This document shows positions 1-64,000 of a DNA stretch of 64,000 bases, piece after piece. The stretch lies in the NCBI RefSeq assembly GCF_020745735.1, contig NC_083418.1, positions 49,741,776 to 49,805,775 of the forward strand, written 5' to 3'. Position 1 is the first letter of the stretch. Every line of letters starts with the position of its first letter. The notes under the pieces are model-generated. The model ran no database searches. It was not told where the DNA came from and saw only the letters and a program-made list of their open reading frames with translations. The translations under genes were made by a program, and so were the position numbers. This DNA is from Hemiscyllium ocellatum. Taxonomy: Eukaryota.

Positions 1-2059
1 TAAAGCTCTCTACAGTAGCAAAAATCTTGTCCAGTACCTTTGGAACTTGGGCAATATTCCCAACATATCACTTAAGCTGGGACAATGGTTTGCTGTTAAT
101 GATTTGTTCGTTTTCAGCATAAATATACTGCAAACATTGATAATGTCTTGCTACCTCTGTCCCTTTTAATCAGTCTGTCCTCCTGTTTCAACTTTATCCA
201 CCTATCTAGTCTTTCTTCTTCTCCTGCCTTATTAATGCTTAACTTCTCCAGTTGTTTGAAGGTTGTTGTATATTTGTTTCAAATATCTGCTTTTCAATCT
301 TCTTCCTTCTAAGTTGGGTAAACAGCCCTTTGGATTTTTGAATTCTATTCATGATCCAACTCGATCACTTCTTTCTATCCTTCCAACTGACTATCCTCTG
401 CCACACATGTTTCAAAAGTTGTTTACTTTCTGTCATCATCTTTCTTCAGAATCAACCTTTCACATTCCATAGAGTGTGACATTCCCCGCTTCTGACTGCA
501 AGATTGCTTTTCAGCATCATGTTGATGGATTTGGATTTAAGATACTACTTATGTAAATTAATTTGTAAATTACTAAAGTAATTTGAGTTTCATTCTTGGT
601 GTTTATCATCAAGGTGATTGAAATTGGTGGTGTTAATATTTTTATATTAATTCTAGGTTATCTTGAACGATCCAGGATTCCTAACTTAGTTAAACAAACG
701 AACAAAAATCTATTACGTAACCTCAAACCATTCTTCTGCAAGAACTCTCCCAATATCCCAACAAAATTAATTTCAACTCCAACCTAACTAATTAGCTATT
801 TTTCAGTCACATCATTTCCAGAGAGAGATTTGTGATCAAATTTTATTTTTCTCTTCTCATGTTACTCTTTCTCCTTCCAGTTCCACACGAACCCATGCTG
901 TCTGCCTGCATTTTGCAAATGTTGCTGACACAAAATCCTAAGTAATAGGACTATACGTTGACCGTACTAACCTGCACTTTCATACTTCACACTCAGTGGT
1001 TACAATGCAGAAGGGTTGTTATTTGACCCATCATGCCAGCACCTGCTCTCTGAATGTTTTAAAATAATTCCAATCCTTTGCTGTTCCTCAACCATGTGTT
1101 CTTTTTCTAATGTTGGTACTGTGTGGATTAGTTGCTTGAAGTCACTGTCTAATAAACGGAGGATCCTGGGTCCACATTACAACAATGCCAAATATTTTGC
1201 TAGATGGCAGGTTTGCAATATACAGTGATGAGAGGTTACTATCTCACGCGCTCTCTTGCTCTCTTTCTCGAAATGTAGCCCTATGGTGGTTTTACCTTTT
1301 ACTTTTATTTAAATAATCATGTAATACTGTATTGAATGCTTCAATTGAACCTGTCTGCATCACACTTCTCGGAAGAACATTTCAGATCCTAGTCATTCAC
1401 TGTGTAGAACAGTTTATTCTTATTGTGAATTTGTTTCTTCTTGCAAATTTTTAAAAACTGTTGCCTCTGATTCTCAATCCTCTTACAAAGTGTCTCAACA
1501 TACTAAAATGTTCTTTCAGATCTCCTCTGTCTGAAAAAAACTGTCCCTACGGTTTCTCATCCTGGAATATTCTCATAAATCTCTTCTATGAACTCTTTAG
1601 TGTAATCACATCTGTCTTAGGGTGAGGTGCCCAGAACTGTGCACAATACTGTAGATGATGTACAACTTGGGTCCTTTATATGATCAGCCCAGCATCCATC
1701 TGTTATGCACAATGACCCATTAATGAAACCTAGAAAATTGTATGCCTTGTTAACAACTATCATGAACTGACCTGCTACCTTTTAATGACTTATCTTTATA
1801 TACACACACCTGTTCCTGCACACCCTTTAGAATAATACTGTTTTACATTACTCTCTCTCTATTCTTTGTACTAAGATGTATTAACTCCCACTTCTCTGCA
1901 TTGGATAAACATATGGATAATAATGGAATAGTGTAGGTTAGATGGGCTTCAGATTGGTTTCATAGATTGGCGCAACATAGAGGGCCAAAGGGCCTGTACT
2001 GCGTTGTAATGTTCTATGTTTTACGTTCTTTGCTGTCTGTTTGCCCAATGCACCATCAA

Positions 2060-2740
2060 TGGCCTTTAGAAGTTCTGCATTGCTCTTCTTCACACCAACA
2101 TCTAGGGACAGTGAGGGGGAGACAATTTATTTACATATGGGAAAAGCAAAGGCCCCAGTTACTATTGTCTACAATTATTAACTCTGAATTTCTCTCATTC
2201 TCCAATTTTCTCAACTCCAAAACTTCAAGCCCAAAAACAAACCATTTAACCATTTCTTATCCCTCACCTAATTTTTGTTTGCATCTTACTGCATGACCTA
2301 AAACGTGCTTTGCAAGTCTGCTGTGTGGTAAAGCCTTTTGCAAATCCATGTACTGTGCATCAACAGCCTCCTCAACGCTTGATGTTACCTGTTCAAAAAT
2401 ACTGCAAGTTAGATAGACATGATTTTTCTCTGAACAAATCAATGCTGATTGTTCCAGTTAAACTGCAGTTTTCATTTTGCCTACTAATTCCATTCTGAAT
2501 AATTGTTTCTAGAAATTTCCCTATCATTGCAAATATACATTTTGGGTGGTCTGTAATTTTTGCACTGATTGTTCCAAACGTTTTTTGAGCGAGGACACAA
2601 TGTTTGCAATTCTCTCGTTGTCCTACGCAAGTCCTGGATCCAGGGTAGACTTTTGCAAGTACCTCTGCAATGTCTACTCTCATTCCCTTCACCTTTTGAA
2701 TGCATCTCATCTGATTCAAATGTTTCACCAAGTCTGAAAA
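2060..2740 (-). mobile_element. Degenerate CR1 LINE RT fragment
   Basis: DAQYMDLQKALPHSRL corresponds to the CR1 motif DVVYLDFQKAFDKVPH. Confidence 0.6.
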
Positions 2741-3278
2741 TGTAATTAATGTCTCTCTATTGATTTATAAGCTCTCTAGATTGAGTTTAGTCCTGATTAA
2801 CCATGGCCTGGGTAGCATCTACCTCAGATATACTTGTAGAGTATTAATCTAGCATATCAGTCATGCCTCTTTCTTCTGTGTGTAAACCCCTATTTTTGGT
2901 CCCTAATTGACCTTCCTTCTCCTTTTATCACCTTTTTACTGTTGATGTGCTTATGGAAGGCTTTTTGGTATTTCACTTTGTTAATTGCATGCTTCTTTTT
3001 GAATTCCTTGCCCCCTCCCCCGCTTTTGAACTAATTATGTTCGCTGGTTCTCAATTGCATTTACTACCTTACACATCATAAACATAATTTTTCTTCTTCA
3101 ACTTTAATTTCAATCTCTACCATTTGTCATCCAGGGAGCTCTAGATTTGTTTGTATTCCCCTTTTTTCTTTTGAGAAAATATATCTTCACTCTTCTCTTT
3201 GGTGGTGGACTATCTTCAATCAGTGGTTGCAGTCTATTCAGTCCAACGCTGTTCTTTCTCCATTTGAGGTTGGTTAAG

Positions 3279-4505
3279 ACCATAAGACATAGGAGTGGAA
3301 GTAAGGCCATTCGGCCCATCGAGTCCACTCTGCCATTCAATCATGGCTGATGGGCATTTCAACTCCACTTACCAGCGTTCTCCCCGTAGCCCTTAATTCC
3401 TTGAGACAACAAGAATCTATCAATCTCTGCCTTGAAGACATTTAGTGTCGCGGCCTCCACAGCACTCCGTGGCAATGAATTCCACAGGCCCCACTACCCT
3501 CTGGCTGAAGAAATGTCTCTGCATTTCTGTTCTGAATTGACTCCCTCTAATTCTAAGGCTGTGTCCACGGGTCCTAGTCTCCTCACCTAATGGAAACAAT
3601 TTCCTAGCGTCCGCCCTTTCCAAGCCATGTATTATCTTGTACGTCTCTATTAAGTCTCCCCTTAACTCCAATGAATACAATCCCAGGATCCTCAGCCATT
3701 CCTCATATGTTAGACCTACCATTCCAGGGATCATCCGTGTGAATCTCCACTGGACACGTTCCAGTGCCGGTATTTCCTTCCTGAGGTATGGGGACCAAAA
3801 CTGGACACAGTACACCAAATGGGGCCTAACCAGAGCTTTATAAAGTCTCAGTAGCACATCTCTGCTTTTATATTCCAACCCTCTTGAGATAAGTGACAAC
3901 ATTGCATTCGCTTTCTTAATCACGGACTCAACCTGCATGTTTACCTTTAGAGAATCCTCGACTAGCACTCCCAGATCCCTTTGTACTTTGGCTTTACTAA
4001 TTTTCTCACCATTTAGAAAGTAGTCTATGTTTTTATTCTTTTTGCCAAAGTGCAAGACCTCGTATATGAGGAACGACTGAGGATCCTGGGATTGTTGAAT
4101 TCCATCAGTCATTTCCTGGACCACTCTCCCAAACTGTCTAGATCCTTCTGAAGCCTCCTCACTTCCTCAGTACTACCTGCCTGTCCACCTAACTTCGTAT
4201 CATCTGCAAACTTCGCTAGAATGCCCCCAGTCCCTTCATCCAAATCATTAATATATAATGCGAATAGCTGTGGCCCCAACACTGAACCCTGTGGGACACC
4301 GCTCGTCACTGGCTGCCATTCCGAAAAAGAACCTTTTTATCCCAACTCTCTGCCTTCTGTCAGACAGCCAATCCTCAATCCATTCCAGCAGCTCACCTCG
4401 AACACCATGGGCCCTCACCTTGCTCAGCAGCTTCCCGTGTGGCACCTTATCAAAGGCCTTTTGAAAGTCTAGATAGACCACATCCACTGGGTTTCCCTAG
4501 TCTAA
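3279..4505 (-). mobile_element. 5'-truncated CR1 LINE (RT C-terminal part and 3' UTR)
   Basis: ORFs give DVVYLDFQKAFDKVPH, GVPQGSVLGP, FADDTK and RPHLVYCVQFWSP, with frameshifts. Confidence 0.9.
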
Positions 4506-6532
4506 CCTTACTGGTTCTCTTACTAGTTGGTTATTCTTTCCCTGGGTGACCAGTGTCATTTTCTACTATCGTCCTAAACCTTATGATAGAAGATCACTGT
4601 TCTCCACTGTCACCTGAGAATCAGGGCGGCTGCATAAATCTAGAAATTGGTTTAGCAGTACCTTGTTTCTTGTTGGATTAAACACATACTATGATAAGCA
4701 ATTCTCCTGAACACAATCTAGGAATGGTTGCTCCTCACTGTCCCTTACAGTAGCATTATCCCAGTTCATATATCGCTAATTAAAGTCCTTCTTTATGACT
4801 GCTCATTGTCAGCATCTCTCTATCATTTTCCCTGCAGACTTGTTTGTCTGTATCTTTCCCACTCGGTGTTTTGTAGTCTACACTAAGTAATGCAGTTGCA
4901 CCCTTTTTATTCCTTAGGTCTCACCAAATTAATTCTGTCCTTCACCTCTGAAAGATCCTATCACAATTTGTTTCTTAACCTGAAACACTACCCTCCTTTT
5001 ACTTTCTTTCCTATATTTATGAACACCTTGTAACCAAGAATATTTATCACTTATACTTGTCCTTCCCTGACACAGGTTTCTGTTCTTACTGAGACATCCT
5101 AATTCCAAGTGATAATCTGTAGCTGTAACTCCCCAAGTTTGTTAACAATGTTCTATGAATTCACAAACATACAGATTAATTCTGGTTTAGACTTCATTAC
5201 TTTACTTTTGTTTTTTTTCAGACTTCACTCAAACTTATTTTTCTCTAGTTCAGCATGATCAGCCTGTCTTGGCACTTTATGTACCCTGATATTACTTTCT
5301 ATCTTCTGTCCCCATTCCCTGCTGATTTTTTTTAAACCCTCACCAGTAAAATGCCCTGCATTCTGTCAGGGGCAAGCTATCTGACTTGTACAGACGCCAT
5401 CTTTCCGAAAGTCAATCCTGGTGTCCTTCCTTCATGAGGTTTCTAGTCAAGATATATCTACCTGAGAATAATCTGGAGATTAATATTTTAGAAGTCTGAT
5501 TGCTATTTTTCTCCATAACTCCCTCAATTTTGATTACAGGACATCATCCCCCTTCCTGCCCATGTTATTAGTACTAATTTGGAACACAAACCCTGACTAT
5601 TCATCCTCCCAAGAAGAACATTTTGCAATTATTCCGTGACATCATTGACCCTCTCACTGGACAAGCAACATATCCACCTGGACTCACATTGATAGTGCCT
5701 CTGTTTACAAATTCAAGGATCTTATAAGCTGCCTTAACAATTGCACCTTGGCCACAATTGTGCTTCTGAACCTCAAGGTCCTCTGCTCCTGTCCTTCCCT
5801 CAAAGTTCTAGCATGGATCCTGTATTGTCTCTCTATGTTTCTTCTATAAAAATGCAGTACCTTACATTTCTCTGTATTGAAATTCATCTGCCAAGTGTTT
5901 GTCCATTTGACCAATTTGCCAATTTGTTGGATTTAAGCCTCTGAAATTTCTTCAATTTCATGTCTTTGCTCATATTAATTAACTTAATTTTGCTCACACT
6001 TTCTTGTGTCTGGATTCCTGTCTTTTTTCTATGTAACTTGTATCTTTTGTTGTGAACACAGAGACTAACTATTTGTTCATAATCGTTGCCATTTCTTCTC
6101 CATAATTCCTTCTTTCTCTGTTTCTAAGGTACCAACATTTGCATTAGCAGATCTCTTCCTTTTTATTAAGGTTGCAATAGCTATTACGGTCTGTTGTTAA
6201 ATGTCTGCTGAGTTCACATACAACTTTTCCCCCTTTTTTCGTATTCAACATCTTGATGATGCTGAAGAATTTATTTGTATAAATCTTCACGTTCTGGAGC
6301 TCATGTGAATTCGAGAAATGCTGAAAATGCTAACCAACAGCTGCTGGAAATAAACTCATGTTATTTAGAACTGTGAAGACTCTTTAACATGAAATGTTCA
6401 ACGATCTTTATCAACTTACAATGCATTTTTTTAGTTTTAAATACTTCAAACCATTGTCTTGGAATAAGTCTCAATTTTCAGATATTGTTCTATTTTGCTA
6501 TTCACTTCAAAACAACTGTTTGTTACCTACAG

Positions 6533-6649
6533 AGCCAGAAGTTGTTGTACCAGTAGGGATAATAACTGGATGTGTCATCGTTAGCATATTGGCATGTACA
6601 GCAATTGCGGGCATTGGATTTTTTGTGTACTTCAAGTACCTTAAAAAAG
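6533..6649 (+). CDS. Gene 1 transmembrane exon (EPEVVVPVGIITGCVIVSILACTAIAGIGFFVYFKYLKK), phase 1-1
   Basis: Acceptor ttacctacag| and donor AAAG|gtaatg. About 25 hydrophobic residues followed by KYLKK. Same length and phase as the gene 2 TM exon. Confidence 0.85.
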
Positions 6650-7299
6650 GTAATGCATCCTTCAATTCACTTTACAAGTACAGCAACTGCAAATTATTAG
6701 ATAATTCTTGCTTTGTAGTATGATGGTTCATCTCTGTTGAAGTTTTTGTTTACAGTGTTTTCCTTGGAACAGGGCTGCATCTGATTATATCAGAGTTGAA
6801 ACTGAAATTATACAACAAGCAGCATTAATGATCTTAGTGCAATGTTTAGCTAAGGAGACCCAACATCATGCATTTGCTCATAAAACAAGCTTCAGATTTT
6901 CAGTAAAATTTTAAGAAATTGTAAATGATTGATGAATAATAGTGTGACAACGTAATAATTTTTATTCTGTGACTGAATGCTACTTTGTTTATATCTGAGT
7001 GCTGTTCATTATCTGAACAACTCAGTTTAAAGCTACAATGTCCAGCAAAAGAGGAAATGTAATTATCTTTAAAGTATCCTGCAGTTTTGTTCTCTGCCTT
7101 CAGCATTTGACTCAAAATGAAACAGCACTGAACTGAGAAGCAAATTAAATGCATGGAAAGAAGCTCAAAAATGTCCCACTTCTTTGCTACCCTAGTCTTG
7201 TGTGAGCAGTCATGCTGTCACATCTTTGTTTTCAGAACTTTCTCATACCCTTCTTAATATATTTTTGATTTGGAGGAGCCAGTGTTGGACTGGGGTGGA

Positions 7300-7470
7300 C
7301 AAAGTTAAAATTCACAACACCAGGCTAAAATCCAACAGGTTTATTTGAAAGCACTAGCTTTCGGAGCACTGCTCCTTCAACAGGTGATTACGGGCTGACT
7401 AATGAAGGAGCAGTGCTCCAAAAGCTAGTGCTTCCAAATAAGTCTGCTGGTGTTGTGTGATTTTTAACTT
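7300..7470. repeat. Penelope-derived fold-back (inverted repeat) element; related copies near 16790-16915 and 56698-56880
   Basis: The arm aagttaaaa..cacaacaccag..gcactagctttcggagcactgctccttca is mirrored by its reverse complement. Confidence 0.7.
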
Positions 7471-8117
7471 AATATATTTTGAGCTCATAAACTGATCTGT
7501 TGATGTTTGTATCTGTCTGATTCAACTTTGTTGAAATTCACCACAGCTTGTCTATCTTTTGTGCAAATGGTGTGTTTCAATTTAGTTATCTCTATCTCTT
7601 TGGGAGATTTGTGACTTTCACATTGTGTTTGTTGCCTGATCTTATGTCTACTGATTTTTCTCCTCATACTTCTCTGTTTACCTGTTTTTCTTTGTGGATC
7701 TCTCTCTTTAGCTTGGATGATCTTTCTCACTATGTTGTGAAATGCTGGCTTCCACCATACATTACTGATCTCTACTGTTCTGTTTGTTGATGTATTTCTG
7801 TCCTTTGGTCCTGAACTTTTTGCACTTTAGCCTTAATTTTATATTTGGTGGATGATCTGATTTGTTTGTTTATGACTCCCCATCTCCTAGAACTTTATTT
7901 TAACTTTAAGGAGACTAATGATTATTTTGGTCAAGACAAATTTCTTTCAGTAAGAGATGATATTTTAATTTCATTACTGTTTATAAATGAAACTACTGTT
8001 GATGATCTTTGTTATTCCAGTAAAAGTATTCTGTCATACGATGGATTAATGTTGATGTTTTGAAATGACTGAACCTGTGGCAAACAGTGGATAAATATCT
8101 AAATATTTCATTTTTAG

Positions 8118-8552
8118 TTCCTCCAAAAGTTTCTGATATCAGCCAACCTCCAAGACTTATACATTTTCAAGAGGCTCTTCTGAATTGTCAGATTTCTGGA
8201 TATAGGCCTGAGAACGTTTCTATTAGTTGGTTGTTACAAAGAAGAGATGATAGAGCACCAAAGGAAATTTATTTATGGAGCCCTACACCTCAGACCCTAC
8301 AGAATTCAGGAGGAGATGAGCAGAAGAAACTTATTTCAAACTATACATATCAAACTGAAGAAGAGGATAAATCCTTCAAGTTTAAGGTGCCAACTGTTAA
8401 ATGCAACAATGATGGTAGCTCCAGTGTGAATTGCAAAGTTTTGTTCTGGCCTGATATTGAAACTGATAATGGAGCTGTCCTCCAGGTTAAAGTCCACCAT
8501 AGCACTCTCAATATGCCTATAATTAGGAAGACTTGTCTGAAAGTTGAAGGTG
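8118..8552 (+). CDS. Gene 1 post-TM Ig C1-set domain D1 (145 codons, long central insertion)
   Basis: tttttag| ... GGTG|gtaagt. Motifs LNCQISGYRPENVSISW and LQVKVHHSTL. Within ORF 8087-8560. Confidence 0.85.
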
Positions 8553-9004
8553 GTAAGTAAATTAAAGTGATTGCCAATCAAATATATATCCAAAGAAATG
8601 TTGTTAACACAGAGGTATGCATGTATACTTGCACATGGGGCTTGGTTAGTTTAGTTAGCTAGATAGCTGGATTGTGATGCCAAATGAGCCAGTAATGTAG
8701 ATTCGATTCCCACACCAGCTGAGGTTACCATGAAGATCCTGTTTTCTTGACCTCTCCCTTTCCCTCACCACCAGTCATCTCTCTTTTATGAGTGGGAAGC
8801 TGTATGGTTCTCTGGAACTATGGCAATTTAACCTATACTTTTGCAGAAACATACATGCAACTATCTTGTTGTAGGATGGTTTCCAGAATATCATGGGTAA
8901 ACTGATCTACCATTGCACAAGGCAAGAAAACTGGTCACTGGCTTACTAAACCCCAAATTGTTCTGACCATTTATGTTTTATCCATCTCATTATATACACT
9001 TTAT

Positions 9005-9430
9005 GAAGTCAGAGAGTTGTACAGTGTGTAAACAGACCCTTTGGTCCAACTCATCCATGCTAACCAGATAATCTAAATTAATCTGCTAGCATTTGGCCTG
9101 TATCCCTCCTGAACCCTTCCTATTCATGTACCCATCCAGATGCCTTTTAAATGTTGTCATTGTATCAGCCTCCACCACTTCCTCTGGCAACTCGTTCCAT
9201 AAATACACCATACTCTGCGTGAAAAAGTTGCCCTGAAGTCCTTTTCAAATCTTTCCCCTCTCCCCTTAAACTCTATGCCCTGTACTTCTGGACTTCCTTG
9301 GTCTGGGAAGAAAAACCTAGTCTATTCACCCTATCCATGCCACTCATGATTTTATAAACCTCTGTAAGGTTTATATACCTCTGCCATTGATGCTCCAGGG
9401 AGTATAGCCCCAGCCTATTCAGCCTGTACA
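9005..9430 (-). mobile_element. CR1 LINE 3' fragment
   Basis: RLNRLGLYSLE..TEVYKIMSGMDRVN motif and a typical CR1 3' UTR. Confidence 0.75.
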
Positions 9431-10171
9431 TCCTCTGTTTCCACTGCCCTTCTGTTTCATATTGCATAACCTTATTATAGGAGCAGTTGGACAATAAATA
9501 AAGCAACAGTTCAATATTGAGAGAGGGATGTCAAAACTGAATTTTTGCCCACCCATGTACAGGATTGAAATGACAGGAAATTCAGTAGAGTGTGGATGTT
9601 CCATTGTTACTCATTGGTGAATAAATCCTTAATCGTGTGCGTTTAGCTGAAGAGTTGGCAACCACTTTATTAGCTGAAGAGTCTTCTCAAAATAAACATT
9701 GGGAGCCTCAAGACTATAAATAAAATGATGGAGTAAAGGCATAAGCATGCCTTAACAAGAAAATGATTGCGTTTTTGAGAATTTAAGGATTATTAAGCAT
9801 ATACTTCATGCTGTTAAAAAAAAAGTAATTTGTTTTGACTTCTCTCCGACAATGGTATGAATGACCACAGTTACTACTAAATTTCTTGTAATTTCAATCC
9901 TGTACATAGTTGGGCAAAAATACAGTTTTGACATCACTGGAATAGATAGAACAATTATTTATGTTGTCGAAGTTGTTTCACAAATCTTGATTTTGACCTC
10001 AACTTTATCATCATTTTTACCAGAGAATCATAGCACTACGTTACCTTTCATGTAGAATGCAAACATGTTTCCACTTGTTGATTGTAATATGACAGGTTTT
10101 AATAACCTATTCAATTCACTGTTTTGGCTATGGCAGAAGCAGTAATGGTTATAACAGTAAAACAACCTGTT

Positions 10172-11635
10172 CATGAGTCACGTACAGCACGGAAACGGAC
10201 CCTTCGGTCCAAGCTGCCCATGCCGACCAGTTATCACAACCCAATCTAATTCCACCTGTCAGCACCCGGCCCATATCCTTCCAAACCCTTCCTATTCATA
10301 GACCCATCAAAATGCCTTTTAAATGTTGCAAATGTACCGGCTTCCACCACTTCCTCTGGCAGCTCATTCCATACACGTACAACTCTCTGTGTGAAAAAGA
10401 TGCCCCTTAGGTCCCTTTTTATATCTTTCCCCTCTCACCCTAAACCTATGCCCTCTAGTTCTGGACTCCTCCAACCAGGGAAAAGACTTTGTCTGTTTAT
10501 CCTATCCATGCCCCTCATAATTTTGTGAACCTCTAAAACGTCACCCCTCGGCCTCTAACACTTCAAGGAAAACAGCCCCAGCCTGTTCAGCCTCTCCCTG
10601 TAGCTCAAATCTTCCAACCCTGGCAATATCCTTGTAAATCATTTCTGAACCCTTTCAAGTTTCACAACATCTTTCTGACGGGAGGGAGACCAAAATTGTA
10701 CGTAATATTCCAAAAGTGGCCTAACCAATGTCCTGTACAGCCGCAACATGACCTCCCAACTCCTGTACTCAATACTCTGACCGATAAAGGAAAGCATACC
10801 AAACGCCGCCTTCACTATCCTATCTCTCTGCGACTCCATTTTCAAGGAGCTATGAGCCTGCACTCCAAGGCCTGTTTGTTCAGCAAAACTCCCTCAGACC
10901 TTAGCATTATGTGTATGATTCCTGCTAAGATTTGCTTTCCAAAAATGCAGCACCTCCCATTTATCTGAATTAAACTCCATCTGCCACTTCTCAGCCCATT
11001 GGCCCATCCGATCAAGATCCTGTTGTAATCTGAGGTAACCCTCTTTGCTGACCAATACACTTCCAATTTTGGTGTCATCTGCAAACTTACTAATTGTACC
11101 TCTTATGCTCGCATCCAAATCATTTATATAAAGTAGTGGACCCAGCACCGATCCTTGTGGCACTCTACTGGTCACAGACCTCCAGTCTGAAAAACAACCC
11201 CCCACTACCACCTCTGTCTCCTACCTTTGAGCCAGTTCTGTATCCAATTGGCTAGTTCTCCCTGTATTCTGTGAGATCTAACCTTGCTAACTAGTCTCCC
11301 ATGGGGAACCTTTTCGAATACCTTACTGAAGTCCATATAGATCACATCTACCACTCTGCCCTCATCAATCCTCTTTGTTACTTCTTCAAAAACTCAATCA
11401 AGTTTGTGAGACATGATTTTCCCATTCACAAGCCATGTTGACTATCTCTAATCAGTCTTTGCCTTTCTAAATACATGTACATCTTGTCCCTCCGGATTCC
11501 CTCTAACAACTTGCCCACCATCGACATCTGGCTCACTGGTCTATAGTCCCCTGGCTTGTCCTTCCCACTCTCCTTAAACAGTGGCACCACGTTAGCCAAC
11601 ATCCAGTCTTCTGGCACTTCACCTGTGACTATCAA
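10172..11635 (-). mobile_element. CR1 LINE RT region and 3' end, degenerate
   Basis: VPEDWMLANVVPLFK, VPQGSVLGP, FADDTK and RPLLEYYVQFWSP across several frames. Confidence 0.9.
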
Positions 11636-12159
11636 GCTAAAACATTTTGAATAATTGCATTGTGGCTGTGCGACTCAAAACACAGTGATGTTTCACATTA
11701 AAATTATAATCTTAAGGTATGATTTGTCTGGTTAGCATGCAAAACAATACTTTCCATTTTACTTCCATACATGTGACAGTAATAAATCAAATTAATGCCT
11801 CTACAATCTCTTTCAGAATGCTGAATGTAGTCAATCCAGTCTGGGTGGTTTATCTGCCTTCAGACCTTTCAGCTTCCCCAGCACCTTCTGTTTAGTGACA
11901 GCTACTGAACTCACCTGTAAACTCGGACTCATGAAGTTCTGGTATGCTATTGGTGTCTTCCACCAGGAAGACTGATGCAAAGTACCTATTCAGTACCTCT
12001 GCCATTTGGTCACATGTAATCCCATTTATGGTACTTTCCCATATTATTGGAATGTGGTATTGTACCTTTTTAAGTAGCAATCTATATTTATTACTTCTAA
12101 ATTTAGAAAAAACACTGCTCAATTTTTGAATGAAATGACAAGAAAATAAATAATGATGT

Positions 12160-12760
12160 GAACAGTAAGAAGAGGTCATGTTGCAGCTGTAGAGGTCATT
12201 GGTTAGGCCACTGTTGGAATATTGCGTGCAATTCTCGTCTCCTTCCTATCAGAAAAATGTTGTGAAACTTGAAAGGGTTCAGAAAAGATTTACAAGAAGG
12301 TTGCCAGGGTTGGAGGATTTGAGCTGTCAGGAGAGGCTGAACAAGCTGGGACTGTTTTCCCTGGAGTGTCGGAGGCTGAGGGGTGACCTTATAGAGGTTT
12401 ACAACATTATGAAGGGCATGAATAGGGTTAAATAGGCAAAGTCATTTCCCTGTGGTTGGAGCATCCAGAACTAGAGGGCATAGGTTTAGGGTGAGAGGGG
12501 AAAAATATAAAAGAGACTTAAGGGGCAGCTTTTTCTCACATAGGGTGGTATGTGTATGGAATGAGCTGCCAGAGGAAGTAGTGAAAGCTGGTACAATTGC
12601 AACAATTAAGAGGCATTTGGATGGGTATATGAATAGGAAGGGTTTGGAGGGATATGGGCCAGGTACTGCATGTGGGACTAGATTGGGTTGGAATATCTGG
12701 TCAGCATAGACGGTTGGACCGAAGGGTCTGTTTCCAAGCTGTACATCTCTGTGACTCGAA
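12160..12760 (+). mobile_element. CR1 LINE 3' fragment
   Basis: RPLLEYCVQF..LERVQKRFTR..LFSLECRRLRGDL. Confidence 0.85.
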
Positions 12761-13794
12761 TAAAGATCATGGCCCATCATCTTTCAAATGACCAAGAACA
12801 TCTGCCTCTGCTTGCATATGACATGATTAAAAGGTTAGCAGGAATCAGTTATAAAACTATAAGATTTCACAAAAGATTGTTGACACCAGGCAACACACAT
12901 AGCAGTCCTAATGGTAGGAACAGTCATCATTTCACTTGGGTGGTTACACTTTTTCTTTATACCTGTACTAATGTGCTGCTCATTACATCAACAAATTGCA
13001 TTTTTCAGTACTTACACTGGTTTGTATGACAAAGTTTTATTTTCCAAAGTAGAGGAGGACAAGCAAAGATTTGGGTGATGTGTCAAGACCTGAAGCCCAA
13101 TCTGTGTGAAGAAAGTAGTCCTGTTTCTGTCATGGTGGTTTATGAAATCAAGTACTTGGAAGTGTTCCACAATGCTTTCAGTCATTTGACTTCTGCTCTG
13201 CAGAGTATCAATTTGTATGCAGTGAAAGGTCTATAATGTTGGGAAAACTCTTGACCTGCGTCAGCAAGACAACACCTTATGATATGGAATCTCAATCTAG
13301 TTAGCAGATATATGGTACTGATGCCTAAGTTTGAGAGATTCTTCTAAAGAACAAGATCTTTGCCCATGTTTGCTTTCAAATTCCGTAGATTAACTCTTGC
13401 TTACATTTTTCTTCCGTACTGCATTTGTGAAGATTAAAATGTTTACAAAGTTATTTTTGAGCATTTACACTGTTTTTCTTTTTTCTCCTTTGACCATTTC
13501 CTGTAAGTTGATGCATCCTTTTAAAATTTGAGCCTTAATAACTGCACTTTTGCAATATTTTGTGTTGTGTCCAATCTGCTGAATAAGAATGCAGTAGTAC
13601 AGGCCATGTTTTAAAATTCTATTCCTGGTTGTGTTATAACATTCAGTGAGACCAGCAGACCAGTCTATGGCCTAGTTTGAATCCCGCACACCAATATTAG
13701 CAGTATTTTTGAAAAAAGATCAGGACTTCTGAATTGTCTTTTTATGGTTAATATACTATAGATAATATAATTGTCAGGTTTAATTTTAAGTCGC

Positions 13795-14190
13795 TGGATG
13801 TAGGTTTGCTCGCTGAGCTGGAAGGTTCATTTCCAGACGTTTCATCACCCTACTAGGTACCATCTTCAGTGGCCCTCGGGGCGAAGCACTGTTGAGAATT
13901 CCTGCTTTCTGTTGATATGTTTGGGTTTCTTTGGGTTGGTGACATCATTTCCAGTGGTAATGTCATTTCCTTTTTTTTTCTCGGGGGTGTTCGATGGACC
14001 CCATCTACCACCCTTGAGAAAAAGAACAGAAAATGATATCACCACAGGAAATGACATCACCAAGCCAAAGATATAAATAAAAAGCAGGAATTAACACCAG
14101 TGCTTCACCTGAAGGGCCACTGAAGATGTTACCTAGTGGGGTGAAGAAACATCTGGAAACCAGCTTAGTAAGCAAACTTACATCCAGAAC
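13795..14190. repeat. Penelope-derived inverted repeat (~190-bp arms) with hammerhead-like cores
   Basis: ggatgtaggtttgc...cttcagtggccct is mirrored by agggccactgaag...gcaaacttacatcc. Confidence 0.75.
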
Positions 14191-14303
14191 CTCAACCTGA
14201 CCTACAAATCTTCTCAAAACTCGCTAATTTTAAGTAGCCTATGTTTATAAATTCTCACAACTTTTAAACATGATTGTATTTTCTTTCCTTTATATAAAAA
14301 AAG

Positions 14304-26800: not shown

Positions 26801-27329
26801 GATAAATGTAAAGACTTTTTGCATCTGTTTTGAACACAGGACGAATTTAGACGATGCAAGTTTTAGTTTAACTTGTTTGCACACAAATGGCACTTACCGT
26901 TCTGCTTTAAACACTAATTTTGTATAGCTGGTTAATATTAAAACAAAAAAAAATCCAGTTTGAAATTATTCATCATTTGAATGGTTCAGAATATAATTTC
27001 TTGACCTGAAATGTTATACTTGTTCAGTAGGCAAATTAAATATTGTTTGTTATAGCCAGCAGTTAAATTTGGGGTGGTAGGCTCAGTTATATGTTAAAAC
27101 AGCCGACTTTGACTAAATTAATTTCCATTACTTACATTTCTTACCTCTTTACCCTGTGAGTTAGGGCAGGACTTTCAGTTGACTACTATCCAGCAGATTT
27201 TTAGATGAGGATTATTCCCAGCTGCAATGTTCTTCACAGGGAAATACCCTGCCTAAGTATTATCAATCCTCACACATGGATTGATCATGTGGGTGAGCTA
27301 AGCCATTATAATACCAGATGTTAGAAAAA

Positions 27330-28100
27330 AATAAATTTGCTGGAAAACCTCAGCAGGTCTGGCAGCATCAGAGAAGATAAATTAGAGTTAATGTTTGGGG
27401 TCCGGTAATCCTTCCTCAGAATTGATGGTAACTAGGAAAATGTTGATTTTATGCCAAAGATGGGGTGGTGGGATGTAGGGAGTAAACAGTAGCGATAGAG
27501 TTCAAAGAGAGAGAACAGCTGGATAGACACAGGAGTGGATAACAATCTGGCTAGGAGGATGAGTTACTACTAACGGAGACTTGTTTGTGTCAATAATGGG
27601 TTGTGTGTAATAGCAGACTGATAAAAGCGAAATCAGAGTTAACATTTCAGATCTTTCTGAGAGATCTAAAGAAGGGTCACCAGCCCCGAAACATTAACTT
27701 TGATTTTGCTTCACAGATATTGCCAGACTTGCTGAGTTTTTCCAGCAGCTTCTGCTTTTGTTTCTGTTTTACAGCGTCTGCAGTTTTTTTGGCTTTTATC
27801 TGATAACAAGGCCTGGTGTGTAGGGTGGGGGCTAGGACATAGGAGAGTTCAAACTCTCTATAAAGTTATTGAACTCGATATTGGGCAGAGTCCCCAAGTG
27901 AAAAATGAGGTGTTGTTCTTCCAGCTTATGCTGAGCTTCACTGGAGCACTGCAGCAAGCCCAAGACCGGGATATTGACCAGGGAACAGGGTGGTGTGTTA
28001 ACGTGGCAGACAACTGGAAATTCAGGGTCATAGGTGTTCTGTGAAGCAGTCACCCAGTCTATGCTTCGTTTTCCCCAATGTAGAGGAGACCACATTGTGA
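27330..28100. mobile_element. Penelope-derived terminal repeats plus GIY-YIG fragment
   Basis: HKLEEQHLIFHLGTL (ORF 27832-28107, -). Inverted arms near 27340-27420 and 27660-27760. Confidence 0.6.
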
Positions 28101-28169
28101 GCAGCAAAGGCAGTAGACAAGATTGTGTGAGAAAGAGATGGGCAGCAAAATAATAATGAGAAATTTAGA

Positions 28170-28640
28170 GTTTCAATCAGAAAACTGTCATTTCAGTGTA
28201 CTAACTTGTGTGTCAAGGCCACGCAGATAGGGGCTCTATTCATGGGAGTTTAGAAGAAAGAGAGATGATCTCATTGAAAGATATAGGATTTTATGGGGCT
28301 TGACTTGGTAAATGCTGAGAGGATGTTTCTCCTTGTGGGAAAGTCTAAGACCAGAAGATAGTATCAGAATAAAGGATTGCCAATTTGAGACAGATCAGCA
28401 GGAATTTCTCCTAAGGGTTAAGAGTCTTTAGAACTATTTGCCACAGAAAGCTGTGGGGAAGATTCAATATCTATATTTAGGCTAAGATAGATACTTGATC
28501 AGTGGGGGAATGAAAGGTAACAGGAAAAAGGCAGCAAAGTGGGTGTGAGGAATGCCATCAGCCATGATCCTATTAAATGGTGGAGCAGGCTTACGGGGCT
28601 GAATCGACTTCTCCTGTTCCCATTTCTTATGGTCTTGTGG
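28170..28640 (+). mobile_element. Degenerate CR1 3' fragment
   Basis: ctctattc..gagtttagaagaaagagagatgatctcattgaa and a CR1 3' UTR. Confidence 0.6.
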
Positions 28641-31600
28641 AAATGCCAGTTTGCTACAAAAAAAGTTAAATGAGACATGAAACTGATATCTTTTCTGGTG
28701 TCACTGTTTCATAGAGGACATCCCAATGTCCTGGTGAATATTTAATCTTCAGTCAGCATCACAATACAGTGTTATCTGATCATTACTGTGACATTACTAT
28801 TTGTGAGAACTTTACTTTTTTGCTATGTAATATCACCATCACATTAAACCATTGGGCATGAACTTAAAGATTTCCAGTGGATATAACATGGCACATTGAT
28901 AAATAACTTTGTATTTATAATAAGGGGAGGTGAAACTTACTATTTGGCACAACTTAGGTAGAGTTTTATTGTTAAAATGTGTGAGACTGTTAAACATTTG
29001 AGAAAAATAAAAGGTGTGAAGGTGTTTTTCAATTTTAGCCCATTCTGGATCACTGAATTTGATGTGCACATCATTGAGAAAATACAACAGCAGTTTTAGA
29101 TTTGCAATTCATTTCAGTTCTCCAATTGTACATGAGATTTCATCAAATTTTGTTATATTTCAAGGCTGACTTTAGGTATGGAATTCTCTATGTTTTGTCC
29201 AGATTTTTAGAAGTACACATCTCTTCCTATGCAAACTCAGACTGAATGAAGCAGGTTGATTGGCAAATTTTTTTTTTCCCAAAAGAGTTTAGTTACAATG
29301 GAATTGTTTTGCAGTCTGTAAATCCAAGATTTATCAATTTGTTCACTGAATCACAAAGTAGACAAGCTATTGATCACGACCAGTAAAACTCAACCTCACC
29401 CCAGGAATTTCGTCAAATTTGTTACCATAATGAAATTACTATTTATTGTAAGACTGTCATTTGTAAAGTTGACATAGATACTTTTTTAAAAAAATGAATT
29501 ATAGAGACAAAAAAAAACATGTTTTGTCACTGGTATGGATTATAACTTTAAAACTCTACTTTTGGAACTGGAAAATGTGTTAATAGCATATTTTAATAAA
29601 TGAAACAATGAAACAATTGCTTTCCGTATTATGTGAAAGATTTCCTAAACTCAAGCTAGAAAAAAATAGTACAACTCCGGTGTACATGAGCTGGCAGTTC
29701 CTTCACCAGTTTTGCGGGTACCTGACCATTGGGATTTTCTTCCAGGAAATGGCAAATACAAAGATGAGTGTATCAAAATCGTATACCATAAACATGCATC
29801 ACCCAATATAATTACCATTTTGTTCCTAAGGTAGCATAGATCAACAAATTTATAAAGGATTTCAGTGTAAGTCCTCAAATTGTAGGAGAAACAACTTTAT
29901 TTGAATAGAAGTAAAACTTGTTGATTAAATGTCGGCTGTCTGCAGTTAGGCTCTGCCCTGCAGTAGGTCACTTCCAAGTACAATTAGAGATCTTTGCCCA
30001 ACATTTTTAAGAGCAGCTTACAAATTAGCAGAGCTCTGTAAGATGACATCATGGTAAACATTAGTTCTATCATGCTAAGAATTTAGCCAAGTTCTACAAA
30101 AACAGAATAGCTGGACCACGGTATTGCATGTGTTAAATTTTGTTGGCTACACGAGTCCAAATTTTAATGTATCTGATCATGTCTTTGTTGCTAAAGTTAA
30201 TTAAAACTGAAGTATTATCAATGGTGAGTTACTTAATAATTAGATTTTTTTTGTATAATGTACCTTAGAGCCACTCCATAAAATTTTAGAGAAATCTTCA
30301 AGTTGTCTGTAAAATTTAATTGGAGACAGAATGAAATATTTCCCATAGCTTCCCAAGTATTGAGACTTGATGCAAAAGCAGGAATTCTGGAGAAACTCAG
30401 CAGATTTGGCAGCACCTATAGACAGAAAGCAGAGTTAATGTTTGAGTTCAGTGACCCTTCTTCAGAAGAGACTTAGAGTCACACAAAGATGTACAACATG
30501 GAAGCAAACCCGTTGGTCCAATTCGTCCATGCCGACCAATATCCTAACCTAATCTAGTTTCGTTTGCCATCACATGGCTCATATCCCTCTAAACCTTCCT
30601 ATTCATATACCCATCCCTTGATGTTGCCTTATTATATAACCTGTGGGTAACGACAAGATGCTCCATATGGTGTAATCTAAAAATCATAAAAGCAAGTACA
30701 GTAACAGTATTTGTTATACTTCTTCCCTCCTCTATGGTTTGCTGTTGCTTTACCTGTGATAGTTTCTTATTTTTATATCCCTGGCAATGGAATCCATCTT
30801 TTTCCAATGAATGTGTGTCAGAAAGTGCTCTGCCTTAATTTTTTTTTAAATGATCAGTTCTTGAATAGTGAATAATGGGTAATCTATCTCTAAAGAGAGA
30901 TTTTACCCATAAGAAATAATAAAATGTGTTCTAGCCAACCAAAACTACTGTAATTAATGTTGCCCTTATGCTGATGAACTGCTGAATTGTTGCTTCATTG
31001 TTTCCACTATATGTGGATGGTAGTTAATACAAAATTATATTGTTTGTAATACAAAGACAATTTGTAATTAAATGTATTCTAATGAGAAAATATAAATGTT
31101 CAAATACCATGATCTATAAATACAGTAAATAGTGAAAGCCAAATAAAATAGCGAGAATACTATTTTATTCCTTAGATATTCACAGAAATGTGTTCAGTGG
31201 GTGACTGGTAACATTTTGAATTATCTTTCTAGACATGAACAATGGGTAATTTTTTTTTCATATTTCCTCATGCACTCCTATCCATGGTCATGTTGTTTTG
31301 CTAAATATCAGGCAGTCAAAACTGGATTCAATGTTAGTTATGTTTTATTTAATATTTTACTTTTGTATCTGCTCTGCTTTTTGTGCTGTAACCAATTTCT
31401 ACATATCATTAGCTTTTTTTAAAGCTTTGATTCAAATTAGAATCAATTTGTATGTGTGGAAACACTCTTTACACCATTCAATTCCTTTTAAAACTTTATT
31501 GACAATATATAATTTTTCACATCTTTGATTTTAAAATTATTCCTAAAGTCCCCCAATGGATCTACCTGCTCTTCATCCTCAACATCTTTTCTCTTGGACA

Positions 31601-32924
31601 AAAGACCCAATGTCAGATTCATGCACATTGGCAACACATCTTTTCATTACAACCTCTATGCTAGAACACCTGTCCTGGAAGAATTGCCCTTTCTTCATTT
31701 TTTTTATTTTTGGGAAAACCGATGACATTATCTTTGGCCTCCCAACAGAAACAGAATACTATTTTCTATCGATTCAATGTCTTCTCCAAGAACCAGAGAG
31801 AGAGAGAGAATGCGTGAGTGCGATCAGACTGATCGCCACCTTTCTGCTTTACTTTACCTAGATTTGAGCTTCTGATGCCATTTTCTAATGATCAGATGTC
31901 TACTTCTGCCTCTACTTGAGTTACTTTTTGTGTTGGTGTCACCTTCAGTCTTGGCCATTCCAATGTATGTAAAGCTGACTGATCAAGAACACCCCCAAGA
32001 TATTTCACATTGTTCCAAACTTCTGCTGCACCCTATTCTGTACTGTTCTTTTTTTCTCTCCCTGCCCACCTCCCCCCCCACCCCCACCCCCAAATATGCG
32101 CTTTTAATTTATTTTGCCTCCTGGTTTCCCAGTACTTTTGATTTAAAATTCTCAATCAAATTGTTCATACCCATTTGTGATCACTTCTGTGGGTTTTCTC
32201 CTACAATCATTTCCTCTATGCTTCTCACCATGAGCATCTGTACCTTTGGTCTGAAGCTCTGAATTGCTCCTGTAATAATCTTCCCTTCTAAAACTTTTCA
32301 CCTCCCTTTTCTTTAACATCCATTATTTGGCAATGCCTCTACCCACACCTTTTTAATGTGTATTTTTGACTTTTCTGTTTGTTCTGCAAATATGGGCATC
32401 TTTTGCATATCTAATTGCCTCTAAGGAAATGGTAGTCAGCTGCCATCTTGAACATCTGCAGTGTATCTAAAGGTAATACAGCAACAATAAAAATATGAAA
32501 ATAAAGTTCACATTGGGGGTAATATCCAACAACTTACAAGTGGTGATGTTCCTATACATTTGTTGTCCTTGTCCTGGGTGGTTGAAGTTGTTGGTTTGGA
32601 AGGTATAATCAAAGGAGTCTTGGTGAGTTACTGCATTGTAAATGGACACACTGTTGCCATTGAGTGCATTGTACTCCCTCCATTTGTTAGTGGAGGGGTT
32701 GCGAATCAAGCTTACTGCTTCATGCTGAATGGTGTCAAGATTCCTGACTATTACTTGAACTGCACTCTTTCAGCCAAGTTCTCCTAACTTGTAAGCATTT
32801 TGATAGGGGAAACATTTTGAGAAGACAGTGCAATGTACTGGTTTAAGGACTATCAGCCACTAATCTTTTATAGTCACTGTATTTATATGACTGGTCTTGT
32901 TTAATTTCTGATGAATGGTAATAG

Positions 32925-34635
32925 AACATAGAACAATACAGCGCAGAACAGGCCCTTCAGCCCTCAATATTGCGCCCACCTGTGAACTATTCTCAGCTCG
33001 TCCCCCTACCCTATCTCATCATCATCCATATGCTTATACAAGGATTGCTTAAATCTCCCTAATGTGGCTGAGTTAACTACATTGGCAGGCAGGCCATTCC
33101 ATGCCCTTACCACTCTGAGTAAAGAACCTGCCTCTGACATCTGTCTTAACTACAAATTGAGGGATGATAGATGTATGTCCCCTTGTGCAAGCTGATGTCA
33201 TCGTCCTAGGAAAATGACTTTCACTGTCTACCCTATCTAATCCTCTGATCATCTTGTATGTCTCTATCAAATCCCCTCTAAGCCTTCTTCTTTCCAATGA
33301 GAACAGACCCAAGTTTCTCAGTCTTTCCCCATAACAGCTTCCCTCCAGACCAGGCAACATCCTGGTAAATCTCCTTTGCACCTTTTCCAATACTTCCTCA
33401 TCCTTTCTGAAATATGGCAACCAGAACCGTACACAATATTCCATGTGTGGCCGCATAGCATTTTGTATAGTTGCAGCATGATATTGCGGCTCAGGGACTT
33501 AATCCCTCTACCAATGAAACCTAACACACCGTATGCCTTCTTAACAGCACTATCCACCCGGGTGGCAACTTTCAGGGATCTATGTACATGGACTCCAAGA
33601 TCCCTCTGCACATCCACGCTACCAAGAATCTTTCCATTGACCCAGTACTCTGCCTTCCTGTTATTTATCCCAAAGTAAATCGCCTCACATTTATCTGCAT
33701 TGAACTCCATTTGCCATCTCTCAGCCCAATTCTGCAGTTTATCCAAGTCCTCCTACAACCTGTAACATTCTTCCAAACTGTCGACTACTCCACCAACTTT
33801 AGTGTCATCTACAAATTTACTAATCCATCCACCTATACCCTCTTTCCCCACCCCCCCGTCTCAGAAAGCCAGTTTCTACTCTGAACTGCTAAGTCATCCT
33901 CAATACCATGCCTCTGCATTTTCTCCACTGGCCAACCACATAGAGCCTTATCAAAGGCTTTACTGAAGTCCACGTATAACACGTCAACTGCCCTATCCTC
34001 ATCGACATGCTTGGTCACCTTCTCAAAAAATTCAGGTTTGTGAGACACGACCTGCCCTTGACAAAAATATGTTGACTATCTGAAATCAAATTGTTGCTTG
34101 CTAGATGATTATAAATCTTACCTCTTATAATCCTTTCCTGCAACAGAAGTAAGTCTCATTGGTCTATAATTACCTGGATCATCTCTACTGTCCTTCTTGA
34201 ACAAGGGCACAACATTTGCAATCCTCCAGTCCTCAGGTACTAAACCTGTAGACAATGATGACTCCTATCAATCCAAGATTCTGCTAACTCTTCCCTAGCT
34301 TCCCAGAGAATCCTCTGATAAATCCTATCCAGTCCAAGGGACTTGTCTACTTTCACTCCCTCTAAAACTGGTAACACCTGTTCAGTAACTAACCTTAATC
34401 CTTTCTAGTCTAATATCTCATTTCTTTTCCTCTATAATATTTGCCTTTTCCTGAGTAAAAACTGATGAGAAATATTCATTTAGCACCTCTTGGGTCTCCA
34501 CAGGGTCCACAAACAACTTCCCACTTCTGTCTTTGACTGGCCCTATTCCTACTCTAGTCATCCTTTTATTCCTCACATACCTATAGAAAGCTTTAGAGTT
34601 CTCCTTTATTCTATTTGCTAAAGACTGCTCATGAA
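32925..34635 (-). mobile_element. CR1 LINE ORF2 fragment with 3' end
   Basis: IKENSKAFYRYVRNKR, DVLYVDFSKAFDK, WAERWQMEFNADKC, RPHMEYCVRFW. Confidence 0.9.
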
Positions 34636-35649
34636 GAGCGGCAACTTGAACATTGGTTGGGTCTAGTGTAGACAGTGACAAGGCAGTAGAGGGGGCATGG
34701 CAGCACAGGTATTGGTGATGGACTGGCTCAGGACTGATGGCCTCTAAGCTACATCTTCAGTTTTTTTCCCTTTTTTAAACTATTCAAAATTGCATCAGAT
34801 CATGGCAAAAGTGGAAAGGTTTTTCACTGTATTTTGTTTTTCCTCTCTGTAAAATACATGTTACAATAAAATTATTTGATTCCTGCCTGATGGATTCAAG
34901 TTATCAGAAAACGTGGAAGTTCTTATACTTTTTTTCAAAGCAACAGTTCATAATTGTTGCCATGGTCACTACTACAGCAACTAGATTTGTACTTCAAATT
35001 TCTTTACTGAATATTTTTCAATAGTGTCCACATAGCCCAAGCTAATGCTAAGATTACTATTTATCCTAAATTAGTAATATCTGATCACAAACAATCAAAG
35101 AACTATCAACATAGCTGTTCTACTTAAAAAAATCTAGCCCTTTTCTAATACATAATTTACCACCACCCCCACCTCAGTCGTGCACTGGCAATAAGTCACC
35201 ACCACCCTGGTGACACTACAGGGGCCTGGCTGCCACTTCCACTGATAGGACATTTGATGTCAAGGAGAGCCTGCCACTACCCAATCAAGTGCCTTAATGG
35301 TACAAAACCCAGCTGATCTTTCCTTAATAGAAAGTGATGCAGGACTCTTCAGGTCATGGATGTGATCCCCATCATCTCTTTGAAGTCCTGTCGCTGGAGA
35401 GGGGTGTTGGGTCAGATTGTCTTGGTCCGTGTGGGTTCCAACAACTCCTAAGGAAGATAGCATGCTGAGGGACAATGAGAAACTAGAGGCTGAATTTTAA
35501 AAACACAAATCATTGGTGGTAATCTATGTATTACTACCTAAATTATGAGCAAACTGGCCCAGGGTAAGTACGATCAGAAGGTTGAGTATGTGGCTCAACA
35601 ATTGGTGTGAGTGGGATGGTTTTTGTGTTATTTGGCACCAGAGCAAGAG

Positions 35650-36220
35650 GGAGATGTATGATCAGGATGACATTTGCTGGATGCTATGAACAGTTTTGGG
35701 CCTCTTATCTAAGACAATATATACAGACACTGGTGACAATACAAAAGAACAATGTTCACTAAGGTTCACCTTGGGTATGGAGGAATCTTCTAGTGAGGAG
35801 ACATTGAATGGGTTGAGCCTGTACTCACTGAAATTTAGAAAAGTAAGAGGTGACATTGAAATATATTCTTGGGGAACTTGACAGGGGGAATGTTTCCCCT
35901 GGTGGGAGAATCTAGGACCAGAGGTCAAAATGTGAAAATTAGGGGTCACCCATTTCAGATGAAGATGATGAATTTCTTTCTCCAAGGCTATTGAATCTGT
36001 CAAGTTCTTTATTGCAGAGGGCTGAGTCACAAAGTATGTTCAAGGCTGAGATGGGCAAATTTGTAATCAGTAAGGGAATCAAGGGTTATAGGGAAATTCA
36101 GGAAAGTGAAGTTAATGATTATCAGATCAGCCATGACCTCATTGAATGATGAAGCAAATTTGAAGAGCTGGAAGAGTTTTTTCTGCATTTCTGATTTATG
36201 GTCTTTCTTGAACCTTGCTG
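35650..36220 (+). mobile_element. Degenerate CR1 3' fragment
   Basis: LNGLSLYSLKFRKVRGDIE motif and 3' UTR. Confidence 0.6.
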
Positions 36221-37109
36221 AGACCTAGGTCCTGATAAATTCTATACCTCAGCCTGCAAAGAGGGCTTTAAACTAAATAGAGTTGAATTTCATTGTGATA
36301 AAAAAATTGATGAAGTTAATAAAGAGAATGATGACCAGAGTGAGACAAAGACCTGTAAAGCTTGCAGATAGAAGAGCAGAACAGTAAATGGGATAGCATA
36401 GTGGAAAGTGGTAAAGACAAAGGCTGTTTATCTGAAATTAAAACAAGGATGAATTACAGCAAAAAAAGAGTAAATGGGTATATTATGATAGCCCTTACAT
36501 AGTTGCAAAGTGACGAAGGCTGGGAACTGAAGAGGTAACATTTCAGAAGGAAAGAAAGAAAGGAAAAGGATGTGGATTAGCTCAGTTAATAATGAATGAG
36601 GTCAGCACAATAGCAAGTAATGATCATGTCTTCAAATATGAAAATGTAGAATCAGTTTGTGTAAACATTTTAAGTGGCACAGAAAAGAACTGGGTAGTTT
36701 ATGGGTCCCATTGGAGTAGATTTAATATAAAATAGAATAAGCATTCCAAACTAATGGAGCTTGTAAGAAAGGCACTGCAATACTTGCACATGCTTATAGT
36801 TATATTAATAATTGGACAAATCGAATTAATTGCATTGAAAATTAATTCATAATATATTCAAGAAAGTTCCTTAGAAAAAAATACTCTGAACCAACCAGAA
36901 AATAGACTAGTTCAGATATGTCATCTCTTACGTCTCATAGCTAAGAATCCTCAAGGCAAGAGTGAGCAATATATGGAATTTTGCTTTCAATTTGATGGCG
37001 AGAAACGTTAGTTTCAAACTAGTGTCTTAAGCATCCATAAAGATATCTACAATGGTAGAAAAGCAAAGTTTTTCCAGCATGCTCTATTTTTGTTTGTTGT
37101 TAATGTTCC

Positions 37110-37395
37110 GAGGACCTGGGTTTGAATCCCACTGTGGCAAATAGTGGAATTTACAAATATTTATCTGGAATTAAAGGTCTGACGATGACCATAAATCCAT
37201 TGTTGATTGTTGGAAAAACCCATATGGTTCACCTTACATCTTCGAGGGGAATGATTCTGCCAATTTTATCTGGTCTGGCCTACATGTGACACCAGACCCA
37301 CAGCACCGTGGTTGATTCTCTACTGCTTTCTGGGCAATTAAGGATGGGCAATAAATGCTGGCCTCATCAGTGACACTCTGATCCTGTGAATGGAT
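37110..37395 (+). mobile_element. tRNA-derived SINE, probably Deu-domain (SacSINE1-like)
   Basis: gggtttgaatccc B-box and ggtctggcctacatgtgac..cagacccacagca core. Family assignment is from memory. Confidence 0.45.
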
Positions 37396-37491
37396 AATAA
37401 GAAAACTTCCTTTCCTTTTTGTCATCTGCAAATTTAACTATCAGGCTTGCATTCCACTCATTTAAGAAGTTGACATACATTTTGAAAAAAA

Positions 37492-37660
37492 GTTGAAAAA
37501 TGTGTTGCTGGAAAAGCGCAGCAGGTCAGGCAGCATCCAAGAAACGTCGATTCTCCTGCTCCTTGGATGCTGCCTGACCTGCTGCGCTTTTCCAGCAACA
37601 CATTTTTCAACTCTGATCTCCAGCATATTCAGACCTCACTTTCTCTAGTTGAAAAAAAGT
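37492..37660. repeat. Short Penelope-derived hairpin flanked by 12-bp direct repeats
   Basis: Arms 37492-37611. TTGAAAAAAAGT at 37482-37493 and 37649-37660. Confidence 0.65.
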
Positions 37661-38489
37661 CCATCACAGACTCCCATAGGACTCGAGATTTCAATGAAGG
37701 TTCACTTGACTGATTCCAGAGTTGAAGGGATGAATTTATGAGAAAAAGGTGGGACAGATTGTGTTCATTTAGAAGATTAAAATACAAGGTTATTGAGACA
37801 TAAAATCCCGACGGTCTAACAGAGTGAATGCTTTTGCCACCGAGGAGATAATTTAAACTTAAAAACTAGGAACGGAGTAAATTATTCACTTTTTTAAAAA
37901 AGCCTGATCCACCATTGAATAGAATCGTGGCTGATCCACTACCGGAATGTCATATTCCAACTTTCTCCCCATTTCCCCAGATGCCTTTCAAAAACTAGAG
38001 AACACAGATCAAAAATAAGGAGTCTCACAAACTGAGAGCAAGCTGTGTGTTTCTCATCGTGACTCTGTGGGACTCCCCTCCCCACATAGCAGTGGTGGCA
38101 AGATCATCGAATACTTTTAAAGGCAGAAGTAGCTGGATTCTTGACTGACTTGGAGATGTGCAAGAGAATTGAGGCCACAATTAAATCAGCTATGATCTTC
38201 CTGAACGGTGGAGGAGGCTCGAAGGGCAGCAGGCACCTGCTCTCGATTCGCCTGTTTGATCAGAAAAGGCATTACCTGCTGTACAATAACTGATAAACCC
38301 ATAAACACTTCTTCAGAGCTGAAGAAAATAAACGGCAAAACACTTTATAAAGTTTATTGTTTTATCGATACACTGGAAATATGTTACGTAACATATTGCA
38401 TATCATAAATATAATATTTAATATACAGATATTTCTAAAAATATGACAAGTGTAATGTGACAATGGCTCCTCCTCATGTCCTTCCGCAT

Positions 38490-38800
38490 TCAGGCTGGAT
38501 GCGCCCCCAGCTCCGCCCAATCCCCGCCGTAACTCGGTGAAAGTGAAACTCGGGCGGAACGGAAGCTGCTGGTTCATGCTGGGTTTACGAGAGAGATTCG
38601 GGCCCGGGTTAGCGAAGACAGAGAGACACCATGAGCCGGGTGAGGAGCTCGCTGCCGCCTCTGGTCCCGGTGTTCGTGCTGCTGCTGCTGACTCTGGTAC
38701 CGCTCTCAGGTAAAGGTCGGGGATAGGAGGAGCGGCCGTTCGGCGGGCTGGGCGCTAAAGTTGCTGCAGATCTGTGGCCGCGTTAAAACGAAAACAACAA
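38490..38800 (+). promoter_or_regulatory. CpG-rich promoter/first-exon region of gene 2 with ISRE (38539-38550), GC boxes (38522-38528, 38552-38557) and tandem ETS CGGAA motifs (38555-38565)
   Basis: GAAAGTGAAACT matches the IRF consensus GAAANNGAAACT exactly. There is a local CpG/GC island in AT-rich flanks, about 80 bp upstream of a Kozak ATG. Confidence 0.7.
38631..38709 (+). CDS. Gene 2 signal-peptide exon (MSRVRSSLPPLVPVFVLLLLTLVPLS), phase 1
   Basis: acaccATG context, hydrophobic core, donor TCAG|gtaaag. Phase is compatible with the V exon at 57222; the linkage itself is inferred. Confidence 0.75.
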
Positions 38801-40060
38801 TTTGCCTGTCCTTCACCCCAGATCCTCACCCCTGTTTCCGAGAACGTCAGAATGGGAGAGAAAGTAAAACTGGCGAACGGTACACGCTGGTCTGACTTAT
38901 ATTTCCATTTCCAAGTATTACTTTAGTTTCATCCCTCTGGGAAAGCTATCCATGTAGTCCCATCCTCCGTGTATTAATCACGCCCCCAGTTTCCCGATAG
39001 ACATTTCTCTCTCCAGCAATTCCTTTTGAATACATTTTCAAACCAAGCGTCAGAAGATGACTAGTTTTGGGGTTTAATGTATGTGGGACTAATCAGGAGG
39101 CAAGGAAACACGTCTGCAAACTGAAGGTGACACTCCAGTGTAAAAACATTGCTGTTCCGCGGTACATTGTTCAGTACTACACAATAAAACTGGAGTAGTC
39201 ATTAAAACAAAACTGGGGAGGTGTGGATGCCTTGTTATGGTATGATAGTATCTCTGATTCAGGAAATGCAGGTCCAGGTCCTACCTGTTCCAGAGATATG
39301 TAATAACATCTCAACAAGTTGATTTAGAAATATCTGAAATACCTCTAAAATATCTCATGGACAAGAAAATCTTTTGCAATAGGAAGGTGTGTTGTAGTAG
39401 TGGTCAAAGTGTGGTGCTGGAAAAGCACAGCAGGTCAGGTAGTATCCAAGGAGTAGGTTGATTCAGAAATGTAAAAGTGGAGTGCTTTTATCTCCCCTTC
39501 CAGTTCCATTTTGATTTAGCCCTCATAGCCCCTCCCTAACCTTTGATGCTCTGCATTGCCTGTACTGGGCTTTGCAGGTAACTTAATCAGTTGGAAAACA
39601 TGGGTGATTTACTGGTGGTTAATAGATGAAAAAATACCACTGGCGATTTGTTGATTGAGAGGAAGACAAAAAAAAACAAGTTCATGTGCAAGAACACTTC
39701 TGAATATTAAAGGGAAAAAGTCTTTAAAAGACTGAAGTGGTTCACCTTTTATCACATTGACCTTAAAAGGTTCTGCATATAAATTGAACAATTGGAAACA
39801 TCCCTTCCCTGGCCTCTCCTGCCCAACAACCCCCCCCCCCCCCCCAATAAGCACAACAATCCCAATAAGCAAATTCATTTAAAACACCGTTTAAAAAAAA
39901 CTGGAATTGGTGCTTACAGGGTGAAGTTAGAAGGGCATAAGGAGAGAGAGAGAGAGTTTTTTAATGACTTGTTTCCATACAGCTCACTGTTGAACTACGA
40001 GCTAGTTCTGGATTGAACTGCTCAGCTAGAGAGCTGACCATTCCCCTTTCATTATACAGG

Positions 40061-40263
40061 GAGAAAGTGAGGACTGCAGATGCTGGAGATCAGAGCTGAA
40101 AATGTGTTGCTGGAAAAGCACAGCAGGTCAGGCAGCATCCAAGGAGCAGGAGAGTTGACGTTTCGGGCATGAGCCTGAAGAAGGGCTCATGCCCGAAACG
40201 TCAACTCTCCTGCTCCTTGGATGCTGCCCGACCTGCTGTGCTTTTCCAGCAACACATTTTCAG
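40061..40263. repeat. Penelope-derived hairpin with hammerhead core, inserted in the Gypsy 3' LTR, 17-bp TSD
   Basis: CCCTTTCATTATACAGG at 40044-40060 and 40264-40280. CTGAAGA-A-GGGC(TCAT)GCCC-GAAACGTC at 40175-40202. Confidence 0.75.
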
Positions 40264-43200
40264 CCCTTTCATTATACAGGTCACTTTGAAAACATGACCA
40301 CGTTGGCCCGAAGTCCCATCTGTTTGCACATCAACAAAATGGCCTCTCAATATCCTTTAATCTCTGTACTAAACCCTCTAATCGGAACCGAGAGAGTTTT
40401 ATGACCCTCTGAAAAAAAATCAAAGACACAGAGTCCTTGAGAAAAAGAACAGCTTTTAGCAAAAAAGGACCAACTTTGTGACACCTCCCCCCCTTTTTAA
40501 AAAAAATCAAAAGATGGCTTCATTTTTAAACAAATTGGTTAGTAGTTTAAACAGATTTATACACTATACTAACTATACCAATGCAAACCTGCACAGCCAC
40601 ATGCGAATTCAGGCTGCGGCACACCTGCCATCAAATGCCCCCGTATCTCATTCAGGTCTCGGTAACACATCAGTAATCACGTTTTCTCGACCTGCCACAT
40701 GCACAATTGTCAAATTGAATGGCTGCAACAACAAGCTTCATCTAAACAGACTGGCATTTTTGTCCTTAAATTTTTCTACAAATATCATTGGTTTATGATC
40801 AGTGTATACAATTGTCTCAGATGCATTGCTGGTAATATAAACACTGAAATGTTGCCAACACCAAGCTTAAAGTCTCTTTTTCTACTGTTGAATATTTCTG
40901 TTGATGAACATTTAACTTCCTGGAAAAATATCTGATGGGTCTTTTTTATCCTAGCATCATCCTCCTGCAGGAGCACTGCCACATCACTGGCATCGATATC
41001 CACCTTGAAAGGCTTCATGTAGTCTGGTGTGCCTAATACTGGGGCAGTGGTTTTGACAGTCCGCTGTCCACTGAAACTTCTTGCCTTTTTTTAAACAATT
41101 CAATGATTGGAGCAGCCAGACTGCTAAAGTTTGGCACAAACTTTTGGTAAAATCCACTTAATCCCAGAAATCGTAGTATTTTTTTTCGTCGACCGTGTGG
41201 GCAATTCCCCAATTACTTTCGTCTTCGCATCCCATGGGGCCATTCGTCCATGTCCAATAACATGGCCCAGGAACGTGACTTGAGCTTTAGCAAATTCACT
41301 TCTAGCCAGGTTTATCAGTAAGCCTGCCTTCCAAAGTCGACCGAACAACTCCGATAAATGCTGTAAATGGTCCTTCCAAGAAGGACTAAATATCACCAGA
41401 TTATCAATATACACCACACAGTTGGGTAATCTGGCAATGACCATATTAGTCAGTCTCTGAAATATGGCTGGAGCGTTTTTCATACCAAATGGCACGACTT
41501 TGAACTGGTATAGTCCATTTGCCAAAATTGCCCTTCGCTGTCTCTGACAGAGGTACTTGCTAGCAGCCGCTGAGCAAGTCCAACTTAGAAATGTCAGTTG
41601 CTTGTTCCACGTTTTCAACATCATCCTCCAACCGTGGGATTAGATATGCATCAGTCTTTGTAACGGCATTGACTTTATGATAGTCCACACATAACTGTTG
41701 GGTACTATCTGGCTTTGGCACCATGACTACAGGTGAGTTCCAGTCACTAACTCACTTTGATTGTGCCATCTTGGAGCATGCACTCTTTCTCCTTCTGAAC
41801 CTGTACCAATGTTAGAGGGTTATCGCCTATAAGGATGTTGCTTAATCGGAACAGCATTTTCTATCTCTACATCATGCACAATTAGGTTATACTTCCCAGT
41901 TTATTTCCATGTGATAATAACTCTTTCAGATCATTTTGATTTTCTTGTGGAAGATAACTCAATAATTTATCCCTATTTTTGACAGCTTCCTCATTGTCCA
42001 ATTTGATTTGAGGAATGTCCAATTCAGAATCCTCTGAACTTGGTTCTGTTCAGTTATCATTAAAATCTTCTCCTCTTGCTTTCCTTCCCCATCTATCTTT
42101 TGAACATATTCACATGACACACTGAGATTTCTTCTTCTCTGGAGTCCTTATGAAGTAGTTCACCTCACTCAGTTTCCTCTCAATTTGATAAGGTCAACTA
42201 AACCTTGCTTTTAAAGGCTCGCCTGTTACTGGAAGTAACACCAATACCTTAGCCCAATTGCAAAACTGCAAAATTGTGATTTCTTACCCGCTTCCTGTTT
42301 CATTGTATGCTGTGATACTTTTAAATGCTGTCTAGCCAACTTTCTAGCTCTATTTAATAATTCTCTAAAATTTGATACATAGTGCAAAAGGGTGATCTCT
42401 GAATTCTGACTTATTAGTTTCTCCTTAATCAATTTTAATGGTTCTCTTACTTCATGCCCAAAAATGAATTCAAATGGACTGAATTTAGTCAATTAATTTG
42501 GTGTATCTCAAAATCGCAAAAAGTACAAATGGAACTCACTTATCTCAGTCATCTGGACAATCCTGACCATAAGCTTCTCAACATAGTCTTTAGTGTTTGA
42601 TGCCATCTCTCTAGGTCTTACTGAGATTGTGAATGGTACACAGTAGATTTGAATTGCTTTATCCCCAAGTTATCCATAACCTTCTTGCATAGTTTGGATG
42701 TGAAGTTTAATCCTTGATCTGAGTGGACCTCTACTGGTAATCCATACCTAGTAAAAAAATTAAGTAATTCTTCGACAGCCCTTTTTCCTGTGATATTGCA
42801 TAATGGGATTGCCTCTGGAAATCTAGTCGGCATTATTATTAAACAGAAAGTGAGAATAAGTATTTATTGAGGTAGGGTTCCTATGCAATCAATCAAGACT
42901 CTTGTGAAAGGTTCCTCAAATGCTGGAATAGGTATTAAAGGTGCAGGTTTTATTACAGCCTGTGGTTTTCCGAATAGCTGACATGTATGACATGTCTGGC
43001 AAAATTCAACTACATCCTTGCCTTAAGTTCTTTGTCCTGAGATTCTTACAGATTTGATGCAACTGCAACACACCAACTTCTGTGAACAAGCAACCAAATT
43101 TATTAAGCATAGTACCCCCTTTGATCCCCCTCGCAGATGTGCGAGGTTGAGTCAAAAGTGATGGCCTGAACAAAGAAAACACATTCCCTTTATACAGGTC

Positions 43201-44009
43201 AGTTAACCATGCCTACAGATGCTCTGGCCACTCCCCCACAGTTATGTGCCACTCAAGACAACCCAGTTACTCACAGTCACATGTTACCCCAGGTACAATG
43301 GCAGGGTGAGAGCATCTTTCAAGATAATGTAAATGCTAATGCCCTAATCATGGGGAATCGTTATGCGGATGATTTCTTGACTCAGTGATTCCTCAAGCCA
43401 TTGTGGGTGTGACATACTTCTGGCCAAAAAGCATTTCTAGATGGAAGAGACTGAATTATGGTTTAACTTGACAATAGCAAGGGGGAGTAACAGCATATAA
43501 CTGTCTACATAATGTGTAAATTACAATGGATGGCCATCGGTATTCTTTCATGATTGTTGTCCCCACCCAAAGTCAGTGCAGGTAAACCCTTTAATTTTAC
43601 ATTAGTGTCCAGAGAGATATTCCCATTTAAACTTTTAACATTACATTCCTCCCTTTTATCATTCTATGATAGCCACCCAGATGACACTACCGGCTTTCAT
43701 AAGAATCTTACTGCCAGTACTAAAGCAAGTTATTGATACACAACATGCAATGATTAGAACAACAAAAATTACTAGTCTATACAGTAAAATAAAGTTTGAA
43801 GAATCTGCCCACGTGGAAACAAAATTCCCCATGAAAGGTCTTAAACCCACAGTCCTTAGTGACCACTCCATCCCCTCCATGTCGAGTGGAAGTGAGCCAG
43901 TTCTCCAAATTCTCCTTCAATAAAGTCTAACCTGAAAACAAAATTCAGTCTGTCCTTGCACACCACTTCACGGAGAAATCTGAATTCTTGGATAAGGGCA
44001 GTCAGATAC

Positions 44010-44351
44010 TTAACAAAACTGAGAAGACTTCCATCCTTGTGAAGATGCTTCAGATAGAGGATACCAGCACATCTGAGTGTACAGTGCTGCAGCAGCAGCC
44101 TGCTAGGTAATTGCAGCATTCTTGGCTGCTTCTACTTCCGTGCAGCTGTGAAATGTAACAAAGCCAACTGGCTGTTGTGATGTTAGCTTGATCAGTGAAC
44201 CTTCATATCCCTTAAATGATTGAAAGTGAAGGTAGAGCTCGTGTGGTTTAATATCCATAGGACGACCACTGACAAAAAGCATACAGACCTCCTCTTCACT
44301 GTTGTTAGCTTCACTGTTCGTATTTGTGACTAGGGAGCTGATTGAATCCAT
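44010..44351 (-). pseudogene. RBPMS2: Processed, internally deleted RBPMS2-like sequence inside LTR element 1
   Basis: One frame: [54 protein letters not shown], then IT*QAAAAALYTQMCWYPLSEASSQGWKSSQFC*. These match the RBPMS/RBPMS2 RRM start and C-terminus (human RBPMS2 ..[28 protein letters not shown]). No introns. Confidence 0.85.
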
Positions 44352-45069
44352 TGGATCAGGTTGTGGAGGGGTGAGTGGTGGTCCGAAGGTGTGCTTTACC
44401 CGTGAATGGAGAAACTCCAAAGACCATGTCAACTGCTGAAAATATCTTAGCATTTCCTCCTTGCCAAAGTGGTTATCAGTATGAAGACAGACATACATTT
44501 AACTACACTAAATTATGTCTGCCTATTCCAATATTTTCAGTCCCCTTGAAGTCTGTTACTCTGTTCACTATACAATTCATAAACTTCTAAATTGTACTGT
44601 CTCAACAGTTCAGTCAATTATAAACAATAATCAATGGCCTTAAAATCAAACCCAAGGGGACCCAATTCAGGTTATTAAAAAATTATTTTTCTTTAACAAA
44701 TTAATATTTGGCTAGTGTGAAAGCTGTCAAGAAAAGTGTTTCCTGTGTTCTAGCCATTTAAGAGGCTGTTTCAGTTCAGATTTAAATCTCCCATTATCAT
44801 GGGAAACAAATGCAGAACGTACTAAAATATTTTCTCCAAATGAGACTTCCCAAATAAAACAGTCGGAATTACAGTGGCAACTTCAGTAGAGATCAACATT
44901 CTTTGAATTTGCAATATGAAGGGGGCCAATGAAGTCTTAATGATAATTAACAGAACTAAAACAGCTCTACCTCAAGTTCTGATATTCTCTAAAATCTTAA
45001 AACATCAAAGTCAAAATGCACTGTTCTTTTTGTGAACACTCTGCATTAAAAACACAGCAATATTGATGT

Positions 45070-45600
45070 TTTAGATTAGATTGAGGGGTCAACTGAGTGG
45101 TAGGTTAGAGAGAGAGAGATCAAGATGAAACTCATCCGTCTCACGCAACCAACACTCAGGCGATCGCTTATTCAGTCCACCTGGAAACTCTGTTGGAATT
45201 CCATCGCTGCCACCAATTGTTAGGTGTTTTTATTCTTGAGATTCTTAAACACTTGATGCAATTGTAACACACCAACTCTGTGAACAAGCAACCAAATTTA
45301 TGAAGTACAGTACAGTACAAGCAGGCGTGCAAGGTTGAGTCAAAGTGAGGCACTGAACAGTGCAGAAACAGGTCCTTGGCCCAACTAGTCCACACTAACC
45401 CTCTAAAGGGTAGCCCACACAGACCCATTTCCCTCTGACTAATACACCTAACCTTATGGGCAATTTAGCACAGTCAATTCACCTGACCTGCACATTTTTG
45501 GACTGTGGGAGGAAACCAGAGCACCCAGAGGAAACCCACGCAGTCACCCAAGGCTGGAATTGAACTGGGCACCCTGGTGCTGTGAGGCAGTAGTGCTAAT
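45070..45600 (-). mobile_element. HE1/V-SINE inside element 1, itself interrupted by a duplicated leader-PBS-LTR fragment (~45082-45357)
   Basis: The SINE tail ttagattagatt is separated from cagtgcagaaacagg by a copy of ~46523-46812. Confidence 0.65.
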
Positions 45601-48600
45601 CATCTGGCTAAAGCATGACCACTGACCCAACTTCCTTTTTTACAGGCATTGTAGAATTTCAAACAAATCAGGGCTGAAGGCACTCAATCAATTTGTTTTA
45701 AGGTTACCAGTTTATAATTTTAAAAAGGGCATAATGTTGTACAGTTTCATTGTAAAAACAAAGTCTGCCCCATTACATAGCCCACAATACACATCGAATC
45801 AAGATCTTAATTCAAACAAGGCAAAGCAATTACTTAAAAGGATATTCTGAACCAGTGTTTTAACAAACCAAATAATTTAAATATCAAACACTCTCAACGT
45901 GGCATAATTTACATTGAAACTTTCTTTTCTGACACAAGTATTCGAACACCCTTATTTCAGCATTTCTCATTTTTTTTTGTATCCTCTCCAGGAAATTACT
46001 CTTATGATAAGAGAAAGCCCTTGCAGCGGACCACTCGTCGCTGCAGTCCAAACCATTCCCTTCCCCCAGAACACAGACTCACCGAGTTGAGTCTACAGCG
46101 CAAAAACCCGGACAAAGCTTCCCTGACAGTCAATGCACTTTACTTCGGGACGCAAGTGGACCAACTCCACTTTCTCTCCCTTTTCCCGGTGACTCCATGT
46201 TGTCTAAGAGTACTTCAAAGGGGAGGTGTGGGGGACAAAGGCAACAATTTTAAGAAGTACCAAATTCTAATTTTTTTACTTCGGAACCTCAAAGCTCGCC
46301 ACTAGAGGACTTTAAACTCATTTTAACTCTGGTACTCTAACCCAGATTTTAATCGTGGGACTCTAACCCTGGTTTAACTGTGGGGGCTCTAACTCCAATT
46401 CACCCCAATACTCTACGCAGATTTAACCCCAATTCACCCCTTTTTAAAACCCAGCATTGCGTAAAGCAACTTGGCGTGCAAGTTAGCTCCAAGATTCCTT
46501 CACCACAGAGTCCTAGGGGACGAGGGGTCAACTGAGTTGTGGGTTTAGAGAGAGAGAGAGAGATCAAGATGAAGCTTACCTTGTGGGCTCATCCGTCTCA
46601 CGTAATCAACACTCAGACAATCGCTTATTCAGTCCACCTGGAAGCTGTGTTGGAATTCCATTGCTGCCACCAATTGTTAGGTGTTTTTACTCTTGAGATT
46701 CTTAAACACTTGATGCAATTGTAACACTCCAACTCTGTGAACAAGCAACCAAATTTATGAAGTACAGTACAAGCTAGGCGTGCAAAGTTGAGTCAAAGTG
46801 AGGCACTGAATAGAGAAGACACATCCCCTTTATATAGGTCAGTTAGCCATGCCTACAGATGCTCTAGCCACTCCTCCATAGTCACATGCCACTGAAGCCA
46901 ACCCCCAGTCACTCACAGTCATATGTTACCCCAGGTACAATGGCAGGGTGAGATCATCCTCAGGGGTTATGCAAATGCTAATGCCCTAATCCTGGGGAAT
47001 CGTTATGCAAATGATTTCTTGACTTCGTGATTTCTCAAGACAATGCAGATGTGACATACCTCCAGCCAAAAAGCATTTCTAGATGGAAGAGACTGAATTA
47101 TGGTTTAACTTGACAATAGCAGGGGACTAATAACAAATGACTGTCTAAGTGAAGTATGAAGTACAATGGATGGTCATCTGCCTTCTTTCATGATGTCTCC
47201 ACCCAAAGACAGTGCAGTTTAACCCTTTCATATTACATTAACATCCATAGAGATATTCCTATTTGATTTATTAACATTACACTTGTATAGTCCAGGCCAG
47301 TAAAAAATGTCTTTGTATTTTAGCTTGTGTTTTCTTCATTCCCTTAAATTACCTCAAAGTGGTAGCTCATGCATCACTCGCAGCACCTCCTTTCTATATC
47401 CCACTGGCAAAACAATTTGATGAATCTCTGCCCATTTCTCATCTGCTTGAATGTGTGATGGTCTCCATTTCCTCATTAAGACAACATTTATTAAGTAATA
47501 ACACACAGGGATACAGTCACTCTTCTCCTCTGTATATGCCTTCTGATATAACTGTTTTAAATTCTCATCTTTCTGCTGTAACTCAACCAGCTTAGCAGAG
47601 CTAAAGATATTTGCATGTTTACCTCTTTGCTCCTGCTCTATCCCATTTATCTGATCAAAAAAGGTCTCTGATAAAGCTGTCAACTTCCATATCTGTGCCT
47701 TTTGATCTTTCCTGCTTCAGCTTGTACCTGTGTGATCTTGTGATCACACCATCTGGGAAAATTCCTGGATGAACACCCTTCATTTCTACATTTGCCTGTG
47801 TTTTCACTGGCTTTTCTGCTAGCGTAGGCAGCACGCTACCAGTGAATCAGCTATATCATTTGCAAAGACAAATTGTATTCCTGGAGCTGAGAGTTTGTCC
47901 AGTATTCCTACCACAAATTTTCCACTCTTCTCTGGACTCTCTAGCCTCACTTTACAGAATTGAGCACTTTTTGTCTCACCATGAATTCCTGTTACCAATA
48001 CCTTTTCTGGCACTAGTCCCTCAAATGCATATCTCCTCATCCTTCAGCATCACAGACTGAGAGGATCCTATGTCCCTTAATATTGTAATCTCTTTACCTG
48101 CTACTTCTGGCCTATGTGAATAAACTTTACCTTTGCATGTATATTTTTTAGGCAGATCTGGCACTTACCTCCTTAATCAACCCCTGATCATCCTGTACAT
48201 TCTGAGGCAGTTGTCTAATTTCTTTGTGCTTTTTGTTACTAGTCCAACAAAACTCCCAGACTTGTATGGTTTTCCTACATCTGGTTTTCTCCTAGCCCAC
48301 AACACTGATTTTGTGTGGCCCACTTTATTGCAATGAAAACACCAGAGCTTTTTAAACTTCTTTGTCTCCTTCAAGGGTTTCTTTTATACCCTGTGGTAAG
48401 TTATCCTTTTGATCTTCACTGAGATCCACCTTTCCCTTTCCAATTGAGGATGACTCTTTGCCCCAATTTCTATCCCTCATGGACTGAAATTGATTTTGGA
48501 AACCAAACCGTGTTTTATGGACCAGCTCATAATCATCAGCCACATCAGCTGCTAACTTGCTGTTTTAACTCTCTGCTCTTACATATGAGTTCACACTAGT

Positions 48601-50458
48601 TCAGGCAGTGAAGTTTTCAGTTCCTCCAAAATGATTAACTCACTAAGGGCATGATGGGTTTGCTCAATTTTTAAAGTCTTATTCATCTATTGAAATTACT
48701 CTGTTTGATCCTTTCAAACTCAATATAGGTTGACCAGTGTCCCTCTTTAGATCCCTGAAACATTATCTATAGGCTTCCTCGATAAGGTTACCATCAGTCT
48801 TTATCTCCAACCTTTTAAGCTGACTTTCCTTTTTAAGTGTCAGTTTCTGAAGTTCAAACCGTCTCTCTTTTTCTCTCTGTTCTGCTGCTTTCTCTTTTTT
48901 TCCCCTCTCTTCTGTTTTTATTTGTAACTCAAACTTTTTCATTTCTTCTGCCCTTTCCTTTTCCTGCCTCTAACTCAAACTGCTTCATTTGCAATTGAAT
49001 TCTTGCCATCTGTATCAATTCTGATGGTTTCTCTGGCAAGTTGGATGCTAAGCTACTGATGTAATTATCTCTCCTTTCTTCACAGAAGTAGGCAGGTCCA
49101 ATCCCAGCTGATCTGCTAATTCCTGCAGCTTGGTCTTATTCTCCTTTTGCAAAACTTCCAAAGTCACCACATGCACTTCCAGAAAACTTTTGATGACTGA
49201 AAGAGCCATTACTATCCCATACTTTGTCTACCAAAACAAACCAATAGCCAAAATAAAGACACTAACACCTACCACTCACAAAGAGCCCCCAGTCTCTTAT
49301 GGACTAGGCCAGACCACTCAAAATCTTCTTAAGCAGGCAGCCCAGACCATAACATTGCAATTTGTTTCAGTAAGTGTACAGTGAAAATTACCCAGAGTAA
49401 GTTAGCTAGGTTGACTACCAGGTTTTAAAACAGACAAAAATATATTCACAAAATTACACAATGAACAGAATAAAGAACCCCTGCAGAACTCGGTGTATCC
49501 ATGCTAGACTTAATTATGTTGTTCCGAATATACACAACAGTCCCAGTTGTCTTCCCGTTGGCCCCATCCCGCAGTCAAAGTAAACGCTCAGCGACGCAGT
49601 ATAGTTTTACCTCCTTCATCTTTATTCCGGGCCCTGGAGGGAGAGAGAATGATTGCCCATTTGCACAGAGACATGAGTTCATGGTCTTCTCTGGAACAGC
49701 AGTTTCTCAAGGAACTATATAGTCATTTTACAGGGAAGGGCATCCAGATAAGGCAACGTATTAATTGGGTGACCGTTACAATCAACATGTACGAATAGCA
49801 GAAACCAAGCCCTTTACTATTATACAATGAATGTTCTTAACCTTGTTAACTGGATTCATATAATGAATACTTTTCACCTTGTTAACTGACCTTACAAACT
49901 GAATGCTTCCAATATTTTTAAATAGCTGTACATAATGAATACTTTTCCACCTTGTTCACCCATTATCCTTGCCTCAAGCACCCCAATGTTAACTGTAACT
50001 TCTTATCTGATTTGAGTCATGCTCAGCTGAAACTCTTTTTCACAAAACTCAGAAGTTGACTCTTTCTCTGCCTGCTTATACCCTATAAATATTCTTATTC
50101 CCTCATTTTATCATTTTGTGATAATCACCGAGATGCCATTACCAGCTTTCATAGGACTCTGACAGTCAGTGTTTAAGCAAGTTATTGACACACAGCACAC
50201 AGTGATTATAACAGCAAAAATTACTAGTCCATTACAGTAATTAGAATTTGAAGAATCCTCCCATGTGGAAAAAAAATCACTAGTAAAGTTCTTAAATCCA
50301 CAGTCCTGAGTGACCACTCCATCCCCCCCAAGTCGAGTGAAAACAAACCAGTTCTCCAAAACCTCCTTTAGTAAAGTCCAAACTGAAAACAAAATTCAGT
50401 CTATCTTAGCATCACTCCTTGGAGAAATCAGATTTCTTGGATAAGGGCAGTTAAATGC

Positions 50459-50777
50459 TTAACAAAACTGATAAGACTTCCTTCCTTGCAGTGAGGCTTC
50501 AGATGAAGGATACCATCTGAGCATACAGTGCTGCAGCTGCAGCAGCAGGCTAGGTGAATGGAGCATTCTTTGCTGTGTCTGCTCCCGTGCTGCTGTTAAA
50601 TGTAACAAAACCAACTGGCTGTTGTGATGTTAGCTTGATCAGTGAACCTACATATCCGTTAAGTGCTTGAACGACAATGTAAATCTCACGTGGTTTAATG
50701 TCGATAGGAAGACCACTGACAAGAAGCATACAGACCTCCTCTTCACTGTTGTTAACCTCTTCACTTTTCACCCTCGT
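50459..50777 (-). pseudogene. RBPMS2: Second processed, internally deleted RBPMS2-like copy inside LTR element 2
   Basis: [70 protein letters not shown], then frameshifted YPSSEASLQGRKSYQFC*. Confidence 0.85.
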
Positions 50778-52238
50778 GACTAGGGAGCTGATTGAATCTG
50801 TTGGATCAGGCTGTGGCGGGGCGGGCGGTGGTCTGAAGGTGTGCTTTACCTGTGAATGGAGAAACTCTTAGTTATTCGCTGCAAGTATCTTTGCATTTCC
50901 TCTCTCATTCCCTCCTTGCTAAAGTGGTTCTCAGTATGAACAGTCACACACATATACTAAATTGTGTCAGCCTATTCCAATATTCTTTGAATTCTTGAAG
51001 TCTGTTACTCTTCACTATTTATGACAAGTTTTGTACAATCCATAAACTTCTAAATTGTTCATGCCTAAACAACTCAGTCAATTATAACCAACAATCAATG
51101 GTCCTAAAATCAAACCCTCAGGTACCTCATTCAGGTTATTCAAAAATTATTCAATCCTTTAACAAATTAATACTTTTCCTGACAGCTTTCACATTAGCCA
51201 AGTATTTCAAAAATCTGGAACAGCAAGATAACAACAAGATGTTTCCAGTGCTTTAGCAATTGAAGAGGCAGTTTAAGTTTAGATGTAAATCTCAAATATT
51301 CGTGGGAAACAAATGCTGAATATTTTAAAATATGTTCTCCAAATGAAACTTTCCAAATAAAAGAGCCGGAATCACAGTGCCAATTTTAGTAGAAATCAAC
51401 ATTCTTTGAATTTGCATTATGAAGGGGTTCAATGAAGTCTTAACAATAATTAGCAGAACTGAAACAGCTCAGCCTCAAGTTCTGATATTCTCTAAAATCT
51501 TAGTAAAACATCAAACTCAAAGTGCACTCTTCTTTTAGTGAACACTCTGCATTAAAAACACAGCAACGAAGATATTTTAATACAATACTCTCATCTGGCT
51601 AAAGCATGACCATTGACCCAACTGTTTCTTTTTAAACGGGCATTATAGAATTTCAAACTAATCAGGGGCTCAAGGGACTCAATCAATTTGTTTTAAGGTT
51701 ACAAGTTTGATAATTTTAAAAAGGGCATAATGTTATACAATTTCAATGTAAAAACAAAGTCTGTCCCATTACACAGCCTGCAAAACACATTGAGTTGAGA
51801 TCCTGATTCAAACAAGGCAAAACATTACTTAAAAGGATTTTCTAAAACAGGATTTTAACAAACCAAAATTTTTAAACATCAAACACTATCAGCATGGCAC
51901 AAGCTACATTGAAACTTTCCTTTTTCAACCCAAGTATTAGAACAATCTTTAATTTTAGCGTTTCTTGTTTTTGTTTTTGCATCTTCTCACTGAAATTACT
52001 CTTGTAAAAAGAGAAAACCCTGACAGCGGACCATATGGCACCGTGGTCCAAGCCACTCTCTTCCCCCAGAACAAAGACGCACAGAGCCTCAAATATCATC
52101 GCTAGGGGCCTTTAACCCCTTTCTCACTTTACTCCTCATGGGGGCTTGAACCCCAATTAAACACAGACAGCTCGAATCCCAAACACAGAGAGCTCGAAAC
52201 TTAAATACCAAAAGCTTGAACCTCAGCACAGTGCGGAC

Positions 52239-52545
52239 GACTTGAACCTCAAATCAACCCACCCAGTGGACTTGAACCCCAGTCCATGCAGAGGACACGA
52301 ACCTCAATCGAACCCACCCCATGGGGCTCGAACCCCAGTAACACGCAGAGGACTCAAATCTCCATCAAACCCACCCCAGGGAACTCTAACCCCAGTACCG
52401 CGCAGTAGACTCGAGCCTCAATCAAACCCACTCCAGGTGACTCTAGCACCAGTACTGCGCAGAAGACTCAGACTTCAAACAAACTCACCTGTGGGGATTG
52501 GAACCCTAGTACCGTGCAGAGGACTCTAACCTCAAATATACACCC
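52239..52545. repeat. 57-bp tandem repeat, about 5.5 copies, in the leader of element 2
   Basis: Unit starts at 52239, 52294, 52351, 52408, 52465 and 52522. Confidence 0.85.
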
Positions 52546-53239
52546 CCACACCCCCTCCCCCCTTCTGAGAGGTTCAAACCTCAATTATATCCCATTTCCC
52601 CCCCCCAATGCAGTGCAGAGGACTTGAATCTCTGTCTGCCACTGCGCTTGGGAAACTGTATCTTTCAACTGAACTAATCACCATGTGTGGAATCCATAGA
52701 AAAGAGAGTGATTGAGTGAGGATACAGTCTCCAGCACACAGGAATATCAAGACTGACCAAGGTTTGTAATCTTACCTTGTGGGCCCATTGTCTTGAGACA
52801 TCGATGTTCCGGGTGGCCGCTGACACCATCTGACCTTAACTATCCATTTGGATCCTGCCGACTATGCCAATATAGCCATCCTGTTTCACCCCCTCAGTCA
52901 AAGCAAAATGCTTAACGACACAGTATTGTTTTATCTCCTTCACTTTTATCCTTGGCCCTGGAGGGAGAGAGAGAAAACAATCCCCCATGTGCACAGAGAC
53001 ATGAGGTCAAGCTCTTCTCTGGAACAGCAGTTTCTCAATGAATTATACAGTCATTTTACAGGGAGGAGCATCCAGTTAAGGCAACATAATATTAATTGGG
53101 TGACCATTACAATCAATGAGTATCAATAGCAGAGAACAACAATAGGACAGTACTTTTTGCATTGTCACAGGGAATTAGCAGAGTTGGAATTGACCTTTAT
53201 TGTCATTGTTGATGGTGTATTACAAGTTGGGTGAAGAGA

Positions 53240-53470
53240 GAATCAGGGTCGATGGTTGTGCTTTTCCAGCACACACTGTCCGGCAGCATTTAGGAGCAGG
53301 AGAATCGATGTTTCGAGCTTAAGCCCTTCATCAAGAAGGGCTCCCGGTGAAGGGCTTATGTTCGAAATGTTGACTCTCGTGCTCTGTGGATGCTGCCTGA
53401 CGTGTGGTGCTGGAAAAGCACCACCATCTTTGGCTCTGATCTCCAGCATCTGCAGTCCTCACTTTCTCCT
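53240..53470. repeat. Penelope-derived hairpin; a similar element lies at 59005-59220
   Basis: Mirrored gtgcttttccagcac / gtgctggaaaagcac arms with degenerate hammerhead cores. Confidence 0.65.
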
Positions 53471-53567
53471 CCCTGAAAAGAAAGTCATGCTTGACTGTTG
53501 GGACTATGTTATCAATTAAACACAATTCATTCACTAGGTGCTTATTTGAATAACACACTTATTACTA

Positions 53568-53783
53568 CAGGTCATACTGCTATAACGTGCATTTCGTTAA
53601 CATGAATTTGCTATAACACGATTGATGGATTGGGGCACTGTTTCTAAAGTGCAAAGTTTGAAGTGTGTATTGATTCTAAAGCAGTTCCAGCTCTATTAGT
53701 ATAAATGGTGCTGCTATTACCCAATTTCTTAAAACACAGGATTGCACAAGGACAGAACTACTGCATGATAGCAGAACTGACTG
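53568..53783. mobile_element. Putative Tc1/mariner-pogo MITE
   Basis: TA|CAGgtcatactgctata ... atagcagaactgaCTG|TA: imperfect TIRs flanked by TA. Confidence 0.5.
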
Positions 53784-54735
53784 TACCAGAGAGATCTCAA
53801 TCATTGTCGTTCACGACCATTACCCAGTAGAGTTTGCAGCCGGCCAAGCTGAACATCTTCACCATTCCTCCTGATATAGGATACCATTTTGCACAATGTT
53901 AAATTTCACAGTGTTGTTAAACAAAGGGATTTCTTCAGGCTGTTTATACACAAGTCTTTGTGCCAAATGTGTGCCTTATTTGGAATTATGCTTACATGTG
54001 ATCAACCCTGAAAATGCATGTCGTATTTGGACTTACCCATGCATGTGAGCAATCCCAAATGTTTTGTCCAAATGTATGTTTTGTCTGGTAGAGACAGCAG
54101 TTCCTGATTTCCTGCACTTAAAACTCTCAGTAGACCTGATCAGAATTATGCCAAGTGATTCACATAACACCTGAGTCATTCACATTTTTAGGTCTCTTGT
54201 CAGTTCCTGTCTGTTCCTGTTATCTTCAGCCTTATCCAACATTATGAAGTACATGAAAAGTTGGAAGACTGTTTTGCCGATCATTGGCCAATAAGGATGG
54301 TTTGTTTGTCCTTTACCTTGTTAAAATATTTCTGCAGAGTTGTGTTGTCCTTTGGGTTGGATGAGTGTCTTTGTATTTGTAGAAAGGGGACTTAGTTCTA
54401 ATTCTGATTAAAAGCCTAATTGTAAGCAAGCTTTGCCACTTGTTTTTAGAAATTAGCTTTGTTTTATAATAAATGTACTATTTTTAAGCTTATTAAGGAA
54501 ACTTGGTGGAAGTCTGAATAGCAGTACTAAAAGGGAAACAATTGACCAGTTTGGTGATTTGAATCAAAACATTTATGATGACAGTGAGACTCATGGAGTA
54601 GTCTGGTTGATTACTAGCACATTCCTTACAACACTGTGATTTCCACTTCAAGGTTTGCAGTTATATAATGACTATTTGAACGGTGAAGTACCATAACACA
54701 GAAATTATGGGGAAATAAATCTAAGCAAGGACTCA

Positions 54736-56185
54736 CTTGTTTTTTATAAATTTTTTATTGAAAACCTTTTTAAATCTTTTACATGACATTTATGTACAAA
54801 AAAAATCAAAACAGAAAAAAAGGCAGTATAACAAAGCCATAACACAGTACTATTGTTAATGAATGACCAACTATTCTACCAAAAGCCTACTTAACTTAAA
54901 TGAAACTACCAACATATTAAATAAATACTAACTTAAGCTAAATTCAAGTAATGTAAATTAAATAATATCTCACTATATTCGATCTCACTTATCACACTGA
55001 GACTCCCATCCCTGGGAGCACCATCTATAGTACCTGTATTCTTTTTCCCCAGTTCCCTCCTCCCGGGCCCCATGGGCACCTGTACCGATTCCCACGGCCC
55101 TAATTAAATTGCTGATACGTCAGCATCAATATAATTTTAAAAGGGTTGCCATGTCTTATAAGTCTGTTCCGTTTAGTGGTGCACCATGCTTGTGAGATAG
55201 TCTTCAGGGAGATGCTCCATCACCAGCCTCTGCCACCCCGTAAGACTTGGTGGTTTATCCGATGTCCAATTCAGTAGAATGTTTTTCCTCGCACAATGGG
55301 TAAGCATATGACACAATCTCTTCCCGTGATCCCCCAGAGAGGGCACATTTGGCAACCTCAAAGGAAGAATTACCGGATCCACATTAATTTTAATCCCCAG
55401 GGTGTCCTTTAGCTCCTTTACTATAGCACTCCAGTATCTCTGGATCTTGCAACATGACCAATAGCAGTGTGTGAGAGTGCTTATACTAATTTTACATTTG
55501 GGGCACCCTTGTGATACTCCTCTCTTGAACTTAGTTAATCTGTCTGGCACCATATGAGCCTTGTGTAAGATCTCCAATTGCATGGCCTGCGCTCTGTTAC
55601 ATACTGAGATTTTCCTTACATTCCCCCAGATGTCTTCCCATACCTCCAATGAAATATCCTCTCATAACTCTCGATTCCACGTCTTACAAAGTCTTTCCAT
55701 GTTCCCCAGGGCATGGCCTTTCTATAAATGATATAAACCAGTGAGTGAAAGAGCACCCGTAAACTGAAATACTCTTTTCTCTAAGTCTGATTTGTAATAC
55801 TAGACCAGGAGCATGGTCTTCCTCTGTACGTAGTCCCTTATCTAGAAATATCAGAAAAGGTCCCTATTAGTCAATCCATATTTCTGACTTAACTGACTAA
55901 GTGACATCAGGACCTCCCCCTCGAATAAATCTCCCAGACAGAAGATTCCCTTATTCTCCCATGCCTTAAAGCTGGAGTCCATTGCCCCAGGTTTAAATTC
56001 TTGGGCTCCTGCCAACTGGGAAAATGGCAAAGTCTTACAGCAATTGCCCTCTTCTTGCCTCATTATCCTCTAGGCTCTCACTGTCTTCAAAATAATTGGA
56101 CTTGTACACTGCTGGGTCATGGATTTCATCTTGTCCATAAATAATAAATTAATTAAAGGACATCTTGACTGCGAGGCTTCAATAC
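54736..56185 (-). mobile_element. 5'-truncated L1-clade LINE (ORF2 C-terminal Cys-rich domain, polyA) with TSD
   Basis: CPKCK..TLTHCYWSC motif; AATAAA and A-tail at ~54740-54760 on -; CAAGGACTCA at 54726-54735 and 56186-56195, followed by TTTTT/AG. Confidence 0.85.
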
Positions 56186-56373
56186 CAAGGACTCATTTTT
56201 AGTAGAGAATAAAGGAGGAAACAAATCTGCTGAGAATATACTAGTGTTACTTAACATCACCTTCTCTTCCCCATCCCACAGTTGGGACTTTTCATTCATT
56301 AATGGTGAGAGACATTTAAAACACAAACCAATGAAAGTTTTGAAGTTGAGATCTTGTCGGACTAAGCATACAG

Positions 56374-56686
56374 GTTAAATTAGATTACTTACAGAGTGGA
56401 AACAGGCCCTTCAGCCCAACAAGTCCACATCGACCCGCCAAAGCGCAGCCCACCCATACCCCTACATTTACCCCTTACCTAACACTATGGGCAATTTAGT
56501 TTGGCCAATTCACCTGACCCACACATCTTTGGAATGTGGGAGGAAACCGGAGCACCCGGAGGAAACCCACGCAGACACGGGGAGAACGTGCAAACTCCAC
56601 ACATTCAGTCGCCTGAGTCGGGAATTGAACCCGGGTCTCAGGCGCTGTGAGGCAGCAGTGCTAACCACTGTGCCACCGTGCCGCCC
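56374..56686 (-). mobile_element. Full-length HE1/V-SINE; another copy at ~61860-62155 (-)
   Basis: tRNA head with A box TGGCACAGTGG and B box GGTTCAATTCC, V domain gtgggtttcctccgggtgctccggtttcctcccac, CR1-like tail. Confidence 0.9.
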
Positions 56687-57221
56687 AGAACACCATTAAA
56701 AATCACAGAACACCAAGTTATAGTCTAACAGGTTTATTTGGAAGCATTAGCTTTCGGAGCACTGCTCCTTCATCAGATCATTGACAACCACTTGATGGAG
56801 GAGCAGTGATCCGAAAGCTAGTGCTGTTGGACTATAACCTGGTGTTCTGTGATTTTTAACTTTGAGCACCCCAGGCCAACACCAGATCCTCCAAATCAGG
56901 TTAGATTAAATAAAGGGTAAGCTAGCTAGGTGTGAGTTGGGCCATGGGCAGCAAAATTTGGAATATATTCCAGTTTAAGCAGGGTGCAAGGTGGGAGACT
57001 AATGAGGAGAACATTGGAATAGTTAAATAAGCGAATGAGGGAGAAAAGAATAAGGGATTCTACTTGTGGTGTTTGCTGAAACATAGGAGGAGTTTACTGT
57101 CAAGCTGTTTAACCTAAATGGTTATTTTTATGCTGTTTGTTCTTTGTAAATCAAATGCATTTTAGAAAGTTTTGTTTGATGGACACTTACAAAATAGTCT
57201 TATGTTCTTTTTAATTCTCAG

Positions 57222-57575
57222 AAAGCAAGTTGACGTTAAAAGACAGTCCAAGTTTCGTTGAAGTAATGTATAATGAAAATTGTCTTCTGAATTGTGAAAT
57301 TGCTGAATTCACTGGGTCCGAACTGACTCCACAGAACTTGGGCATTTTATGGTCTTTCACTAGTGACACCAAAAAATCGAATGCATTTGTCTACAATTCT
57401 GGCATAATAACTGAGAAATGGAAAGAAGCTGAGCTACTGACCAGCTCCATTATACGTGGAAACATGTCCCTGTTGCTCAAAGATGTTGTTAATAAACATG
57501 CTGGACAGTACCAATGTGAAGTTTATATTCCACCAAATGATAAAGCCACTAAGACAGTAACACTTGAGGTTTTAG
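57222..57575 (+). CDS. NCR3LG1: Gene 2 Ig V-set exon, B7-H6/NCR3LG1-like
   Basis: ttctcag| ... TTAG|gtaaga. LLNCEI..LGILW..GNMSLLLKDV..AGQYQCEV parallels human B7-H6 IFCNI..MGITW..GDASLRL..AGEYRCEV. Family-level call; orthology not tested. Confidence 0.7.
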
Positions 57576-59383
57576 GTAAGAAGATTTATTTGTTGTAAGT
57601 CATTCTACATTCCAGTACAATACAGGTATTGTCTGCTTTTAAAATATTTGCTTTACACCACTTCACTTTTACGAAAGACCTACACTAGTACCTGTTTTTT
57701 GCGAATCCAAAGAGGATTTTCACTTTTACAAAAAAAGGCAAAATTTTTCCCATAGAAATCATGCATCTTTTTGCCATTTTTGGCTTATGAAAGCTTTCCT
57801 GGGAATGCTCTATTTTCTGACAGCGGGGGATGCCTGAACAATGCTATGAGTTTAATATACTTAAACAGTATATAGTCAAAATTTGCTTCTGCACTGTCAA
57901 TTGTCAATCATGTTTTGCAAGTTTGTTTGCATGATGCACTGTAAATTGGCATTTACCAAATGAAACAAAAGTTGCTGATTCAATACAGTACTTGAGTTTT
58001 GGGGAAATAAAGTATTTCAGTGAAGATAACTATACAATCTGTGATTAAGAATATAGCATTAAAATTAAAGTTTGAATAGCATTTTAGCAGCTTCATCCTG
58101 GCAGAGGTGAAGGGGACTTAGAGAAATTTTTCTTCACTTTCACTTGCATGCCAGGATTATCTGTTCCTTCTGACACACCACAGCTAGTAGAATGGTTAGA
58201 ATTAATAACAAGTTTTCTTCATTTTTCAACAAGTCATGCAGTACCTAAGTCCCATTGCATGTCTTTGAAATAGCCCATTGACTTGGGTTGGTTTATTGTC
58301 TCATCTGAATGATGACCTTGAACACTACCACGTGCAACGTTTTGTAATGTTGACCCTTATCACATCACACTTTGCCTTCACATTTCTAGGGGAGAAAAAA
58401 GGTCTGTTAGGTCTTTCCTAGTGGTTATAACTTCTCAGTTGCAGTATTATCCTTGTGAACATATCTGTTTCTATAATGTGGAAACCAGACATGGATACAT
58501 TTCCTGAAATTAGATCATGTCAGATTAATATGCAAATTAAATACTTTTACAGTTCAAAATTTCTCGAAATGCATCTCAGTGCTTGAGATTTGGTCTTGTT
58601 GTCTTGATTACTTTCTTTCTCCACTATCCCACTTTGACTTTATCTCTCCAATATCAGGGCTCTATGTTCTTATTAAAATGCAATCTCGTGCTTATCTGAA
58701 TTCATTTCCTATGTGTTAATTTGGATGTAAGTTTACTAACATCATATTTTTTAGACATGTTCTTCATTTTCTGTTGTTTACACTGTCTTTTTTTTAATTT
58801 CAAAATTATATTCTGGAACCAGAACTACAAATTGCTAATTTAAATCATAAACAACAATGATCCCAGCACCAATCTTTGAGGAATGCCACTTCCCACCATT
58901 TGTCTGTCCTAACCCCTATATTTATGTGTTCTATTCTATTATCTACTCAGTCACCTATGCAACTTTCTTTCTAAAATGAGAATCATATTAATTGTCCTCC
59001 AGTTCTCTGGGAGAAAGTGAGGACTGCAGATGCTGGAGTAGAGTCGAGTGCGGTGCTGGAAAAGCACAGCAGGTCAAGCAACATCTGAGGAACAGGAGAA
59101 TCCATGTTTTGGGCATAAGCCCTTCCTGATGAAGTGCACAAGCCTGAAACATCAATTCTCCTGCTCCTTGGCTGCTGCCTGACCTCCTGTGCTTTTCCTG
59201 CACCATATTCTCGACTCCAATTTTCTGGCACTGTTCTCTTTACTGATGATTGTTAATTGAGATATATTTATTTAATAATGGCTCTGCTATTTATTTACCT
59301 TGCATAGATCTGATCAATGCATTATTTTTGAAGTACACATATGCAGTTATTGTTGAGACTAACATACCTGCTTATTTTGGTAG

Positions 59384-59710
59384 CCCGGCCTACAGTAATT
59401 GTGACTTCAGAAAAAATTGTGGAAGTTGGAACAGGTGGAGAGATGGCCTTGGGTTGTCAGTTAAGTGGGTATTATCCTTGCGAAAGCAATACGGAATGGT
59501 TGCAGACAACCCCAGCAGAAGGAAAGCCAAACGTGTTGACTGATATTTGCACTGCCCCGCCAGTCAAAAACCCTGATGGAACATGCAACATAACCACTGA
59601 GGTTAGATTACAGCCTGGAGTAGGAGACATTGGCAGCACTTTCACATGCCGTGTCTCTCACAAGTCTTTTACAAAACCACACCAGGTGGAAGCTTTGGTG
59701 ACTTTGAAAG
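59384..59710 (+). CDS. NCR3LG1: Gene 2 Ig C1-set exon, B7-H6/NCR3LG1-like
   Basis: ttttggtag| ... AAAG|gtgagt. LGCQLSGYYP..W..PPVKNPDGTCNITT..FTCRVSHKS resembles B7-H6 GPTIKNMDGTFNVTS..YQCVVRHAS. Confidence 0.75.
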
Positions 59711-60499
59711 GTGAGTTGCAATAATTTTAGCTTTTCTTTATTAAATACAAAGTCTATAGCATCTTGGCTAAGTTCATATTGAAAAGCATTTTAATATTAA
59801 CCAAAGAACTGCAGTTATAATTTCTTGGGGACACAATCAAAGATGACGCTTTAGGAATGGATTTGTTTGATACAGGCAGGCTAGTGAAATTTTAACTTCC
59901 CCGTGTTCTTAAAATTTATTTTTACAAAGCATTTCAACTTGATATAATACTCGATTAACTTCTATATAAATGTGACAGAATTAGATTACATGTGTATTGC
60001 GAGCAATATCTCTGAATTTGCTGTGGTTTTTCGTATGTCAATGTCTTTCAAATGATAATTTTTAAATACAGGTATTCCCTGACTTAGAATGCTCATATTT
60101 AGAAGTGCCATCTGACACATGATTATAATTTTAAAGACCTGACACATGAACACTTCCTATAACAAACAGCTGATTTCAGTTGCTGTGCATTGTGTTCTGA
60201 CTTGCATGCAGTTCGGCTTGCAGGAATGCAACTGGAGACTGTCTTTGTTACTTGTGTTCCATCTAATGAGTTAGACACCTATTCTATACTAAATACCTAC
60301 ATCTGCCCTACATGTGACTCGACAACTTTTCAGGATTCTTGGGACAAGTTTAATTGTCTTTTGTTTAATGGATTTTAATTTTCTATTTATTGCATTAACA
60401 AACATTTTTCGTGGAAAATTAGCCTATGACCATTGTTCCCATGCATTGTAATAAATTTTAATGAAGGTGTGTGGTGGGTAAGTTACTTGATAAGATTTT

Positions 60500-61775
60500 T
60501 TCTGGATAAGATCAAGATGCATTTGAAAAGACAGGGTTTGATTAGGAGTAGTGAGCATGGCTTTGTGTGTGGGAGATTGTGCCTGACAAATTTGTTAGAG
60601 TTATTTGACAAAGTGACCAAGAAGGTTGACGAGGGCAGGGCAGTGGATGTAGTATGTATGGATTTTAGTCAGGCCTTTGATAAGGTTCCACATGGAAGGT
60701 TAGATCGCAGTGGAATTCAGGGTGAGCTGGCAAATTGGATACAAAATTGGTTTGATGGTAGGAAGCAGAGGGTAATGGTGAAAGGATACTTGTCGGAATG
60801 AAGGCCTGTGGTTAGTGTAGTTTCTCAGGGGTCGGCACTGGGCCAATTGCTGTTTGTTATCTATATCAATGATTTGGATGAGAATATAGAAGGCAAGATT
60901 AGTAAGTTTGCTGATGACACTAAAATAGGCAGTATCATGGACAGCAAGGAATGTTCTCAGAAATTGCAGCAGTACCTTGATCAGCTAGGGAAGCGGGCCG
61001 AGAAATGGCAAACTGAGTTTAACATAGATAAGTGTGAGGTCTTGCATTTGGAAAGTCAATGGTAGGGCCTTAAGGAACATAGTGGAACAGAAAGATCTTG
61101 GAGTTCAGGTTCACAGTTCTCTGAAATTGGAGTCACAGTTAGACAAGACAGTGAAGACGGCTTTTGGCACACTGGCCTTCCTCAGTCAGGGTACTGAGCA
61201 TAGAAGTTAGGAAGTTATGTTGCAGTTATACAGAACCTTGGTGAGGCCGCACTTGGAATATTGTGTTCTGTTTTTGTCACTTTGTTATAGGAAGGATGTT
61301 ATTAAACTGGAAAGAGCGCAGAAGAAGTTTACAAGGATGATGTCTGGATTCAATGGTCTGAGTTAGAGGGAGAGGTTGGACAAGCTAGGACTTTTTTTCT
61401 TTAGAGCATAAGAGACTGAGGGGGCATCTTGTAGAGGTATATAAGATCATGAGAGGCATGGATAAGATGAATGCACTCTGCTTTTTTCCCAAGTTTGGGG
61501 AATCGAGGACAAGAGGGCACCAGTTTAAGGTTAGAGGGGAAAGAATTAAAGGGAAACTGAGGAGCAACTTTTTTTTACAAAAGGTAGTATGCGTATGAAA
61601 TGAGCTGCAGTGGAAGTGGCTCAGTAGACCATTAACGACATTTAAAAAGCATTTGGACAAATACATGGATATGAAAGGACTAGAAGGATATGGTCCAAGT
61701 GCAGGGAAATGGGGTTAGCATGGATGGACATTTTGGTTGGCATGGACCAATTTAGGCCAAATGGCCTGTGTAGGC
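60500..61775 (+). mobile_element. CR1 LINE RT region and 3' end
   Basis: DVVCMDFSQAFDKVPH, VSQGSALG, FADDTK. Confidence 0.9.
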
Positions 61776-63413
61776 CTATGACTCCACGTTTAAAATTTAA
61801 AATGAAATTGGGTGTACATTGAATGAAGCCATATGGCCCAACAATACGATTAGCATTTATGATTAGATTAGATTCCCTACAGTATGGAAATAGGTCCTTC
61901 AGCCCAACAAGTCCACACCAACCCTCCGAGGTATAATGCACCCAGACCAATTCCCTACCCTATGTTTAGCCCTGACTTAGCAATTTAGCATGGCCAGTTC
62001 ACCTGACCTGCACATCTTTGGATTGAGGAAACCGGAGCAGCCGGAGGAAACCCATGCAACACTGGGAGAATGTGCAAACTCCACACAGGCAGTCAACTGG
62101 GGTGGGAATTGAAGCTGGGTCCCTGGTGCTAACCACTGAGCCACCGTGCCACCCCATTTATAACCACACTAGTTTTCTCCCATGTCATCAGCCTTATCTC
62201 AGCCTCAAAAGTATATACTTTCTTAGCATTTTCTCCTGTGTACTTATCTGGTTACCTTTTTAAAATCACCGAAGTTATCTGTCTCACTTACTGTGGTAGT
62301 GAATTCTTCATTGTATCCATTTTCTTTACTGAAGAAATTTTCTTTATTTTCTCATTGGATTTATTAGTCACTTCCTTGTACCTGTGGTCCTTGGTCTTAA
62401 TTCCTCCTGTAAGTGAAAACATTGTTCCATTTCTACCTTGTCCAAACCACATATAATTGTAAAGACCTCTTTAAGGACAATTGTAAGCATCCGGTTGTTT
62501 TGAAAATGGAGGCTTCAACCAGTTCAATTTTTTTCAATCGATGTGATCTCAGTTCTGATACCATGCTTGTGAACATATTTTCCACTTTCTATGTTTTTTT
62601 TATAATAGGCTACCAGAACTATTCACTCTACCTGCAGCCTGTCCAGGTTTCTGTACACATTTAACAAATGTACCAAGTCTAAAATCAATCCCATGATTTT
62701 ACCTGACACATTTAATGCTTTGTTCCCTTGGTGCTGTCATTGATGTGTTCACCTGTTTTCCTGAATTCCTTCATACCTTTACTCTCTTTGAAAAATAAGC
62801 TGGAGGTGACACTTCTGTATATTTTTCTATTGACTTCATTATATTTCTTGATGTCACTTAACTATTTGCCCTGCAGGTTTTCTGATATGATGTTCTGTTT
62901 CATTCTTTTGTTTTTAGTGTCAACTAAACTTGCTCTTTTTCTTAAGTATTTGTAAATTTTGATATGAAGTTTCTTATTCCTCAGCCTGAAGTCTCAGTTT
63001 TTTTTTAAATTGCCCATCCCTGGTTGCCCTTAAAATGGTGATGAGCTGCCTTCTGGAACCCCTGCGGTCCATTTGTTGTACATGGACCTACAAAGCCTTT
63101 AGGAAGGGCGAACCAAGGTTTTGATCCAGTGACATTAAATAAATGCAAGTTATGAATAACATTGATCCCCACATTGACTCTTGTGCAAATGCACTTCCAT
63201 TACAAATATCGTATTTTCCAAGTAATACAACTGGATCAAAAACAATGACGTATACAAGTGTAAAAACTAGTACCTATTATTTGTCTTATTAATTGGTTTG
63301 CCCAGGACTGTGCTAAGTATTTCTCTATTATACTTTACTCTATTATGCAGTATTACACAAGTGGGACTATTAAAACAGTTGAGTGTAAGAAATATGTAAC
63401 TTTTCTTTTGCAG

Positions 63414-63530
63414 AAGCTGAAATTCATTTGTCCCAAGCTTCAATAGTCGGAAGCATCATTGGGAGCATCATTACTTCTATTTTTGTACTCGGACTAGGAA
63501 CTTATTTCTATATGCGGTTCTATTATAAAG
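63414..63530 (+). CDS. Gene 2 transmembrane exon (EAEIHLSQASIVGSIIGSIITSIFVLGLGTYFYMRFYYK), phase 1-1; not in the ORF track
   Basis: ttttcttttgcag| ... AAAG|gtaaag. Hydrophobic span; 117 bp like the gene 1 TM exon. The gene continues past the window end. Confidence 0.85.
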
Positions 63531-64000
63531 GTAAAGCCACATTCTGAGTTCTGTTTGCTACTTCAGACACTTTAGGAGATAAACCTGGAGTAAATTACAG
63601 GCTGTTTATGGGTTGGGAGGAAACCTATTGAAAGTGCTTTTGCAGTAAAGCCCTAGATTTAGCCAATGATTCTCAAACTTACTATAGTTTCTTTTTTTTT
63701 TTGTTTTCTGCTTAAGCATTGTTGTTAAATAGCAATGATTACTCTGCCAGCAAAGAGTGCTTAATCAAAATGCATGCTAAAAACGAAATGCTCTGTAAAT
63801 CGAATAGTTTCAGAAGTGCTCTGCTCGGTATATTTGTTTTACTTTTATTAACCCCTCACACAACTACTTCTTTGCTGCTGTAGAGTACTTCTGCTACTCT
63901 ACCCTAACCTTTGTACTGTTTTACTATATTTTGATCTTTGATCTTGTATGGTGTTGCTGATAACAATTGCCCAGTGCATTCTGGCGTTAACAGTCAATGG

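Follow-up and report, generated by a model that had tools for sequence, protein, structure and literature searches.

How does a copy of a host messenger RNA come to lie inside LTR elements, and does it do anything there? The question is raised by a 64,000-nucleotide stretch of the Hemiscyllium ocellatum genome (contig NC_083418.1; hereafter the window), in which two non-autonomous LTR elements each contain one intronless segment derived from RBPMS2. Both elements and their cargo lie on the minus strand, as do all features below unless stated otherwise.

The RBPMS2-derived cargo

RBPMS2-like segments are present where an earlier reading of the window, made from its letters alone (the sequence-only reading), had placed them. 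A tblastn search with a related shark protein, P0001, returned matches at 44402-44013 and 50852-50462 and no further cargo copy in the 64-kb window. The open reading frame (ORF) piece of copy 1 matches the RBPMS PDB chains 5det/5cyj (E 7.5e-26), the RBPMS2 structure 2m9k (E 5.7e-22) and Pfam RRM_1. Judged by these alignments, the similarity to RBPMS/RBPMS2 is far beyond chance. The best full-length relative, N-terminus included, is RBPMS2a of Chiloscyllium plagiosum.

Both copies retain the N-terminal part of the RRM and a C-terminal tail ending ..QFC plus stop. The cargo is made up of two thirds of the RRM, then this tail, then a piece of 3'UTR without poly(A), and it has an internal deletion of ~85-95 codons (about 250-280 nt). 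Its RRM part corresponds to residues 1-67 of the 98 in the PDB chain and to positions 1-58 of the 70 in Pfam RRM_1, so that the last strand is missing. In a teleost rbpms2a gene (L001), three introns break up the sequence that runs on uninterrupted in the cargo; their absence indicates that the segments are intronless and of cDNA origin. The 5' breakpoint of the internal deletion falls two codons before an exon end, and the deletion is therefore not exon skipping.

Skate RBPMS2 mRNA (L002) aligns unbroken from the C-terminal coding sequence to mRNA position 1086, or ~180 nt past the stop codon (which ends at 908), after which the alignment fades. The 3'UTR-derived pieces defined in this way lie at 43820-44009 (copy 1) and 50272-50458 (copy 2). 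The skate 3'UTR is at least 996 nt long and the cargo retains at most ~360 nt, with no A-run or A-rich tract after the cDNA in either copy. The cargo includes the start-codon region and is truncated at its 3' end.

Cargo gene copy 1 (44010-44402) comprises an N-terminal extension and the RBPMS2-derived coding sequence with its deletion, broken by one in-frame stop and no frameshift. Copy 2 (50459-50852), likewise RBPMS2-derived, has one in-frame stop and one frameshift, and in both copies the parental start position has no initiator methionine. The N-terminal extension is not RBPMS sequence, remains in frame across five copies and has no similarity to the skate 5'UTR. Upstream of each cargo lies a splice-acceptor-like site within a 29-mer conserved in both copies (44385-44413 and 50835-50863); in the NCBI gene model for P0001, an exon begins at the homologous point. 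Downstream, at ~350 bp from each cargo, a purine tract stands flush against an LTR. Together with the missing introns and the included parental 3'UTR, this supports the earlier proposal that a spliced host RBPMS2 cDNA sits beside the polypurine tract and 3' LTR.

Two elements with different LTRs

The sequence-only reading had described a single span, 43647-50850, which begins at the purine tract of element 1 and ends in the cargo of element 2. As one object this does not stand; its content belongs to two units, at 43019-47281 and 49549-53139.

Element 1 (43019-47281) is a whole non-autonomous LTR element bounded by X-type direct repeats of about 600 bp with TG..CA ends and TATA and AATAAA motifs. 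The 5' LTR (46675-47281) starts TGTAATG, ends ..TAACA and contains TATATAAAGG and a CATAAA/AATAAA site; the 3' LTR occupies 43019-43645. The 12-nt polypurine tract AAAAGGGAGGAA (43646-43657) immediately precedes the LTR start TGTAATG. A candidate primer-binding site, an 18-mer starting TGG, lies 2 nt after the 5' LTR end (46655-46672); no tRNA genes were found in the window. The leader carries a splice-donor-like motif, GCCCACAAGGTAAG (46575-46588), which the 64-kb window contains at just two places, one in the leader of each element, with 0.02 occurrences expected by chance. The internal region also holds a short tandem repeat of period 26 (46320-46393; TRF, no strand assigned) and a nested SINE-like repeat (45357-45599; no strand assigned) that resembles 26143-26288, 56391-56578 and 61879-62058 and is absent from element 2. 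A further segment inside element 1, fragment B (45083-45370), aligns to 46522-46823 (K2P 0.074 from this 5' copy) and consists of a second X LTR end, the same primer-site 18-mer and leader sequence lacking the donor motif; its start lies 8-22 nt past the TATA-box equivalent.

Element 1 splits the integrase reading frame of a Gypsy-like element within the integrase zinc-binding domain: the frame breaks off at 47282 and is taken up again at ~43018. The upstream flank ends ..FYWPGLYK at 47282, and the first residues of the downstream flank correspond to position 41 of the 59 in Pfam Integrase_H2C2. Both parts of the Gypsy-like element are broken: the upstream part (47282-49548) has gag-like, protease-like and pre-integrase ORF pieces, and Pfam matches in the downstream part (40788-43018) follow the order integrase, RT, RNase H (positions 41-56 of the Integrase_H2C2 profile at 42867-43022, rve at 42621-42863, RVT_1 at 41127-41639 and RT_RNaseH_2 at 40788-41090). 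No unambiguous target-site duplication surrounds element 1; a 4-bp CAAG repeat flanks it only when the flank is taken to include the final two bases of the 3' LTR.

Element 2 (49549-53139) has the same layout and a homologous internal region, but its LTRs are of a different type, Y. The 3' LTR (49549-50097) is 81% identical to 24537-25051 and 82% to 52891-53139, and could also be read as a border of the neighbouring Gypsy-like element. The 5' LTR is truncated to its 3' half (52874-53139). A third, solo-like Y copy at 24524-25055 has no adjoining internal sequence. The purine-rich tract AAAATGAGGGAA (50098-50109; one pyrimidine) abuts the Y LTR. The candidate primer-binding site (52852-52869), again an 18-mer starting TGG, lies 4 nt after the LTR end and differs from that of element 1, while the donor-like motif in the leader (52771-52784) matches. 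In the region equivalent to the period-26 repeat of element 1, element 2 has a tandem repeat of period 57 with 5.1 copies (52245-52535; TRF, no strand assigned).

The two elements have ~1.9 kb of internal sequence in common. In element 1 the upstream part (45600-46086) is 82.5% identical to 51591-52086 (K2P 0.181), and the downstream part (43646-45073), which holds the cargo and purine tract, is 78.5% identical to 50097-51579; in element 2 the two parts form a contiguous block (50097-52086). Similarity stops exactly at the boundary between purine tract and LTR in both elements. X and Y LTRs have no blastn similarity, a point that the sequence-only reading had missed. The primer-site candidates are also unrelated, and the leaders have the donor motif and weak similarity in common but are otherwise dissimilar. 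These differences argue for two backbones and against local duplication: on present sequence comparison, elements 1 and 2 are separate insertions. Their flanks differ as well. The remaining internal ORF pieces of the two elements have no Pfam match, in keeping with the earlier statement that the RBPMS2-like segment is the only recognisable coding sequence.

Copies beyond the window, and decay

Four annotated proteins have the same deletion junction, AKNA|xFT: P0001, P0002 and P0107 from C. plagiosum (contigs of 138, 72 and 157 Mb, respectively) and P0213 from H. ocellatum (contig of 84 Mb). These copies, known from their protein sequences, represent two shark genera, each on a chromosome-scale contig of its own, and bear out the earlier suggestion that the element was amplified. 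The non-RBPMS N-terminal extension is common to P0001, P0002, P0107 and both window copies. An identical junction in four dispersed proteins indicates that RBPMS2 was picked up once and then amplified. The outcome against which the sequence-only reading had weighed its proposal, namely two copies only, duplicated locally from a pseudogene with poly(A) and target-site duplication, is not what was found.

Both elements are old and dead. Between the 5' and 3' LTRs of element 1, K2P is 0.177; between the 3' LTR of element 2 and other Y copies it is 0.166-0.169, and between the internal regions of the two elements 0.17-0.19. The dN/dS ratio of copy 1 against copy 2, a check that the sequence-only reading had put forward, is 1.08 for these two window copies. 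The cargo is decaying and evolves neutrally between them, given this ratio, a stop in each window copy and LTR pairs at K2P ~0.17.

Origin of the cargo and comparison with known systems

The account that we regard as probable is one of dead non-autonomous elements carrying a single template-switched RBPMS2 cDNA, spread in trans and later moved between backbones. Spliced RBPMS2 mRNA would have been packaged together with retroelement RNA, and template switching by reverse transcriptase would have inserted it between leader and purine tract. The captured part would have comprised the region around the start codon, the greater part of the RRM, the C-terminal tail and some 180-360 nt of 3'UTR, with loss of the internal ~250-280 nt and the remaining 3'UTR with its poly(A). 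Retaining LTRs, primer site, leader and purine tract, the chimera could have been copied in trans by autonomous elements, reaching several chromosomes before or during the hemiscylliid shark radiation. The cargo-bearing internal region may then have recombined onto the second, unrelated backbone of LTR, primer site and leader.

Other origins can be weighed against this. Under classical read-through transduction by a retrovirus, a provirus lying in RBPMS2 or upstream of it would have given a chimeric read-through transcript that was spliced, with only the 3' junction recombined during reverse transcription. The sense orientation of the cargo in the 3' half of the element, the donor-like motif kept in both otherwise almost dissimilar leaders, and the acceptor-like site just upstream of the cargo, used in homologous position by a gene model, are consistent with this. 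However, splicing of a viral donor to a host exon would not be expected to leave the acceptor in the DNA or to include sequence upstream of the parental start codon, and neither element has a recognisable gag, pol or env remnant; we consider this route unlikely. Alternatively, a LINE-made RBPMS2 retrocopy may have inserted by chance inside an LTR element and been amplified as a passenger. Although its outcome would look outwardly the same, this is less probable still: the cargo lacks an A-tail, its 3'UTR is heavily cut, the start-codon region is present, and the internal deletion is of a microhomology type rather than exon skipping. These traits are those given for LTR-mediated template switching (PMC5131818).

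It could also be asked whether the cargo has a function, be it as a shortened RBPMS2-like protein or RNA signal of use to the element or as one domesticated by the host. P0001 has an uninterrupted reading frame of 132 aa, in the P0213 model an uninterrupted cargo ORF is fused with an astacin protease gene, and the extension stays in frame in five copies. Yet the window copies are broken and neutral, the last RRM strand is missing, P0002 no longer scores as RRM, and the copies diverge from their parent far more than chimaera RBPMS2 does from that of sharks, which makes a function very doubtful. The earlier idea that the cargo might influence RNA localisation finds no support, with dN/dS at 1.08, both copies broken and only ~two thirds of the RRM fold left; capture in the germ line, also proposed, is trivially true of any inherited insertion. 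Finally, local duplication of a LINE-made processed pseudogene among chance LTR debris, which the short distance of 6.5 kb between the copies, in a region rich in transposable elements, might suggest, is largely refuted and barely credible, given a cDNA without an A-tail that is 5'-complete and 3'-truncated (the reverse of the LINE pattern), a shared block that twice ends exactly at the purine tract although the LTRs are unrelated, an element 1 that interrupts an integrase ORF as a unit, and four dispersed copies with the same junction.

Template-switched capture fits a process already known, LTR-mediated retroposition with secondary amplification. In the cases described by Tan et al. (2016, Genome Res; PMC5131818), a partial intronless host mRNA copy takes the place of an LTR retrotransposon's internal genes; it is 3'-truncated, without poly(A) or a duplication around the cDNA, and the chimera acts as a pseudo-LTR element capable of further rounds of copying. 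The shark cargo is likewise partial, intronless, 3'-truncated and without poly(A), replaces element genes and was recopied. That study covers young copies in fly, mosquito, zebrafish, chicken and mammals, whereas the shark case is old (K2P ~0.17), has at least six copies from one capture and occupies two unrelated LTR backbones. As cited there, maize Bs1 and the HERV-K/FAM8A1 retrocopy are also non-autonomous LTR elements with host gene fragments, but differ in host and element family, and FAM8A1 is a single untranscribed copy.

LINE-made processed pseudogenes are intronless mRNA copies too, but the shark cargo differs in having no poly(A) or flanking duplication, in being 3'- rather than 5'-truncated, and in lying between LTR-element parts. 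The sequence-only reading had drawn its parallel with acutely transforming retroviruses. Its core, a host cDNA in LTR elements, holds, but LTR-mediated retroposition is the nearer kind. Acutely transforming retroviruses are similarly replication-defective LTR elements whose genes have given way to a host cDNA, spliced and often with an internal deletion, and they are helper-dependent and formed by recombination during reverse transcription. By contrast, the shark elements have no recognisable retroviral gene remnant, and their RBPMS2 cargo is no growth-control gene, was inherited through the germ line, multiplied as a genomic repeat, and bears no sign of selection. The two elements are thus a clear shark example of an already known process of host-mRNA capture.

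Structure of the two LTR elements

The window is vertebrate DNA rich in transposable elements and contains no runs of N. Self-comparison resolves three repeat systems around the RBPMS2-derived segment, here termed the cargo, all of them read on the minus strand. Repeat X occurs at 46675-47281 and 43019-43645, with an internal fragment, fragment B, at 45083-45370. Repeat Y is found at 49549-50097, at 52874-53139 (truncated) and at 24524-25055, and a shared internal block is present in two copies, at 46086-45600 with 45073-43646 and at 52086-51591 with 51579-50097. In both elements two long direct terminal repeats bound the internal region: an X pair in element 1 (43019-47281), and a Y pair with one truncated member in element 2 (49549-53139).

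The LTRs of element 1 are ~600 bp long, begin with TGTAATG, finish with ..CA, and each contains a TATA box and an (A/C)ATAAA site. A TGG-starting 18-mer, the candidate primer site, lies 2 nt past the 5' LTR and is kept in fragment B. At the other end, AAAAGGGAGGAA directly precedes the 3' LTR, with 12 nt (43646-43657) that are all purine. Element 1 interrupts a Gypsy-like integrase gene, the frame of which runs through ..FYWPGLYK to 47282, resumes with ..DVVEFCQTCHTCQ.. from ~43018, and continues without a break from one side of the element to the other. In the downstream piece, the Pfam Integrase_H2C2 match begins at profile position 41 of 59. As a possible 4-bp target-site duplication, CAAG is repeated around element 1 only if the final two bases of the LTR are assigned to the flank. 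The Gypsy-like retrotransposon that hosts element 1 is itself broken; it lies on the minus strand (40788-43018 and 47282-49548) and has the order integrase, reverse transcriptase, RNase H. This placement of the integrase upstream of the reverse transcriptase is unusual and has been described for the Gmr1 clade (PMC8220671). No LTR pair for this host was found in the window.

Fragment B starts near the expected transcription start, 8-22 nt beyond the TATA equivalent, and adjoins a SINE-like repeat, the two together covering 45083-45599. It comprises a second copy of the X LTR end, the primer-site candidate and leader, and lacks the donor-like motif of the leader. Its K2P divergence from the 5' copy is 0.074, as against 0.177 between the element 1 LTRs. 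As this places it far nearer the 5' copy than the LTRs are to each other, the distances suggest a later duplication or gene conversion and not an event at insertion; they weaken the case for a template switch during insertion as the origin of fragment B.

Element 2 is laid out in the same way. Its Y 3' LTR is bordered by a purine-rich tract, followed by the internal block, the leader and a primer-site candidate. The tract (50098-50109) contains one pyrimidine, and the candidate primer site, again an 18-mer that starts with TGG but of another sequence, is 4 nt away from the Y 5' LTR. Of that 5' LTR the 3' half alone survives, and the 3' LTR does not start with TG; TG..CA ends are seen among the Y repeats only in the 24.5-kb copy. 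This third Y-type LTR (24524-25055) is solo-like, as it stands without adjoining internal element sequence, and differs from the element 2 LTRs by a K2P of 0.17-0.23, similar to the divergence between those LTRs. An alternative assignment, in which the Y 3' LTR would belong to the neighbouring Gypsy-like element as its 5' LTR, is not favoured: the sequence following it is unlike the primer-site candidate or leader of element 2, and the purine tract adjoins it on the cargo side.

Other features lie nearby. A short palindromic repeat with ~85-nt arms, 98% complementary at 40092-40267, occurs at no fewer than six sites (40059-40267, 53278-53469, 59009-59212, 17724-17849, 23410-23540 and 37526-37661) and looks like a MITE; one site lies a short way past the truncated 5' LTR of element 2. 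On the plus strand, ORF pieces at 25322-25585 and 26525-26797 match the immunoglobulin C1-set domain (E 3.3e-07 and 2.9e-09) and probably represent exons from an immune-type host gene situated among the repeats.

Identity and mRNA origin of the cargo

A tblastn search over the window returns exactly two cargo copies, at 44402-44013 (copy 1, in element 1) and 50852-50462 (copy 2, in element 2). The longest segment of copy 1 free of stops (44106-44498) matches human RBPMS chains in the PDB (5det and 5cyj, E 7.5e-26) and RBPMS2 (2m9k, 5.7e-22), as well as nematode MEC-8 in the PDB and Pfam RRM_1. In a search of 5.8 billion proteins, vertebrate RBPMS2 proteins were the best full-length relatives, and RBPMS2a of C. 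plagiosum, which matches from its first residue, was the closest of them. Both copies end with the C-terminal tail of the RBPMS family and a stop codon, at the positions assigned to them in the sequence-only reading. The PDB and Pfam matches, together with the LTR anatomy, confirm the observation made in that reading of an RBPMS2-like cargo inside LTR elements.

The captured sequence is partial. It covers residues 1-67 of 98 in the PDB chain and positions 1-58 of 70 in RRM_1, then skips ~85-95 central residues and continues with the last ~30. The cargo thus lacks the end of the RRM fold, and with it a complete RRM, as well as the central region, and retains the C-terminal tail. Exon skipping is ruled out as the source of this internal deletion, because its 5' breakpoint lies two codons before an exon end in the teleost gene. 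At the deletion, the skate mRNA shows a possible, weak 4-nt shared stretch.

Derivation from a spliced message is visible in the reading frame and in the untranslated sequence. Introns of teleost rbpms2a (L001) follow ..EEE(V), ..RPFK, ..TSKQ and ..AKNALN, and the window copies are uninterrupted across the first three of these points. Shark RBPMS2 isoforms part ways right after ..LHAQ, a point that the cargo spans and that we infer to be another exon border. A 1904-nt Logan transcript of skate-type RBPMS2 (L002, CDS 312-908) aligns to both copies over mRNA positions 350-538 and ~790-1086, including ~180 nt past the stop codon. Similarity to its 3'UTR fades at about mRNA 1086-1100 of 1904, and the purine tract starts ~170 nt further on. 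No A-run was found from the end of the 3'UTR similarity up to the purine tract, and no duplication directly around the cDNA. As the parent 3'UTR is at least 996 nt long, the cargo is truncated at its 3' end; at its 5' end it is complete, reaching the start-codon region. Comparison of the skate 5'UTR with the sequence upstream of the cargo gave no similarity.

Two backbones, decay and spread

None of the other internal ORF pieces of at least 38 aa in the two elements has a Pfam match at E up to 1, and both elements are therefore non-autonomous. An ARAGORN scan of the window for tRNAs gave 0 genes and an Rfam scan gave no matches.

Sensitive blastn of X against Y detects no similarity, in LTRs or in leaders, and the primer-site candidates of the two elements differ. 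The leaders align weakly; their sole common feature otherwise is a 14-nt motif, GCCCACAAGGTAAG, which occurs twice in 64 kb, once per leader, versus 0.02 occurrences expected by chance, and which resembles a splice donor. Both copies have an acceptor-like site immediately upstream of the cargo, in which ..TTCTCCATTCAC[A/G]G is followed by GTAAAGC... In the NCBI model for XP_043545055.1 (P0001), an annotated C. plagiosum protein with the cargo, an exon begins at the homologous point. Between leader and shared block, each element carries tandem repeats (46320-46393, 26 nt x 2.8; 52245-52535, 57 nt x 5.1), which differ in period and share similar ..GACTC.AACCCC.. units.

The shared internal block stops exactly at the border between purine tract and LTR, and the two elements are therefore independent insertions and not products of a local duplication. 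The cargo-bearing internal region would then have recombined onto a second backbone, perhaps by a swap at the conserved purine tract. One cargo on two unrelated LTR backbones is a record of recombination between retroelement families, and since the swap breakpoints coincide with the purine tract, the family could be used to study such swaps.

The two LTRs of element 1 differ by a K2P of 0.177, those of element 2 by 0.169, and the internal blocks of the two elements by 0.17-0.19. By these values both insertions are old, approximately as old as the split of the two lineages. Each copy carries a single in-frame stop, to which copy 2 adds one frameshift (copy 1 has none); at the parental start position the initiator methionine is absent from both. 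Between the copies dN/dS is 1.08 (62 RRM codons, with 5 synonymous and 19 non-synonymous differences), as compared with 0.15-0.23 for the copies versus the skate gene. By this measure, the cargo has been under no constraint since its two copies diverged.

Copies also exist outside the window. Three short C. plagiosum proteins, XP_043545055.1 (132 aa, 138 Mb contig), XP_043563611.1 (P0002; 126 aa, 72 Mb contig) and XP_043546817.1 (P0107; 109 aa, 157 Mb contig), have in common with both window copies a non-RBPMS N-terminal extension (....PQP.P.DSISS.V..) and the same deletion junction, between AKNA and xFT. A profile search with these five sequences against 1.84 billion representatives added one case, the 'low choriolytic enzyme-like' protein XP_060695149.1 (P0213) of Hemiscyllium ocellatum (GCA_020745735.1). 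Among these representatives, one cluster alone spans the whole profile, and no copies were seen outside Hemiscylliidae. The N-terminal extension alone, used as a protein query, returned no candidate, which reflects a word-index limit, as P0001 clearly has the stretch. Residues 1-102 of XP_060695149.1 are an uninterrupted cargo ORF that has this deletion junction and is 72% identical to P0001, and the model joins this ORF to an astacin protease domain (141-320) over a 45-kb gene range. The fusion may be either the exonisation of an element copy or an artefact of the gene model.

In total, six copies with one junction are distributed over at least four large contigs and two genera, the four outside the window being known from proteins alone. 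They suggest a hemiscylliid shark as the source of the window. This distribution points to one capture followed by amplification, in which the chimera was secondarily retroposed. Several RefSeq 'RBPMS2-like' proteins, and the model called 'low choriolytic enzyme-like', most likely represent cargo of transposable elements and not genuine paralogues. The points of interest are the two unrelated backbones, the age of a family present in two genera, and the annotation of some copies as genes. For dating the family across orectolobiform sharks, the deletion junction common to the copies offers a convenient marker.

Comparison with known forms of gene capture

The anatomy, the mRNA traits and the junction shared by six copies support the core of the sequence-only reading, that LTR elements here carry a captured and amplified RBPMS2 cDNA. 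Its further suggestion, that the cargo might influence the localisation of element RNA, is unsupported, with a dN/dS of 1.08 and both copies broken. It is highly improbable that the captured fragment was not inert, whether because its RNA, including the 3'UTR piece, aided transcripts in reaching the oocyte germ plasm or because copies became host exons. If so, germ-plasm targeting would account for the spread of the family. Candidate host exons would be the uninterrupted 132-aa frame of XP_043545055.1 and the cargo-astacin fusion model XP_060695149.1 in Hemiscyllium, in which the cargo might function as a shortened and possibly interfering RBPMS2.

A literature search on RBPMS2 with retrotransposon, retrogene and shark found no description of this RBPMS2 capture, and one on captured genes in endogenous retroviruses returned general reviews only. 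As a vertebrate case of an LTR element that took up a host mRNA and multiplied it as part of itself, the family is clean and well bounded.

Its likeness to acutely transforming retroviruses is limited to mechanism. Unlike these, neither element has a recognisable gag, pol or env remnant, and the state of both copies and their dN/dS give no sign of cargo function. The cargo also differs from a LINE-made processed pseudogene, as it has no poly(A) or flanking duplication and is truncated at the 3' rather than the 5' end. A closer counterpart is LTR-mediated retroposition, in which a partial mRNA comes to lie inside an LTR element, replacing its genes (Tan et al. 2016, PMC5131818). Traits described for that process are 3' truncation, the absence of poly(A) and of a duplication around the cDNA, and recopying of the chimera, with microsimilarity at switch points as a further hallmark (PMC5131818). 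Like such retrocopies (PMC5131818), the shark cargo is intronless and partial and lies inside LTR-element sequence, has neither poly(A) nor a duplication around the cDNA, is 3'-truncated, and belongs to a chimera that was recopied.
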